Part shown: piece by piece, positions 1-64,000 of the stretch
How positions within the stretch are numbered: the stretch's first letter is position 1
Layout: each line of letters opens with the position of its first letter
NCBI GenBank assembly: GCA_944389535.1
Contig: CALXMS010000003.1
Span: 39,419-103,418, forward strand
Length of the DNA stretch: 64,000 nucleotides
Direction: 5' to 3'
Origin: an uncultured Alphaproteobacteria bacterium
GTDB lineage: Bacteria; Pseudomonadota; Alphaproteobacteria; Rs-D84
The notes under the pieces: generated by a model
Told to the model about the DNA's origin: nothing
The model's database searches: none
What the model saw: the letters and a program-made list of their open reading frames with translations, nothing else
Program-made: the position numbers and the translations under genes

Positions 1-2719
1 TGCGTTCGGCAAAAATTTCCTCTACGTTCGGTATTTTCAATTCAAACAACAATCCCTTTAATGTATCCCGTTTTTGGTTTAACGCCATACGCATGCCTAA
101 ACCATACTCCGCATTATCTTCAAACAACGAATTTGACCAAGCAGGCCCTCTACCATTTGCATCGCAAGTCCATGGAGTCGTTGGCAAATTAGCCCCATAA
201 ATGGAGGAACAACCTGTCGCATTAGCCACAACCATTCTATCACCGAACAAATGCGCCATCATCTTAATATAAGGCGTTTCACCGCAACCTGCACATGCAC
301 CTGGAAATTCAAAATAATGAGGCAATAATTCAACGTGCTTTGGAATATTTAAATTTAATTTTTCACGCGGAATATCTGGAATCTTTTGCGCTGCATTAAA
401 CGCTTTTTGTTGAGATTCTGAATCTTTCAGTGCCATCATAGATAATGCCTGAACCGGACAATTTTTTACACACACATTACACCCCGTACAATCTGCGGGT
501 GATATGTTCAATGTATAATACATATTCTGACCTAATTCTGGCGTTTTCATCGGTACAACGATGACACCGTCAGCACGAGCCTGTTCCGCCTGCTCTTCCG
601 TCATAACTTTTATACGAATCGCGGCATGCGGACATAAAGTTGAACATTTACCACATTGAATGCATTTAGATAAGTCAACTGTTGCAATGCGTTCTGATAT
701 CGCACGCTTTTCATACTTAGCGGTCCCCACAGGATATTGACCTGCCCCGAATTCCCCGTCAACACGAAAACGAGAAACAGGTATATCATCACCACGCTGC
801 GCAGCCATTTCACCTAAAGTTCCTGCAATTTCTGCCGGCGTATCTAATACCATAGCTGGCACAAAATCGGGTGCAAAGTTTGACACAGATGACGGCAATT
901 TGTACTCGTGTAAATACTCTGCCGCTTTATCTACCGCCGCCCAATTTGCTTGTACAACATCCATCCCTTTCTTTTTGTAAGTTTTTTCTATCGCAACTTT
1001 TGCACTTTTGGCAGCAACGTCTGGATCAATCACATGTGTCAGGTTAAAGAAATTTAACATAATGAAAGTATTAATTCTATTTCCTAAACCTAATTCCGCC
1101 GCCGCCGCATTCGCGTTCAAAAAGAATACTTTTGCGCGCAAACGCATTAAGTGCTCTTGCGTTTCACGTGGAAGATTTGCAAACGCAACTTCCGGGGCCA
1201 TAGATGTATTTATCATTACAGTACCACCGGCGCGCAACCCTTTAAAAACATCAAATCGTTGCGCAATCATAAAATTAGAAACACTTATAAAGTCTGCAAC
1301 TTCTACTAAATACTGACTTTTAATTGGTTGGTCTGAAAAACGAATATGTGACGCAGTCAATCCGCCAGATTTTTTAGAATCGTACACTGCATAAGACTGT
1401 GGATATAACTCTGAATTTTCACCAACTATTTTTACTACGTTTTTAACAGCACCGACAGTACCGTCTGAACCAATTCCATATAAAATCGCTGTCTTAAAAT
1501 TAGAATCCTGAACCGCAAATGCAGGATCTGTTTTCAGTGACAATCCACTTAAATCGTCGTCTATACCAACTGTAAAATTATGGTGTAAAGTATCACGCAT
1601 CATGTTTTCGTAAACCGCCTTTACATCACGTGGTTTAAATTCTTTTGAACCCAAACCATACCGTCCACCGAACACTGCGGCCTTATCACCGACAACAGTC
1701 TTTACGTCTTGATATAATGGTTCACCCAACGCCCCTGGTTCTTTACACCTATCCAAAACGGCAATACGTTTTACTTTTTTAGGTAAAGCAGATAAAAACG
1801 CTTCACGTGGGAACGGACGGAATAAATGTACTTTCATTAAGCCTAAACCTTTCGGAAGATGCGGTAAGGTTTCTTCTATTGTTTCGCAAGCACTGCCCAT
1901 TGCAACAATTACATTTTCTGCCTTAGGATCACCGACATAATCTACCAAGTGATATTGACGTCCGGTCAATTTAGCAAACTTATCCATACACTCTTGTACT
2001 ATTTCCGGCGTTGCGACGTAAAGCGGGTTTGCTGCTTCCCGTCCTTGAAAGAATACATCCGGGTTCTGTGCGGTACCGCGTATAGTCGGTTTATCAGGCG
2101 TCATACCACGCGCACGATTTTTTAGCACTAAATCATCCGGTATCATTTCATGCAGAATGTCGTCACTGATTCTTTCCAACCTAGATTCTTCGTGACTTGT
2201 GCGAAATCCGTCAAAGAAATGCAAGAAAGGAACGCGGCTACGCAACGTTGCGGCATGTGCAATTGCCGCCATATCATGAGCCTGCTGTACACTATGGCTG
2301 GACAATAAAGCGAAACCAGTAGAACGAACTGACATAACGTCGCTATGATCACCAAAAATTGATAACGCATGAGTCGCCAGCGCACGTGCCGCAACGTGCA
2401 TCACAAACGGCGTTTGTTCACCCGCTATCTTATACATATTAGGTATCATCAACAACAAACCCTGAGACGCGGTAAATGTCGTAGCCAACGACCCCATTTG
2501 CAAAGCACCGTGCATAGCCCCCGCCGCACCAGCCTCAGATTGCATTTCTATAATATTTGGAATTGCCCCCCATATATTTTTTTTATGCTGGAACGACCAT
2601 TCATCTGCCAGTTCACCCATAGTGCTGCTGGGGGTTATAGGATAAATAGCCGCAAAATCAACACATCTGTACGCGACGTCTGCCGCTGCCCAGTTACCGT
2701 CTACAATTAAATTCGCCAT
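1..2719 (-). CDS. nifJ: Pyruvate:ferredoxin (flavodoxin) oxidoreductase, homodimeric NifJ/PFOR type. The N-terminal ~906 codons are present; the gene runs off the window start.
   Basis: Minus-strand translation from the ATG at 2717-2719 gives MANLIVDGNWAAADVAYRCVDFAAIYPITPSS...GELADEW, a typical PFOR domain I. Further downstream it shows two CxxCxxCxxxCP ferredoxin-type clusters (NCGKCSTLCP, CTGCNVCVKNCP) and a TPP-domain GCxG motif. The reading frame is open to position 1. The SD AAGGAA lies 8 nt upstream. The ORF track does not list it because no stop codon falls inside the window. Confidence 0.85.
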   Translation of the reverse strand, partial: MANLIVDGNWAAADVAYRCVDFAAIYPITPSSTMGELADEWSFQHKKNIWGAIPNIIEMQSEAGAAGAMHGALQMGSLATTFTASQGLLLMIPNMYKIAGEQTPFVMHVAARALATHALSIFGDHSDVMSVRSTGFALLSSHSVQQAHDMAAIAHAATLRSRVPFLHFFDGFRTSHEESRLERISDDILHEMIPDDLVLKNRARGMTPDKPTIRGTAQNPDVFFQGREAANPLYVATPEIVQECMDKFAKLTGRQYHLVDYVGDPKAENVIVAMGSACETIEETLPHLPKGLGLMKVHLFRPFPREAFLSALPKKVKRIAVLDRCKEPGALGEPLYQDVKTVVGDKAAVFGGRYGLGSKEFKPRDVKAVYENMMRDTLHHNFTVGIDDDLSGLSLKTDPAFAVQDSNFKTAILYGIGSDGTVGAVKNVVKIVGENSELYPQSYAVYDSKKSGGLTASHIRFSDQPIKSQYLVEVADFISVSNFMIAQRFDVFKGLRAGGTVMINTSMAPEVAFANLPRETQEHLMRLRAKVFFLNANAAAAELGLGNRINTFIMLNFFNLTHVIDPDVAAKSAKVAIEKTYKKKGMDVVQANWAAVDKAAEYLHEYKLPSSVSNFAPDFVPAMVLDTPAEIAGTLGEMAAQRGDDIPVSRFRVDGEFGAGQYPVGTAKYEKRAISERIATVDLSKCIQCGKCSTLCPHAAIRIKVMTEEQAEQARADGVIVVPMKTPELGQNMYYTLNISPADCTGCNVCVKNCPVQALSMMALKDSESQQKAFNAAQKIPDIPREKLNLNIPKHVELLPHYFEFPGACAGCGETPYIKMMAHLFGDRMVVANATGCSSIYGANLPTTPWTCDANGRGPAWSNSLFEDNAEYGLGMRMALNQKRDTLKGLLFELKIPNVEEIFAER

Positions 2720-2826
2720 TTTATTTTTTCCTTAAAAATTCATACGGGCTATATAATACCCCGAAAATCATCATAAGGCAAGATTTATAAAAGAATTGAC
2801 AAAATTACATAATAGTAAAACATCAT

Positions 2827-3732
2827 TTACCGACAAACTTCTTGAAGTATCTTACCGCGTTTTATTTCTAATCGCTTTTTATACGTTTCATAAACGGGGT
2901 TGTCTTCAAAAACTAAGCAATCACAATTTACAGGTAAATAAGCCAGTGTCTTAATATTATTCTTTGAACAATCAAGTATTTCTACTTTTTGGGGACAAAA
3001 CTTTAAATCTTTTAAAAGATTCCACCCGCAATCAAATTCCTCTAATTCCAGAGGCGCACCTTTTAAAGACCGTAATTTATTATTGCTACAATAATAATTG
3101 TTTACTTTTTGTGGTCCCCCGATCAAATTTGATAATCTATTATCTTCACAATAAAAAAAGTTTTTTACCTCTATTGGGGCGCCTTTTAAAGTACGCAATT
3201 TATTAAATGAACAATTATACACATTCACCTTTTCTGGTCCGCCTTCTAGAGTTATTAAATCATTAAAGGAACAATAAAAAATTTCCGTAAATTTTGGTGC
3301 CCCATTTAAAGTCTTCAAATGATTCCAGCAACAAACGTATTTTATTGTTTTAACGGGTCCACCAACCAAAGATTCTAATTGATTATGGTTACACAAAAAT
3401 TCTTCCACCTCTTTCGGCGCAAAGTTTAAAGACGACAAGGCATTATGGGAACAATCATATACTTCCGCTTTACTAGGTCCCCCTTCAAGACTAGTTAATA
3501 AATTTGAATCGCAATAGAAACGTTTTACCTCTTTTGGCGCACCTTTTAATGAAGTTAATTGATTATATGAACAATTAAAATAACTTAAACAAACACACGT
3601 CGAAAGATCTGGTAATTCAGTCAAACCCATTTTGGCAAGATTTATGCCTTCTTTTATAACAAAATTCTTTGGCAACTCAAATACATCATACTTTTTTCCG
3701 TCTTGATAAAAGTACCTGCTTGGTTCACCCAT
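2827..3732 (-). CDS. Leucine-rich-repeat protein with about 11 tandem 20-residue repeats. No signal peptide, so a possible eukaryote-like effector.
   Basis: The 301-aa ORF has a repeat unit xCsxNxLxSLxGaPxxVxxF, for example YCDSNLLTSLEGGPSKAEVY, DCSHNALSSLNFAPKEVEEF and YCSFNDLITLEGGPEKVNVY. The period is 20 aa (60 nt). The N-terminus is not hydrophobic. Confidence 0.7.
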   Translation of the reverse strand: MGEPSRYFYQDGKKYDVFELPKNFVIKEGINLAKMGLTELPDLSTCVCLSYFNCSYNQLTSLKGAPKEVKRFYCDSNLLTSLEGGPSKAEVYDCSHNALSSLNFAPKEVEEFLCNHNQLESLVGGPVKTIKYVCCWNHLKTLNGAPKFTEIFYCSFNDLITLEGGPEKVNVYNCSFNKLRTLKGAPIEVKNFFYCEDNRLSNLIGGPQKVNNYYCSNNKLRSLKGAPLELEEFDCGWNLLKDLKFCPQKVEILDCSKNNIKTLAYLPVNCDCLVFEDNPVYETYKKRLEIKRGKILQEVCR

Positions 3733-3747
3733 ATTTAAAACCCTACG

Positions 3748-5190
3748 TTATTTTTTATCCGATTTATTGCCCTTATTTTCCGATTTTTTATCGTCGGCTG
3801 CCTTGGTATCCTCAACCATATCCGCATCCAACGCAACTTCATCATCTGGCGTTAACGGAACTATGCTGGCCCGTTCGTTTAATTTTGACATAGCCCGAAC
3901 CATGTCCATGGCACGTTGTAATTGATAGTCCAAAGCGTCTTTTTCTTCATCTGTTAACTCTTTGTCATCATCCGACTTCTTTTTATCGTCTTTTTCAGCC
4001 TCTTCGTTTTTCAAAGCATTCTTAAACGAAGCTTCAGAGTACAAACTTTCCTTACGTTCCAAAACTTCCACTTTACTTTGCAGAACCTCTATATCTGGTG
4101 TTATACCCTCGTTCTGAATTGAACGCCCCGACGGAGTATAATAACGCGCAATTGTAATGTGTATTGCGGTACCATCACCCAAAGGTTTTTGCTGCTGAAC
4201 ACTGCCCTTACCGAAAGATTGAGACCCCATAACCAATGCTCGACCATTGTCTTGTAATGCACCGGCAACAATTTCAGACGCAGATGCAGAACCATGATTT
4301 ATTAATACGACCACAGGTTTACCGTTTGCTAAATCACCGGGTTTAGCAAAGTTTCGCTCAATATCAGTCTTATGCTTACCACGCGTAGAAACGATTTCTC
4401 CAGCATCTAAGAAGGCATCAGCAACGTCAATTGCCGCTGTCAAATAACCGCCTGGATTATTACGAACATCCAAAACATAACCTATAACGTCTTTCTTTTC
4501 TAATTTTTCTAGCGCTTTTTCTAACTCTTTTGCAGTTGTTGCCCCAAAATCAGATATACGAATATAACCTATTTTTTCGTCTGTATCTTCATCTGACCCA
4601 GCGATGGACTTTTCTTCATACTTTACAGATTCCACTTTTATTATCGCACGCTTTAAAGTTATAGTACGCGGTTCTTCCCCTTCCGAGATTATAGTAAGTT
4701 TAACTTTTGTACCCGGCCTACCTTTCATTTTTTTTACCGCTTGATTTAAGGTCATATCAAATACCTGTTCGTCATCAATATGAGTAATATAATCACCGGC
4801 CTTAATTCCTGCTTTATCAGCCGGGGTGTCATCAATAGGTGATATAACCCGAACCGCACCGCGATCGCTTGTAATCTGAATACCTAAACCACCGAATTCC
4901 CCCAATGATTTGTCATTGAATTCTTTGAAATCGTCCGCTGATAAATACGAAGAATGCGGATCCAAAGCCTGCAACATACCATTCATTGCAGCTTCTAACA
5001 TTTTCTTTTCGTCGGCTTCTTCAACGAAACTGTCACGCGCAGTTTCAAAAACCAAAGCCAACTTTTTTAACTGCTCATAAATCTGCTCGTCCGTCAAGTG
5101 TTCTACAGGTTCGTCTTTCTTTGCTTTATCTGCCCCAAAAGCCACGACTGGTACGATCAAAGCTATTAAAATCACCAACTTTTTTAACAT
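3748..5190 (-). CDS. ctpA: Carboxyl-terminal processing protease (S41 family with a PDZ domain), secreted, with a long charged C-terminal tail
   Basis: It has a signal peptide. The PDZ region reads GGLGIQITSDRGAVRVISPIDDTPADKAGIKAGDYI and the S41 catalytic region reads GYVLDVRNNPGGYL...INHGSASASEIVAGALQD. The last ~110 aa are rich in K, D and E. Confidence 0.9.
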   Translation of the reverse strand: MLKKLVILIALIVPVVAFGADKAKKDEPVEHLTDEQIYEQLKKLALVFETARDSFVEEADEKKMLEAAMNGMLQALDPHSSYLSADDFKEFNDKSLGEFGGLGIQITSDRGAVRVISPIDDTPADKAGIKAGDYITHIDDEQVFDMTLNQAVKKMKGRPGTKVKLTIISEGEEPRTITLKRAIIKVESVKYEEKSIAGSDEDTDEKIGYIRISDFGATTAKELEKALEKLEKKDVIGYVLDVRNNPGGYLTAAIDVADAFLDAGEIVSTRGKHKTDIERNFAKPGDLANGKPVVVLINHGSASASEIVAGALQDNGRALVMGSQSFGKGSVQQQKPLGDGTAIHITIARYYTPSGRSIQNEGITPDIEVLQSKVEVLERKESLYSEASFKNALKNEEAEKDDKKKSDDDKELTDEEKDALDYQLQRAMDMVRAMSKLNERASIVPLTPDDEVALDADMVEDTKAADDKKSENKGNKSDKK

Positions 5191-5356
5191 AAGCTTTCCT
5201 TTACAGTTAAATATACATAAATACGTTGTGAATAAGCATAAAACAAAAAGATAACCGCCGCAAGCGCGTTTTTATATAAATTTATTGAAAACGCCAAAAA
5301 ATATTGACAAATTTTATTTAAGGGCTATATTATATGATAAACACCAAGAGAAATAA

Positions 5357-6082
5357 ATGACCAAGACGCCGAAATTTTCAAAGCAAATTGAGGAAAATCG
5401 TGAAACGATATCTAAACTGTTATCTGGTGCTGATACAGTCAAACGTTTGAACAATTTTAATTGGTTACGGCACGAAATATCATATACAGAACCAAGAATT
5501 TTATTTTACGTCCCCAGCAAAGAACAACAACCATATTTGGACTATAATTCTATGAAAAATATTGGTGACGCATATGATTATATATTACAAAACCCGAAAA
5601 AAAACATAGATATATATGAAATTTGTAAAATACACAGCACAATATGTACGGGAACGCATATTCAGGGGGGATTATTTAGAACCAGCCCAAAAATAATAGA
5701 AATACAAGTTAATGGCCATCGATTACATGCACCAGACGAAACGCAAATTTTATCGAAGATGACCGAAATTATTTTCAAATTAAACGACCGTAATGTCTGC
5801 GTATTAAAACGCGCATTTCGTATTCATTACGATTTAATTATGTTGCAACCGTTTGATGACTTTAATAAGCGCACCGCACGACTTATTATGAATTGGGTAT
5901 TAATACAGAACGGATACAGACCTATAGTATTTAATCAACCAACGGATAAGCAAAAATATAAAGAAGCAATTACTGCTTGTGCAAATGGTCGACCTAAAGA
6001 ATATATATACTATATGTCATATTGTATGGCTAGAACGCAAAAACAAATCATATCTTTATTGAATAACTCTAAAATGTTATAG
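5357..6082 (+). CDS. Fic/Doc-fold protein with a non-canonical active-site motif, QPFDDFNKRTAR in place of HPFx(D/E)GNGRxxR
   Basis: The layout is Fic-like: HIQGGLFRTSP...VNGHRLHAPDETQILSKMTEII...AFRIHYDLIMLQPFDDFNKRTARLIMNWVLIQNGYRP. This aligns residue-for-residue with the canonical Fic core, which ends in ...IHPFxDGNGRxxRLLxNLxLxxxGYPP. The catalytic His is replaced by Gln, and GNG becomes FNK, which resembles the Doc NKR motif. Confidence 0.7.
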   Translation: MTKTPKFSKQIEENRETISKLLSGADTVKRLNNFNWLRHEISYTEPRILFYVPSKEQQPYLDYNSMKNIGDAYDYILQNPKKNIDIYEICKIHSTICTGTHIQGGLFRTSPKIIEIQVNGHRLHAPDETQILSKMTEIIFKLNDRNVCVLKRAFRIHYDLIMLQPFDDFNKRTARLIMNWVLIQNGYRPIVFNQPTDKQKYKEAITACANGRPKEYIYYMSYCMARTQKQIISLLNNSKML

Positions 6083-6090
6083 GTTTTTAC

Positions 6091-7017
6091 ATGGCTGATG
6101 AAATCATAAATCTTCCAAATCACGGTCGCGAGACATATGCAGTTTATTACGGGGATCGATTCGTATTGAAACGCCCTTTGCCGTACTTTAACGATGCCTC
6201 AAAAAAAGCATGGTTAAAAAAACAACATGACACAAAGCAAAAAATTGATGACATTCGAAAAGTCGGGAACCCTGTTTATAATATCCCAGAAATGATATTT
6301 ATAAATGATGAAGAATACCAGGTTCTAGAAGAACGCGCTTTGGGTGAACCGCTTACAAGACAACTTTACGACAATCTATCTAAACGTCAGCAATTTGAAA
6401 TCATAAATAGTTTAGGCAGTTTTCTTGTTGATATGAACGAACTGAAACCTATTGGACAAATTCAGAAATACAAAATTGCAAACGACATAAAGTTTTCTCG
6501 TTTAGACAGATTTATAGAAACCAAAATGTCTAATTGGTTCACAAAAAGCGAAGTGGTACAAATGGCCAAAGTTCGTGATGAGATAGGCTCTTTCGAATAC
6601 GAAACAAGACTTGCTTGGTCGCACGGCGATATAAATGCAGGCAACGTATTATATGATGTCGGTAACAATAAATTATCTTTTATAGATTTTGCTGAAACGG
6701 GTTATAAATATATTTATCGCGATATTTTTGCCCCGCTACAAGTAGAATTAGATATATATAAGCGAGTTTATGAAACATATTATCAATTACACAATAAAAA
6801 TTTATATGTGATGCCCAGCATAAAAAATGAAAACCTACGTGAAATTATGAAATATAGAATTTTAGCAGTCGTATTACGTCGCATAATAAAGGCATCCGAC
6901 GACCTACGCCGCAATCCTGCGTCACCAAAAAGTGAGGCAAATAATCTAGAAAAAATATTTTTCATTCGTCGTCAAATGCAAAAATTTGAAATCATAGAAA
7001 AAATGTTTTCAAAATAA
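6091..7017 (+). CDS. Protein with an aminoglycoside-phosphotransferase or protein-kinase-like fold
   Basis: It carries the Brenner-type catalytic motif SHGDINAGNVLYD and the metal-binding IDFAETG (DFG-like) motif. A Lys-containing strand, VLKRPLP, sits in the N-lobe. The gene starts 9 nt after the stop of the Fic-like gene, so the two are probably co-transcribed. Confidence 0.65.
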   Translation: MADEIINLPNHGRETYAVYYGDRFVLKRPLPYFNDASKKAWLKKQHDTKQKIDDIRKVGNPVYNIPEMIFINDEEYQVLEERALGEPLTRQLYDNLSKRQQFEIINSLGSFLVDMNELKPIGQIQKYKIANDIKFSRLDRFIETKMSNWFTKSEVVQMAKVRDEIGSFEYETRLAWSHGDINAGNVLYDVGNNKLSFIDFAETGYKYIYRDIFAPLQVELDIYKRVYETYYQLHNKNLYVMPSIKNENLREIMKYRILAVVLRRIIKASDDLRRNPASPKSEANNLEKIFFIRRQMQKFEIIEKMFSK

Positions 7018-7020
7018 GCA

Positions 7021-8124
7021 TTAATCTTCTTCTTTAAACAATCTAGCAGGGTCAACCGCTTTATTTCCGCGTCGAACTTCTAAATACATTTCTGGTTTAT
7101 CGGAACTCATTCTGCCGATAGGTTCACCGGCAAGAACATCTTGCCCCAACATAACATTTATTTCACCTAAATTGGTCATAACTGTATTATACCCATTTTT
7201 ATGAGACATAATTATTACCTTACCGAAACCTTTGAAACTATCGGCAAATTTAACTTCTCCGTCAGCGGGCGCCATTACCAAAGCATCTCCGCGGGCACGT
7301 ATATGCCATCCATCAGACTTTAGCCCCAAAGCAGTTTGTTCTGCGAAACGAACGACGACTTTTCCCCGAACTGGTTTATTTAATTTACGTAATGAAAAAC
7401 GTGAATCGGATGACATTTCTGAACTCCCTACGCCGGCAGATAATTCAGATATAGTTTTTGCGCGCGCCGACAAATCACGCAATTTTTTCTGTAAAGCAGT
7501 CTGCTGAGTACGTAACTTTTGGTTCTGCGCAGAACGAGTACGTAATAGTTTATCTAATTCATCTTTTTCATCGGCATAACGTTTTGCTGTGCGATCTAAT
7601 TTTTCCTTTTCGATGGCTCGTTCTTCACGAATTTTTGTAAGCTCTTTTATCTGATCTGTCGCGGTTTGTATTTCAGCATCAAAACTATCGGCCATTCCAG
7701 ACAATATAGCGGAAGTTAAAACATATTCACGCATATTTTCTGAATCAAAACTGGGATGTGATGCAACAAATAAAACACTAGCCGCCGCATCGGCAATTCG
7801 TTCCTGGTTTTTCTTTAACTCTTTCTCCAACTTTTTACGTTTTGCGTCAAGATCATTTATTTTCTTAGATACGGCACTACGTTGTTCTTCCAAAGTACTG
7901 ACACGATCTGCCGCCTTTACCAACTTCTTTTTCGTAGATTCTACTTCTTTATTAGACGTTTTTACTTGCTGTTCTAATTTTTTATTTTGTTGCTCTGTTT
8001 TTTTGATTTGTGCCTGAATATTTGCCAGTTCACTTGCCCCATAAGAATAATTCGGGGAATAGACAGTAAATATAAAAAATAAAATACTAATTATTTTTAA
8101 AAGATTGCGCGAAATTTTTTTCAT
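7021..8124 (-). CDS. M23/LytM-family peptidase with an N-terminal coiled-coil (EnvC/NlpD-like murein hydrolase or activator), secreted
   Basis: The signal peptide is MKKISRNLLKIISILFFIFTVYSPNYSYGA. A long K/E/Q-rich coiled-coil follows, then a C-terminal LytM domain (DGWHIRARGDALVMAPADGEVKFA...GFGKVIIMSHKNGYNTVM...GEPIG). The start is placed at the MKK codon at 8124. The ORF is open back to 8154. Confidence 0.8.
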   Translation of the reverse strand: MKKISRNLLKIISILFFIFTVYSPNYSYGASELANIQAQIKKTEQQNKKLEQQVKTSNKEVESTKKKLVKAADRVSTLEEQRSAVSKKINDLDAKRKKLEKELKKNQERIADAAASVLFVASHPSFDSENMREYVLTSAILSGMADSFDAEIQTATDQIKELTKIREERAIEKEKLDRTAKRYADEKDELDKLLRTRSAQNQKLRTQQTALQKKLRDLSARAKTISELSAGVGSSEMSSDSRFSLRKLNKPVRGKVVVRFAEQTALGLKSDGWHIRARGDALVMAPADGEVKFADSFKGFGKVIIMSHKNGYNTVMTNLGEINVMLGQDVLAGEPIGRMSSDKPEMYLEVRRGNKAVDPARLFKEED

Positions 8125-8176
8125 AGCCATAACATTGTAACAAAATAACCGCAAAAATCAAACAAGATACATATAA

Positions 8177-8203
8177 ATAAAACGAGCAAAAGGCTCGTTT
8201 TAT
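8177..8203 (-). terminator. Rho-independent terminator downstream of tyrS. It has an A-tract on one side and a T-tract on the other, so it could act in both directions.
   Basis: The stem aacgagc/gctcgtt has an aaaag loop. It is flanked by an A-run and a T-run, and lies just past the tyrS stop codon. Confidence 0.6.
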
Positions 8204-8205
8204 TC

Positions 8206-9420
8206 TTATTTTCTTATAACCCGAAGAAAAGTTTTCTTTCCTTTCTGTACCATTATTTCATCTGCAACCTTAACTTCTGATTTCCAATCTGTAACTTTAA
8301 TACCATCAATTTGAATCCCCCCCTGCTCTATCATGCGTCTTGCCTCTGATTTCGATGAAAACATTTTTATGTTAACTAAGAAATCAACAACGTTCATTTT
8401 TTCAGGTATTTCTAACTTCACACTAGGCACATCATCAGATTTTATGCCGCCACCAAACAAAGCATCCGATGCAGTTTCTGCCGCCACAGCCGCGTCATGA
8501 CCATGAGCTATTTCCGTTGCCGCAAAAGCTAAAATTTTCTTAGCCTTATTTAATTCTGCACCATCTAACTTAGATAGCTTAGCGATTTCATCCAATGGAA
8601 TTTCCGTAAATATTTTTAAGAACTTTTCAACCAAGTCATCTGGTGTATTACGAAAATATTGATAATATTCATACGGTGTTGTTTTATTCTCGTTTACCCA
8701 AACGGCGTTTCCGGCAGATTTGCCTATCTTTTCACCTTTTGAATCCGTAATCAAAGCCGTTGATAGAACGAATACTTCTTTCCCCAACTTTTTACGTATC
8801 AATTCGACGCCCATCACACTATTTCCCCACTGATCAGCACCGCAAAACTGCAACGTACAATTATACTTTTTATTAAGAGTTAAAAAGTCAACAGCTTGAA
8901 ATGTCATATAGTTAAATTCCAGAAATGTCATACCGTTTTCCAAACGTCTTTTTACGCTTTCCATCGATAACATACGCGGAACTGTAAAGTCTGTACCGAA
9001 TTCGCGCAGGAAATCCATATGACTATATCCTTTCATCCAATCATAATTATCTACCATAATGGCGTCGTTTTCATCGTCACCAAATTTTATAAATTTAGAT
9101 ATAGATTTCCGTAATCCAGAACAATTTTTTTCAATCTGCTCGTCCGTCAACATCGGTCGCCCTTTATCGCGACCGGATGGATCACCGATACGACCAGTTG
9201 CACCGCCTATTAATAAAATAGGTTTATTCCCATATTTCTGAAACCAGCGCATTAACATCAGTGACGCCAAATGACCAACGTGCAAAGAATCACCCGTCGG
9301 ATCCGTTCCCCAATATCCAACAATTTGTCCGGCGTTTAAAGCTTCGTCCAAACCTTCTAAATTAGACGATTGATTTATAAAGCCCCTGGCTTCTAATTCT
9401 TGTAATAATTTACTTTTCAT
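8206..9420 (-). CDS. tyrS: Tyrosyl-tRNA synthetase
   Basis: The class I HIGH motif reads LHVGHL and the KMSKS-type motif reads KIGKSAGNAV. There is a C-terminal S4-like domain, and the N-terminus begins MKSKLLQELEARGFINQ. Confidence 0.93.
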   Translation of the reverse strand: MKSKLLQELEARGFINQSSNLEGLDEALNAGQIVGYWGTDPTGDSLHVGHLASLMLMRWFQKYGNKPILLIGGATGRIGDPSGRDKGRPMLTDEQIEKNCSGLRKSISKFIKFGDDENDAIMVDNYDWMKGYSHMDFLREFGTDFTVPRMLSMESVKRRLENGMTFLEFNYMTFQAVDFLTLNKKYNCTLQFCGADQWGNSVMGVELIRKKLGKEVFVLSTALITDSKGEKIGKSAGNAVWVNENKTTPYEYYQYFRNTPDDLVEKFLKIFTEIPLDEIAKLSKLDGAELNKAKKILAFAATEIAHGHDAAVAAETASDALFGGGIKSDDVPSVKLEIPEKMNVVDFLVNIKMFSSKSEARRMIEQGGIQIDGIKVTDWKSEVKVADEIMVQKGKKTFLRVIRK

Positions 9421-9483
9421 AAACCATTTCCCTTTTATGGTTATAATATCAGAATAAAATCTAATATTCCATAATCTTTGAAT

Positions 9484-9516
9484 AAAAAACCGCTCTTTAT
9501 AAAAGCGCGGTTTTTT
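9484..9516 (-). terminator. Rho-independent terminator of the rpsB-tsf operon
   Basis: An imperfect hairpin, aaccgc...gcgcggtt, is followed on the minus strand by a U-run. It lies 25-60 nt past the tsf stop codon. Confidence 0.5.
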
Positions 9517-9541
9517 ACGTTGTTATATTCTTGGTTAAATC

Positions 9542-10411
9542 TTATTGCAACATTTTTGCAACTTCATCTGCCAAATTATCTTCACGCTTTTGAATACCTT
9601 CACCCAAGACAAAATACGCAAAACCAGCCAATTTACCACCAGCTTCTTCAACAACTTGCTTTACTGTCTTTGAAGGGTCCATAACAAATGGTTGTTCTTC
9701 AAGAACGCTTTCTGCGTAATACTTATTTATGCGACCTTGAACCATTTTTTCAACGACCTGCTCTGGTTTGCCAGCGGTTGCACCTGATTCGATAAACACT
9801 TTCTTTTCACGTTCAACGGCTGCTGGATCAACGTCTGCAATTGTCATATATTCAGGTTTGTTTGCGGCAATGTGCATAGCAATTTTATTACCGATTTCAT
9901 CAATTTTATCGGAATTACCGTTTATTGCGACAACCACACCGATTTGCCCCATTCCTGGAACCAAGGCATTGTGAATATAAGAATAAATATGATCGCCAGA
10001 AACTTTAGCGATACGACGCAAATTCATATTTTCACCAATTGTAGAAATCGTAGCGGCAATATCATCTTTTACCGCTTCCATTGTTGCATCAAAGTCCCCT
10101 TTCATTTCTGCGGCTTTTTTTGCGATATCTGCAACCAATTTCTGAAATTTGTCGTTCTTTGCAACAAAGTCTGTTTCAGCGTTAACCTCAACGACACACC
10201 CCATATCATCGCATTTTACAACGGTAACCAAACCAGATGCCGCGACACGCCCAGCTTTTGACGCCGCTTTAACAATACCTTTCTGACGCAACCAATCTGC
10301 CGCCGCTTCAATATCGCCATTGTTTTCGACCAAAGCTTTTTTACAATCCATCATTCCCGCGGATGTTTTTTCGCGCAGTTCTTGAATTAATTTTGCGGTT
10401 ACTTCTGCCAT
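9542..10411 (-). CDS. tsf: Elongation factor Ts
   Basis: The N-terminus reads MAEVTAKLIQELREKTSAGMMDCKKALVENNGDIEAAADWLRQKG, which is the UBA-like EF-Ts N-terminal signature. The gene follows rpsB, as in the conserved operon. Confidence 0.93.
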   Translation of the reverse strand: MAEVTAKLIQELREKTSAGMMDCKKALVENNGDIEAAADWLRQKGIVKAASKAGRVAASGLVTVVKCDDMGCVVEVNAETDFVAKNDKFQKLVADIAKKAAEMKGDFDATMEAVKDDIAATISTIGENMNLRRIAKVSGDHIYSYIHNALVPGMGQIGVVVAINGNSDKIDEIGNKIAMHIAANKPEYMTIADVDPAAVEREKKVFIESGATAGKPEQVVEKMVQGRINKYYAESVLEEQPFVMDPSKTVKQVVEEAGGKLAGFAYFVLGEGIQKREDNLADEVAKMLQ

Positions 10412-10505
10412 TGTAAATCCCCCATAATTATATTTTTATTTTTTATATGCTGATGCGTCTTTTTTATTGACGCATCAACAACTTTGTTCATCAGAAACAG
10501 ATATA

Positions 10506-11366
10506 TTATTTATCTGCCTTTTCTGCTTTTTCCATCATCTTACCGCGACGTTCTGCACGCGCTTCTGAAGTTTTAGATTTCTGACGGGCTTCTTTATCTT
10601 TTACGTCCGCTTCAAAATCTTCCGCGGCGGAATCTGCCATATCAGATTCAACTTTTTTACCGGCTGCCCCACCAAGACGCTTTTCAATACCAGATAAAAT
10701 CGCGTCTACAAACAAATCACAGTACAATTGAGTCGCACGTGCGGCATCATCGTTACCAGGTACCGGATAATCAACCAGTTCTGGATTTGCGTTTGTATCG
10801 CATATGGCTATCGTAGGTATATCCAAAATTTTTGCCTCACGTACCGCATTAATTTCTCTGGGAACGTCAATAACAATCATCGCTTGCGGCGTACCATGCA
10901 TCTCCAAAATACCGCCAAAAATATCGCGCAATTTTTCAACTTCTTTCGTCATAACGCCGACTTCTTTCTTTGTTAAACCAAGTTTATCAGCGTTTTCTAT
11001 ATCTGATTCCATCTTCTTCAGACGACGAATGGATTGTGAAACAGTCGTCCAGTTAGTCAGCATACCACCCAACCAACGATTATTTACATAGAATTGCCCG
11101 CAACGTTCGGCTGCATCTTTAACAATATCTTTTGCTTGATGCTTTGTTGCTACGAATAAAACCTTACCGCCAGCCGCGGAAATAGCTTCCAACGCAACTA
11201 AAGCACGGTGTAATAACGGTGCTGTTTTATTCAAGTTAATAATGTGAATTTTGTCCTTTACACCATAAACATATGGAGTCATTAATGGGTTCCAACGACG
11301 CGTATGATGACCGAAATGTACGCCCGCTTCCATTAATTGTTTCATTGTAAATGTTGGCAATGCCAT
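10506..11366 (-). CDS. rpsB: 30S ribosomal protein S2, with a Lys/Glu/Asp-rich C-terminal extension
   Basis: It carries VHFGHHTRRWNPLM and the rest of the S2 core. About 50 charged residues follow at the C-terminus. Confidence 0.93.
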   Translation of the reverse strand: MALPTFTMKQLMEAGVHFGHHTRRWNPLMTPYVYGVKDKIHIINLNKTAPLLHRALVALEAISAAGGKVLFVATKHQAKDIVKDAAERCGQFYVNNRWLGGMLTNWTTVSQSIRRLKKMESDIENADKLGLTKKEVGVMTKEVEKLRDIFGGILEMHGTPQAMIVIDVPREINAVREAKILDIPTIAICDTNANPELVDYPVPGNDDAARATQLYCDLFVDAILSGIEKRLGGAAGKKVESDMADSAAEDFEADVKDKEARQKSKTSEARAERRGKMMEKAEKADK

Positions 11367-11556
11367 TTTAAAATCCTTTTTTCTGTTGTTATCCTCATCG
11401 TCGGTAAAAAAACCAGATTTCCATCCGGACAGAAATTTTAAACCAAACGACTGTGTTTTTCACGCTCTCGCGCGTAGCCCGATAATAGAATAAATATATA
11501 CAAAAATCAAGAAAAATTTAACAATTATCAATATGCTCGCATAATACATATACGAT

Positions 11557-11585
11557 TTGACAAAAACAATATGTGTATTAAGATA
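11557..11585 (+). promoter_or_regulatory. Candidate sigma70-type promoter upstream of the subtilisin-like gene
   Basis: TTGACA lies at 11557-11562, then a 16-nt spacer, then TAAGAT at 11579-11584. The ATG at 11597 would be nearly leaderless. This is weak evidence. Confidence 0.25.
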
Positions 11586-11596
11586 TTACAAAAATT

Positions 11597-13438
11597 ATGC
11601 GATCATTTTACCAGATTTTTACTGCAGTTATATTTATCACGACGGCGACGTCAAATACACTTGCCGCCAAAGATCAAAGCAAACATGAAAAATGTTATGA
11701 CATAAATTATAAAAAATCTAATCCAGATAAATGCGCATCTTTTTTTAACGTTACGACAGCCCCATTGCTATCAGGCGCAACCGTTTTCGGCGGCGCGTTA
11801 GCCTTAATAAGTATCGCAAACGCAACAAATAACGCTTCAAGTAACCCAACAAAGTATTACCAACCCACTTTACCGACATATAATATGGTTGGCGGTGATG
11901 TAGACTCAATCAAACTGGCTGCAGCAACAAGTACACCAGAATACACGCAAAACATAAATCAATATAATGACATTCGCCTTGGTTATTCAATTGCAAGGGG
12001 TTATACAGGCCTAGGAACAAAGATAGCCATCCTAGACTCAGGTCCTAATACATTTCATGGTTCAGCAGTCGAAGCAATCGCTTCTGGTCCGATAGCAAAA
12101 AATGCAGTTGTTGAATCATATGATATTTTATACAAAAACGAGTTTCTTTCATACGACGAAATTGGAGATGTTATAGCAACAGCTTCTGATGCAGATATAT
12201 TTAACGCCAGTTGGTCCGTATCAATGCAAGCAAATAAACTTAGTTCTCGTAACCAATTAATAAAACTGACCGGTGAAAATTTTGTAAACCAAATATCTGC
12301 AGCGGCACAAAGAGGAGCTATATTTGTATGGGCCGCAGGTAATGACTATGGGGCTCAAAGCAGCGCATTATCTGCCCTTCCGATTGTTATGCCAGAACTA
12401 AACGGTCACTTTGTAAATGTCGTGGCATGGGACAGTGAAACTGGGGCATTAGCGGAATATAGTAACGCTTGTGGTATTACTAAGAACTGGTGTATAACCG
12501 CACCAGGAACAAATATAAATACTGAAAATAATACCATTGTCAGCGGTACAAGTTTTGCTGCGCCGATAGTATCTGCTGCTATCGCAGTAATACGAGAAGC
12601 TTTTCCTTATATGTCTTCTCAAGAAATCACAAGCCTTTTGTTTGAAACGGCTCGTGACTTAGGAGAACCAGGAATAGATGACATTTACGGTCATGGCATG
12701 CTAGATTTAGAACGCGCAACCCGCCCTGTTGGTGCCCCTCTTGTACCAATGGAAGATGGAACGATGCAAATACTACAACCAGCGCGAGTTTCAGGAACGC
12801 TTGCACATAATATATTAAGTGCATCCCCAAAATTGGCATACTTTGATAAATATGGTCGCGCCTTTAACGCGGATTTAAAAGACCTTATTTCAATTAAAAA
12901 TCCGGGAATAGGATTTAAAAGACTGCGCCAAAAATCTGATATAGAAATTATACGTATAAATAACTTTGAAGCAGGTTTAAAAAACAGTGATCTAATAGTT
13001 GGCGACGGTTTCTTAAATAAGCACGGATCAGATTGGTTAGGATTCATCGGAACAAACAATGAGTTTTCTATAGGTACATTCAATTTATTTCAACGGGCGC
13101 GACTATCTTTTGGTACCCCAAAAATTGATGAACAATCAATGATACAATCTTTTTCAAATATATATGCATTATCCTTTGATATAGGTGCTAAAATTACCGA
13201 CTGGTCTTTTGGAATATCAATTCCAGACACAATTATTAATGGAAGCATGGAAATGAGATTACCAATAGGACGGGCAAACGATGGGGCTATAATATACAAA
13301 GATTATAATATAAAAATGAACGGCAGACCACCTATTGAATATTCAATATCATATAAGTCTATTACTGCTAGTTTTGTTGATAATCCGTACGGTACAGATG
13401 AATTCTTTATTCTGACGCGTGGAAAACTTTATTTCTAA
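11597..13438 (+). CDS. Secreted subtilisin-like (S8) serine protease whose C-terminal domain may be an autotransporter-type beta-barrel
   Basis: There is a signal peptide. The catalytic Asp is in AILDSG, the His in HGS, and the Ser in GTSFAAPIVSAAIAV. The ~230-aa C-terminal region is rich in alternating hydrophobic and aromatic residues and ends ...RGKLYF, an OMP-like terminal aromatic. Confidence 0.75.
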   Translation: MRSFYQIFTAVIFITTATSNTLAAKDQSKHEKCYDINYKKSNPDKCASFFNVTTAPLLSGATVFGGALALISIANATNNASSNPTKYYQPTLPTYNMVGGDVDSIKLAAATSTPEYTQNINQYNDIRLGYSIARGYTGLGTKIAILDSGPNTFHGSAVEAIASGPIAKNAVVESYDILYKNEFLSYDEIGDVIATASDADIFNASWSVSMQANKLSSRNQLIKLTGENFVNQISAAAQRGAIFVWAAGNDYGAQSSALSALPIVMPELNGHFVNVVAWDSETGALAEYSNACGITKNWCITAPGTNINTENNTIVSGTSFAAPIVSAAIAVIREAFPYMSSQEITSLLFETARDLGEPGIDDIYGHGMLDLERATRPVGAPLVPMEDGTMQILQPARVSGTLAHNILSASPKLAYFDKYGRAFNADLKDLISIKNPGIGFKRLRQKSDIEIIRINNFEAGLKNSDLIVGDGFLNKHGSDWLGFIGTNNEFSIGTFNLFQRARLSFGTPKIDEQSMIQSFSNIYALSFDIGAKITDWSFGISIPDTIINGSMEMRLPIGRANDGAIIYKDYNIKMNGRPPIEYSISYKSITASFVDNPYGTDEFFILTRGKLYF

Positions 13439-13459
13439 TACCAGAACAAATTGACGCAC

Positions 13460-14380
13460 TTATAATAAAAACTGAGTTATATAATTAAAAGATACCCCCA
13501 TTATCAAATTGCTGCCATAATGTTCGGCCCCCCTGGCTTTTGCAAGTCTATACTGAACATATGGTCCCATAGTAAAACTGCCGAAAATATTCGTATCTAA
13601 TCTAAGCACTGCACTAAAATCACGTTCTAAATCTGTTGTAATATATCTAGAATATGAAAAATATTCACGGTAATAACCGTCTGCAGAAAACTTAACACCT
13701 TCTCTAAGCAAATATTCCAAGCGCCATCCAAATTCTGCGCCGGACTTACTGTTCTGTTGATGCGCATAAGTAAAGTCATATTCATGAACACCTGTTAGAT
13801 ACAAACTTTTTACAATATCATGATCAAACAAAGAAATACCGGCGTTGGAACGAATAATATTCTGCCGAGGTGATTCTTCTCTATCTATAAATTGGGTTTC
13901 ATAAGCGGCACGAACAATTGGACCGAATTTCAAACCAGAAAACTCCCAACATTCATATGATACGTCACTAGAATATAATATTTTATCTGCATTTTCATCA
14001 GTTGTTGCTGGCTCATTATACGGTTTCAAAGTTGTTCTGCCGTATTCCATAAACAAACTATTATCCCATTTAAATTTATTTTTAGTAAATTCCAGAATCG
14101 TATCAAATACACTTTTTATATAATCTTGACTTGTGGCATTTAATGCAGACACAGGCGAGTCTTGATATTCACCAGCGTTTCCAACCTGTGTTTTAGACCA
14201 ATCCAATCCTATTCTGCGAACAGAAAGCTGCAATTTACTTTCTGTATCAGACATACCAAATAAAGGAATTGCCTCTTTTTCATCTGCATCTGTATTTGTA
14301 TCAACATCTGTACCCGCATAAGCAGATACGGAAAGAAAACAAACGAATAAAAATAAGATAAGTTTTTTCAAGACACACAC
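13460..14380 (-). CDS. Hypothetical secreted protein, probably an outer-membrane beta-barrel
   Basis: The signal peptide is MCVLKKLILFLFVCFLSVSAYA. The protein is rich in aromatic residues with alternating amphipathic stretches. No enzymatic motif was recognised. Confidence 0.45.
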   Translation of the reverse strand: MCVLKKLILFLFVCFLSVSAYAGTDVDTNTDADEKEAIPLFGMSDTESKLQLSVRRIGLDWSKTQVGNAGEYQDSPVSALNATSQDYIKSVFDTILEFTKNKFKWDNSLFMEYGRTTLKPYNEPATTDENADKILYSSDVSYECWEFSGLKFGPIVRAAYETQFIDREESPRQNIIRSNAGISLFDHDIVKSLYLTGVHEYDFTYAHQQNSKSGAEFGWRLEYLLREGVKFSADGYYREYFSYSRYITTDLERDFSAVLRLDTNIFGSFTMGPYVQYRLAKARGAEHYGSNLIMGVSFNYITQFLL

Positions 14381-14399
14381 TACCTAACATATACCGGCG

Positions 14400-15014
14400 T
14401 TATTTTATTATATGCAGAATCCCGTTTTGATCTGTATAACGCCACCCTGCTTCTCGTATCGCGATGGTAAAAACCGAACGACGCGAGACGGGAATTTCCA
14501 TTGTTACTTGGTTACCATTTATATATTTGGTAAGAAAATCTATTCCCTCTGCCCTGGCAATCTGATTTAGTTCAATCCAACCTGCAACTTTATCTGTCAT
14601 CGTTACTTGTACAAGAAAAAGATTTTCTGAACTGCCGTCTGTCAACCAATTCTGAACATTATTAGAATTCAACCAAGTCTTTGCAGCATCTTTATCTATC
14701 GTCATTTTTATATTTGCAGAATATGTCGTATCAGATTGTTGTTCGCTATCGATACTAGAAGCAGCGATGATATTAGTAAGCTCTGCAGAAGAAGCGTTTT
14801 TTACCGCTTCTTCAAGTTGATCAGGTATTGAATATTGACCAAGAACATCGGATATAATTTGTCTGCGCGCTTCATCAAACGCTATATTTTTTGCGGTTGC
14901 CGCGGTATCACTTGTAATGTTAACAGATGCCACGCCTGATAAATCCGCACCAAACGCAGTGCAAGACAGCACCGCACTTAAAAATACGCATAAAATATTT
15001 TTAACGTTTGACAT
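14400..15014 (-). CDS. Hypothetical secreted or lipo-protein of 204 aa
   Basis: The N-terminal hydrophobic segment ends VLSCTAFGA, which could be either a lipobox or a signal peptidase I site. No motif was recognised. It sits between two OMP-like genes on the same strand. Confidence 0.4.
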   Translation of the reverse strand: MSNVKNILCVFLSAVLSCTAFGADLSGVASVNITSDTAATAKNIAFDEARRQIISDVLGQYSIPDQLEEAVKNASSAELTNIIAASSIDSEQQSDTTYSANIKMTIDKDAAKTWLNSNNVQNWLTDGSSENLFLVQVTMTDKVAGWIELNQIARAEGIDFLTKYINGNQVTMEIPVSRRSVFTIAIREAGWRYTDQNGILHIIK

Positions 15015-15026
15015 TTAATAACCAAT

Positions 15027-16508
15027 TTAAAATTGCGCGTTTACACCGACACGAATCCCCATAGACTTATAGAATGATTCTATTTCGCCACTCATTGAAC
15101 ATACCCAACCAGGACATTCTGTTTCAAGATTCTTAATATTGATTGCGATCGGATCTCCTGGCGTCCCTTCAACTAAGCCCAGCATTTTATCCTCATCGCC
15201 ACCCCACTTATTTGAATTAAGAATCGTGTTATATAAATCCGTATAATACGTACTATTCAAATATGTTTTTGCGTCGGCACCGCTAACCGAATAATAATCA
15301 TACGTTAAGCCAATTGACAAAGCAACAGAATTTGTTATCGCGGTCGTCCAATTCGCACCCATACCTATATGAAATGCTCCGAACATCCCTGTACTATCTT
15401 CAACGCTCTTCGGATGTGCCCAGTCAAAGCGATAGGGTTGGTCGCCAACAGATTCATAACCAGGCAACCCCAGCTCTACACGACCATTAACTGCATTGTT
15501 CTGATTTATGATATAATCCATATCCAACGCAATGTATGGTCCAGCCCACGTTGTTTCATACGAATGGCTGACACCAGGCTGTTGGTAATAATACGTACTG
15601 GCTGTATCTATGCTATCTATATTTGAACTTGTAATTGGTTGCATCTCATCTGTTATGTTATCACGCCAAATTATCTGTTGCGTACCATCAGAGTAATTTA
15701 TTATTATCGCAGGATCGCACTGTATCTCTCCGTTTACATCGAAACATGCGGCCGTATCAACAGATAAACCATAATTTTTTTCTGTTTCTAGTTTATATTT
15801 CAAGTACCGATAACCTATTGATGGCGTAATTTTGACGTTTCCCCATTTAAAGAAATCTGTTAAACCAAAACCTACGTTAAAGCCCATCATATTACCACCC
15901 TGACTGGTACCAATAGACATTGCGTGCCCAATTTGATCACCTATCTTGCTATTATTATCATCGGCATTTACCCACGTAGTTTGTAAAAAACCACCGTTCG
16001 TAATATCATCGTCATACATGGCAGATTCACCCCACTGCATACCGTACTTCAATCCTGCGTCAACCTGCATTGTTGTATTACCGACATTAAAATAATATCC
16101 CCCAGTAACGTCTAAAACGTTCCAGCCGATATTATCATAACTTAAAATACTACCAGATTGGTTCATTTCCATCTGCCATTGCGAAAATTCGTGGGTTATA
16201 CCTGCGTCTACCCAGAAACCCGATTTTTTTGAGTTCGATGTAGACGCCTGTGAAGACGTTGCAGCTGTGGTTCTTTGCGCCGTGGTCGTAGCTGCAGCGT
16301 TATTATATCTGGACGCATATGATGGCGTCGAATAGTAGTTGCTTGAATAATATGGACTGGTATAGCCTGTTTGACGCTGTGCATAAGTTTGTGACGAGTA
16401 AGACGTTTGCGGAGATTGATAAGAGCCACCAGTATAATATGTCCCTGCCGCATTCGCCATCACAGGTGTAATCGCAGTTAATAAAAACAGAGATATTTTT
16501 TTCATCAT
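15027..16508 (-). CDS. Outer-membrane beta-barrel protein with an N-terminal Tyr/Ser/Thr/Gln-rich low-complexity region
   Basis: The signal peptide is MMKKISLFLLTAITPVMANA. A ~90-aa stretch of Y/S/T/Q low complexity follows (GTYYTGGSYQSPQTSYSSQTY...). The rest is aromatic-rich with alternating strands and ends ...RVGVNAQF, an OMP C-terminal Phe. Confidence 0.55.
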   Translation of the reverse strand: MMKKISLFLLTAITPVMANAAGTYYTGGSYQSPQTSYSSQTYAQRQTGYTSPYYSSNYYSTPSYASRYNNAAATTTAQRTTAATSSQASTSNSKKSGFWVDAGITHEFSQWQMEMNQSGSILSYDNIGWNVLDVTGGYYFNVGNTTMQVDAGLKYGMQWGESAMYDDDITNGGFLQTTWVNADDNNSKIGDQIGHAMSIGTSQGGNMMGFNVGFGLTDFFKWGNVKITPSIGYRYLKYKLETEKNYGLSVDTAACFDVNGEIQCDPAIIINYSDGTQQIIWRDNITDEMQPITSSNIDSIDTASTYYYQQPGVSHSYETTWAGPYIALDMDYIINQNNAVNGRVELGLPGYESVGDQPYRFDWAHPKSVEDSTGMFGAFHIGMGANWTTAITNSVALSIGLTYDYYSVSGADAKTYLNSTYYTDLYNTILNSNKWGGDEDKMLGLVEGTPGDPIAINIKNLETECPGWVCSMSGEIESFYKSMGIRVGVNAQF

Positions 16509-16639
16509 AAATTCCCCTACATTATATTTATCTTACATATTTTATCATAAAAAGGTTGAAAATAAAAATGCTTCTTGCAAGAATTGGCAAAGAAAATATG
16601 TTTTATCTACAAAAAGCTGGTTTGTTTTTTGTAAATGAA

Positions 16640-16726
16640 GCGGATATGGCGAAACTGGTAGACGCGCAGCACTAAGGATGCTGTGGATAAAAATCCTTGG
16701 GGGTTCAAATCCCCCTATCCGCACCA
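16640..16726 (+). tRNA. tRNA-Leu, type II with a long variable arm. A manual fold gives the anticodon as AAG.
   Basis: The acceptor stem is GCGGATA/TATCCGC. The D-arm is GCG-AAACTGGTAGA-CGC. The anticodon stem is CAGCA/TGCTG with loop C-U-A-A-G-G-A. The variable arm is GGAT-AAAA-ATCC. The T-arm is GGGGG-TTCAAAT-CCCCC, and ACCA follows. Confidence 0.85.
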
Positions 16727-16803
16727 AAAAGCAAGAAACTTTTATTTATAAAGTACTTGCTCGACTTTTCTAAAATTTGCTAACATTATTATACATAATA
16801 AGG

Positions 16804-19800
16804 ATGAAAGGATTTAAACTGCTTTTTGCCGGTTGCCTGACATTGTTAGCATTTGCCTTTTATAACTATGCAAATGCCGACGATTCGGTTGATGCTGCGC
16901 GCGCGGCAACGCGCCGTAATACCTCAACGACAGTCGTAAGGCAACAAACAGATATATCTAACGAACAACAGCAACAAAGTCTATCTGGAACTTCGCGTTC
17001 TACCAACCTATCGTCTGTTGGAACGCGCGATCGTAATACCACAACGGCAACAAGGAATAATGCTATTTCACGCGAAATAGGAACGCGTACCTCATCTAAC
17101 GAAACCAATCAATCAGTTTCTGCTCGTACAACTTCAAACGTAACGTCACGTTCTGTAACAGATACGACGAATGTTATATCTTCCCCTTCACGATCCACCA
17201 CACCAAGAAGCACAACAACTATATCCAGGACTGGTACTACCCCTACGCGCAATGCTATAACTTCATCGACAACTGCACGTACAGCTGCGCCAACTGTTTC
17301 ACGCAATGCATCTGTTAATCGTTCAGGCAGCGCAACAAATACAACTGCCATTATTTCTCGTGCCGCAAATACAACGTCTTCTACAACCACATCTCGTGCA
17401 GGAACTTTGACGGCAGAAGAAATAATAAATAGAGACTATACGACGTGTCGCGAAGTCTATTATAGCTGTATGGACGAATTCTGTGCGAATAAAGACAGCC
17501 AATTAAAACGCTGTGCTTGTTCTTCGCGGGTAAACGAATTTGACTCAATTAAAGAGCAGCTTGCACAAGTTGAAGATAAAATGTTAGATTTTAATCAACG
17601 CTTATTAACTGTCAACATGGATAAAGAAGATGCAGAGGCAATATTTCAGGCCACAGAAGGTGAACTGGCTTTCCAGCAAGAAGATAAATCCGAATCAAAA
17701 AAATTATTAGACGAAATTGCGAACAAACTAAATACAACTTTTGACACCAGTACTTTTGATTCTAATCTATCACCCATATCTCTTTCATTAAACGTGGACG
17801 CCGCATTTGATAGCGTTGATTCTTTAGCCGGCGCATCTACAACAACAAAATCTGGTACGGCACTATACAGCGCAGCATTACCAATATGCAGGGAAATGGC
17901 ACTAGAAGTATGTACTCAAGACGAACTAGACATCATTGAAAGTGGTTATCAAATGGCCATAGAACAGGATTGCAATACGGTTGCCAAAGCATATGAAACA
18001 CAACAAGATTTGGCGCGGGAACAAATTCGCGAAGGAAGTGCTCTTTTAGATATGTCCCGTTTAGATATATATCAGAAACGTAACTCTGATGACATACTTA
18101 CATGTAAAAAGAAAATGTTAGATATGCTTACGAACACGGCAGTATGCGGAACAGATTTACAGAAATGCTTGGACATCAGTGGACAGTATATCGATCCATC
18201 TACGGGTGAGGCAATCCTTACGGTTAATTTAGTTAATTTGGGTAACCTGATAACACGTCCCAGCGCAGATCAAACATGGACGAACACACCTGGGAATGAA
18301 AAGTTCGTATCATATTTAAATTCAAAAAAGCTATTTTTAGAATCCGCAACGGAAAACTGTCAAGATATCGCAGATTATGTATGGGACGAATTTATAGAAG
18401 ATGCATTAGCCCAAATAAAATTAGCTCAAGAAAGCAAATTGGAAGAAGTTAGACAAAGTTGTACAACATTGACAACACAATGTTTAACAGAATCGGCGGA
18501 ATCATTAGAAGATTTTGATGCTCGTGCACTATCTATTTTCGGCGTAGAAGCCGATAAGACAGTAAAACAAATGTGTTCAGAGGTTCAAACCGCTTGTACT
18601 GCATTGCTTGATACCGTTGATGGAGGATATGACTGGAGTACCGGTATAACAGAAATTGCCACAGATAAAACCTATGAAACTATATTACAAACATGCCGAG
18701 AAGTTGGACGAGCATGCATAATACAATCTTGTAAATCTATATCTGGTAATTTTGGTTTATGCGAAAACATTCAAACTTCTGTTAACAGAAAATCTATAAT
18801 TAACCGTACAGCATGTTGGGAAGAGGTACTTGAATGTGTTGAAAGTGCTGGTATAGATTCAATAAACAAAATAACAGAACTGCAGCTAAATCATTTGGAT
18901 GAATTTAATAGGTCCTTTTACACAGAGTTATATGGTGTCTATACCGCACAAGATATAACTAATGACGAATTAAATGCTGGGTTTGATATCTCTCAATCAT
19001 GTATTATCGGCGATAACGGTAATTGCATATATGATATATGCGCAAATGAATGCGGTTTTAACGCAGAAACTTCAACATACAGCAAAATTACATCTAACGA
19101 CTGTCAGGTATGTCGTTTAGCCGAAAAAGTTTGGGGTAATTGTGAGGCTCATCCGACGGCCAACTTACAGGCAAGCGAATCGCATAACAAAATTAAAATA
19201 CCAATTGATAGCACACAAGATACTTTATTATCTTGGTTTGCAAAAAATACAAATACAGAAAATGCAGACGATAGCTGTCGTGATACTTCTTGTGGCCCGG
19301 GATACATATCTTCTTGGGATTCAGAAAAACAAACTTCTGTATGTGTACCGCGCTCTCAGTTATCAGATGACGGTCTAATCTGTTCTTCAGATACCTATTG
19401 GCGCTTAAATATAAACGGATATAACAATTGTTGTCGTACGTCCAGTGGGTCAACTGGTGGCGCACGCGATGGTTTTGGAAATTGCTGTTTAGGTTCAACC
19501 ATCGGTGCAGAAACGAATACCATAGCAGGTGTTAATTGGGAAACAACAACAGGATATTGGAACCGTAACGCTGTTTCAACTGAACTGCCAAGAAAGACAG
19601 ATGAAGTACAGGGAACTTTGGCGCCGAATAAAAACGGAGGGCTCTGTTTACCGTCTACCTCAAAATTTGTTATGGCATTTCCATTAACGGACTCATATTA
19701 TGGTGACTCTGGTATCGGGTTCTTGTTCTGTACTGGAACAATACGTGATATAACCAATCAAACATCTACTTTCCCAAGCGGACAAACGGTACAATGTAAT

Positions 19801-20013
19801 GGTGATTATATAATAGTTACTCAAGACGGCAGATATTTGTCACCACAATACAAAGATTCTGATGCAACATCAATAACGACTTTCTATAGAGAACAAGAAG
19901 ATGTCGGTGGTGTTTGCATAAATACATATTCAGACTCGTCATGGTCTTGGATAAAAGATTCTGATCAACAATGTGATTTGCAGACCCCGACTAACTGGTT
20001 AATACAAAATTAA
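16804..20013 (+). CDS. Large secreted cysteine-rich protein, member 1 of a paralogous family. It has an N-terminal Thr/Arg/Ser/Asn-rich low-complexity region.
   Basis: The signal peptide is MKGFKLLFAGCLTLLAFAFYNYANA. An alternative upstream ATG lies at 16777. A ~200-aa T/R/S/N-rich region follows. The family signature is YYSCMDEFCANKDSQLKRCACSS. Further shared blocks are VCGTDLQKCLD and ENCQDIADYVWDEF. There are more than 60 Cys in total. Confidence 0.8.
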   Translation: MKGFKLLFAGCLTLLAFAFYNYANADDSVDAARAATRRNTSTTVVRQQTDISNEQQQQSLSGTSRSTNLSSVGTRDRNTTTATRNNAISREIGTRTSSNETNQSVSARTTSNVTSRSVTDTTNVISSPSRSTTPRSTTTISRTGTTPTRNAITSSTTARTAAPTVSRNASVNRSGSATNTTAIISRAANTTSSTTTSRAGTLTAEEIINRDYTTCREVYYSCMDEFCANKDSQLKRCACSSRVNEFDSIKEQLAQVEDKMLDFNQRLLTVNMDKEDAEAIFQATEGELAFQQEDKSESKKLLDEIANKLNTTFDTSTFDSNLSPISLSLNVDAAFDSVDSLAGASTTTKSGTALYSAALPICREMALEVCTQDELDIIESGYQMAIEQDCNTVAKAYETQQDLAREQIREGSALLDMSRLDIYQKRNSDDILTCKKKMLDMLTNTAVCGTDLQKCLDISGQYIDPSTGEAILTVNLVNLGNLITRPSADQTWTNTPGNEKFVSYLNSKKLFLESATENCQDIADYVWDEFIEDALAQIKLAQESKLEEVRQSCTTLTTQCLTESAESLEDFDARALSIFGVEADKTVKQMCSEVQTACTALLDTVDGGYDWSTGITEIATDKTYETILQTCREVGRACIIQSCKSISGNFGLCENIQTSVNRKSIINRTACWEEVLECVESAGIDSINKITELQLNHLDEFNRSFYTELYGVYTAQDITNDELNAGFDISQSCIIGDNGNCIYDICANECGFNAETSTYSKITSNDCQVCRLAEKVWGNCEAHPTANLQASESHNKIKIPIDSTQDTLLSWFAKNTNTENADDSCRDTSCGPGYISSWDSEKQTSVCVPRSQLSDDGLICSSDTYWRLNINGYNNCCRTSSGSTGGARDGFGNCCLGSTIGAETNTIAGVNWETTTGYWNRNAVSTELPRKTDEVQGTLAPNKNGGLCLPSTSKFVMAFPLTDSYYGDSGIGFLFCTGTIRDITNQTSTFPSGQTVQCNGDYIIVTQDGRYLSPQYKDSDATSITTFYREQEDVGGVCINTYSDSSWSWIKDSDQQCDLQTPTNWLIQN
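16890..17420 (+). repeat. Low-complexity, degenerate short-period coding repeats (T/R/S/N-rich) at the N-terminus of family member 1
   Basis: The protein sequence shows recurring TxR/SRxxT units (TRRNTSTT, TRDRNTTTATRNN, TRTSSNET, SRSTTPRSTTT...). The compositional bias also creates long spurious antisense ORFs at 16866-17390. Confidence 0.6.
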
Positions 20014-20016
20014 ACT

Positions 20017-20043
20017 AGCCTTCGTTTAAAAGAAGGCTTTTTA
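20017..20043 (+). terminator. Rho-independent terminator after family member 1. Flanking A and T tracts suggest it is bidirectional and also serves pth.
   Basis: The stem agccttc/gaaggct has a gtttaaaa loop. It is followed by TTTTTAT. Confidence 0.6.
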
Positions 20044-20046
20044 TAT

Positions 20047-20565
20047 TTACAAATTTATTTTTGAAATTACGTCGTTTATTACTTTAAATTCTGCATCTGA
20101 AAGTTTACCCAAAACCCAATCTGCTGGGTCAATGGCTAAACCGACGTCACGTGGGTGACCGATTCCGATTCTTATACGTCTATATTCTGGTCCGACAGCC
20201 GCATCAATAGATTTTATGCCGTTATGCCCTGCACTGCCGCCACCGATTTTTTCACGCAAGCTGCCTATTTTTAGGTCCATATCATCATGAATAACAATTA
20301 AATTTTCAAGCGGTATTTTATAAAAAGTCATCAATGCCCTAACGGCATCTCCGCTGTTATTCATGAACGTTTGCGGTAAAGCGAATATAAATTTTTTACC
20401 GTTTATTTTTTCTGTATAAGTTAATGCCTCATGCTCTTTACGCCATACAGAATCTTCCGGAACGAAATGCCGCACTGCCACGAAACCAACGTTATGACGA
20501 GTACGCTCATATTTAGTCCCCGGGTTACCAAGTCCAACAATCAAAATCGGTTTATTTTCTTGCAT
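20047..20565 (-). CDS. pth: Peptidyl-tRNA hydrolase
   Basis: It carries LIVGLGNPGTKYERTRHNVGF and the internal HNGIKS motif. Confidence 0.93.
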   Translation of the reverse strand: MQENKPILIVGLGNPGTKYERTRHNVGFVAVRHFVPEDSVWRKEHEALTYTEKINGKKFIFALPQTFMNNSGDAVRALMTFYKIPLENLIVIHDDMDLKIGSLREKIGGGSAGHNGIKSIDAAVGPEYRRIRIGIGHPRDVGLAIDPADWVLGKLSDAEFKVINDVISKINL

Positions 20566-20610
20566 ATATATCTCTTTTTTTTATTATAATATCATATAAA
20601 GGAGAAAAAT

Positions 20611-21147
20611 ATGAAATTAAAATATTTTGGTATTTTAGCAGCTTTTTCCGTTGTACTTTTAGGAGCTAACGCAAACGCAGGTATGCTTTTTGATTTGTAT
20701 GCTGGGGGCACTATTGGTGCCGGTGCGTCCACAATGTTTCTTGAAGAAGAAGACGAAACTCATTCGGCACAATCTTACGGTGCAGTCATCGGATTAGACA
20801 TCCCTGTATTTCGATTTGAATTAGAATATGATTACTTAAATCAAGAAAGTGCAAATTTACATCTTGGTATGATAAATGCTTATTTAAAGTTACCTACCCC
20901 TGTTGTAAAACCTTATATCGGTGCGGGTGCGGGCAACGTATTTGGTGGTAAGGTCAGTGACATTGAAGTAGACTCTGTTATGGCATATCAAGGCATGTTA
21001 GGGGTAACGTTTGATATCCCCGCGTTACCAATTAATATTGATGCCGAAGGTCGGGCTTTATATATACATGATATTTATGACATAAATAATGTAAGTCCAG
21101 ACTTGTTACAATATGAACTTCGTTTAAAATTACGCTATATATTTTAA
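20611..21147 (+). CDS. Small outer-membrane beta-barrel protein (OmpW/OmpA-like 8-strand class)
   Basis: The signal peptide is MKLKYFGILAAFSVVLLGANANA. The protein is Gly/aromatic rich and ends ...LRLKLRYIF. Confidence 0.6.
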   Translation: MKLKYFGILAAFSVVLLGANANAGMLFDLYAGGTIGAGASTMFLEEEDETHSAQSYGAVIGLDIPVFRFELEYDYLNQESANLHLGMINAYLKLPTPVVKPYIGAGAGNVFGGKVSDIEVDSVMAYQGMLGVTFDIPALPINIDAEGRALYIHDIYDINNVSPDLLQYELRLKLRYIF

Positions 21148-21156
21148 GGTAATGCT

Positions 21157-23940
21157 ATGTTAACGCTAATTGACGGTAATTCCATATTATTTCGGGCATA
21201 TTATGGTGTACACAGTCGTTTAACAAGATCTGACGGTACACCAACTGGTGCAGTTTACGGTTTCTTTAATATGGTATTACCGCTTTTGGCGGCTGCAAAA
21301 CCCAATGATTCCTTCATATGCGTTTTTGATGCATCCAGGATATCGTTCAGACAAGATATTTTTTCTGCATATAAAGCGAATCGGCAAGAAACGCCTGCAG
21401 ATCTTATAACACAATCTTATCTTGTACGCGAAGGCGTTGCGGCAATGGGAATACCTGTTTTATGTATTCCCGGGGTCGAAGCAGATGACGTAATTGCAAC
21501 TTTGGCACGTGAAAATTGTAATTCGCACGATGCCACGCGCGTTATTACAAGCGATAAAGACTTAATGCAATTAGTGTCAGATTGCGTATTTCTGTATGAC
21601 GGCATGAAAGAGCGAGAAATTCGCCAACCAGAAGTTCTAGAAAAATTTGGTGTTCGCCCGGACCAAGTCATTGATGTACAAAGTTTAATGGGCGATTCAT
21701 CCGATAATGTTCCGGGGGTTCCTGGTATAGGTCCAAAAAAAGCGTCTGAACTTATTAATCAATTCGGTTCACTTGATGCGTTATACGAACACCTGGATGA
21801 AGTTAAAAACGAACGTATTCGTACTTTGTTAAAAGACAACAAAGACAGCGCATATATTTCTAAAAAACTGGTAACACTGAAAACAGATGTGGATTTAACG
21901 GGTTTAAAAATAACGCCCTTTATCTTTAATACTCCGGAAGCATTAAAATTTGTACGTGAAAAACTGGAAAGCAATTCTTTATCGACAAAAATAGAAAAAC
22001 TATTTCCATTAGAAAAATTCAAAATTGGACCGCAACCAGAAAAATTTGAATATTCTGGCTCTGCATGTGAAATGCCGAAAAATATAAATAACGATGTAAC
22101 GAATCAAACCGCGTTTAAAAAAAGTTTTACTTATGAAACAATAAAGAACCTAGATGAACTAGATAAATTTTTATCTGGCGTAACAGATATCCTAGCACTA
22201 GATACGGAAACCACTGGTTTAAATCCATTAGAGGCAAAAATCGTTGGAATATCTTTGGCAGCTGATGATACACATGGTGTATACATACCGATTCGTCATC
22301 AAGTAAAAACAAACGATTTATTTGCAGAAAATACAATCGCACCAGATCAAATTGATATAAAGACGGTACACGATAAGCTATGGCCAATATTTACTGACAA
22401 ACGAATTTTGAAAATCGGTCACAATCTAAAATATGACTTACACGTCATGGCTAACGAAGGATGGAATATAGATGAAATTGCCCCAATTGACGATACAATG
22501 CTGATATCATATGCATTACATGGAACGTTACATGGTCATGGGTTAGATGAACTTGCTCAAAAATATCTGGCACACACGAACATTTCTTTTGCATCGCTAT
22601 TTCCGCCCAAAACAAAAGATGCAGATATGCATTTCGATTCGCTGGATATTGCAACGGCTACCCCGTATGCTGCCGAAGATGCGACTATTTGTATGGCGCT
22701 TTATAAACATATGCGGCCAGAGTTAAATAAAAATGAAAAACTACGTCATCTTTATGAAATATGTGATTTACCGTTAATGCCGATTTTGTTAACAATGGAA
22801 CGTGCCGGCGTTTTGGTAAATAAAACTGGATTGCAACAATTATCAAACGTATTTCATAACCAACTAACGCAGTTGGAGGCGGAAATATGGCAAATGGTCG
22901 GACATGAATTTAATATTGCCAGTCCGAAACAACTTGGGGTAATTTTATTTGATGAACTACATCTGCCGGCGAATAAAAAACGCTCTACCGATGCAGATGC
23001 ATTGAATGATTTAATTGATGCGCATCCGGTAATAGAAAAGATATTAAATTGGCGGTCAATTGCAAAACTAGCGGGCACGTACGCAGACGCATTGCCGCGA
23101 CAGATCGCATCCGACGGCAGAATTCATACGACATATTTACAGACCAGCACGAATACTGGGCGTCTATCCAGTCGTGACCCTAACCTGCAAAACATCCCTA
23201 TAAAAACAGAGCTTGGGGAAGAAATTAGAAAATGCTTTATCGCACCAGAGGGGAAAGTTTTAATATCTGCGGATTATTCTCAAATTCAACTTAGATTACT
23301 TGCAGACGTCGCAAATGTAAAAACGTTTAAAGAAACATTTAATTCAGGGAAAGATATTCACGAACAAACTGCCCGACAAATATTTGGCATTGCGGAAGGC
23401 ACACCGGTACCAAAAGATTTACGTCGTGCCGCAAAGACTGTAAACTTTTCCATAATATACGGAATATCTTCGTTTGGTTTATCTGGACAGCTGGGCATAT
23501 CGCGCGCGGCAGCTCAAGAAATAATAAACGCTTATATGGCGGGATTACCAGAGGTAAAAGAATATATAGAAAAAGTAAAAAACTTTGCCCTGCAACATGC
23601 CTGCGTCTATACGCCATGGGGGCGCAGAATAGAATTACCAGAAGTAAAAAACCCAAGAATGCGTGGTTATGCTATGCGTGCAGCGGTAAATGCTCCAATT
23701 CAAGGTTTCGAAGCAGACCTAATGCGTCGTGCAATGGTAAATATAAACAACGACATAATTAAACCAAACGCTGATAAAATACGTATGATTATGCAGGTAC
23801 ATGACGAAATCATATTTGAATGTGATAAAACAGTTGCCAAGGAATTCGCACTGAAAATAGAATCTGCTATGGAAAACGTAACCAAACTTTCTGTACCACT
23901 TGCCGCAGATTACGTAATTGGTCCGGTATGGGGCAAATAA
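21157..23940 (+). CDS. polA: DNA polymerase I, comprising the 5'-3' exonuclease, 3'-5' exonuclease and polymerase domains
   Basis: The N-terminus reads MLTLIDGNSILFRAYYG, typical of the 5' nuclease domain. Polymerase motifs are present: RRAAKTVNFSIIYG, and QVHDEIIFE (motif C region). The length is 927 aa. Confidence 0.93.
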   Translation: MLTLIDGNSILFRAYYGVHSRLTRSDGTPTGAVYGFFNMVLPLLAAAKPNDSFICVFDASRISFRQDIFSAYKANRQETPADLITQSYLVREGVAAMGIPVLCIPGVEADDVIATLARENCNSHDATRVITSDKDLMQLVSDCVFLYDGMKEREIRQPEVLEKFGVRPDQVIDVQSLMGDSSDNVPGVPGIGPKKASELINQFGSLDALYEHLDEVKNERIRTLLKDNKDSAYISKKLVTLKTDVDLTGLKITPFIFNTPEALKFVREKLESNSLSTKIEKLFPLEKFKIGPQPEKFEYSGSACEMPKNINNDVTNQTAFKKSFTYETIKNLDELDKFLSGVTDILALDTETTGLNPLEAKIVGISLAADDTHGVYIPIRHQVKTNDLFAENTIAPDQIDIKTVHDKLWPIFTDKRILKIGHNLKYDLHVMANEGWNIDEIAPIDDTMLISYALHGTLHGHGLDELAQKYLAHTNISFASLFPPKTKDADMHFDSLDIATATPYAAEDATICMALYKHMRPELNKNEKLRHLYEICDLPLMPILLTMERAGVLVNKTGLQQLSNVFHNQLTQLEAEIWQMVGHEFNIASPKQLGVILFDELHLPANKKRSTDADALNDLIDAHPVIEKILNWRSIAKLAGTYADALPRQIASDGRIHTTYLQTSTNTGRLSSRDPNLQNIPIKTELGEEIRKCFIAPEGKVLISADYSQIQLRLLADVANVKTFKETFNSGKDIHEQTARQIFGIAEGTPVPKDLRRAAKTVNFSIIYGISSFGLSGQLGISRAAAQEIINAYMAGLPEVKEYIEKVKNFALQHACVYTPWGRRIELPEVKNPRMRGYAMRAAVNAPIQGFEADLMRRAMVNINNDIIKPNADKIRMIMQVHDEIIFECDKTVAKEFALKIESAMENVTKLSVPLAADYVIGPVWGK

Positions 23941-23943
23941 AAA

Positions 23944-23965
23944 CACCCCTGTCGGGGTATTTTAT
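23944..23965 (+). terminator. Candidate terminator hairpin after polA
   Basis: The stem acccc/ggggt has a tgtc loop. It is followed by ATTTTATTT. Confidence 0.4.
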
Positions 23966-23968
23966 TTC

Positions 23969-24052
23969 TGGTGGCCCTGGTCGGACTCGAACCGACACTC
24001 CTTGCAGAACTTGATTTTGAGTCAAGCGCGTCTACCAATTCCGCCACGGGGC
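23969..24052 (-). tRNA. tRNA-Leu (anticodon CAA), type II
   Basis: The minus-strand sequence is GGCCCCGTGGCGGAATTGGTAGACGCG-CTTGA-CUCAAAA-TCAAG, then the long variable arm, then GTCGG-TTCGAGT-CCGAC-CAGGGCC-ACCA. The anticodon loop is C-U-C-A-A-A-A. There is one acceptor-stem mismatch in my fold, so the 5' boundary is uncertain by 1 nt. Confidence 0.75.
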
Positions 24053-24071
24053 CAAAACGCAATGCAACGAA

Positions 24072-24446
24072 TTATTTCGTCGCTGCTTTACGCGCTTCGA
24101 CCTTCTTTACCAAACGAGCACTACGATTTGCTTTGTGTGCAGGTTTTTTTACCGGTTTTTCAGACGCACCAACTTTTTTATTGATAGCTTTCTTAATCGC
24201 CGCCATTTCCGGTGTCAAACGAGAAGGTGATTTTGACATTACATATGCATCCAAACCACCGTGTTTCGTCAATGTACGAAGACCCGCAGTTGAAATACGT
24301 AATGAGAAGTCGCGATTTAAAATATCGCTATGAAATTTTAATTTTTGCAAATTTGGCAAAAAAGTGCGCTTTGTATGACGCATAGAGTGAGATACATTCA
24401 TCCCAACTTCTGTTTTTTTACCTGTAACTTTACATACACGTGGCAT
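24072..24446 (-). CDS. rpmB: 50S ribosomal protein L28 with a Lys-rich C-terminal extension
   Basis: MPRVCKVTGKKTEVGMNVSHSMRHTKRTFLPNLQ matches the L28 N-terminus. The SD AAGGA lies 9 nt upstream of this ATG. The ORF is open further upstream to 24473. Confidence 0.85.
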   Translation of the reverse strand: MPRVCKVTGKKTEVGMNVSHSMRHTKRTFLPNLQKLKFHSDILNRDFSLRISTAGLRTLTKHGGLDAYVMSKSPSRLTPEMAAIKKAINKKVGASEKPVKKPAHKANRSARLVKKVEARKAATK

Positions 24447-24513
24447 AATATAATCCTTTAATAACTGCGCCATAATTTATAATAAAAATCCCGTAAAGTC
24501 AAGAATTCTTTTA

Positions 24514-25974
24514 TTAATTCCCTCTTTTACTCTGATGTTCCGGCAATAATAAGTCCGAAACATATTTAACCGGCGAAAAAGTCGTTACGGGAACATCAAC
24601 AAAAATACTTATCCAATGCGCCATAGCACCATTCCATAACCCCGGTCGTTCCATGGCTCTTAACGCCTTACCTGATTTAGTTTTTTCTGATATGAAACCG
24701 GTCGCCTCGTCAACAAAATCCTTTAAATTGAATTTATTCCCTAGGTAATCTTTGATACCGCATACCAAATCAACAGGATTAAAATGAGAAGACTTATTCA
24801 TTATATCCCTTGCCGCAGGTGCAATCTGACTGGATTCTATAATTTGTAATCTTTCCACGTCATCTTCAGATTTTACCCAAAAAGGCCCCCCACCTGGCGC
24901 ACCGGTATTTTTTACCATTCCGCAAACGCGCATAGGTCTATTTAGCAAATCTTTATAATATTGAGCAGAAGCATCATCCGGCAAATTTTTTTGCTGTAAT
25001 TCATTTGATAAAAAGTCTTTAACTTCTTCAATAAAATCTGGGGTTTCACTCCAATTGCGCAAATAACCGAATACACGTTTCTGTAATCTTATTAATAAAC
25101 CAGCCAAAGCCTTTTTGTATCTGACGGCATCTGCCCGTTTATCTGCAACACAAACATTATCAATATTTTTTATAAATATAATGTCTGCATCTAAATCATT
25201 TAAATTTTCAATTAATGCTCCATGTCCTGCCGGCCTAAAAAGTAACCGTCCGTCAGAATCCCTGAAAACCGTATTATCTGGGTTTACTGCAATGGTATCT
25301 GTTGATTTTTTCTGTTCAGACATTGAAATTTCATATTTAACCCTAAGGACTGATTGATAATTATCCAGAACGGTATTTAATAACTTTTCAAAACCGCTTC
25401 TATGCTCTGGAGACACAGTAAAATGAATTTTTACGCTTCCGTTACTGCAGGCGTATTGAGCCCCCTCCACAAGATGTTCTTCCAACGCAGTTACAGACAC
25501 CTGATCATATTTATGAAATTTTATTAATGCTTTCGGTAAATTCCCATACCCCAAACCGTCATCATATAAAATTCTAGATATAACAGTTTTATCATCAGCA
25601 GTATCTGGTAATACGCCTTTTAAATCGTCATAAAAAGCGAATCGATTAATATTGTCCAAAACTTTTTGAACGACATCTGTTTTCTTGCCATCAGACAAAT
25701 ATTCAAACAAATCTTTGAACATTCTTGTCGCGGCCCCAGATGCCGGAACAAACTTTACCACCGAATAATCATTTATATCGGCATCATACAAAGATATTAG
25801 GTTTTCTATTTCGTTTTCGTTCAAACACAAAATGCCGTTATTAACAGATGCCGGTTCTGTTATATTTACATATGGAAACCCCGTTTTAAACAAATCAATT
25901 TGTTTATTTACTTCTTCAACGGTTAAACCATTTTTTTGAATTTGTAACAAATCTTCTGCATTAAATTCTGTCAT
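24514..25974 (-). CDS. UDPGP-family (eukaryotic-type UTP:sugar-1-phosphate uridylyltransferase-like) nucleotidyltransferase, probably DUF4301-like
   Basis: The N-terminal glycine-rich loop reads FVPASGAATRMF (compare LNGGLGTxMG). The motif block reads FRPAGHGALIENLNDLDADIIFIKNIDNVCV (compare PPGHGDIY...FVSNIDNLGA of UGPases). Confidence 0.45.
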   Translation of the reverse strand: MTEFNAEDLLQIQKNGLTVEEVNKQIDLFKTGFPYVNITEPASVNNGILCLNENEIENLISLYDADINDYSVVKFVPASGAATRMFKDLFEYLSDGKKTDVVQKVLDNINRFAFYDDLKGVLPDTADDKTVISRILYDDGLGYGNLPKALIKFHKYDQVSVTALEEHLVEGAQYACSNGSVKIHFTVSPEHRSGFEKLLNTVLDNYQSVLRVKYEISMSEQKKSTDTIAVNPDNTVFRDSDGRLLFRPAGHGALIENLNDLDADIIFIKNIDNVCVADKRADAVRYKKALAGLLIRLQKRVFGYLRNWSETPDFIEEVKDFLSNELQQKNLPDDASAQYYKDLLNRPMRVCGMVKNTGAPGGGPFWVKSEDDVERLQIIESSQIAPAARDIMNKSSHFNPVDLVCGIKDYLGNKFNLKDFVDEATGFISEKTKSGKALRAMERPGLWNGAMAHWISIFVDVPVTTFSPVKYVSDLLLPEHQSKRGN

Positions 25975-26121
25975 TTATCTAACCCCTAATTAGTGATATA
26001 AGCATAGCCAAAAATAAAAATGTCTTCAACTGTATAAAAAGTTTCTTTTCCCATATATTGAAAAATTAAATTATGCAACTATATATAAACTCAGTAATAA
26101 ATTATAAGGAGGATTTAACAA

Positions 26122-28179
26122 ATGAATCCAGAAGAAATGCAAGAAACGCCGGAACAAGCGATTGCTAAATATACAACAGATTTTACGAAATTGGCGGCGG
26201 ATGGTAAATTAGATCCCGTAATCGGGCGAGACGATGAAATTCGCCGTACGATACAAGTATTATCACGTCGCACAAAAAACAACCCCGTTTTAATAGGAAA
26301 TCCTGGGGTTGGTAAAACTGCAATTGTAGAGGGATTAGCCGAACGTATCGTATCTGGTGACGTACCCGAAAATTTGTTAAAGAAAAAACTACTATCACTG
26401 GACATGGGGGCATTAATGGCCGGTGCTATGTTTCGCGGGCAATTTGAAGGACGTTTCAAAGCTATATTAAAAGCCGTAAAAGATTCTGACGGACAAATAA
26501 TATTATTCATTGATGAACTGCATACTTTGGTCGGTGCAGGTAAAGGTGAAGGCAGTATGGATGCCGGGAATCTATTAAAACCTATGCTGGCTCGTGGTGA
26601 ACTGCACTGCCTTGGTGCAACTACTTTAGATGAATATCGTCAATATATCGAGAAAGACCCTGCATTGGCGCGTCGTTTTCAACCTGTATATGTTGACGAA
26701 CCAACTGTTGACGATACAATTTCTATTTTGCGCGGTTTAAAAGAGAAATACGAAGGTCATCATGGGGTTCGTATTTCTGACGCTGCTTTGGTTGCGGCTG
26801 TACGTTTGTCAAATCGTTATATAACGGACAGGTTCTTACCAGATAAAGCTATTGACCTTATTGATGAAGCGGCCGCACGCGTTCGCATAGAAATTGCCTC
26901 AAAACCAGAAAAATTAGATGAAATTGATCGACATTTGATGCAACTAAAAATAGAACAACAAGCTTTAAAGAAAGAAAAAGATGAAGATTCTAAAAAACGC
27001 TTAAAAGAATTAGAATCTGTAATCAAAGATATAGAATCAGAATCGGAAAAGCTAACTGCCGAATGGCGTGAAGAACAGAAAAAAATGCGCGGATTATCCG
27101 ACGCCATGGCAGCTTTGGACGCAGCTAAAGCAGAAGTTGCAACGGCAATGCGTAACGGTGATTATGAAAAGGCATCTGCTTTGCAATATGGTAAGATCCC
27201 GGAATTAGAAGAAGAAATTCGCAAGATGAATGCTGAATCCAAAGAATATAAAACGGTACTACCCGAACATATCGCTGCGGTTGTAAGCAAATGGACAGGT
27301 GTTCCGGCTGATAAATTAAGTGTTGAAGAACAATCTAAGTTACTGAACATAGAAGATGAATTACGTAAACGTGTTGTCGGACAGGATCATGCTCTTAACG
27401 TCATATCTCGTGCGATTCGTCGCAGCCGCGCAGGGTTATCCGATCCACATCGTCCCGCAGGTAGTTTCATGTTCTTAGGTCCAACGGGCGTCGGCAAGAC
27501 AGAAGTTGCCAAAGCATTAGCAGAATACTTATTTAACGACGATACCGCAATGACTCGTATAGATATGAGTGAATATATGGAACCACACTCTGTATCACGT
27601 CTGATTGGTAGTCCTCCGGGATATGTCGGATATGAGCAAGGCGGGGTACTGACAGAAAGTGTTCGACGTCGCCCCTATCAAGTATTATTATTTGATGAAA
27701 TTGAAAAAGCAAATCCAGACGTATTCAATGTCTTTTTACAGATATTAGACGATGGACGCTTAACCGATGGTCAAGGACACGTTGTTAACTTTACCAACAC
27801 CATTATTATAATGACCAGTAACTTGCCAGATATGGAAGCTGTAAAGAAACGTTTCCGCCCAGAATTTATAAATCGTATAGATGAAATCGTATTCTTTAAC
27901 CCATTGGGTAAAGACGTAATGGCAGGAATAGTAAAAATACAACTACATAACCTGGAAAAGCGACTGGAAGAACGTCGTATAGATCTGAATGTTTCAGACA
28001 AAGCCATCAAATGGTTGGGTGACAATGGTTATGACCCAGTATTTGGTGCACGTCCTTTAAAACGTCTTATAACATCTGCCGTTGAAGATAAAATCGCAGA
28101 TTTGATTTTATCTGGGACAGTCGGAGAAGGAAGTACAGTATATGTTGACGTTCATGGTAAAGAGTTAACAGTTAAATAA
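26122..28179 (+). CDS. clpB: ClpB-type AAA+ disaggregase encoded without the N-terminal domain
   Basis: The protein is 685 aa. It starts at the pre-NBD1 linker ([37 protein letters not shown]). A long coiled-coil M-domain separates NBD1 from NBD2 (GPTGVGKTE, and sensor/Arg finger GARPLKR). Only 147 nt lie upstream before the previous gene, so there is no room for an N-domain. Confidence 0.85.
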
Positions 28180-28222
28180 CAAAGCATAACAACAAATAAA
28201 GGGCGCCTAAAAACGCCTCTTA

Positions 28223-30199
28223 TTATTTTACTTTTTCTAACACGAATTTCTTACCTTCTGCTATTTTCTTCATTAGGTCATTTCTAAAATATATTTGTGT
28301 TTTATTATCAATATCTAATCGCATCATATCTAATAACTGATGAACACTTTTTGCATACACATAGTAACCAGAAAAAATATTTCTACTTTTAGGTAATCTT
28401 AAGCGCAGATTTGTATCGTACACTAACCACATAGGTGTTGAAGGGTAGTCACTATTATTTTCTAATATTCCATGTATCGCCAAAACCGTATCATCACAAA
28501 ATAATTTAATCTCTGTATTTATATGTCGTGGTAATAATTTATTCCCATTCACCCACACTTCGTTATACACACCATTTAATGTTGTTTTTATATGCTTTAT
28601 TTTTATTCTTAGTAAACCATCTTCACTATAATCTATAATATTTTCTGGCGTAACATTAGGCTTCGAAAGCTTTTCATCTGCCAGCTGTGGTATAGATTCT
28701 TTTTTATTATTTGTAGCAAATTCTTCAATTGTTCCTTTGCCTAAATTTTCTATTTTATACCTTTGATTTGCTTCTTTTAAAAGACTGTTAATTAACTTAT
28801 TGTTAGATTCTATGCTACTTAATTCACCTATTTCAATCAACGGGCATATAAGGTATCCACAATTCTTAGATATAATTACTGTGTTTGTGTTTACGCCTTT
28901 TGCATTGATAACACCAGCTTCTGCTGGTACATTTTTTACCCTGCGATTAGTATCATAAGGAGAAATCACAATATAAGAACACGCACTGGGTGATTCCAAA
29001 AAAAGCTCATGACTTTTATCCATATATTTAATTATTTTAACGCCTGATTTAGATTCCTGTAAAACATTTCCAGTTTTTAAATTTATAACATATAACACAA
29101 AATTATTTACCGACCTTTTCTTTCTTACAATGGCAAAGTTTGATACCTCATCAAAAAAGACTAAATGATAAGGAACATTAGAACCGCTTAATAATCTAGC
29201 CGTTGTATATTCTTTTCCGAAACATAAATTATATTTGCCTTTACCAGTTAACACAGAGAATAATGGTACTTTTAAACCAACATCTAAATATTGTTGTTGG
29301 ACCATTTTTGGTTGTTTTTTTAAACTTTTTTTGGGTTTACGTATAAAAATTTGATTAGCTGCATCATAAGATGGAAATCTTTTAATCAATTCGTTTTGTA
29401 AAGATACATCTATTGGCATTCCATACTTCTTACAACGATAAAGTGCTACTTTTATATAAGCATCATTCGCTGTCGACCAATCCTTTTTCTTTTTGTGTCT
29501 TATCCGTATAAATCTTTGATTTATCGGATCATATGAAGAAAATCTTTTAGATAGTTCCGTATTTAAACTTTCATCTATAACTTTTTTATTACTTTTAAGA
29601 TTATAAAATAACTTTTTTAAACGATCGTCATCAATTATGCTTAAGTCTTTTTTTTGGAAAATTCTGTTAAACTTTTTGTTTTCTTTGTCATAACTTGGAA
29701 ACCTTTTTATAAGCTCTGTTTGTAGCGCATCTTCTATAGGTTTCCCAAATCTTTTCCTAGTATATAAAATACATTTTAAATTATCGTCACTTAACTTTGT
29801 CCAATCTTTTACCCTTGGTGCACGACGAAGCGTACGCGTTTTTTTATCATACTCAGGAAAACGTTTATGTAACTCTTGGCTTAATTCATCTTCGATTTTT
29901 AAACCGCGCTTATACCGATAATGATATGACGCACGTAAGCTTACATCAGACATTAATGACCACTCATATTGAGTTTTTCTACGGCTGACATATTTTCCTT
30001 CATTTTGTACGTTGAGTACGCTATTTTTTAAGGAAGGTTTAACAATACTTTTAACATATGCAGAAATCAAACTTATTGATAACAAAGGGGCAGACATTAT
30101 TATAGCTTTTTCTAATTCTGACACCGCCTTTACAACAGCTTGATCTTTTAATAAACTTTCAACAATATAAGTTGCTATAGATTCTTCTGTATTTTTCAT
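28223..30199 (-). CDS. Hypothetical protein with four tandem ~54-aa repeats built around an ELxKRFPSYD motif
   Basis: The repeats are SQELHKRFPEYDKKTRTLRRAPRVKDW..., QTELIKRFPSYDKENKKFNRIFQKKDL..., NTELSKRFSSYDPINQRFIRIRHKKKKDW... and QNELIKRFPSYDAANQIFIRKPKK.... There is no signal peptide. One possible N-terminal TM helix is IIMSAPLLSISLISAYVKSIV. Confidence 0.55.
   Translation of the reverse strand: MKNTEESIATYIVESLLKDQAVVKAVSELEKAIIMSAPLLSISLISAYVKSIVKPSLKNSVLNVQNEGKYVSRRKTQYEWSLMSDVSLRASYHYRYKRGLKIEDELSQELHKRFPEYDKKTRTLRRAPRVKDWTKLSDDNLKCILYTRKRFGKPIEDALQTELIKRFPSYDKENKKFNRIFQKKDLSIIDDDRLKKLFYNLKSNKKVIDESLNTELSKRFSSYDPINQRFIRIRHKKKKDWSTANDAYIKVALYRCKKYGMPIDVSLQNELIKRFPSYDAANQIFIRKPKKSLKKQPKMVQQQYLDVGLKVPLFSVLTGKGKYNLCFGKEYTTARLLSGSNVPYHLVFFDEVSNFAIVRKKRSVNNFVLYVINLKTGNVLQESKSGVKIIKYMDKSHELFLESPSACSYIVISPYDTNRRVKNVPAEAGVINAKGVNTNTVIISKNCGYLICPLIEIGELSSIESNNKLINSLLKEANQRYKIENLGKGTIEEFATNNKKESIPQLADEKLSKPNVTPENIIDYSEDGLLRIKIKHIKTTLNGVYNEVWVNGNKLLPRHINTEIKLFCDDTVLAIHGILENNSDYPSTPMWLVYDTNLRLRLPKSRNIFSGYYVYAKSVHQLLDMMRLDIDNKTQIYFRNDLMKKIAEGKKFVLEKVK
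29330..29900 (-). repeat. About four tandem repeats of ~162 nt (54 aa) within the coding sequence of the hypothetical protein
   Basis: They were derived from the protein-level repeats. Coordinates are approximate. Confidence 0.45.
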
Positions 30200-30239
30200 T
30201 ATTTAATACGTTTATATTTTTGCCCCCTCATTCAAAAAT

Positions 30240-32045
30240 TTATTTCCTTTTTTTATCTTTAAATTGTATATCACGAAGTTTTTTATACTCGCCATCCAAT
30301 GCAACCAGTTCCGCATCAGTTCCCTGCTCTACAATATGCCCATCTTTAACTACGCATATTATATCCGCATCTAAAATAGTTGAAAGACGATGAGCAATAA
30401 CAAACGTTGTACGACCGCGCATCAAATCCCGCAATGCCGACTGTATAAGCTTTTCACTTTGCGTATCTAGCGCCGAAGTCGCCTCATCCAATAATAAAAT
30501 TGGTGCATCTTTTAATATAGCACGTGCAATTGCAATACGCTGTTTTTGCCCTCCGGATAACAAAGCACCGCCTTCACCGACTTTAGATTTATACTTATGC
30601 GGGAACCCCATAATGAAATCATGCGCGTTCGCGGCCTTAGCGGCAGCCACAACTTGTTCCGATGTCGCATCTGGAGCACCGTATTTTATGTTATCTTCTA
30701 TGGTACCGTTAAAAAGAAAAACATCCTGAGAAACTTCTGCTATATTTTCACGCAAAGAATGCAAAGTGAACTTTTTAATATCTGTATTATTAATCTCAAT
30801 TTTACCTTTTTGCGGTTCGTAGAAACGTTCTATCAAATTAAACATTGTCGTCTTACCGCCACCAGACGGTCCGACCAAGGCGCAAACTTTACCTGCAGGA
30901 ACGTCAAGATTTATGTTCTGTAAAACTGGTTCGCCGGGAATATATTCAAAAAATACCTTATTAAATTTAACCGACATTTTACCCGGTTTTAAAATTTTAG
31001 CGTTTGGAGCATCTTCAATACTTGGTTTACTATCCAAGAAATCAAAAAGAACTTCTGCTGCTAATAACCCGTGCTGAACTGTATTGCTGGTACTTGTAAT
31101 GCTACGAGCAGGTTTATACGCCGCAGTAAGCGCCAATAAAAACGCCGTAAAGTCACCGGTAGTTATTGCACCCGTCACAATAAAATGACCACCTGCAATC
31201 ATTGCTAAGCACAAACCTATGGAAATCATTATTTCTAATAACGGAGACTGTAAAGCAAAGGCTTGAGTCCCTTTATACGAATTGACCATAGAGTTATTTA
31301 ATACATGGGAAAATTTTTTAGCTTCTGTTTCTTCGTTTGCAAATGCTTGTATAGTTTTTATTCCATGCAAAGTCTGATTTAAATGTTGTGATACGTCGTT
31401 CGCAATTCCGAAAGATTCACGTGATAACTTACGACGTTTACGCATGATAAGAACCATAGGAACCATAATTGCCGGTACCAAAAATATCAAAACAGCACAC
31501 AACTGTGGCGCATAATAAATCATCAAACCTAACGTCATTGCTAACGTAGCGATCTGCTGAACTGTATTTACCAATGTGTTTGTGACCAAATTCAAAACGG
31601 CCCCAGCCTGTACGCTGAAATAATTCAAATGTTTACCGATACCATCACCATAAAACTTAGCGATATCCATTTTAACCATGTGATCATAAATCCGTTGCTG
31701 TAAGGCTGCACTAGCATTTAAACCTGCTTTTGCCATCAGCAAAGATTTGGCATAACTAAACACGCCCTTAAAACCGAACGCCGCAATAATCTGAACTCCG
31801 AAAAAGTAAATATTCGCCATACTTTTCTGTATGAACGCCTTATCTACAACTTGTTGAACAAGCGTGATAGTATAAGCTTCTGCACCGGCAGCTAAAACAG
31901 TTGCGACAACACCTAATATCAACCACTTTAATTGAGGTTTACCTATTTCACGCCATACGCGTGCATATAACGACCACTTTATTCGACGATTATTTTCATC
32001 GCCTTTAAAAAGTTTTTTTACTTTTTTCTTTATATTCTTAAACAT
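30240..32045 (-). CDS. ABC transporter, fused permease and ATPase, MsbA-like lipid or multidrug exporter
   Basis: A six-TM N-terminal domain is followed by an ABC domain. The Walker A reads GPSGGGKTT, the signature LSGGQKQRIAIARA, and the Walker B ILLLDEATSALD. Confidence 0.88.
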   Translation of the reverse strand: MFKNIKKKVKKLFKGDENNRRIKWSLYARVWREIGKPQLKWLILGVVATVLAAGAEAYTITLVQQVVDKAFIQKSMANIYFFGVQIIAAFGFKGVFSYAKSLLMAKAGLNASAALQQRIYDHMVKMDIAKFYGDGIGKHLNYFSVQAGAVLNLVTNTLVNTVQQIATLAMTLGLMIYYAPQLCAVLIFLVPAIMVPMVLIMRKRRKLSRESFGIANDVSQHLNQTLHGIKTIQAFANEETEAKKFSHVLNNSMVNSYKGTQAFALQSPLLEIMISIGLCLAMIAGGHFIVTGAITTGDFTAFLLALTAAYKPARSITSTSNTVQHGLLAAEVLFDFLDSKPSIEDAPNAKILKPGKMSVKFNKVFFEYIPGEPVLQNINLDVPAGKVCALVGPSGGGKTTMFNLIERFYEPQKGKIEINNTDIKKFTLHSLRENIAEVSQDVFLFNGTIEDNIKYGAPDATSEQVVAAAKAANAHDFIMGFPHKYKSKVGEGGALLSGGQKQRIAIARAILKDAPILLLDEATSALDTQSEKLIQSALRDLMRGRTTFVIAHRLSTILDADIICVVKDGHIVEQGTDAELVALDGEYKKLRDIQFKDKKRK

Positions 32046-32187
32046 AGCACTATATTATATGTTGCGTTAATAAATCTGTCCAGTGAAAGATTCAGACCAT
32101 AAAAATGCATTTTTAATTTGACAACAACATCAAAAGTGTATAAAATCTGTGGGCTTTAAGATATTAAATGAAACAAAGCAAAGTTTT

Positions 32188-32263
32188 GGGGTCATAGCTC
32201 AGTTGGTAGAGCACCTGCTTTGCAAGCAGGGGGTCGTCAGTTCGAGTCTGATTGGCTCCACCA
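32188..32263 (+). tRNA. tRNA-Ala (anticodon UGC)
   Basis: The sequence is GGGGTCATAGCTCAGTTGGTAGAGCACCTGCTTTGCAAGCAGGGGGTCGTCAGTTCGAGTCTGATTGGCTCCACCA. The G3:U70 Ala identity pair is present. The anticodon loop is CUUUGCAAG. Confidence 0.92.
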
Positions 32264-32294
32264 AAATTAATGCGTTAAAGGGGGTGAATAACTG

Positions 32295-32501
32295 ATGGTA
32301 AAAGTTCTAGTTCGCGACAATAACGTTGAACAGGCGTTGCGCGTTGCAAAGCGTAAATCTCAGAAAGAAGGTCTGTATCGCGAAATGAAAGAACGTCAGC
32401 GTTATGAAAAACCAACTACAAAACGCAAACGTTTAAAAGAAGAAGCCGTTCGCAACGAAAAGAAGCGTCAATCAAAACAACGTATGGTTTTCGGTTTCTA
32501 A
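32295..32501 (+). CDS. rpsU: 30S ribosomal protein S21
   Basis: [51 protein letters not shown] matches the S21 signature (compare [28 protein letters not shown]...EKPTTERKR). Confidence 0.9.
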
Positions 32502-32511
32502 TCACAATAAA

Positions 32512-32538
32512 AATCTGCCGATTTGGCAGATTTTTTTA
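32512..32538 (+). terminator. Rho-independent terminator after rpsU. It is probably bidirectional and shared with clpX.
   Basis: The stem tctgcc/ggcaga has a gattt loop. An A-run precedes it and a 7-T run follows. Confidence 0.65.
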
Positions 32539-32550
32539 TTTTCTTACTTA

Positions 32551-33831
32551 TTAAGCCGCTTTTTTGGTATCACGCAATATCTCTATTGGCGGTTTCTTAC
32601 CCATGACAACGCTTTTATCTATGACTATTTCCGCCAAATCTTCTTTATCCGGTGCATCAAACATAGACTGCAGCAGCAGTTTTTCAAGTATGCTACGCAA
32701 ACCGCGAGCCCCCGTCTTACGAGCAACAGCTAATTTCGCAATTTCACGAAGCCCATCTTCAGTTATCGTAAGTTTAACACCATCTGTTTCCAACATAGCG
32801 GCATATTGCTTTACAATTGCATTTTTAGGTTCGGTCAAAATTTTAACTAGTGCGGCCTCATCTAATTCTTGCAACGTTGTGACAACCGGTAATCGACCGA
32901 CCAATTCTGGAATTATCCCAAATTTCACTAAATCTTCTGGTTGCACGTCATCTAAATAATTTTTTGATTCACGATCCTTTTTGGACTGAACGTTTGCCCC
33001 AAAACCTATACCCGCACGCTCATTTTTACGTGAACCTATAATCTTATTTAAACCATCAAACGCTCCGCCACAGATGAATAATATTTTACTGGTATCAAGC
33101 TGTACAGTTGCTTCACCTGGATGCTTACGCCCCGCACCACCGGCCGGAACGTTTGCGACTGTACCTTCCACCAATTTTAACAATGCTTGTTGAACGCCTT
33201 CACCAGATACGTCTCTGGTCAAAGAAGGGTTTTCAGACTTACGAGCAATCTTATCTATTTCATCAATATATATTATTCCGCGCCCGGCACGTTCCACATC
33301 AAAATTAGCGTTTTGTAACAAACGCGTAAGAACGCTTTCAACATCGTCACCGACATAGCCCGCCTCAGTTAAAGTCGTGGCATCGGCAATAGCAAAAGGT
33401 ACGTCTAATATTCTTGCCAAAGTTTGCGCAAATAATGTCTTACCGGTTCCGGTAGGTCCAATCAACAAAACATTAGATTTTTGAATTTCTACGTTAGTAT
33501 TTATTGCAACGCTGTGACGTTTATAGTGATTATATACAGCGACAGACAATGTACGTTTGGCATCGTCTTGACCGATAATATACTCATTTAAGAAATTATA
33601 AATCTGACGTGGCGTCGGCAATTTGGACTTATCATGCCCAACTTCTGCCTTCATATCATCCGCCATGATATCGTTACACAAATTTATACATTCATCACAT
33701 ATACAAACGTTTCGACCACTTACAAGTTTTTTTACCTCATAAACAGCCTTACCACAAAAACTACAAAATTGCGGTGTTCCACCCGTCTGATTTTCTTCTG
33801 TAGATTTTATCTTATCGTCGCTCATATCCAA
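32551..33831 (-). CDS. clpX: ATP-dependent Clp protease ATP-binding subunit ClpX
   Basis: The N-terminal C4 zinc-binding domain reads CSFCGK...CICDECI. The Walker A is GPTGTGKTL. The IGF-like loop region is present. The gene lies downstream of clpP. Confidence 0.93.
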
Positions 33832-33856
33832 AATTCTCCCACGCCTTCAGATAAAT

Positions 33857-34438
33857 TTATTTACGTTTTAATACCCCGTCTATTAAACCAAAGTCTTTAG
33901 CTTCATCAGGTGTCATCCAATTATCTCGTTCCATTGCATCAAATAATTCTTTTTCTTTGCGCCCTGTGAATTCAGACATCTGTTTAATCAATGCTTTTTT
34001 ATTCTTTTGATACTGGGTCATACGAATTTCCATATCTGTAATTTGACCTTCTGCCCCAGCCAATGGTTGATGTATCATTATTTGAGTATTAGGTAATACG
34101 AACCTTTTACCCTTTTCACCGGCAGCCAATAAAACAGAGCCCATCGACGCCACCAATCCCATACCAATAGTAGAAACAGGAGATTTAATATACTGCATAG
34201 TATCCATAATCGCCCAACCAGCAGAAACGTCACCACCAGGAGAATTTATATACAAAGATATTTCTGCATTTGGGTTTTCTGATTCTAAAAACAACAACTG
34301 CGCCACGACTGTATTTGCCATATTCGGTTCAATTTGCCCGTTTATCATGACAATACGATCGCGTAGTAATCTAGAATAAATATCAAAAGACCGTTCACCA
34401 CGTGGTGATTCTTCAATAACAACAGGTATTAAAGCCAT
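33857..34438 (-). CDS. clpP: ATP-dependent Clp protease proteolytic subunit ClpP
   Basis: It carries [64 protein letters not shown]. The Ser, His and Asp catalytic-triad context is present. Confidence 0.93.
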
Positions 34439-34544
34439 TTCATCAAATCCTTACTTTTATAAATAAAACTATACCATACAAAAACCCGATTCGCGAATTT
34501 ATCATATATATAGTCATATTATTAAAAAAAACAAGATTTTGCTT

Positions 34545-35645
34545 TTAAGCGACTTTTTTCATATCACGTTTGATACCGCGAACATATTTCCGCAATTCAT
34601 CAATCGGGACCAAAGACCCGTCACGCTTTTCGGCTGACCAGTAATCCCAACCGTTAAAACTTACACTGCGCTGTAATTTTGCCGCCATAACATGAATGGA
34701 AGCCTTGCCATGTAAAGAATGAGCCAACATACCATCCTTAGTAATCATAACTCGTTCCCCACGAGGACTTACCAACGTCTGCCCAACATATAAAAGGCCC
34801 GCCTCTATCAACTCTTTGAAAGCGACGCGAACTTCTGCCCTTTTGGGTATTGCAACTTCTATTTCAGATATATTTATCGGTTTAACCGCGTCAACACGTG
34901 CACGAGCAGCCGCAACATACGCCTCTTCACGCTCTATACCGATAAAGTTACGACCTAACTCTTTTGCGGCCGCAGCTGTTGTTCCGCTTCCTAAGAAAGG
35001 ATCTAAAATAACATCTCCTTGCTTTGTGGAAGCCAAAATTACACGACGCAATAATTCTAGTGGTTTCTGGGTATTATGTAAACTTTTACCATCAGCCCCC
35101 TTTATACGTTCTTCGCCAAGACAAATATTAATATTCCAGTCGGAACGCATTTGTTTTCCGCCGTTTAGCTTTTTCATGGTTTCATAATTAAACGTATATT
35201 TACCAGTTTTACGGGGCGTTGCCCAAATTAAAGTCTCGTGTGCATTAGTAAATCGCGTTCCACGAAAATTCGGCATAGGATTGGTTTTTACCCAGACAAT
35301 ATCATTTAAAATCCAAAAACCCAAATCCTGCAAAATGGCTCCAACGCGAAATATATTATGATAACTTCCTATTACCCAAAGAGCACCATCAGGTTTTAAA
35401 ACGCGTTTACATTCCGCCAACCAAGCACGAGTAAAAATGTCATATTCTTCCTGACTATCAAACGAGTCCCAAGAATCACGAACCGCACGAGCAGCAGTTT
35501 GGTCTTCTGGCCGATAAAGCGTTTTTGCCCCCAATTGCAAATTATAAGGAGAATCAGCAAAAACAGCATCAACCGATGCATCGGGAATTCCGCGCATTAC
35601 CTCAACGCAATCACCGGTTAAAATCTTATTCAAATATTTTTCCAT
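34545..35645 (-). CDS. ccrM: CcrM-type N6-adenine DNA methyltransferase (beta class, GANTC-specific family) with the C-terminal non-specific DNA-binding domain
   Basis: It aligns along nearly its full length with Caulobacter CcrM. Shared blocks include FADSPYNLQL (motif IV), WVIGSYHNIFRVG, FWILNDIVWVKTNPMPNFRGTRFTNAHETLIWA, ERIKGADGK..HNTQKP and DPFLGSGTT (motif I), plus a C-terminal ~90-aa extension. Confidence 0.88.
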   Translation of the reverse strand: MEKYLNKILTGDCVEVMRGIPDASVDAVFADSPYNLQLGAKTLYRPEDQTAARAVRDSWDSFDSQEEYDIFTRAWLAECKRVLKPDGALWVIGSYHNIFRVGAILQDLGFWILNDIVWVKTNPMPNFRGTRFTNAHETLIWATPRKTGKYTFNYETMKKLNGGKQMRSDWNINICLGEERIKGADGKSLHNTQKPLELLRRVILASTKQGDVILDPFLGSGTTAAAAKELGRNFIGIEREEAYVAAARARVDAVKPINISEIEVAIPKRAEVRVAFKELIEAGLLYVGQTLVSPRGERVMITKDGMLAHSLHGKASIHVMAAKLQRSVSFNGWDYWSAEKRDGSLVPIDELRKYVRGIKRDMKKVA

Positions 35646-35821
35646 CTCTCTCTGGTCTCAAAACACATTTTACCATAAAAAGCCCCTATTAAAAAGCCGT
35701 TCCGAAGCATAACGAATAAAATAAAATGCTTGATTTTTATAAAAAGTGCATTTTTTGGTAATGGGGTTATAAATCAATTTCTACTTTACAGGGGTGGATT
35801 TGATTGCTACCGTATACCAGT

Positions 35822-36322
35822 ATGAGATGTCCATATTGTAATTCAACCGACAGTCGTGTAACCGACTCACGTCCAGATACCGAAGATGCAATTATTCGGC
35901 GACGTCGCGTTTGCAATCAATGCGGCGCAAAGTTTACAACTGTCGAGCGCGTACAAATGCGCGATCTTATGGTACGCAAAAACAGCGGTAAGTTAGAAGC
36001 TTTTGATCGTGAAAAATTACGTCGCAGCATAAAATTGGCGTGCAGAAACCGTGACGTTGGCGACGAACAAATTGAAAAATTAGTTACATCTATACATCGT
36101 AGACTGGAAACAGAAACAGCTGATGATACGGTAAGCAGTGCCATGGTCGGTCAGATGGTTTCTGATTCATTATTAAACTTAGACCCGATCGCGTTTGTAC
36201 GTTTTGTATCTGTGTACCGTAAGTTTTCGCGTATATCGGATTTTAAGAAAATTCTTGATCAAATACCAGAAGCGGAAGAAGGTGCCGCCGTTTGTAAATT
36301 GCCGAAAACATCACTATTTTGA
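35822..36322 (+). CDS. nrdR: Transcriptional repressor NrdR
   Basis: The zinc ribbon reads MRCPYCNSTDSRVTDSR...VCNQCGAKFTTVERV, followed by an ATP-cone domain. The ORF is open from 35804. The MRCPYC start at 35822 matches the usual NrdR N-terminus. Confidence 0.88.
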   Translation: MRCPYCNSTDSRVTDSRPDTEDAIIRRRRVCNQCGAKFTTVERVQMRDLMVRKNSGKLEAFDREKLRRSIKLACRNRDVGDEQIEKLVTSIHRRLETETADDTVSSAMVGQMVSDSLLNLDPIAFVRFVSVYRKFSRISDFKKILDQIPEAEEGAAVCKLPKTSLF

Positions 36323-38061
36323 CAGCCGACATGAAGAAAATACTAACATTTTTAATAGCAATACTATTGCCTATAGGGGCAGTTGCGGCTGACATGCCAA
36401 GTATAAACATATTATCAGAATCAGATGAAACTTTGTACAAGCAAATATTCCTTTTACAATCAAAAGAGGAAATCAGTGCAGCCCAAACTCTTGAAACGCA
36501 ACTGACAGATGATATTTTGATGAATGAGGTTTTATATCAAAGATACATTTCAGACACATATCGCACACGCGGTAAAGAACTCAAAGCATGGATGGACAAA
36601 TATTATGATATGCCGGGTGCCGAACGTATGGAAAAATTAGCAAAAATAAAACAGGCAACCGTTCGTAAAGCCTATGTTCCAAGAACAATCGCTGGTGGGG
36701 CGTCAATAGAAACAGCACAATCAGAAACTTGGACAGAAAAGAAATATACCGGAGAAACAAATACAAAAATAAACAAATTTAAACGTGCAATACGCAGCGG
36801 TGCGACGAAAACGGCACGCCTCATACTAGAAGACCCGGCATTTAAGAAAAAATTAACAGAATCTGACTATGGACGCTTAGCAGGAAGATTATCTTTTATA
36901 TATTATACCAACGGGGAATTTGAATTAGCAAAGAAATGGGGATTTGTTGCATCAGATGCAAAGTCTGAATACGGTTTGTGGGCAATGGGGTTATTGTATT
37001 TCAAAGAAGAAAAATATGACGAAAGTGAAAAATATTTTAGCGCCATTTTAGATCTTGAACAAATAAATAACGCCAGAAAAACCGAAGCTGCATTTTGGGC
37101 TGGTCGCGCAGCCGAAGCAAACGGGAATAGAACAGATGCAAAAACTTATTGGAAAATAGCAGCCACACATCCAATGGCGTTTTATGGTGCTCTGGCCTCT
37201 GTGATGCTTGGTCATACACCAAATTATGAGTTTTTTGAACAAGAATATACCGAAGAAGATATTGATACTTTACGCGAAACGAAATACGGAAAAAAAGCCT
37301 TAGCACTGCTACAAGTCGGTCAGAAAGATCGGGCAGAATTATATCTAAAATATATGATAACATCAAAAATTAGTGACAGAACTTTACATGCAATAAATTC
37401 TATAGCAACAGCATACGGTTTACCCAGAGTATCTATTCAAGCCTCAAGTTTGGTAAAAGATCGCGGAATTCTAGAAATTGATGATAACATCATTTATTCG
37501 GCGCAGTACCCCCTGCCCGATTGGGAACCAATGGGCGGTTGGTCTATTGATCGTGCCCTATTGTTGGCTATAACGAAACAAGAAAGCGGATTCAGAGCAA
37601 ACGCAAAATCTGGTGCAGGTGCAAACGGTTTAATGCAGATCATGCCAAGCACAGCAAAAAAAGTCGCAAAAGAAAATAAAGTAAATATATCAGAAATTGA
37701 CATGTCGAACCCAGAACATAATATGTTTTTAGGTCAACAATATATTGTAGATTTACTGGCACATCAAAATATCAATAACAATATCATAAAAATGCTGGCA
37801 GCCTATAATGCGGGTATGGGCACCTTGGTTGAGTTTGAAAAAAATTTTGAAACTTACGATCCTCTTCTATATATAGAAAGCTTTCCTACTTATGAAACGC
37901 GCAGTTATATAAAACGTGTTATGTCTAACATGTGGTTATATCGCGCACGTTTAGATCAACCGTTAACAACAATGAAAGAATTGGCTGATGGGGAATGGCC
38001 CTTGTACAATAGCGAAGATGAATACGTACAAAAACAAATTGCTGATCGTATGTCTATATAA
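36319..38061 (+). CDS. Soluble lytic murein transglycosylase (Slt family), periplasmic
   Basis: There is a signal peptide. A superhelical TPR-like N-terminal region is followed by a C-terminal SLT catalytic domain with ESGFRANAKSGAGANGLMQIMPSTA. Confidence 0.85.
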   Translation: MTADMKKILTFLIAILLPIGAVAADMPSINILSESDETLYKQIFLLQSKEEISAAQTLETQLTDDILMNEVLYQRYISDTYRTRGKELKAWMDKYYDMPGAERMEKLAKIKQATVRKAYVPRTIAGGASIETAQSETWTEKKYTGETNTKINKFKRAIRSGATKTARLILEDPAFKKKLTESDYGRLAGRLSFIYYTNGEFELAKKWGFVASDAKSEYGLWAMGLLYFKEEKYDESEKYFSAILDLEQINNARKTEAAFWAGRAAEANGNRTDAKTYWKIAATHPMAFYGALASVMLGHTPNYEFFEQEYTEEDIDTLRETKYGKKALALLQVGQKDRAELYLKYMITSKISDRTLHAINSIATAYGLPRVSIQASSLVKDRGILEIDDNIIYSAQYPLPDWEPMGGWSIDRALLLAITKQESGFRANAKSGAGANGLMQIMPSTAKKVAKENKVNISEIDMSNPEHNMFLGQQYIVDLLAHQNINNNIIKMLAAYNAGMGTLVEFEKNFETYDPLLYIESFPTYETRSYIKRVMSNMWLYRARLDQPLTTMKELADGEWPLYNSEDEYVQKQIADRMSI

Positions 38062-38107
38062 AAATTCTATTTAATTAACGTAATAATGGTGATATCTTTT
38101 TATTACT

Positions 38108-38743
38108 ATGAAGATAAACCCTACTTTTGAATTAGAACGAAACTGTGGCTTTGATGTTGTAGCTGGGGTTGACGAAGCCGGTCGCGGTCCCCTATGCGGT
38201 CCCGTTGTTGCGGCCGCGGTAATATTTACCGACACCAAATTAGAGATTCCGGTAACCATCAGGGATTCAAAACAAATGACGCCAAAAATGCGCGCAGCAG
38301 CATATGATTGGCTAACGCATAATACTGTATGGGCCGTTGCTGAATGCAGCCCAGCCGAAATAGACGAAATGAATATATTACAGGCGTCTTTAACGGCTAT
38401 GACGCGCGCAGTTAATAAACTAAGCTGTAAGCCACAATTTTGCTTAATAGACGGGAACAAATTGCCGCCATTTTTAACTGGTGCACCTATTATAAAAGGC
38501 GATACAAAGTCTTTATCTATTGCTGCAGCATCCATAATAGCAAAAGAAACGCGAGATAAAATAATGCATGAATTAGCGCAAAAATACCCTATGTATAATT
38601 GGGATAAAAATGCAGGTTACCCAACTGCAGATCATTTGCGTGCGATAGATAAATATGGTATAAACGAACATTATAGAAAAAGTTATAAACCTATAAAAGA
38701 AAGGATGACAAAAAATGAAACTACGTACGATAGAAAACATTGA
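38108..38743 (+). CDS. rnhB: Ribonuclease HII
   Basis: It carries VAGVDEAGRGPLCGPVVAAAVI and a downstream DSK motif. Confidence 0.9.
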   Translation: MKINPTFELERNCGFDVVAGVDEAGRGPLCGPVVAAAVIFTDTKLEIPVTIRDSKQMTPKMRAAAYDWLTHNTVWAVAECSPAEIDEMNILQASLTAMTRAVNKLSCKPQFCLIDGNKLPPFLTGAPIIKGDTKSLSIAAASIIAKETRDKIMHELAQKYPMYNWDKNAGYPTADHLRAIDKYGINEHYRKSYKPIKERMTKNETTYDRKH

Positions 38744-39884
38744 CGTTCGTGGAAAATTCGTTTTATTACGAGATGATTTCAACGTTCAAATAGTTGACGG
38801 CGTTATTACAGACACGTTCAGAATAGAACAAAGCATGCCAACGATAAATGCTTTACGTGCCGGTGGTGCTCGCATAGCAATATGTGCCCACTTGGGTCGC
38901 CCCAAAGGTACGAAAAACATGGAATATTCAATGACCCCTGTTGCAAAATATATGAATATTCCGCTAATTCCTGATTGCCTTGATAAAGAATTTATGAAAA
39001 ATATGAAGGACGGAGATGTGGTACTGTTAGAAAACGTACGCTTTTATCCAGGCGAAGAATCAAACGACCCGAACTTTTCCCAGAAACTAGCCGAAGGTTT
39101 TGATATATTCATAAACGATGCATTTGCAGTTTCTCATCGCGCTCATGCAAGTACTGTGGGGGTTGCAGAGATTCTGCCATCGTATGCCGGAAAATTATTA
39201 GCTTCTGAGATAGAACATTTATCTGCTGTAATGGAAAACCCGAAAAGACCTTTATTATCAATAGTCGCTGGCAGTAAGGTTTCAACAAAAATTGGCGTAT
39301 TAAAAGCACTGGCTAAATTATCGGATAAACTGATTATTGGCGGCGCGCTTGGCACAACATTTAACTATGCATTGGGCGGGAAAGTCGGAAACTCTTTATA
39401 TGAAGCAGATCAAAAAGATACAGCACTAAAGATTTTAGAATATGCCAAACGAAACAACTGTGAAGTATTATTACCGCTGGATAAAGGTGTTGCAAAAGAA
39501 TTCACTAAAGATGCGAAACGCGTTAATAAAAACTTTACAGAAATAGAAGACGATGACGTCATAATTGATGCGGGTATAGCCACAACGGAACGAGACACAG
39601 CAGCGATTCGCAACGCAGCAACGGTAATCTGGAACGGCACCGTCGGTATGGCAGAATGGCAACCAACTTGGTCATACGGTTCTTTTGCGATTGCCAAAAC
39701 AATAGCCGAACAAACGCGTGCCGGTAAATTAGAAAGCATTGTTGGGGGCGGTGACACTGTTGCAGCACTAACCGCATGCGGTGTAAAAGATGATATAACA
39801 TACGTATCAACTGGTGGGGGGGCCTTCTTAGAATTTATAGAAGGTCGCAAATTACCTGGTATTATGATATTAGAAAACAAATAA
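38715..39884 (+). CDS. pgk: Phosphoglycerate kinase
   Basis: The N-terminus reads GKFVLLRDDFNVQ. The protein is 389 aa and shares blocks with PGK. The SD AAGGA lies upstream. It overlaps the rnhB 3' end by 29 nt. Confidence 0.9.
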   Translation: MKLRTIENIDVRGKFVLLRDDFNVQIVDGVITDTFRIEQSMPTINALRAGGARIAICAHLGRPKGTKNMEYSMTPVAKYMNIPLIPDCLDKEFMKNMKDGDVVLLENVRFYPGEESNDPNFSQKLAEGFDIFINDAFAVSHRAHASTVGVAEILPSYAGKLLASEIEHLSAVMENPKRPLLSIVAGSKVSTKIGVLKALAKLSDKLIIGGALGTTFNYALGGKVGNSLYEADQKDTALKILEYAKRNNCEVLLPLDKGVAKEFTKDAKRVNKNFTEIEDDDVIIDAGIATTERDTAAIRNAATVIWNGTVGMAEWQPTWSYGSFAIAKTIAEQTRAGKLESIVGGGDTVAALTACGVKDDITYVSTGGGAFLEFIEGRKLPGIMILENK

Positions 39885-39912
39885 AAAATCCCGCATATGC
39901 GGGATTTTTATT
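39884..39912 (+). terminator. Rho-independent bidirectional terminator between pgk and the dsbA-like gene
   Basis: A perfect palindrome, tcccgcat/atgcggga, is flanked by an A-run and a T-run. Confidence 0.7.
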
Positions 39913-39927
39913 TGTACTTCAACTTAA

Positions 39928-40755
39928 TTATTCATCCAAAGCAGCTTCAATTTGTTCTGCAGGAATTGCACCAGGGAACGCTTGTTCACCGATGATCAAG
40001 AATGGCGTACCGCTTATTTCAAAACGCTGTGCCAAATCACGAACGTTTCTCATTTCACGTGCAACAACTTCACCATTCATGTCTTCTTTCAATTTTGCTG
40101 TATCTAATCCAGCTTCTGCAGCCATTTTCATTACATTTGCTTCAATCTTTTCAGCTATTGTAGACTGATCTTCTAAGTCTTCTTGACTATAGAAATCACG
40201 AGTCATTAACATGTTGGTCAATTGAGCAGCTTTTTCTGGATCCTGTAACTTTGCAGCAATAACTGCTTTCGCAGGACCATCAGACAATGGACCATGTATA
40301 GAGAAGTTCTTAATTACTACACGGGTATCATCACGATCTGCTAATACACGTTCAATTTCACCGTGTACACGACGACAATATGGGCAAGAGAAATCAGTCC
40401 ACACATAAATTGTCTTTTTACCTTCACGATTACCCAAAACTGGAGCATCACGCATCATCTGTTCGCCTTCAGAACGAACGAACTTACGAATTTGTTTATT
40501 TTTTTCTGCCTGCTGCTGTTCTTGCATGCGGTTAACCATTTCCTGTATAATTGCTGGATTTACAGCCGTCAGATAAAACGGTGTATACAAACGACACATA
40601 CTGCCAGAAATCAAAATGATAGATATTAATGTTATGCATTTTTTAGCAATGATTTTACTAGCAGATGGTTTTTTCTCATCCCCTTTCGGCAGCAACATAC
40701 CACCAAACAAGAATAAAAGAATACCGACTACTAGAACTAATATTGTCCAAGTCAT
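39928..40755 (-). CDS. Membrane-anchored DsbA-like thiol:disulfide oxidoreductase (thioredoxin fold)
   Basis: There are N-terminal TM segments. The thioredoxin-fold CPYC active site sits in WTDFSCPYCRRVHGE. The C-terminus reads SGTPFLIIGEQAFPGAIPAEQI, like DsbA. Confidence 0.75.
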   Translation of the reverse strand: MTWTILVLVVGILLFLFGGMLLPKGDEKKPSASKIIAKKCITLISIILISGSMCRLYTPFYLTAVNPAIIQEMVNRMQEQQQAEKNKQIRKFVRSEGEQMMRDAPVLGNREGKKTIYVWTDFSCPYCRRVHGEIERVLADRDDTRVVIKNFSIHGPLSDGPAKAVIAAKLQDPEKAAQLTNMLMTRDFYSQEDLEDQSTIAEKIEANVMKMAAEAGLDTAKLKEDMNGEVVAREMRNVRDLAQRFEISGTPFLIIGEQAFPGAIPAEQIEAALDE

Positions 40756-40849
40756 ATTTTTTCTCCTTTATCTGTTGAACGAAAATAGAATAACCAAAAA
40801 AAATCGTATTCGCAAGAAATAATTCAACTAAAAATCATAAAAATTACTT

Positions 40850-41497
40850 TCACGCTAACCTTACCCTAACCATAGGCAAATCAATGCCTTGGACCGAACA
40901 GGCACGATCAAGAAAAGCACGCGTTATATTCAAATTTAAAGGCAATTTATACAACCTATCAATATACGGCAACGCACAACTTGAACATACGGCTCTACCA
41001 GTTTTTGGTGAAAGATACGTTAAATTACTGCCGGTGCCGCAACCAGAACACACATTTAAATTTAAGGCATACCCAAGTTCTCTTAACAAAGAAATCTCCC
41101 ACTGTAAATAAAGATTGTCAGGGTCACCTGCGTTTAAATTCTGTAATAAATTTATAGTATCTTCATATAGTTTTTCATATTTTTCTCTTTCTGGCAGCAG
41201 AGATGATATTAATGCAAACGAACAGTTCATATATTCTAATGGTTTTCGCGTCTGCATTAAATATGCCGCCAAGTTTTTTTCTGATTCCCAATGAAAAACT
41301 CCTAACTGAGATTCTAGACGCGCGTTCCAAGAAACTTTACCTACCTGCCCTATAAGAGGTTTGTTCTTTCTTGCCGTCTGTCCACCGCGCAGCACCCCAC
41401 ACAAAACCCCAAAATCATAGGTAAAAAATCGCGCAATAAAATCACGTTCACCTAATGGTCGTAAATCTATTAAAATTCCGACAGATTCTAAATTCAT
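40850..41497 (-). CDS. recO: DNA repair protein RecO
   Basis: An N-terminal OB-fold is followed by a C4 zinc motif, CSGCG...CSSC. The length is 215 aa. Confidence 0.8.
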   Translation of the reverse strand: MNLESVGILIDLRPLGERDFIARFFTYDFGVLCGVLRGGQTARKNKPLIGQVGKVSWNARLESQLGVFHWESEKNLAAYLMQTRKPLEYMNCSFALISSLLPEREKYEKLYEDTINLLQNLNAGDPDNLYLQWEISLLRELGYALNLNVCSGCGTGSNLTYLSPKTGRAVCSSCALPYIDRLYKLPLNLNITRAFLDRACSVQGIDLPMVRVRLA

Positions 41498-41561
41498 TGT
41501 TTAATAATTATATATAATTTCATAAGAAACCCAAATTAAAAACGCCCAAATGGGCGTTTTT

Positions 41562-42155
41562 TTATTTCGCTTCTTCTGAGTTTTCTTCTTTCTTTTCTTC
41601 AGGTTTTTCTTCATTCGCATCAGAAGCTTTTTCCTCAACAGATTCTTCTTCAAGCTTTTTCGTTCCGAAAGTCAAGACTTTACCTGCAACCAAAGCCTCT
41701 ATTTCATCCTGAGTCTGCGCAACATATATTTTTACAGGCACAATAACATCTGGATGTAAAGCAATCTGAGTATCAAATACACCTACTGATTTAATAGGTG
41801 CACCCAACAAGACCTGTGCAGATTCAACTGAAACGTTTGCAACTTCTTTAAGCATACGTGCAATATCACGCGTTGAAACAGAACCATACAACTGCCCAGT
41901 ATCACCAGCTTGACGTATCATATACAGTTTGGCGTTCTTAACTGCGTCAACGTTTGATTCAGCAGCCTTTTTAGCGGCATCCTGACGAGCCTGCAATTCT
42001 GCTTTTTTCGCTTCAAACAAAGCAACGTTTTCACGAGACCAGCGCATAGCCTTACCAGTCGGCAATAAATAATTGCGCGCGAACCCAGTTTTTACTTCAA
42101 CCGTGTCACCTATGTTACCCAGTTTAGTGATCTTTTCTGTTAAAATAACCTTCAT
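41562..42155 (-). CDS. rplI: 50S ribosomal protein L9 with an acidic C-terminal extension
   Basis: MKVILTEKITKLGNIGDTVEVKTGFARNYLLP matches the L9 N-terminus. It follows the rpsF-rpsR operon order. Confidence 0.92.
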   Translation of the reverse strand: MKVILTEKITKLGNIGDTVEVKTGFARNYLLPTGKAMRWSRENVALFEAKKAELQARQDAAKKAAESNVDAVKNAKLYMIRQAGDTGQLYGSVSTRDIARMLKEVANVSVESAQVLLGAPIKSVGVFDTQIALHPDVIVPVKIYVAQTQDEIEALVAGKVLTFGTKKLEEESVEEKASDANEEKPEEKKEENSEEAK

Positions 42156-42203
42156 CTTATCTGTCCTTTATTTCAAGTTAGGGATAAACCCAAATATTTG
42201 TTA

Positions 42204-42431
42204 TTAACCCAAATTATTACGAACGAACGGCATTAATCCTAAATGACGCGCACGTTTAATCGCAGTAGCCAAAGCGCGCTGATCTTTCTGAGAAACACCG
42301 CTTATACGACTTGGCACTATTTTACCACGTTCCGTAATATAATGAGATAATGTTTTTACATCTTTATAGTCTATGACCTTACCTTTTAACGGGTTAGACT
42401 TTTTACGATAAATTGCTGCACGAACTGCCAT
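42204..42431 (-). CDS. rpsR: 30S ribosomal protein S18
   Basis: It carries [50 protein letters not shown]. Confidence 0.92.
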
Positions 42432-42769
42432 TATTCTACCTCTTCATTATTTTTTTTCATCATGATTGACGGTGTTGTTGACAACGCAGCAACACGAACG
42501 TTTAAAAAGCGAATGACATCTTCGTCAATACGTGCACGACGTTCTAATTCCGCGATTTTGTCACCGGCAAGTTCTACGTTAAACATAACATAATGAGCCT
42601 TGCGGTTTTTACGAATGACATATGCTAAGTTTTTTAAACCCCAGAATTCTGTGGACTTAACATCACCACCCAATTCTTTAATAACATCTGTGTATTTTGC
42701 CGCTTTTTCTTTAACCTGCGGTTCGGTCAGGTCCTGGCGGAAAACCAAGACGCTTTCATAATAAGCCAT
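42431..42769 (-). CDS. rpsF: 30S ribosomal protein S6
   Basis: It carries [37 protein letters not shown]...[10 protein letters not shown]. Its stop codon overlaps the rpsR start by 1 nt. Confidence 0.92.
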
Positions 42770-42906
42770 TTTATTTCCTTTGGTTTATGCAGCCAACAGC
42801 ACCATTACTGTCAGCAGGAACAGCACACATTATGGCGATTTTTTTAATAAAATCAAGCATTTTATACTTTATCGCTTTTTTAAAACATCTTATTAATAAT
42901 CTTTTG

Positions 42907-42936
42907 TTGACTTAAAACCTTAAAGTTTACTATCAT
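42907..42936 (+). promoter_or_regulatory. Candidate sigma70 promoter for the motA/motB-like operon
   Basis: TTGACT lies at 42907-42912, then an 18-nt spacer, then TATCAT at 42931-42936. The position is about 28 nt upstream of the ATG at 42964. Confidence 0.3.
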
Positions 42937-42963
42937 CTTAATAGTACAGAAGAGAGATCATAA

Positions 42964-43740
42964 ATGACAAATAATTTTCATCGCGCTTTAAATAGAATGG
43001 CGTTATTTACTGCTTTTTTAATTGCGGGTTTAATTTTGTTTTATGATACATTCTTACAAGTCGCCGCTGCCAATGTGTTATTAAACGGCATTATTATCGG
43101 TACGACTATTTTCGGAATAGGTTTATGTTTCGTAGAAATGTTTCGTTTATTACCTGAATATAAATGGGCAAAAGCATATTTTTCTGGCCGTAAAAACGCG
43201 CCCCTACCCCCCAGGTTATTAAGGCCTGTTGCTTTAATATTACGCGCCCGTCCTTTACGTATATCCGCAACCACGTTAAACGGCATGTTAGACATAATTT
43301 TGCTTAGGTTTGAAGATTCCAGAGAATCAATACGTTATATAACTAACACATTAATATTTTTGGGTTTATTGGGTACTTTTTGGGGATTAATTATAACGGT
43401 TGGTGGTTTTGCGAATCTTATAAGCAACCTTAACTTTGCCGACGAATCAGTTCTGACTACAATGCAAAACGGTTTAACTCGCCCACTATCTGGCATGGCA
43501 ACTGCTTTTACAAGTTCTTTAATGGGATTGGCGGGTAGTCTTACCATCGGGTTCTTAGGTTTACAAGTCCAATTGGCGCAAAATGGTATATTTAGGGAAT
43601 TGGAAGATTATCTATCGGCACATACAAGCGTCGCGACGACTGACACAGTAACGACTATTTTACCGCAAATAAATGAAACGACGAACGAATTAAATAAAAA
43701 CGTAAAAGAATTAAAACAAACATTTTCGGAAATTGCCTGA
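42964..43740 (+). CDS. MotA/TolQ/ExbB-family proton-channel protein
   Basis: Four predicted TM helices are present. The family signature reads LIFLGLLGTFWGLIITV, and the C-terminal helix reads AFTSSLMGLAGSLTIG. It is followed directly by a MotB-like gene. Confidence 0.7.
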   Translation: MTNNFHRALNRMALFTAFLIAGLILFYDTFLQVAAANVLLNGIIIGTTIFGIGLCFVEMFRLLPEYKWAKAYFSGRKNAPLPPRLLRPVALILRARPLRISATTLNGMLDIILLRFEDSRESIRYITNTLIFLGLLGTFWGLIITVGGFANLISNLNFADESVLTTMQNGLTRPLSGMATAFTSSLMGLAGSLTIGFLGLQVQLAQNGIFRELEDYLSAHTSVATTDTVTTILPQINETTNELNKNVKELKQTFSEIA

Positions 43741-43770
43741 TAACAATAAAAATCAAGCGAGAGGGAAAAA

Positions 43771-44841
43771 ATGCTAAACATAAGATTTCGTGAAAAGACA
43801 AATACTTGGCCGGCTTTTGTAGACTTGTTCTCAAATCTGGTAATTATATTAATCTTTTTGTTAATCGTATTCGTGTTCTTATGGACTACGACCAGCGTAT
43901 TTAATAAAGATACGGGTGCAAAGACTGTCGCCGATTTGAAACGCACAAATGAAGAACAGGCTCAACGAATCGTACAAATGAGTGCCGACGAAGAAGAAGC
44001 AAAACGTTTGCTGGTCTTAGCACGTGCAGAGCTAGAAAATCTGACGGCAAATAATAACGAATTAAACAACGAGCTGTCACAAATCGACGCCAGTATGGAA
44101 GAGCTAATCGCAGATTATGAAGCAAAGGTTGCAGAATTAACGAATCAACTAAACCAAGCGACATTAGATAAACAGCGTACGGCTGAACTGGAGCAAGAAA
44201 GACGTACTTTACAACAGCAAATGACCGAACAACGTGCATCTTTAGCAGAGCAATTAAGTAAATTACAAGCAGCTTTAGATGCGGCCGAAGAAGAAGCGAA
44301 TCAGAAAGAAATTCAATATGTAGAAATGTCTACACGCTTAAATAAAGCATTAGCCGATAAAGTAGCAGAATTAAATGACGTTGCCAGATATCAATCAGCG
44401 TTTTATAAAGCAATCAAAGACGCTCTTGGAGATGATAACTTTATCAAAACAGAAGGTGATCGTTTCATAATATCAAGCGATATTTTATTTGGCAGCGGAT
44501 CTTATACTTTATCTGAAGAAGGGAAAAATCAATTACGGTTAATCGCAAACGTAATAAAAGATCTAGAAAACAAAATTCCGACAAACGTAGATTGGATAAT
44601 TCGCGTTGACGGTCATACCGATAAAAAGCAGGTTGTTCCGGGTACTCGCGGTTATTCAAATAATATGGAATTATCTTTATTACGCGCCAATTCTGTTGCG
44701 ACAGAATTGGCAAAAGACGGTGTATCCCGTCGTCGCTTAATACCAAGTGGTTTCGGGGACTTACACCCTGTTTCATTAGGTACAGACGCCCAAAGCTTGC
44801 AACAAAATCGTCGCATAGAGCTTCAACTGACCAACAGATAA
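43771..44841 (+). CDS. MotB-like protein with an N-terminal TM or plug carrying a conserved Asp, a long coiled-coil linker and a C-terminal OmpA-like peptidoglycan-binding domain
   Basis: The MotB TM with Asp reads WPAFVDLFSNLVIILIFLL. A ~180-aa Q/E/A/L-rich coiled coil follows. The OmpA-like domain reads ILFGSGSYTLSEEGKNQL...LSLLRANSVATELAKDGV...NRRIELQL. Confidence 0.7.
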   Translation: MLNIRFREKTNTWPAFVDLFSNLVIILIFLLIVFVFLWTTTSVFNKDTGAKTVADLKRTNEEQAQRIVQMSADEEEAKRLLVLARAELENLTANNNELNNELSQIDASMEELIADYEAKVAELTNQLNQATLDKQRTAELEQERRTLQQQMTEQRASLAEQLSKLQAALDAAEEEANQKEIQYVEMSTRLNKALADKVAELNDVARYQSAFYKAIKDALGDDNFIKTEGDRFIISSDILFGSGSYTLSEEGKNQLRLIANVIKDLENKIPTNVDWIIRVDGHTDKKQVVPGTRGYSNNMELSLLRANSVATELAKDGVSRRRLIPSGFGDLHPVSLGTDAQSLQQNRRIELQLTNR

Positions 44842-44870
44842 AAAACGCGCTGATAAGCGCGTTTTTTTTA
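44842..44870 (+). terminator. Rho-independent bidirectional terminator after the motB-like gene, facing the BOF gene
   Basis: The stem aacgcgc/gcgcgtt has a tgataa loop. An A-run and a T-run flank it. Confidence 0.65.
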
Positions 44871-44887
44871 CATCGAATAGATTAAAC

Positions 44888-45259
44888 TTACATTTTTTCA
44901 ACGTAATCTACATCTATTTCCGTTTTAAATAACCCTGCATCAACTTCACCGTACAATTTCACTGTATCTGATGGGCTAACGGTTTGACCACGCCAATCTT
45001 CATTATCAATTTCAACAGTGATAGAACCTGTCTTATCTTCAAATAAATACTTTTCTCCGCCCATACGTTGAACAATGTTTCCTTGAACAATAACAGGTAC
45101 GTCGTCACGCATTTCTTTTACCTGTTTTATAGTAACAATATTTTCTGTACTGCCGACGAATCCACCGCCCATATTGTTTTGATTGGCAGGTTGAAAACCA
45201 GCAAATGCACCACCAGACATCAAAATAGCTGCCATTGCAATAACATAAATTTTTTTCAT
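44888..45259 (-). CDS. YgiW/YdeI (BOF, bacterial OB-fold) family periplasmic stress protein
   Basis: The protein is 123 aa with a signal peptide. It carries TIKQVKEMRDDVPVIVQGNIVQRMGGEKYLFEDKTGSITVEIDNEDW...VKLYGEVD...TEIDVDYVEK, which matches the BOF family pattern. Confidence 0.75.
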   Translation of the reverse strand: MKKIYVIAMAAILMSGGAFAGFQPANQNNMGGGFVGSTENIVTIKQVKEMRDDVPVIVQGNIVQRMGGEKYLFEDKTGSITVEIDNEDWRGQTVSPSDTVKLYGEVDAGLFKTEIDVDYVEKM

Positions 45260-45367
45260 ATATTTTACCCCCTTTGTTTGTTTATATAAATAATAATATC
45301 ATATTTATTCTAATAAATGTCTAGGAATTTATTATTCAAATTAAAAGCCCGTTTAAACGGACTTGCG

Positions 45368-47881
45368 TTACATAACTATATCTTCACAGACCTCTTCTGA
45401 CACGTTAGTCGTACAACTAGTATTGCGATTATTATGAAACCAGCTACTGCTGCCTGTTGTTTTGCAATCTTGAGATGTGGTTTGTGTACAAATATGACAA
45501 GTTCTTGTATCACGACTAAATATTGCTCTAACGGTTTTCGTCATACCGGCATTATCCATACTAGAACCGCCAAGGTAACCACTGTTTGTAAATGTAACAC
45601 CATCTGTTTGCAATACACCTGCCCCACCCTTAGCCAAGTCTTCCGTTGTCAAACCAGAACCAACGTCATAACTAATTGCGTATGGTGGTGTTAACGGCGT
45701 AGACGCAGTAATAGCCCCACCACCAGCGCCACCGTTTTCGGCAATTTTCTGACACATATATTGCGCCAAATCTGTAGAAGCATTCTTTGTTGCTTCAGCA
45801 ATTTCATAATTAAGCTTCGTATTATAGTTATCCTGAGCTTTACGCAACGCAGCCACTGCTATTTGCATTTTTACCTGATTTAATAAATTCGGGAAGCGAC
45901 CAACAGTCGATGCATTTGCCTCACCTGTAATTTGCTCCAAACTGCGCCCACTTACACAATATTGAATTTCAGGGTCGCTTTCTATCATTTCTATTGTGCG
46001 ATTTATTGTACCAGCAATATTATTCAGCTCTTCTTCTATAGAAGAAATTATACCGTCATAATTAGCAACACCTACGTTATTTTCTTTTACTTTCGCAAGG
46101 TATTCTTCAATGCCTATTTCACCCGGTTCCAAAGTAACCGTGTTACCGCTGCCGTCTTCCATTTTAGTCTGACCGCTGGCATCTCCCATCTTGATACTAC
46201 CGAAAGATATCATACCCGTAACGCGATATGTTGTACCATCTTTCTGAGAACGTAAAGACCCCGTACCGATCGTATCATCAGCTGCGAATCTATTACAATC
46301 TGTGGTACTGCCGCAAACCTCTGCCATCTTTTTATCAACGATATTCTGGCACTGTTCCATCATTGCATTATCAATATTCAGATATAATCCCATCAACATA
46401 CTATCTAAATCGTCCATGGAAAAATTAGGGTTATTTGCTTTACATACAACCAAACTATCAATCGGACATATGTCATGAATATAGTTATAATCCATCCCTA
46501 TACAATTTTCAAAGTTAGGACCACAACGAGTATCTGCAGTAAAGCAATCTTTTACTTCTTGGGTACACGCATCAACGCGCATTGCCGCAAGCTTATCTTC
46601 AACGTACCCCCAAATTAAAGGTTCCATTCTTTCACAAGGGTCTATTTCTACCTTACAAAAACTACGCGCCATTTCAGGTCTAGATAAGCAAGCATCCATC
46701 GTTGCAACGCCTTTACCCGCAATATCGTCACGACACGCAGTCTGAATACAGTCAGAAATCGTCGTTAAACAAGATTGACGGAACTTAGATTCTGCCTGTA
46801 TTTCTGCAACCTTTATTGTTGGTGCCGCCTCACGCAGAAAGTTCGGCCAGACCAAATCACGTACAGCAACACACTGATCTAAAACATTTTCACATATTGG
46901 ACGCTTTGTATTTAATATGTTCATCGTAGACGTAGTAATGTCATAAGTATCAACAGTTTCAACTGTCGTCCCGGCAGTACTTGTTGCGGTGTTATTCTGC
47001 ATATTTTCCATCGCAATTGTCGCAACGCAATTTTCCCAATCCTCGCCACAGGCATCATCGGTCTGCATACACTTCTTAAATTCTACCATGCACTGTCCAA
47101 GGTCATACTTATTTGCACTTTCAAAACTTTCTTGTAACGCTGCACGTACTTCAGATTCTGCTGCGGCAAGTTCGTTTTCAGCATTATCACGCTGTTGAGA
47201 TAAAGAATTTTTATACCCCAAACAATCTGATGTTATCTGACGAGAATAAAGCTGCTGTAAAAATACAATATCTCCAGAACAAGATTCTGGAACCTGATTC
47301 AAACATAAATTATTAGCCGCGTTATACAATTCGCTGCCGATCATATCTGCCATATCCGCCACAGTACTTTGTAACTCTGCTGAATCATCTTCATAAATAC
47401 TGTTATTATTAAATATTGCCAATAAGTCTGCACGCTTTTGAGCTTTCTGCTTTTCTTCTGTTAACTGCCCCGATGCCAAAATATTACCATCAGCGTCATA
47501 TTGACGAGTACCAGTAAAAACTATATCTGCATTAGCGCCAGCTTTAACACGCTCAACCTCTTCTGTACGAAGACGATTCGCTTCGTCCAGTATAGACTGA
47601 ATAGACGCCATTTCTTGATTATATTCTATTATATTATCACTGCATGTGCATGCACCACCGCTGGCATTATCAGTAATACAAAACTGATCCATGCAACCAA
47701 AATACGCATCGTAACACGCCTGATCATATAAACCAGTTGCTTCAATTTTTGTTCTTACTGTCGTTCCCTGTTGAATCGCGGATTGACGAGAATTCTTACT
47801 GGTAGTAAGAGCATAAGAGTTTGTAACAACCCCAACCACCAAATAAGTAAATAACGAAACAAACATAATTTTATTTCTCAT
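45368..47881 (-). CDS. Large secreted cysteine-rich protein, member 2 of the paralogous family
   Basis: The signal peptide is MRNKIMFVSLFTYLVVGVVTNSYA. The SD GGGGGA lies 8 nt upstream, and the ORF is open to 47899. The family signature reads CYDAYFGCMDQFCITDNASGGACTCSDN. It shares CENVLDQCVAVRD and CGxxFENC blocks with member 3. The C-terminus reads ...VCEDIVM. Confidence 0.8.
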   Translation of the reverse strand: MRNKIMFVSLFTYLVVGVVTNSYALTTSKNSRQSAIQQGTTVRTKIEATGLYDQACYDAYFGCMDQFCITDNASGGACTCSDNIIEYNQEMASIQSILDEANRLRTEEVERVKAGANADIVFTGTRQYDADGNILASGQLTEEKQKAQKRADLLAIFNNNSIYEDDSAELQSTVADMADMIGSELYNAANNLCLNQVPESCSGDIVFLQQLYSRQITSDCLGYKNSLSQQRDNAENELAAAESEVRAALQESFESANKYDLGQCMVEFKKCMQTDDACGEDWENCVATIAMENMQNNTATSTAGTTVETVDTYDITTSTMNILNTKRPICENVLDQCVAVRDLVWPNFLREAAPTIKVAEIQAESKFRQSCLTTISDCIQTACRDDIAGKGVATMDACLSRPEMARSFCKVEIDPCERMEPLIWGYVEDKLAAMRVDACTQEVKDCFTADTRCGPNFENCIGMDYNYIHDICPIDSLVVCKANNPNFSMDDLDSMLMGLYLNIDNAMMEQCQNIVDKKMAEVCGSTTDCNRFAADDTIGTGSLRSQKDGTTYRVTGMISFGSIKMGDASGQTKMEDGSGNTVTLEPGEIGIEEYLAKVKENNVGVANYDGIISSIEEELNNIAGTINRTIEMIESDPEIQYCVSGRSLEQITGEANASTVGRFPNLLNQVKMQIAVAALRKAQDNYNTKLNYEIAEATKNASTDLAQYMCQKIAENGGAGGGAITASTPLTPPYAISYDVGSGLTTEDLAKGGAGVLQTDGVTFTNSGYLGGSSMDNAGMTKTVRAIFSRDTRTCHICTQTTSQDCKTTGSSSWFHNNRNTSCTTNVSEEVCEDIVM

Positions 47882-47923
47882 CACTTTATCCCCCGCCATG
47901 CCATAAAAGACGGCATATAAACC

Positions 47924-50050
47924 TTACATATTTATATCTTCACAACTTTCGATTTCTTGACAGAACTCTTGTTCTCCTCCGGCACTACGCCCAGCAAAGA
48001 AACCACCGACACCACCGACGATTGCACCAATTGCAGTCCCCCAACCCGGAGATACCATCGTACCAGCAGACGCACCCGCAGCAAGCCCCCCCGCAGCCCC
48101 CTGTAATCCAGCGGTACCCTTTGATTGCCCCCCGGTTTCACATACTTGTTGCATACGACAAACGTGACAATTACGCAACGCCGGTTCAAAAGCAACACTG
48201 CGAATATAACTATAGTTTTTACTTGATTTATCAGGTGTTTCAACTTGATAAGTATTATAACAGTTCTGCTCTGCCGCTTCTAAATCCTGCTGACGCGATA
48301 ATTCTGCAATTTTAGATTCCAACTCACGCATAGCACGATTTTCTGCGCTTATCTGCGCAATCATTTTTGCGCTATTAAACACACTATCACCTAAACTTTC
48401 ACGATCTGACGGTTTCTGACTATCTTGACATGCTGCAACAGTCTTGTCTTGTTCAAACTGTACGAAAAATTCATTTACAGCGCTTTCTGTATTGGCACGA
48501 ACACTTTCTCGCAAAGCCGCTAATTCTTCTTGCGTTTCAGGTACAGCAACAAGAGAAGTAATTTGTGTATCCGTTGTCAAACATGACATATCAGTTCCAC
48601 AAACGTTACCAAGTTGTTCACTGAAGTAATTTAAACACCCCTGTAACATTTGATAATCCATTTGTAACATTGCCGCCTGAACTATAATATCAAACTGACT
48701 TTCATTCTTACAAGACGGGAACATACTTTGTGGACACATAGCAGAAATCTCTATTGCACTTTTACCGACGCATTCCGGTGCAGTAAAGTTTTCGCCGCAT
48801 CTATCACGCAAACACTGGTCGACGTCATTCTGACAAAATTGCGTACGTAGATACCCCAATTTATCATTAACAACAGTCTTAATTCCCGGTATCATTTCTT
48901 CACATTCGTCAATTACAGGGCAAATTCCAGCCGCAACGTTTACATCTGTTAAACATGCAGAATTAGTTTCTGTTGAACAACCGTCTTCCAGACACAACTG
49001 AATTCTTGCCAAACATGTTGCTCTAGCGTTTTTATCGGCATATTTTGCGGCATCAGCTAAAATGCTTACCGCTTCGTCTTCCCAGTCTGCTAACACATAT
49101 TCACGAACCGCCATACACTGATCCAAAACGTTTTCACACGCATTTGCACGACGCGCCAACAAATCGGCATCCAAGCAATTTTCAAAATTTACACCACAAC
49201 CACCTTTATCAGCAATACAAGAACGATACGCCAACAAACATTCACCGCGGTTGTATTTATTCGTCGTATCCAACATTTCTAAACGCGCCTGACGAACCGC
49301 GGCCTCCGCAGTACGTTTATTAGATTCTGCAATTGCTTTCTGATCGTTCAAATAAGATTCAAAATTTTTACAATCTTGAACTATTTGACGCGCATACAAA
49401 ACCTCTTCCATTTCTGCGCTACTGCCACATGCCGCCAACCTATCAGCACAATATTCTGACGCCATTGCATATAACGGATCACCTATATCATTATCAGTAC
49501 CTAAACTTGCCTCTTCTTCGGTACCAGAATTTATCCAATCCGCAAAACTTATACCAGATATACTAGAACTTTTCTTTGCCTCTTCGCTTTCACCGAACAC
49601 CAGTCGAGCCTGTGCCCCCAACTGTTCACGTTCAACGCCTTCTGTATAAAGCAAATCAGCCTCTTCCTGAATTTTCTGAATCTCTTGTATCAAAGATTTT
49701 GACTGATTAATGTTTGAAGAACATGCACACCTACTACCTTCTGACTCATCCAAAAGACAAAATTCGTCCATGCAAGCACGATAAGCATCACGACACGTCT
49801 GTGAAGATCCGCTTTCATCGCTACCAGAAGAATCCCCAGTATCTGTTGAAGACGAACCACCATTACCAGGTTTTATATTTAATGTAGGCATTGACGTTCC
49901 AGAATCAAGATTTGGGGACATGTTTACAGAATGCACAGCAGCCTGAGACATCCTGCTGACGCCGACGCGCACAGTAGAATCATCTCTTGTTGCGGCACCA
50001 GCAAAACTTGGTAAAAGAAATATTAAACCTAAAAAAATTCCTAGTTTCAT
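47924..50050 (-). CDS. Large secreted cysteine-rich protein, member 3 of the paralogous family, in tandem with member 2
   Basis: The signal peptide is MKLGIFLGLIFLLPSFAGA, with the SD GGAAGGGA upstream. The family signature reads CRDAYRACMDEFCLLDESEGSRCACSSN. Shared blocks are CENVLDQCMAVRE and CGVNFENCLD. A Gly/Ala-rich hydrophobic stretch sits near the C-terminus. It ends ...SCEDINM. It lies 24 nt upstream of member 2 on the same strand. Confidence 0.8.
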   Translation of the reverse strand: MKLGIFLGLIFLLPSFAGAATRDDSTVRVGVSRMSQAAVHSVNMSPNLDSGTSMPTLNIKPGNGGSSSTDTGDSSGSDESGSSQTCRDAYRACMDEFCLLDESEGSRCACSSNINQSKSLIQEIQKIQEEADLLYTEGVEREQLGAQARLVFGESEEAKKSSSISGISFADWINSGTEEEASLGTDNDIGDPLYAMASEYCADRLAACGSSAEMEEVLYARQIVQDCKNFESYLNDQKAIAESNKRTAEAAVRQARLEMLDTTNKYNRGECLLAYRSCIADKGGCGVNFENCLDADLLARRANACENVLDQCMAVREYVLADWEDEAVSILADAAKYADKNARATCLARIQLCLEDGCSTETNSACLTDVNVAAGICPVIDECEEMIPGIKTVVNDKLGYLRTQFCQNDVDQCLRDRCGENFTAPECVGKSAIEISAMCPQSMFPSCKNESQFDIIVQAAMLQMDYQMLQGCLNYFSEQLGNVCGTDMSCLTTDTQITSLVAVPETQEELAALRESVRANTESAVNEFFVQFEQDKTVAACQDSQKPSDRESLGDSVFNSAKMIAQISAENRAMRELESKIAELSRQQDLEAAEQNCYNTYQVETPDKSSKNYSYIRSVAFEPALRNCHVCRMQQVCETGGQSKGTAGLQGAAGGLAAGASAGTMVSPGWGTAIGAIVGGVGGFFAGRSAGGEQEFCQEIESCEDINM

Positions 50051-50194
50051 AAGTCCCTTCCTACGTTATACGTTATATATAATTTTATCAAATGAGCCCC
50101 CCATGTGCAAGCAGATAAAAACAACTTGCTTTTTTTTATGTAAAATAATATCATAAAATCCAGAATTTTTCTAAGTAAAAACAGAGGAAAATAT

Positions 50195-50449
50195 ATGGCA
50201 AAAGATGACGTTATTGTTTTCAGCGGCGTTGTAGAAGATAAACTACCTAACACCATGTTTCGCGTAAAACTGGAAAACGGTCACGAAATATTAGCAACTG
50301 TATGCGGTAAAATGCGCAAAGCTAGAATTTGGGTTAACGTCGGAGAACACGTTCGCGTTGAAATGACACCGTATGACTTAGATAAGGGTCGCATAACATT
50401 TGTTGAACGTGCAAGATCTTCAAATGAAACTGCGTCAGAAAACAATTAA
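50195..50449 (+). CDS. infA: Translation initiation factor IF-1 with a short C-terminal extension
   Basis: [67 protein letters not shown] is near-identical in pattern to E. coli IF-1. Confidence 0.92.
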
Positions 50450-50450
50450 T

Positions 50451-50478
50451 AAAAATCTCGCTTTGGCGAGATTTTTTG
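50451..50478 (+). terminator. Rho-independent terminator after infA
   Basis: The stem atctcgc/gcgagat has a tttg loop and is followed by TTTTTT. Confidence 0.7.
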
Positions 50479-50559
50479 ATAAAAAACCTTATTAAATCAT
50501 TAAATATTACTTCCCATAAAAATATATTTTTGTTATCATTTACCTATATATAAATAAGT

Positions 50560-53046
50560 ATGAGGAATGTTTTATTCTTTATTATTGCGTGTTTAATCGG
50601 CATCGCAGATGTCGATGCTGCAGTTCGTGGAACAGAATCCGTAAATCGCCAATCAGCAGACAATGCTGCTACGAATACCCTTGTTGCCAGAACGACACGT
50701 ACCCCGACAACTAATTCTGTAAGGACCTCGTCTGAAACCGCTATAACAAGAAATAATACGAATACAGTTACAAGATCATCAAATGGTACGGTAACCGCAC
50801 GCAGTGCAAACGATCAGGTCGCAACTGCGCGCAACGGTACGACGACGGCACGCACTGCTAAGACAACGGTAACTTCAAGTTCTCCGCGAAATGCAACGAA
50901 TAATAATACAATCGTACGAAGCGCTACAAATACTGAAAGAACGGCTACGTCGGCAAACGCTCGTACAGCAAGGGCAACAACCGTCGCTTCATCAACGGTA
51001 ACGAATACTTTTGGTACAGGGTATAACACATGCAGGAATGCTTACTTCACATGTATGGACCAGTTCTGTGCAACGGCTAATGACACTTATAGACGTTGCG
51101 TATGTTCTTCCAGACTTACTGACGTGCAAGAAAGAGAAAGAGCTCTTTCTCAAACGTCGGGGCAATTACAGGATTTTAAAAATTTGAACATAGAGGTAAT
51201 CCCTAAAACTGCAGAAGAAGTCAATGCTATGCTTACCGCCAGCGAAGGAGAACTGGCAATAATGGAAGATACATCATCTTCTTCTCAAGAATTGGCCGGC
51301 ATAAGAGAAGTTCTATCATCATCTAAGAACCAAGCATTGTCAACCTTAGGAACCCTAGATATAGCCGGTGACATAAATCAAATATGGGCAACAACAGATT
51401 TAGCCTCGGGGCAAAACATAGCAAATCTTACAGGTGAGGCATTATATAACGCTGTACACTCGCAATGTGTTAATCTGATATCAGATCAATGTCCATCAAC
51501 ATCGACACTAAATATGGTTGTATCAGCGTATGGCATGTATATTGAAAACGATTGTTCTACACTATTAAACGCTTTGGATAGTAAACTAGTTCAAGCAAAT
51601 AGCAGCATTCGCGAAACAGAAAGAGAGATGAATTTGGCGCGACTAGAAAACTATAATGCTCATAATTCTACATCAATCAATGATTGCATTGCACAAGTAC
51701 GAAAAGACATTACAGCAGATACTGCATGCGGAACAGATTATGTACATTGCTTAGATATAACAGGTCTTTATTTAAATAGAGACACCGGGGAACCGATTTA
51801 TTCACAGAACTTTTACCAACTTGGTAATCAAATATCTTTGGACGGAGACGTGTTAACTAACTCAACCAACCGTCTTATTGTCGCCGAACTAAATAATAAG
51901 CGTATATATGCTGAAAGAGGGTTGGAAACGTGTCAGGATATCGCAGACGAAGTCTGGGATGAATTTGTTCGTCAAGCAATAGTAGAAATTTATCAGGGAC
52001 AGCAGTCAAAAATCCGCGACGTAAAGAACGAGTGTCTTGACGTTGTAAATGCATGTTACGACGAGCAAAGCGAATCGTTAAAAGATTTTAGTAATGTTAA
52101 AGAAGAATTATTATTAGGTTCACGTCTTGAATTATCAGAAGAATTATGTGAAGAAAAACTATACGCCTGCAGTAATTTATATGGCGACCCTAATGGGGAT
52201 GGTTTGGAATTATTATTAACGGCAATGCATGACATCACAGATCAAAAAATTGCTGCAGAATGCAAATCTCTTCTTGAAGCATACGCTTTAGATATGTGTA
52301 CAGTTCCTAGCAATGATAGTTTACATGCTTATCCATATGGATGTCGCGTTTATGCACCTGGTGACGCAATATATGCATCCAAAGCTTACTGTAATCAATT
52401 ACAATGGACTAACCCTACTACTTCCAATCCGTCAACCCCAGGAGGAGGAGGAGAAGAAGAACCAACAACAGGTTATGTATGTCCATCTTATATAAAATAC
52501 ACTTCCTGCGCACCTGGTTATTACATGGCGACCCTAAATATAATGCAAGAATGGGAATACAACGGAACACCTGTGGCAGGTAATAAATGTAAACCATGTC
52601 CTTCTAATGCAATCTGCGAAGGTGGCACTTCGGAACCATTAATAATCGCCGCACCAGAAGTTGATGAAGATAAAGATTGTGGCACAGATTATGCGGGCAG
52701 TTTATATCAAAAGATGGTAAAATATTCTACTCAGGTATGCGTTCGCCCATCTGACTACGATCAAATAACTGCTGGTAATAAAGAAATACCGTCAAACGTA
52801 TTACAAGATGTAAATATAGTAATGGATACAATAAGAGTAGAAATGGCAACAGTATTATCACAAGAGTGTGATAGATTAGGTGGCACATGGGTTGACACCC
52901 AATGGGTTGACCAAGATTATAATGACAAACACGATAAAACTGGGCACATACTATTTAAATATTTTTATGATGAAACCGGTTCTAACACCAAATGGGGATA
53001 TTGTGCAGATCCAGAAAGTGTATCAACGGCAACGTTGGGTGTATAA
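50560..53046 (+). CDS. Large secreted cysteine-rich protein, member 4 of the paralogous family, with an N-terminal T/R/S/N-rich low-complexity region
   Basis: The signal-peptide-like N-terminus is MRNVLFFIIACLIGIADVDAA. A ~150-aa T/R/N/A-rich region follows (TARSANDQVATARNGTTTARTAK...). The signature reads YFTCMDQFCATANDTYRRCVCSS. It shares ACGTDYVHCLD and ETCQDIADEVWDEF with member 1. Confidence 0.8.
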   Translation: MRNVLFFIIACLIGIADVDAAVRGTESVNRQSADNAATNTLVARTTRTPTTNSVRTSSETAITRNNTNTVTRSSNGTVTARSANDQVATARNGTTTARTAKTTVTSSSPRNATNNNTIVRSATNTERTATSANARTARATTVASSTVTNTFGTGYNTCRNAYFTCMDQFCATANDTYRRCVCSSRLTDVQERERALSQTSGQLQDFKNLNIEVIPKTAEEVNAMLTASEGELAIMEDTSSSSQELAGIREVLSSSKNQALSTLGTLDIAGDINQIWATTDLASGQNIANLTGEALYNAVHSQCVNLISDQCPSTSTLNMVVSAYGMYIENDCSTLLNALDSKLVQANSSIRETEREMNLARLENYNAHNSTSINDCIAQVRKDITADTACGTDYVHCLDITGLYLNRDTGEPIYSQNFYQLGNQISLDGDVLTNSTNRLIVAELNNKRIYAERGLETCQDIADEVWDEFVRQAIVEIYQGQQSKIRDVKNECLDVVNACYDEQSESLKDFSNVKEELLLGSRLELSEELCEEKLYACSNLYGDPNGDGLELLLTAMHDITDQKIAAECKSLLEAYALDMCTVPSNDSLHAYPYGCRVYAPGDAIYASKAYCNQLQWTNPTTSNPSTPGGGGEEEPTTGYVCPSYIKYTSCAPGYYMATLNIMQEWEYNGTPVAGNKCKPCPSNAICEGGTSEPLIIAAPEVDEDKDCGTDYAGSLYQKMVKYSTQVCVRPSDYDQITAGNKEIPSNVLQDVNIVMDTIRVEMATVLSQECDRLGGTWVDTQWVDQDYNDKHDKTGHILFKYFYDETGSNTKWGYCADPESVSTATLGV

Positions 53047-53107
53047 AAATATTGTCGTCTTGCCTTAAAAAGTTTTTTTTGTTAGAATTTAATAACAAGA
53101 GAAAAAT

Positions 53108-53815
53108 ATGAAAAACGCCTTTACTATTTCAATCTGTTGTTTCAGTTTAATATCGGCAGCGTCAGCCGCAGCTATTCCATGGTGGGAACAAGCAACTGTA
53201 TGTAAATTAGATACAACAAAATGCTATCCTTCAATGGGTACAGGTTATGCCAGCGAACTTTGGGATAGTGTTACTGGATGCTGGGGTATGAAATATATCT
53301 GCCCAGAAGCATTATTATCTGACGAGTATATGCCTGTTCCTATGGGGCGTAAAGAAATATCTGCCGGGACAAATATAAATAAAGATTTTAATACAGATAT
53401 ATTAAACGGCGATTGCTTTGGGGTACGAAAAACCACAAACAATGGCGCTATGGCTTCTATAAACGGAGAATATATACCAGTATGGTGTAACGGTATTTTA
53501 AATGACGTTGACGAATATCTAGAAAATGGTGAAATAACATACGGGGCTCAACCAACATGTCAAGATTTGGCAGATTATGGATATGTGGCGACCGTAAATG
53601 GTCAATGTTACGGGAAATACTATGATCCATATAATTATTATATTGAATGTGATGGCTCATCCATTACACCAAGTCGCATAATAATATTAAACGGTGCAGA
53701 TTATATGGCATCATCTGACAGTTCACCATCTGATGAAAGTGCGGCATCAAAGTTATTTGATTCAATGCAATCTATATCTGAATCACAGCGTAAAATATAC
53801 TTTACAAACGATTAA
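53108..53815 (+). CDS. Small secreted cysteine-rich protein (235 aa) that shares one motif with the large Cys-rich family
   Basis: The signal peptide is MKNAFTISICCFSLISAASAAA. There are 14 Cys. TCQDLADYGY resembles (N/T)CQDIAD(Y/E)VWDEF of members 1 and 4. It lies immediately downstream of member 4. Confidence 0.6.
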   Translation: MKNAFTISICCFSLISAASAAAIPWWEQATVCKLDTTKCYPSMGTGYASELWDSVTGCWGMKYICPEALLSDEYMPVPMGRKEISAGTNINKDFNTDILNGDCFGVRKTTNNGAMASINGEYIPVWCNGILNDVDEYLENGEITYGAQPTCQDLADYGYVATVNGQCYGKYYDPYNYYIECDGSSITPSRIIILNGADYMASSDSSPSDESAASKLFDSMQSISESQRKIYFTND

Positions 53816-53843
53816 AAAAATCCCGTTTTTACGGGATTTTTTT
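53814..53843 (+). terminator. Rho-independent bidirectional terminator between the small Cys-rich gene and the Pmp-like gene
   Basis: The stem atcccgt/acgggat has a tttt loop. An A-run and a T-run flank it. Confidence 0.7.
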
Positions 53844-53855
53844 ATGCATTATTTT

Positions 53856-56135
53856 TTAAAACTTATATCTAAATTTTAACATTCCGGTTTGTGATGTATA
53901 ATCTTTGTGTATGTCTAAATCATAATTTACCGAAAACACCCAAGCATTATACATTGCGCTTAAACCTACTCCGACTTCACCGCCAAATCTGGATAAATTT
54001 TCACTTGTTACTTTATACGAAGCCAGTCCTGGAACCGTTACTATTGCAACTGCTTCGTCGGATATAAAATCATAAGTGGCAGCGGCACGTATTTCTGGGC
54101 GAAGTTTTAACCGTCCTTCTGCTTCGATCACAAAACCATATTTTAAACCAGCCACTCCTGTAAGATAGTTTGTATTCGTATCAGAAATATCAGCTATACC
54201 ATTATTATATGCGTCTTGATTTATATGTAAATAACGTATAGCAACTTCTGGTATTATACCAGACGATAATTCATAACCTGTAACCATCTGACCGCCAAAA
54301 GAATCAACGTCATATTCAGGATTAATTGTAAGGTTCTCGAATGCAGTTGCCATTTCCGTATAATCAGCCATAGTATATGTTAAAGTAGCACCAACATACC
54401 ATTTTGAAGGTTTATACTGACCGTACAAGAACAAACTATTACTGGATATTTCTGTATCTCGAGTATTTGTCTCTACTTCTGTTTCGTTATACGCATACCC
54501 TATACCAATTGTATATTTATCTTTGATCAAAGTATCAAAACCAACAGATATACCATTCGTATCACCTGTAAATTTATCGGAATACTTTGTTCTATTCATC
54601 AAGCCTTGGGCCCATACTCCATAATCTATCTTTGGCCAATCACCGCCACTGCGTCCGATACCAGAAATACTGCTCATACGATCTGACGTCACAGATAAAA
54701 CCTGATTATTTACAGCCGTAGCAACTGAATGTACAATAGGTTTGTCTTCATTTCTAAGTTTAGCAGATTCTTGTTCTACATAATCTATATCACCCTCTTT
54801 CAAAGCATTTTGAGCAATTAATGCCGCTGAATTAACGAAAGAATCAGAACTATTTGCTAATCCGACTAATACCAACGCCGCATCAGAAGAAATATTTGTA
54901 TTATTTGAAATATCTGAAACGTCTTTGGTTTCAACAACAATATTCGTGCCGTCTATAGATACATTATATATCAAATCTGCATATTTTATATTATTGATAT
55001 CAATTGCCGCCCCGAAATCGTACTTACCTACGGCCCCCAGTGTTAAATCTAGCACTGCATTTTCACCGATACTGATTTCATCAATATCTATGGCTGCAAA
55101 ACTAGATGGATTTAAAATCGAAGCTGCTAACGTACCATCCAGGACTAATTTTCCTTGTTCCAAAACTGTGGAACCAATATTTAAAACGGCATTTTCGGCA
55201 ATGGTAAGCGTTCCTGTTCCTTTAATTCCACCGTCCATTATGGTCATACCATCAGCAATTATTATATTACCAGAATTATAAATATCGTTTGCGGATTCTT
55301 CGGCAACGTTTCCAGAAAACGTATTATTTCCGTTAAACGTTATCTTTCCTTGATTATAAATTGCACCGCCTAAACTTCCGGCTTTATTTCCTGTAAACGA
55401 TGAATCAGATATCGATTCGATAACACCAGAATTTGAAATTGCACCGCCCTGCTTTACTTCACCCATCAACGCATAGTTTGAATCAAACGTTGCATTGCTA
55501 ATCAAACTTATAAGACCATATTCATCATTACTTATCGCACCACCATCACTAGCTATATTAGTTCTAAATGCAACAGTTTCTATGCTGTTAACTGTCCCAG
55601 AATTAAGCAGCACACCACCTTTATTAACACCGGCAGAATTTTCAATAAACGAAGCATTGGCAATTTTACTAATGTTTCCCCCACCCGTACTACCTGTTGA
55701 ATTAGAATTGTAAATTACCCCTCCTGCTTCCCCTTGGTTGCGTTGAAACAAAGCGTGTGAAATTTCGCTTATTTTTCCGGAATCTGCATTATAAATGACA
55801 CCGCCCTCCATGGCAGTATTTGACCCGAAGACAGAGTTACCGCTTAAACTTGTAATGGAAACTGTTCCTTCATTATAAATTACCCCGCCCATATTTCCGG
55901 TATTGTTTTTAAACGACGCAGGACCGTTAACATTAAGCGTTCCACTGACTGATGCAACAGCACCATTTAAGTCCTCGTTTTGATATTTTGTATAACTTGC
56001 ATCTTTATCTATGTTATAAGTCTCACCTTCCGCAACAGTTATTTGTTCTGATGCGTTTGCCGCAGTCCATATAGACATAATAAATAAAAAAGGGAAAATT
56101 TTTAATGAATAAAAAGAAAATTCACTGGCAGACAT
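53856..56135 (-). CDS. Autotransporter with polymorphic-membrane-protein (Pmp)-like GGA(I/L/V) and FxxN passenger repeats and a C-terminal beta-barrel
   Basis: The protein is 759 aa with a signal peptide. There are many GGVIYN, GGAISN and GGAIYN units alternating with FKNN, FQRN, FIEN, FRTN, FDSN and FTGN. The ~270-aa C-terminus has alternating amphipathic strands and ends ...MLKFRYKF. Confidence 0.8.
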   Translation of the reverse strand: MSASEFSFYSLKIFPFLFIMSIWTAANASEQITVAEGETYNIDKDASYTKYQNEDLNGAVASVSGTLNVNGPASFKNNTGNMGGVIYNEGTVSITSLSGNSVFGSNTAMEGGVIYNADSGKISEISHALFQRNQGEAGGVIYNSNSTGSTGGGNISKIANASFIENSAGVNKGGVLLNSGTVNSIETVAFRTNIASDGGAISNDEYGLISLISNATFDSNYALMGEVKQGGAISNSGVIESISDSSFTGNKAGSLGGAIYNQGKITFNGNNTFSGNVAEESANDIYNSGNIIIADGMTIMDGGIKGTGTLTIAENAVLNIGSTVLEQGKLVLDGTLAASILNPSSFAAIDIDEISIGENAVLDLTLGAVGKYDFGAAIDINNIKYADLIYNVSIDGTNIVVETKDVSDISNNTNISSDAALVLVGLANSSDSFVNSAALIAQNALKEGDIDYVEQESAKLRNEDKPIVHSVATAVNNQVLSVTSDRMSSISGIGRSGGDWPKIDYGVWAQGLMNRTKYSDKFTGDTNGISVGFDTLIKDKYTIGIGYAYNETEVETNTRDTEISSNSLFLYGQYKPSKWYVGATLTYTMADYTEMATAFENLTINPEYDVDSFGGQMVTGYELSSGIIPEVAIRYLHINQDAYNNGIADISDTNTNYLTGVAGLKYGFVIEAEGRLKLRPEIRAAATYDFISDEAVAIVTVPGLASYKVTSENLSRFGGEVGVGLSAMYNAWVFSVNYDLDIHKDYTSQTGMLKFRYKF

Positions 56136-56290
56136 ACAATCTCCTTATTAATAGCCCCACTAAACTTAAGCGTATCATAGTAAGAAGAACTTTCAATAAA
56201 AATAGTTATTTTTTCTTAGTTGCTTATATTTAAATGCCGTAAAAAATTAATTGCAAAAAGGTAAATAGCAATATATAATGTGGCGCACAT

Positions 56291-56364
56291 TGGGGCATAG
56301 TTTAATGGTAGAACTCCGGACTCTGACTCCGTCAGTGTTGGTTCGAATCCAGCTGCCCCAACCA
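56291..56364 (+). tRNA. tRNA-Gln (anticodon CUG)
   Basis: The sequence is TGGGGCATAGTTTAATGGTAGAACTCCGGACTCTGACTCCGTCAGTGTTGGTTCGAATCCAGCTGCCCCAACCA. The U1:A72 pair is typical of bacterial tRNA-Gln. The anticodon loop is C-U-C-U-G-A-C. Confidence 0.85.
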
Positions 56365-56537
56365 AGAATTCAACCCGCCTTGTGCGGGTTTAATTTATTG
56401 GTCCGAAATGATAGGATATAAGTCTCATATCTTGATTTTTTTGCTGATTTATGGTATAATTAAGTCCAACAGATTTAGGTGAACTTTGGTTCGCCTTTTT
56501 TATTTTCCCCACATTTTATCAACATAAGGTTTTTAAT

Positions 56538-57446
56538 ATGCCACTTAAAAGCACTAAGCTTCATCGTGCCAAGCGATTAAAAAATGACGAATTCTATACC
56601 CAATACCAAGATATTGAATCTGAATGCTCTAATTACTTAGAGCATTTTTTTAATAAAGTCATATATTGCAATTGCGATACCGCTGATAGTAATTTCGTTA
56701 AATACTTCAAAAATCTTAAAAGCCAAGGATTAATAAAAGACATATTATGGTCTGGTGGGTTAAATGGGCTGGACTTCCGCAGCAATGCATCCATAGAACT
56801 ATTAAAGCAGTCGGACATAGTTGTCACCAATCCGCCGTTTTCTTTATTTATTCCGTATATCAACCAGTTGGTTAAATACGACAAGCAATTTTTAATTATG
56901 GGCAACAGAAATGCCGTCAGTTACAGGGAAGTTTTTGAATTAATCAAAGACAATAAACTCTGGATTGGCACTATACCATTTGGGGCAAGTATGTTGTTTG
57001 ATGTGCCAGAACCTGAAAAACTATTAATACAAGGCAAAGAAAACATAACCTATGCCATTAAAGACGGAATTATAAAGGCAAGAGTTCCAGCGACTTGGTT
57101 TACAAACATCCATCATAAAAATATGCCAAAAGAAATCCCATTGGTTAAACAATATACTGGTAATGAAGCCGCCTACCCAAAATACGATAACTTTGATGCA
57201 ATTGAAGTTAAATGCAAAAGAAATATTCCATACGACTATATGGGTATAATGGGTGTTCCTGTAACCTTTATAGACAGATATAACCCACAGCAGTTTGAAA
57301 TATTGGGTATGGACAAAGATTTTACTTATGACAGCAAAAGTGTCCGCATAGGCAGTAAAAACCTTTATACACGGATATTTATAAGGCGAAAATGCAATAT
57401 GTCAGAAGCATCCAATGACAACTGTCTATTAAAAACCGCCGTTTAA
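56538..57446 (+). CDS. Solitary N6-adenine DNA methyltransferase candidate, EcoRI-methylase-like family, with an NPPF motif IV
   Basis: The N-terminus reads ...KNDEFYTQYQDIESE. The catalytic motif reads DIVVTNPPFS. No restriction-endonuclease partner with cytoplasmic features lies adjacent. Confidence 0.55.
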   Translation: MPLKSTKLHRAKRLKNDEFYTQYQDIESECSNYLEHFFNKVIYCNCDTADSNFVKYFKNLKSQGLIKDILWSGGLNGLDFRSNASIELLKQSDIVVTNPPFSLFIPYINQLVKYDKQFLIMGNRNAVSYREVFELIKDNKLWIGTIPFGASMLFDVPEPEKLLIQGKENITYAIKDGIIKARVPATWFTNIHHKNMPKEIPLVKQYTGNEAAYPKYDNFDAIEVKCKRNIPYDYMGIMGVPVTFIDRYNPQQFEILGMDKDFTYDSKSVRIGSKNLYTRIFIRRKCNMSEASNDNCLLKTAV

Positions 57447-58021
57447 TATAAATTCCACAGGTAATTAAACTGATTGGTAAATACTTTATTGGAAGATTGT
57501 TGAAAGAAAGTGCAGTTTTCTGCATTTGATTTACTGGCACTTTCTGTCCAATTATAAGAACCATTTTCTATATTCTTGCCGTCAAATATTGCGAATTTGT
57601 GGTGCATAATCTTATGCTTTACATTTGTTTTGACGGCTATTCCAGCATCAATCAGTTTAGATACCAGCGAATATTTACCCTTAGATTGTAATCTGTCTGT
57701 AATCACCCTGATTTTAGCCCCACGGTCTTTGGCAGTAATTAAAGCATCATACTTCCACTCAATATCGCCATATTCTGTAATTTGATTATCACCGATATAT
57801 ACATATTCTGTTTCAAAAGTCGCCTCAGCAGAGCCAAATAACCCGACAAAAGATTGCGACCCCATAATTCTGTTATTGCTATGCTTACCGTATAAAGAAT
57901 CTCGTTCTGTAAAGGTTTTAACAGCAACCCCTGAATAATCCGCCAGGTCTTTAATTTCAAACCCAAAGCAATAAATGGGCAAGCATAAGACGAACAGAAA
58001 AGCCAGTATTAGTTTTTTCAT
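57443..58021 (-). CDS. Secreted phospholipase-D-family (Nuc-like) endonuclease
   Basis: The signal peptide is MKKLILAFLFVLCLPIYCFG. The single HKD motif reads HHKFAIFDGKNIENGSYNWTESA. The size (about 170 aa mature) matches the Nuc subfamily. Confidence 0.7.
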   Translation of the reverse strand: MKKLILAFLFVLCLPIYCFGFEIKDLADYSGVAVKTFTERDSLYGKHSNNRIMGSQSFVGLFGSAEATFETEYVYIGDNQITEYGDIEWKYDALITAKDRGAKIRVITDRLQSKGKYSLVSKLIDAGIAVKTNVKHKIMHHKFAIFDGKNIENGSYNWTESASKSNAENCTFFQQSSNKVFTNQFNYLWNLY

Positions 58022-58192
58022 AATCGTGGATTAATTCCTTCAATGGATGTACAGGGATAATATCGTAAACATAGTGGGTAATCAAGATATCTAAAAATTT
58101 ATATAAACTAATAACATGTTGCACTAATATATTATGCTATAATATAATAAATATTATGAATAAACACCCATTAAATATAAACAGGATTTAAC

Positions 58193-59272
58193 ATGAAAAA
58201 ACTTGCTTTGGTATTATCTCTTTCATTACTAACCGCATGTGGCGGTGGTTCTGGCAACAGTGATTACAATACCCCAGGGGAAATATTTACACCTGAACAA
58301 CGCTTAGCCGCGGAAAGTAACGCTTATGTAACAGGTATGAAATCACATGTAATTATTGGTGGAAGCGATGCAACAGTTAATCCAAATGCACGCGCCACAA
58401 CAAGTGGTGGTCACGGTAACGGAAAATTATATGATCTGGAAAACGTTATATTTCAATCTGCAGATAAAGAGTTTAGTACCCCAGACGAAGATCTTACAAT
58501 AACCTTCGTTACAGATGACAACGGTAAAATTATCGCGGTCAAATCTATGGATGACGGAAGCGTTGATATTTTTGACCGTCATGATGATAAAAGCAACCGT
58601 TTTGACATTCCAGAAGAAAAGCTTCATGCACGTGTAAACCTGATTGGTAAACAATTGGGGCTGGCATATTCTGACTTTGGTTTCGTGCAAACATATAAAG
58701 ACTCAGATCCTGATAACCATATGTTCATAATGCCAATTGCGGGGGGGTATCAAGAGAAATTAGTTAAAGCTGAAGAATTAACAAAAGATATAACTTTTAA
58801 TGGCATTGCGATCGGATCTGTGGGTGAAGCCAATTCTAATGTAGAAGGCGAACGTCTTGACCTGTATGATAGCAATGCGACATTAGTTTTTAACAAAGAT
58901 ACAGGAACAGAAACGCTTACTGCTGATTTTACGGGTAAAAGTCATCAAAACGACCCATGGTATAAGGTTGTTGCCACGCGATATAATGACGGTGACGCAC
59001 AAATTGTGTTTACAGACGGTACAAACGTTGAAAACGATCGCTTTATGTTCCGTCAAGACGGTCAAACCGTTGAAAATTTTGATTCTGGGAAAGTTGTAAA
59101 TAACAGTCCAGAAAATAAGTTAAGCGTCGGCTTTGAATATTTTGGTGATAATAAAACAGCACAAGAATCAACCGGCATCATCTATTTTCAAAAATCCGAA
59201 ACCCAAGACGCGTCACAAGACCCCAACAAAATCGATTTTTACATGGGCTTTGGCGGTGTGGCAAAGAAATAA
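58193..59272 (+). CDS. Lipoprotein with a possible TbpB-like C-terminal beta-barrel domain (surface-lipoprotein type)
   Basis: The lipobox is LLTAC followed by GGGSGN, a Gly-rich linker like neisserial surface lipoproteins. The C-terminus reads ...IDFYMGFGGVAKK, which resembles the TbpB/fHbp-family endings ...FGAKK. Confidence 0.5.
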   Translation: MKKLALVLSLSLLTACGGGSGNSDYNTPGEIFTPEQRLAAESNAYVTGMKSHVIIGGSDATVNPNARATTSGGHGNGKLYDLENVIFQSADKEFSTPDEDLTITFVTDDNGKIIAVKSMDDGSVDIFDRHDDKSNRFDIPEEKLHARVNLIGKQLGLAYSDFGFVQTYKDSDPDNHMFIMPIAGGYQEKLVKAEELTKDITFNGIAIGSVGEANSNVEGERLDLYDSNATLVFNKDTGTETLTADFTGKSHQNDPWYKVVATRYNDGDAQIVFTDGTNVENDRFMFRQDGQTVENFDSGKVVNNSPENKLSVGFEYFGDNKTAQESTGIIYFQKSETQDASQDPNKIDFYMGFGGVAKK

Positions 59273-59368
59273 ATATAAAGAATTATATTTTGTATGTTTA
59301 GATTAAATTATAGATTTTTATTATCATAAATATTATAATAGGTCTAAACATCAAAGAGAGAAATCATC

Positions 59369-60091
59369 ATGATTGATAAGAAACTAAAAAGCATAATTAT
59401 AATTGCCCTAGCTTTTGTCTTAGCGGGGTTCTTTCCGGGATACTTTTATTACACTTCGCATATAAACAACAGAACTGTTACGGTCAAGGGCTTAGCAGAA
59501 ATGGACGTGAAAGCCGACCTTGCTTTCTGGAAAATAAAATTCAAAACAACAGGGAACGATCTTTTTGTAGCACAGCAAAAACTGAATACCGATTTGAATT
59601 TAATTACAGAATTTCTTAAAGAACAGGGATTTTCAGATGCAGAAATTGCGATTGAACGCATCAACACAAATGACTTAATGACGGATCCATATCGTTCTTC
59701 TCAACCCATTGATTCCAGATATATACTGGATCAGACAATTACTGTGCGCACACAAAATGTAGACTTAGTAGAATCCGCTTTAAGTAAAATTGGTTCGCTA
59801 GTCGCACAGGGGGTAATTTTTGATAATCAAAGTTATATGTCACCAGTTTCTTATTTATTTACAGGTTTAAACGAAATAAAACCGGCAATGTTAGAAGAAG
59901 CAACACAAAACGCAAGATTAGCGGCAGAGCAATTTGCAGAAAGTTCTAACAGTAAAGTCGGGAATATAAAAACAGCGAACCAAGGCGTTTTTTCTGTTCT
60001 GCCACGCGAACAAATTCCTGGTACTAATGAAAGCGAACAAATAAATAAAACTGTCAGGGTTGTTTCAACGATAGTTTACTATCTGAATTAA
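59369..60091 (+). CDS. SIMPL-domain (DUF541, YggE-like) protein
   Basis: There is an N-terminal TM or signal. RTVTVKGLAEMDVKADLAFWKIKFKTTGNDLFVAQQKLNTDLNLITEFLKEQGFSDAEI follows the SIMPL pattern. The length is 240 aa. Confidence 0.55.
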   Translation: MIDKKLKSIIIIALAFVLAGFFPGYFYYTSHINNRTVTVKGLAEMDVKADLAFWKIKFKTTGNDLFVAQQKLNTDLNLITEFLKEQGFSDAEIAIERINTNDLMTDPYRSSQPIDSRYILDQTITVRTQNVDLVESALSKIGSLVAQGVIFDNQSYMSPVSYLFTGLNEIKPAMLEEATQNARLAAEQFAESSNSKVGNIKTANQGVFSVLPREQIPGTNESEQINKTVRVVSTIVYYLN

Positions 60092-60093
60092 AA

Positions 60094-60116
60094 GGCCGCC
60101 GAAACGGCGGTTTTTA
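60094..60116 (+). terminator. Rho-independent terminator after the SIMPL-domain gene
   Basis: The stem ccgccg/cggcgg has an aaa loop and is followed by TTTTTATTT. Confidence 0.7.
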
Positions 60117-60173
60117 TTTAAATATTTTTTATAGATATCTTTCCTGTAGAATTATTTTGGTACTTATATAATA

Positions 60174-61268
60174 ATGTGTTACATGGAAGGGAGAAAATTA
60201 TTTTCTGCGCTGGTTATTATACTTAGCATATGCGCAAACAAAGCGAATGCCTGTACAGGTATCACTTTGACGTCTAAAGATAATGGTGTTGTGGCTGCTC
60301 GCACTATTGAATGGGGCGAATCAGAAATGGAAAATTTATACACCATTGTCCCGCGTGGTTACATTCAGCAATCAATGTTACCAAATGGTGAAACGGGTGG
60401 TATGGCCTTTTCAAGCATGTATGGGTACGTTGGTCTGGCTGTTGTAAAACCAGAATGGGTTGTTGACGGTATGAACGAAGCGGGTCTATCAGCGGGATTA
60501 TTTTATTTTCCAGGTTACGGGCAATACCCAGAATACAATCCAGAATATAAAGCAAATACAATATCTGACTTTCAATTAGTATCATGGATTTTATCCAGGT
60601 TTTCAACCGTTGATCAGGTTAAGGCGGCAATAAAAAATATTCGCGTAACAAGCATCGACCCACGTGCGTCAACCGCACATTGGCGGGTAACAGAACCATC
60701 TGGTAAACAGATAATCATCGAATTTGTAAATGGCAAAGCCAATGTATATGATAGCGAGCTTGGGGTATTAACAAATTCACCTGACTATCCATGGCAATTA
60801 AAAAATCTTAATAATTATGTAAACCTTGCACCTGGTACTGCTGGTCCAGTTGATTTTGGTAAAATAAAATTAACTGCTTTTGGTGCAGGCTCTGGTTTCC
60901 TTGGCTTACCTGGTGATTTTACACCCCCATCTCGATTCGTTCGCGCTTCTTTCTTGCAAACTTATTCAATACAACAAGACAAATCTTACGATTCGGTTTT
61001 ATTGGCATTTCATATATTAAATAACTTTGATGTTCCATTAGGAACGGAATTCCCCGTTGGTAAATATCCCGTAAATATGCCTTCTGCAACGCAATGGACG
61101 ATTGCTACAGATATGCACGATCGTATAGTTTACTATCATACAATGTACAACAGAACGTTACGTTCTATTGACTTAAATAAGATTGACTTTGCAACGGTAC
61201 CATTTCAATCTTACCCGTTAGATGAAAGTAAATCAGAAACAATAATTCCGGCAAGAGTGGATTTTTAA
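60174..61268 (+). CDS. Choloylglycine hydrolase / linear amide C-N hydrolase (Ntn-hydrolase) family protein, secreted
   Basis: The signal peptide ends ...NKANA. This is followed directly by CTGITLTSKDNGVVAARTIEWGE, where the Cys is the predicted N-terminal nucleophile, as in the bile-salt hydrolase and penicillin V acylase family. Confidence 0.65.
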   Translation: MCYMEGRKLFSALVIILSICANKANACTGITLTSKDNGVVAARTIEWGESEMENLYTIVPRGYIQQSMLPNGETGGMAFSSMYGYVGLAVVKPEWVVDGMNEAGLSAGLFYFPGYGQYPEYNPEYKANTISDFQLVSWILSRFSTVDQVKAAIKNIRVTSIDPRASTAHWRVTEPSGKQIIIEFVNGKANVYDSELGVLTNSPDYPWQLKNLNNYVNLAPGTAGPVDFGKIKLTAFGAGSGFLGLPGDFTPPSRFVRASFLQTYSIQQDKSYDSVLLAFHILNNFDVPLGTEFPVGKYPVNMPSATQWTIATDMHDRIVYYHTMYNRTLRSIDLNKIDFATVPFQSYPLDESKSETIIPARVDF

Positions 61269-61273
61269 ACACA

Positions 61274-61831
61274 TTACTGATTCACAAAATGTTTTCGTGA
61301 CTCATACAGTTTTAACCATTCAACCATGAAACCACACAAGGCAAACAACAATAACGCCAACTGTAAAATCACGCCCATAACATTGTGTAAGAAAACATTA
61401 TACACAATTAGTAACGAGTTAGTAATTACACCAGCGAATCGATAAAACAACAAATTCTTTTGCCATATAGCAATTGTAAAAATTGTTGTAGAAAAATACG
61501 GCAACATTGACAACAAACCATGTGCAGTTATCGCATTACCTATTGTAAGTAAACTAATCCATAACAACAATAACCAACGATCCGTATAAGTTGTTTTTTC
61601 TGCATCATTAAAATTTCGATGAGAATATAAATACTCGCTGGTTAGATCACGAGCAATAGCTATCATAGCCATAGCCACAGCAACATAACCGCCTAAAATA
61701 AGAAAACATATGGCGGATGACAGATTGCTCATAATCATTATAAATAATTGTACAGGACGTCTTTTAACAAAATATGTACATCCTTGAGCAACTAATGCAA
61801 TAGTTATAAAAATTTGACTGATAATATACAT
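61274..61831 (-). CDS. Integral membrane protein (5-6 TM), possibly YgjV-like
   Basis: The protein is 185 aa, hydrophobic and multi-span. No catalytic motif was found. Confidence 0.4.
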   Translation of the reverse strand: MYIISQIFITIALVAQGCTYFVKRRPVQLFIMIMSNLSSAICFLILGGYVAVAMAMIAIARDLTSEYLYSHRNFNDAEKTTYTDRWLLLLWISLLTIGNAITAHGLLSMLPYFSTTIFTIAIWQKNLLFYRFAGVITNSLLIVYNVFLHNVMGVILQLALLLFALCGFMVEWLKLYESRKHFVNQ

Positions 61832-61942
61832 TCTCTAAACATTATCAAAAATAACTATGGAATAGTTTTTAATACCAATTAACGAACTAATCAAGTATTT
61901 TACAAAAAAACGCCATTACCGGCGTTTTTTTATTACACGTAC

Positions 61943-63355
61943 TTAATTGGCAAAGAAACGATTATAAACTTTTTCATTAACTTTTATCGGATATTCACGA
62001 ATCAGAAAAGCGTTATAATCATCTATTATTTCCTGCGCAGCATTTTTTTCTAATTCTTTTCTTATATCTGCCATTTTTTTATCGTCCGGTGTCGCAGCAA
62101 TTTCTTTTTCTATATGCAAAACATAAAAAGAATTCTGGCCATTGACTATAGAATTATTACCTATTTCAGAATTAAACGCAGCATTAAGAACATCTATCGG
62201 CGCACCAGATGTACGCGTTACCGTAACTGTTTTCTTACCCTCCAAATTTCCTTCTTTATTTAGGTCAACCAATAATTCATTCGCACGAACATACGCCTGC
62301 TTACGCTGTTCAGCACGTTTCCAATCGTTTACCAAGTTCTTCTTTATGTCTTCAAATTCTGCGTTATGAGAAGGAATAATTTTATCTACGCGAACAATTA
62401 CAAAACCCCTTTTAGTTTCGATCAGTTCGCTTTCTAGTCCCTCTTCCATGTCAAATATACGTTTCATCATGTTATCTGTTAAAATTTCATCAACTGGTCT
62501 ATTTCCAGCATCAAACGTACCTAAAGAAACATACTTTGCATTATGACGAGACGCCGCAGCAGACATTGCATCACCAGCGATTATGTCATCTTCTACCAAT
62601 ATTGCGTTATCGTACGCATCATCATAGCTATCTGGTTTATCCATATCAGCAGGTATAAGAACGTATGATACTGTACGCTGTTCTGGTATTACATGCGGAT
62701 TTTGAGCATAGAAAGTACGCAATTGTTCATCTGTCGGTGCCCCTATTTTGAAATCATCGAAATCAACGGTTGTATAATCTATTTGCCGCTGACTATACCT
62801 TGCATCATATGCCGCCTGAACAGAAAAATCTGGCACATCAATCGGTAAAGACAAAGCACCCAAAACATATCCACGTAAAACCTGTCTACGTAAAACGTCT
62901 GCAAAAGAAGCTTCGCTATAACCGCTATTTGCTAGAACAGTATCAAACATATACGTAGAAAATTGTCCATCTAATTGAAATTCTGGAAAGTTACGAATTT
63001 CACGTGCAATCTGTGCATCTGAAACAACGAAACCTAAATCTTCGGCACGATTATCCGCCATCGCCTGCGTTGTCAAAGTAGACATAACTTTACTATTTAA
63101 TGCCTGAGTTAACGCTGGATCAGCATAAGTCGCCCGCTGTTGTTCACGAGTCATTTGTGCCAACTGACGATTTTTTTCTAAACTAAATTGCTGCATTGTT
63201 ACTTCTGCATCACCGACACGAACCAACGTGGTATCACCGGCTACATTGCCGAAAATCCATTCCGCCACTCCCCAACCTACGAAAGAAAAAGCCAAAATAC
63301 CAATCAATATTTTTGCGACTGGTTTATCTGCTGCGTTACGTAAATATTCTAGCAT
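61943..63355 (-). CDS. ppiD: Periplasmic chaperone and peptidyl-prolyl isomerase, PpiD-like (short form)
   Basis: The N-terminus reads MLEYLRNAADKPVAKILIGILAFSFVGWG, matching the PpiD anchor (compare MMDSLRTAANSLVLKIIFGIIIVSF). SurA_N-like and parvulin-like regions follow. The length is 470 aa. Confidence 0.7.
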   Translation of the reverse strand: MLEYLRNAADKPVAKILIGILAFSFVGWGVAEWIFGNVAGDTTLVRVGDAEVTMQQFSLEKNRQLAQMTREQQRATYADPALTQALNSKVMSTLTTQAMADNRAEDLGFVVSDAQIAREIRNFPEFQLDGQFSTYMFDTVLANSGYSEASFADVLRRQVLRGYVLGALSLPIDVPDFSVQAAYDARYSQRQIDYTTVDFDDFKIGAPTDEQLRTFYAQNPHVIPEQRTVSYVLIPADMDKPDSYDDAYDNAILVEDDIIAGDAMSAAASRHNAKYVSLGTFDAGNRPVDEILTDNMMKRIFDMEEGLESELIETKRGFVIVRVDKIIPSHNAEFEDIKKNLVNDWKRAEQRKQAYVRANELLVDLNKEGNLEGKKTVTVTRTSGAPIDVLNAAFNSEIGNNSIVNGQNSFYVLHIEKEIAATPDDKKMADIRKELEKNAAQEIIDDYNAFLIREYPIKVNEKVYNRFFAN

Positions 63356-63424
63356 TTAATCCCCTTTTGCGTTACCATAGCAAAACGATAGCGAAAAAAT
63401 CAATTAAAATAAAGGGGAAAAACA

Positions 63425-64000
63425 ATGAAAGTTATCGCAGGTAACTGGAAAATGAATGGAACGACGACGGGTTTAAAAGATATGATTTCCGCACTGCAAA
63501 ATGTAGACACAGAAAACAAAATTATACTATGCGTACCTTATACAATGTTAGGACTGGATAGTGGGCGTGCATTTTTGGGTGCTCAAGACGTCAGCACTCA
63601 CGATCATGGTGCTTACACTGGTGAAGTTTCTGCATCTATGATCGCAGATACCGGTGCAAAATATGTAATAGTCGGACACAGTGAAAGACGTCAATATCAT
63701 AGTGAAACAAACGATGTCGTACGACAGAAAGTTAGCGCTGCGTTATCCTTTGGTTTGACGCCAATCATATGTGTTGGTGAAACCATGGAAGAAAAACGGG
63801 CCGGAAAAACAATGGAAATAATAGAATCTGGTGTACGTGAATCGATACCCAATGACATTGATAAAGATATAATAGTTGCGTATGAACCACGTTGGGCCAT
63901 TGGTGCCGGTCTTACACCAACAACAGAAGAAATTACCGAAGCACATACTTTGATAGCAAACACATTATCATCTATGGGTTTATCAGGAACTCCGATTTTA
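63425..64000 (+). CDS. tpiA: Triosephosphate isomerase, N-terminal 192 codons. The gene continues past the window end.
   Basis: MKVIAGNWKMNG...VIVGHSERRQYH...AYEPRWAIGAG matches the TIM motifs. The SD AAAGGGGA lies upstream. No stop codon falls inside the window. Confidence 0.9.
   Translation, partial: MKVIAGNWKMNGTTTGLKDMISALQNVDTENKIILCVPYTMLGLDSGRAFLGAQDVSTHDHGAYTGEVSASMIADTGAKYVIVGHSERRQYHSETNDVVRQKVSAALSFGLTPIICVGETMEEKRAGKTMEIIESGVRESIPNDIDKDIIVAYEPRWAIGAGLTPTTEEITEAHTLIANTLSSMGLSGTPIL

Follow-up and report, generated by a model that had tools for sequence, protein, structure and literature searches.

The chlamydial polymorphic membrane proteins (Pmps), such as PmpA to PmpI of C. trachomatis and Pmp6, Pmp20, and Pmp21 of C. 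pneumoniae, are among the described proteins whose design is closest to that of the autotransporter presented here. In both, a signal peptide is followed by an N-terminal beta-helix whose stacked rungs carry paired FxxN and GGA(I/L/V) motifs (PF02415), then by a beta-helical stretch free of motifs, and finally by a PF03797 barrel that ends in phenylalanine, and in both families the length of the protein varies with the number of rungs. Adhesion by chlamydial Pmp passengers with these motifs has been shown experimentally (PMC2997323), and Pmps are reported to assemble into homo- and hetero-oligomers (PMC8326573). Chlamydial proteins make up less than one third of PF02415, and the remaining carriers, which include archaea, Phycisphaerae, and eukaryotes, are mostly uncharacterised (PMC11166332, PMC10715098). 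The view of the first-pass annotation that, beyond Chlamydiae, adhesins of host-associated bacteria are the typical case is an over-generalisation. The repeat chemistry is common to the non-chlamydial proteins of Methanobrevibacter and Phycisphaerae, the Pmp-like proteins of Trichomonas, and a chain of PDB entry 7w5z, but these are anchored by a transmembrane helix or Ig-like domains, whereas the protein described here is anchored by an autotransporter barrel.

This protein is carried by uncultured gut Alphaproteobacteria of the order Rs-D84 (Candidatus Enterousia and relatives), a lineage widespread in humans, birds, and ruminants. With regard to cell contact, published genome analyses of Rs-D84 reportedly mention nothing beyond "hypothetical membrane-bound proteins", and a literature search retrieved no paper linking Rs-D84 with autotransporters. 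The genomes are smaller than 1 Mbp and lack biosynthesis and respiration, and the organisms have been proposed to depend on a partner (PMC12306168). This independent proposal agrees with the host-interacting lifestyle suggested in the first-pass annotation, except that the partner may not be an animal host.

The autotransporter gene lies on the minus strand of the window, the 64-kb stretch of DNA analysed here, with the following features.

56141 to 56146, minus strand: Shine-Dalgarno sequence AAGGAG, 5 nt 5' of the ATG (direct sequence reading)
53856 to 56135, minus strand: complete autotransporter gene, 759 aa plus stop (list of open reading frames)
56052 to 56135, minus strand: Sec-type signal peptide, aa 1 to 28 (MSASEFSFYSLKIFPFLFIMSIWTAANA, followed by SEQ; sequence inspection)
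55968 to 56051, minus strand: tip or cap at the N-terminal end of the beta-helix, aa 29 to 56 (predicted strands, pLDDT >80)
55275 to 55967, minus strand: PMP-repeat region of eight rungs, aa 57 to 287 (motifs, register, Pfam Chlam_PMP, pLDDT mostly >90)
54921 to 55274, minus strand: predicted motif-free C-terminal part of the beta-helix, aa 288 to 405 (DSSP strands at aa 290 to 403, pLDDT 84 to 97)
54738 to 54920, minus strand: predicted helical junction of four short helices, aa 406 to 466 (AF2 helices at aa 406 to 413, 417 to 427, 432 to 446, and 450 to 460)
54675 to 54737, minus strand: predicted long alpha-helix, aa 467 to 487 (AF2 helix, then a low-confidence loop at aa 490 to 501)
53859 to 54629, minus strand: type Va beta-barrel translocator, aa 503 to 759, ending in RYKF (Pfam PF03797 and Foldseek)
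53813 to 53844, no strand assigned: bidirectional hairpin resembling an intrinsic terminator, in the gap that separates the autotransporter gene from the convergent gene for a 235-aa protein

The encoded protein is 100% identical to a protein present in NCBI/ENA (P0001), and two independent metagenome contigs carry the same gene. The hairpin, whose 14-bp stem lies between runs of A and T, was detected on both strands. A search upstream of the gene retrieved no convincing sigma-70 promoter. A search for DNA typical of phase variation, such as tandem repeats or homopolymer tracts, found only a trivial 9-bp AT-rich repeat. The signal peptide was assigned by inspection from a hydrophobic core at aa 13 to 25 and the residues A-N-A preceding S at aa 26 to 29; its pLDDT in the AlphaFold model is below 50 throughout. 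Because the protein contains no cysteine, a lipobox is impossible.

The passenger contains seven strictly alternating pairs in which FxxN is followed by GG[AV][IL] (aa 75/83, 103/111, 130/138, 163/173, 190/198, 217/230, and 247/256), as well as extra FxxN motifs at aa 267 and 273. Shuffled passengers held on average 0.48 GG motifs and 1.34 FxxN motifs, and the observed counts were reached in 0 of 5000 shuffles. The motifs are in register across eight rungs of 25 to 35 aa with the form x-G-x-I..I....FxxN.A...GG(A/V)I(Y)N, of which the eighth is degenerate, with GGAIYN replaced by ANDIYN. In this last rung N283-D284 is invariant in the alignment, a pair that may or may not correspond to the invariant Rung-0 Asp by which the Asn ladder of Pmps is seeded. 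The loops from FxxN to GG are minimal (4 residues in four of the seven rungs, 9 at most). Pfam Chlam_PMP (PF02415) recognizes the region with 27.8 bits (cutoff 20.6), whereas the NCBIfam model POMP_repeat stays under its cutoff (10.4 versus 15). The PMP-type alternation put forward in the first-pass annotation is present. Of the seven GG motifs only three are the canonical GGAI, and GGVI or GGVL takes its place in the remaining four.

The C-terminal domain matches Pfam Autotransporter (PF03797) at aa 507 to 739 over the full model (positions 1 to 255), with 108.7 bits (cutoff 26) and E = 5e-31. With PF03797 and PF02415 both above their cutoffs, the HMM check proposed in the first-pass annotation turned out positive, and the absence of matches that was to speak against its reading was not what was found. 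The C terminus reads KFRYKF, an aromatic beta-signal for BAM as in type Va translocators, and F759 is invariant in 46 sequences. The full-length AlphaFold model (pLDDT 87.1) consists of a beta-helix, helices, and a barrel, and a Foldseek search of the PDB with it returned type Va autotransporter barrels as all of its top 17 matches, among them EstA (E = 1e-11) and NalP (TM 0.78). The barrel and the preceding helix, both modelled at high confidence, align to NalP (1uyn), EspP (2qom/3slo), EstA (3kvn), BrkA (3qq2), and AIDA-I (4mee) with E values of 1e-11 to 6e-7 and target-normalised TM scores of 0.42 to 0.78, highest for NalP. The translocators of NalP, EspP, and EstA, to which Foldseek aligns the helix region, all have such a helix, and that of aa 467 to 487 may likewise span the barrel pore. 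Sequence identity to these translocators is 13 to 18%, and the passenger is unrelated to their protease, esterase, and AIDA passengers. No Asn-Asn site for cleavage inside the barrel proved to be conserved among family members; NN does occur at aa 474 to 475 of the window protein, but there the family consensus reads QNQ.

Modeled alone, the passenger reaches a pLDDT of 88.4 and a pTM of 0.85, and regular short strands extend over aa 30 to 405 with a pLDDT of about 90, as for a monomeric beta-helical passenger. At the sequence level, phmmer with the single protein gave no match to PDB sequences, and the family profile matched only 7w5z_U2 (a 3634-aa chain, E = 7e-18 to its repeat region) and, marginally, EstA. 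Taken together, the sequence and the predicted model place the protein in a known architecture class, that of an ordinary type Va autotransporter with a short PMP-repeat beta-helix, as had been claimed for the barrel with its terminal Phe.

Scanning reference genomes with the protein alone retrieved no relative; relatives were found by an alignment-based scan. Both Pfam domains are present in all 46 aligned relatives (best PF02415 E = 6e-47), and synteny of the gene extends over 28 species-level genomes. The alphaproteobacterial context is borne out by synteny with MAGs that carry the title Alphaproteobacteria or Candidatus Enterousia, together with a methylase of the N6_N4_Mtase plus RAMA type in the window. 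Family members range from 605 to 1329 aa and from 5 to 25 rungs, and length correlates with motif number (r = 0.96). Mean identity within the family is 60% for the barrel, the most conserved domain, 46% for the repeats, and 26% for the tip (aa 29 to 70); aa 29 to 56 are the least conserved of the folded parts. Conservation in the passenger falls on the motif residues F, N, GGA, and I, which are buried, a pattern given for Pmps as well (PMC10715098). The autotransporter gene is the fastest diverging of its syntenic block, with a median identity of 48% versus 66 to 79% for the others; in 26 of 27 loci its identity is the lowest in the block. Identity between orthologues does not exceed 64%, with saturation at synonymous sites. 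Variation within species is very low (1 to 6 substitutions per 759 aa), on which ground within-species hypervariability was rejected.

The protein differs from chlamydial Pmps in several respects. The Pmp middle domain PF07548 gave no match at E ≤ 1 in the 759-aa protein or in any of the 46 members, and in its place there is a lineage-specific stretch of beta-helix followed by the four-helix junction, the latter with conserved positions A420, L426, N428, L439, Q442, and L445. This module, to which aa 288 to 405 belong, was found in 139 representative clusters among 1.84 billion, all of the same architecture, and by this distribution of sequences appears restricted to the lineage. Furthermore, the protein has 8 rungs versus 9 to 25 in Pmps, lacks cysteines and nearly all long inter-motif loops, carries GGV(I/L) in four of its seven GG motifs, and belongs to an alphaproteobacterial lineage. 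The scanned related loci and assemblies hold 1 to 2 copies per genome, with tandem duplicates in some genomes, versus 9 to 21 for Pmps; a search of the window for further family members or PMP-rich open reading frames found none beyond this one copy. Judged on these features the protein is not a chlamydial Pmp, and "Pmp-like" denotes resemblance rather than membership.

The neighbourhood includes a SurA gene 6 kb from the autotransporter gene, MsbA and other outer membrane protein genes, and a second outer membrane family named after Chlamydiae, Pom (PF17251). Of the two further genes to which the first-pass annotation pointed, the Fic-like gene is confirmed by a Fic match of 47.9 bits, and the leucine-rich repeat protein scores slightly under threshold (25.5 bits versus 27). 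Among the syntenic neighbours of the autotransporter gene is a co-conserved cluster for uncharacterised Cys-rich secreted proteins. Searches for relatives of these neighbours in Pfam, NCBIfam, and the PDB found none, nor was evidence found of a described system that joins them with an autotransporter.

Following the autotransporter paradigm, the protein would pass the inner membrane through Sec by means of its 28-aa signal peptide and would be held unfolded by periplasmic chaperones, for which the nearby SurA gene offers a candidate. BAM would then insert the C-terminal barrel (aa 503 to 759, with RYKF as beta-signal) into the outer membrane, the helix of aa 467 to 487 would fill the pore, and the passenger would be threaded outward C terminus first. 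The junction and the motif-free beta-helix (aa 288 to 466) would be the first to fold and may serve as a template upon which the eight PMP rungs stack, with FxxN and GG(A/V)I of each rung buried and packed against one another. The product would be a Cys-free, rigid rod, about 375 residues in length, that remains attached to the barrel. Its specificity would reside in quickly evolving residues of the surface and in the distal tip, and its reach would depend on the number of rungs.

By analogy with the chlamydial Pmps, such an exported rod probably acts as a type Va surface adhesin that holds Rs-D84 cells on the surface of a host or partner. Since the motifs are structural and buried (PMC10715098), their presence says little on ligand binding. 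Several observations weigh against adhesion: the long variable loops thought to carry the specificity of Pmps are absent here, the sequence hardly varies within species, the closest solved passenger folds belong to the self-associating Ag43 and TibA (weak matches), and most PF02415 proteins outside Chlamydiae are uncharacterised.

The third of these observations leads to a possible though rather unlikely reading, in which the exported passenger mainly self-associates, as do Ag43 and TibA, or forms a dense, protective, antigenically drifting surface coat like rickettsial rOmpB, instead of binding a specific receptor on a partner. In the PDB the passenger is matched best by Ag43 (4kh3, E = 6e-5) and next by further Ag43 entries and TibA, with weak matches to pertactin, Hbp, and Hap, and the oligomers described for Pmps in the source cited above would fit self-association. 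However, the TM scores to Ag43 and TibA are very low (0.12 to 0.30, with 0.13 for Ag43), and therefore only the generic beta-helix is common to them. The 19-residue AIDA-type repeats and L-shaped beta-helix of Ag43, AIDA-I, and TibA are not seen, and Pfam repeats of the AIDA or pertactin type were detected neither in the protein nor in the family. The rickettsial Sca proteins (rOmpA/Sca0) are likewise alphaproteobacterial surface autotransporters of organisms with reduced genomes, and among the NCBIfam full-length models rOmpA alone (NF052635, an equivalog) detects the protein, but it does so in the barrel region only (aa 484 to 759, E = 3e-11) and with 41.1 bits versus a cutoff of 2600, and the passengers have no similarity. 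The combination of fast interspecies divergence and low intraspecies variation fits the drift of an exposed antigen and adaptation to a receptor equally well, whereas a coat encoded by 1 to 2 genes per genome would demand very high protein abundance.

Right-handed beta-helices are also the fold of pectate lyases, alginate lyases, and phage tailspikes, and an organism that must scavenge nutrients could use the passenger as a surface enzyme, such as one of the polysaccharide lyase or hydrolase-like type, instead of a binding protein. This is very improbable: lyases and tailspikes do appear among the weak Foldseek matches (E of 0.09 to 2), but these are no better than generic, no catalytic domain was found with Pfam or NCBIfam, the conserved columns are structural repeat residues instead of a localised putative active site, and long loops that could line a catalytic groove are lacking. 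A true Pmp homologue gained by horizontal transfer from Chlamydiae, which the joint match to Chlam_PMP and an autotransporter barrel and the presence of Pom in the window might suggest, is scarcely credible given the lack of PF07548 in 46 of 46 members, the replacing module with its single architecture, and the spread of PF02415 beyond Chlamydiae; synteny across the order and GC content (36.7% for the gene, 38.0% for the window) also led to the rejection of any recent transfer.

The adhesin reading can be extended, in a form that is itself doubtful, to a principal device of attachment to an obligate partner cell, be it animal epithelium, a gut protist, or another bacterium. In this form the PMP beta-helix sits on a junction and barrel peculiar to the lineage, changes in rung number and the rapid divergence of the tip would track partner specificity, and the device may act together with the Cys-rich neighbours. 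If this were true, the autotransporter and the Cys-rich cluster would form an envelope module paralleling the Pmps and Cys-rich outer membrane complex of Chlamydiae. As a surface adhesin, the protein would be the best candidate attachment protein for a little-known group of gut bacteria with tiny genomes, and it could be used as bait when screening for binding, as a target antigen by which the cells are labelled and sorted, or to indicate host specificity. It also adds one more case of the Pmp repeat as a general building block of beta-helices, here set on a non-chlamydial junction module.

The autotransporter gene is intact, and the sole further ORF inside its interval, a 118-aa antisense frame, is regarded as spurious. 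The gene and its flanks are arranged as follows:

53813-53844: 14-bp bidirectional terminator-like hairpin, between the autotransporter gene and the convergent gene of a 235-aa protein
53856..56135, minus strand: autotransporter ORF, 759 aa, with the Shine-Dalgarno sequence AAGGAG 5 nt ahead of the ATG
56291-58021: tRNA-Gln (56291-56364), then an EcoRI-type adenine methyltransferase gene (56538-57446), overlapped by a PLD/Nuc-like gene (57443-58021)

The methyltransferase and PLD/Nuc-like pair, matched among the fetched loci in the same-species contig L001 only, looks like a small accessory insertion and is possibly a restriction-modification pair. DNA-level repeats or simple-sequence tracts of the phase-variation type are absent at the autotransporter gene. 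The neighborhood recurs on two independent metagenome contigs, and an identical protein is already deposited in NCBI and ENA, with precomputed PF02415 (Chlam_PMP) and PF03797 (Autotransporter) annotations in public collections.

The N-terminus (MSASEFSFYSLKIFPFLFIMSIWTAANA|SEQ) reads as a Sec signal peptide, and the protein contains no cysteine and is thus not a lipoprotein. The passenger presents seven FxxN to GG[AV][IL] pairs in strict alternation (aa 75/83, 103/111, 130/138, 163/173, 190/198, 217/230, and 247/256), followed by two more FxxN motifs at aa 267 and 273. Shuffled passengers contained on average 0.48 GG motifs and 1.34 FxxN motifs, and none of 5,000 attained the observed counts, which bears out the alternating GGAI/GGVI and FxxN passenger described in the first-pass annotation. 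Split behind each GG(A/V)I(Y)N, aa 57 to 287 form eight units in register of 25 to 35 aa each, the eighth being degenerate (ANDIYN in place of GGAIYN), with long loops nearly absent from the rungs. The columns conserved over 46 aligned relatives (F, N, A, GGA, I, and the closing N) form a pattern that, at the sequence level, is consistent with buried motif residues. PF02415 (27.8 bits; cutoff, 20.6) and the full PF03797 model (aa 507 to 739; 108.7 bits; cutoff, 26) both scored over cutoff, and both matched in all 46 relatives (best E = 6e-47 and 4e-37, respectively). In NCBIfam, POMP_repeat stayed under threshold, and the barrel was picked up solely via the C terminus of the rickettsial rOmpA model (41 bits versus a cutoff of 2600). 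We consider this architecture of domains and repeat register to be practically certain.

The full-length AlphaFold2 model, built with the 46-sequence alignment, has a mean pLDDT of 87.1 and a pTM of 0.71 and is divided as follows:

aa 1-28: disordered (signal peptide)
aa 30-405: beta-helix with regular short strands
aa 406-460: four short helices
aa 467-487: single long helix
aa 490-501: loop, low confidence
aa 503-758: barrel with long strands

As we read the DSSP string of the predicted model, the barrel has 12 long strands, and one of its loops also contains a short hairpin. The top 17 Foldseek matches of this model in the PDB are exclusively type Va translocators, among them EstA (E = 1e-11), AaaA, EspP, NalP (target TM, 0.78), Hbp, BrkA, and AIDA-I, so that the earlier assignment of a type Va beta-barrel is upheld by both profile and fold. 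The passenger modeled separately (pLDDT, 88.4; pTM, 0.85) retrieved only weak generic beta-helix matches, every TM being ≤0.34 (Ag43 [E = 6e-5], TibA, pertactin, Hbp, Hap, lyases, and tailspikes). In this it parallels chlamydial Pmp passengers, for which a close solved relative is reported to be absent (PMC10715098). Contrary to that literature, a solved PMP-type repeat structure may exist in PDB 7w5z chain U2, since the one repeat-region match of the family profile among PDB sequences (7w5z_U2; E = 7e-18) covers residues 2749 to 3141 of this 3634-aa "Transmembrane protein, putative."

An exhaustive search of 1.84 billion representative proteins with the middle module (aa 288 to 490, comprising the motif-free beta-helix and the helical junction) retrieved only 139 clusters, 106 of them with an E of ≤1e-10. 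In full-length carriers, the match stops about 270 residues short of the C terminus, and a set of nine among the most distant carriers consists entirely of PF03797 autotransporters, with PMP repeats detectable in four. The small number of clusters and the architecture of the carriers indicate that junction and barrel form a translocation unit private to a small autotransporter family that is restricted to the lineage. Whereas chlamydial Pmps carry the middle domain PF07548 between repeats and barrel, this family has its own junction module at that place, and PF07548 had no match among the 46 relatives even at an E of ≤1. Membership in the chlamydial Pmp family was rejected on this absence, on a copy number that appears low across the related loci and assemblies, unlike that of chlamydial Pmps, and on alphaproteobacterial, vertical inheritance. 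The protein is a genuine autotransporter of type Va that would work like a Pmp; PMP-repeat proteins outside Chlamydiae are already well documented. A second Chlamydiae-named outer membrane family occurs in the window, a 493-aa protein (15027-16508, minus strand) matching PF17251, "Protochlamydia outer membrane protein" (Pom; 40.9 bits; cutoff, 22.4).

Scanned with the alignment, the species representatives of GTDB yielded 79 loci; the title of nearly every one is "uncultured Alphaproteobacteria" or "Candidatus Enterousia," and the samples came from the guts of chicken, yak, sheep, goat, buffalo, roe deer, and human (Hadza); one is a circular genome of 958,618 bp. NCBI places Candidatus Enterousia in the Alphaproteobacteria, and the window also encodes an N6_N4_Mtase+RAMA methylase, which we take to be of the CcrM type typical of this class, in agreement with the alphaproteobacterial context first proposed. 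The best autotransporter orthologues are only 64% identical and the neighboring genes 80 to 94%, which makes the window a distinct species of the Rs-D84 group. Candidatus Enterousia belongs to GTDB order Rs-D84, whose genomes (<1 Mbp) lack respiration and amino acid, nucleotide, and lipid biosynthesis, and for which an obligate symbiont or parasite lifestyle has been proposed (PMC12306168). That paper mentions neither autotransporters nor adhesins, and our literature search found no paper pairing Rs-D84 with "autotransporter." The gene also lies on two contigs titled "Bacteroides fragilis" (L032, CAVGNU010000011.1) and "uncultured Muribaculaceae" (L042, CAZJGX010000028.1), the former holding the entire block that is syntenic in Rs-D84; mis-binning is the most likely explanation for both, in preference to horizontal transfer.

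The block autotransporter/235-aa/828-aa/infA/708-aa/843-aa is syntenic in 28 species-level loci, with the following median identities to the window:

Autotransporter: 48%
235-aa protein: 66%
828-aa protein: 70%
708-aa protein: 79%
843-aa protein: 74%
CBAH: 77%
SurA: 73%

In 26 of 27 loci, the autotransporter shows the lowest conservation of the genes compared, and its identity falls from the barrel (60%) through the helical junction (48%) and repeats (46%) to the tip (aa 29 to 70; 26%). Within species it is nearly invariant (1 to 6 substitutions). Among 137 relatives, length (605 to 1329 aa, the window protein lying at the short end) tracks the number of GG motifs (5 to 25; r = 0.96), each motif adding about 38 aa to some 440 aa that stay constant, and the family is therefore "polymorphic" mainly by rung gain and loss. 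The window has one copy. Some Rs-D84 genomes carry tandem pairs of full-length members (loci L011, 4035-10316; L023, 6252-12750; L044, 279-6681), and six assemblies have a second locus with a 33 to 46% identical paralogue (e.g., L006 and L026, on one contig with 10 kb between them).

The Cys-rich proteins of the block are encoded in the window as follows:

45368-47899, minus strand: 843 aa
47924-50050, minus strand: 708 aa
50560-53046, plus strand: 828 aa
53108-53815, plus strand: 235 aa

The three larger secreted proteins are paralogues (708 versus 843 aa, E = 2e-58; 708 versus 828 aa, E = 6e-14) sharing the signature C-x-[DN]-A-Y-x-x-C-M-D-x-F-C, and the secreted 235-aa protein adjoins them. 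They keep synteny with the autotransporter across 28 genomes, exceed SurA in conservation (708-aa protein, 70 to 88%), and have no relatives in Pfam, NCBIfam, or the PDB; together they make up an uncharacterised envelope protein family. Further away lie these genes:

2827-3732, minus strand: Fic/DOC family protein
5357-6082, plus strand: APH/choline-kinase-like phosphotransferase, next to the Fic/DOC gene
6091-7017, plus strand: LRR_4 match
11597-13438, plus strand: subtilase (Peptidase_S8), 613 aa
26122-28179, plus strand: ClpB homologue, 685 aa

The Fic-like gene noted earlier stands (47.9 bits), and the LRR protein noted with it falls just under threshold (25.5 bits versus 27). The ClpB homologue, aligned to its model from position 148 on and below the equivalog cutoff, appears to be without the N-terminal domain.

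Classical autotransporters are exported by Sec, chaperoned, and inserted by BAM, after which the passenger is translocated C to N, its C-terminal part seeding folding. The window protein would likewise be exported by Sec and chaperoned in the periplasm; the SurA gene lies 6 kb away. BAM would then insert the barrel via the C-terminal RYKF signal, and the passenger would cross C to N, folding from its C-terminal part. Surface proteins, this passenger among them, could be processed by the 613-aa subtilase. Its protease domain resembles those of EprS and fusolisin, both serine peptidases of the autotransporter type, but the searches detected neither an autotransporter nor a barrel domain in it.

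By analogy, we lean toward the exposed rod binding the surface of a host or partner as an adhesin, because chlamydial Pmp fragments with these motifs mediate adhesion (PMC2997323), the organism appears to be partner dependent, and the divergence is of the surface-exposed type. Simple transfer of function is countered by the structural, not ligand-binding, nature of the FxxN/GGA motifs (PMC10715098), by the scarcity of long loops, and by the mostly uncharacterised state of non-chlamydial PF02415 proteins. The main rival, in which the passenger self-associates or forms a protective coat, has the lower probability, and an enzymatic passenger is unlikely. Horizontal transfer from Chlamydiae is most improbable, as the GC content of the gene (36.7%) matches that of the window (38.0%). 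The putative adhesin owes its interest to its context, as the most obvious candidate for surface contact in an uncultured, reduced-genome gut lineage.
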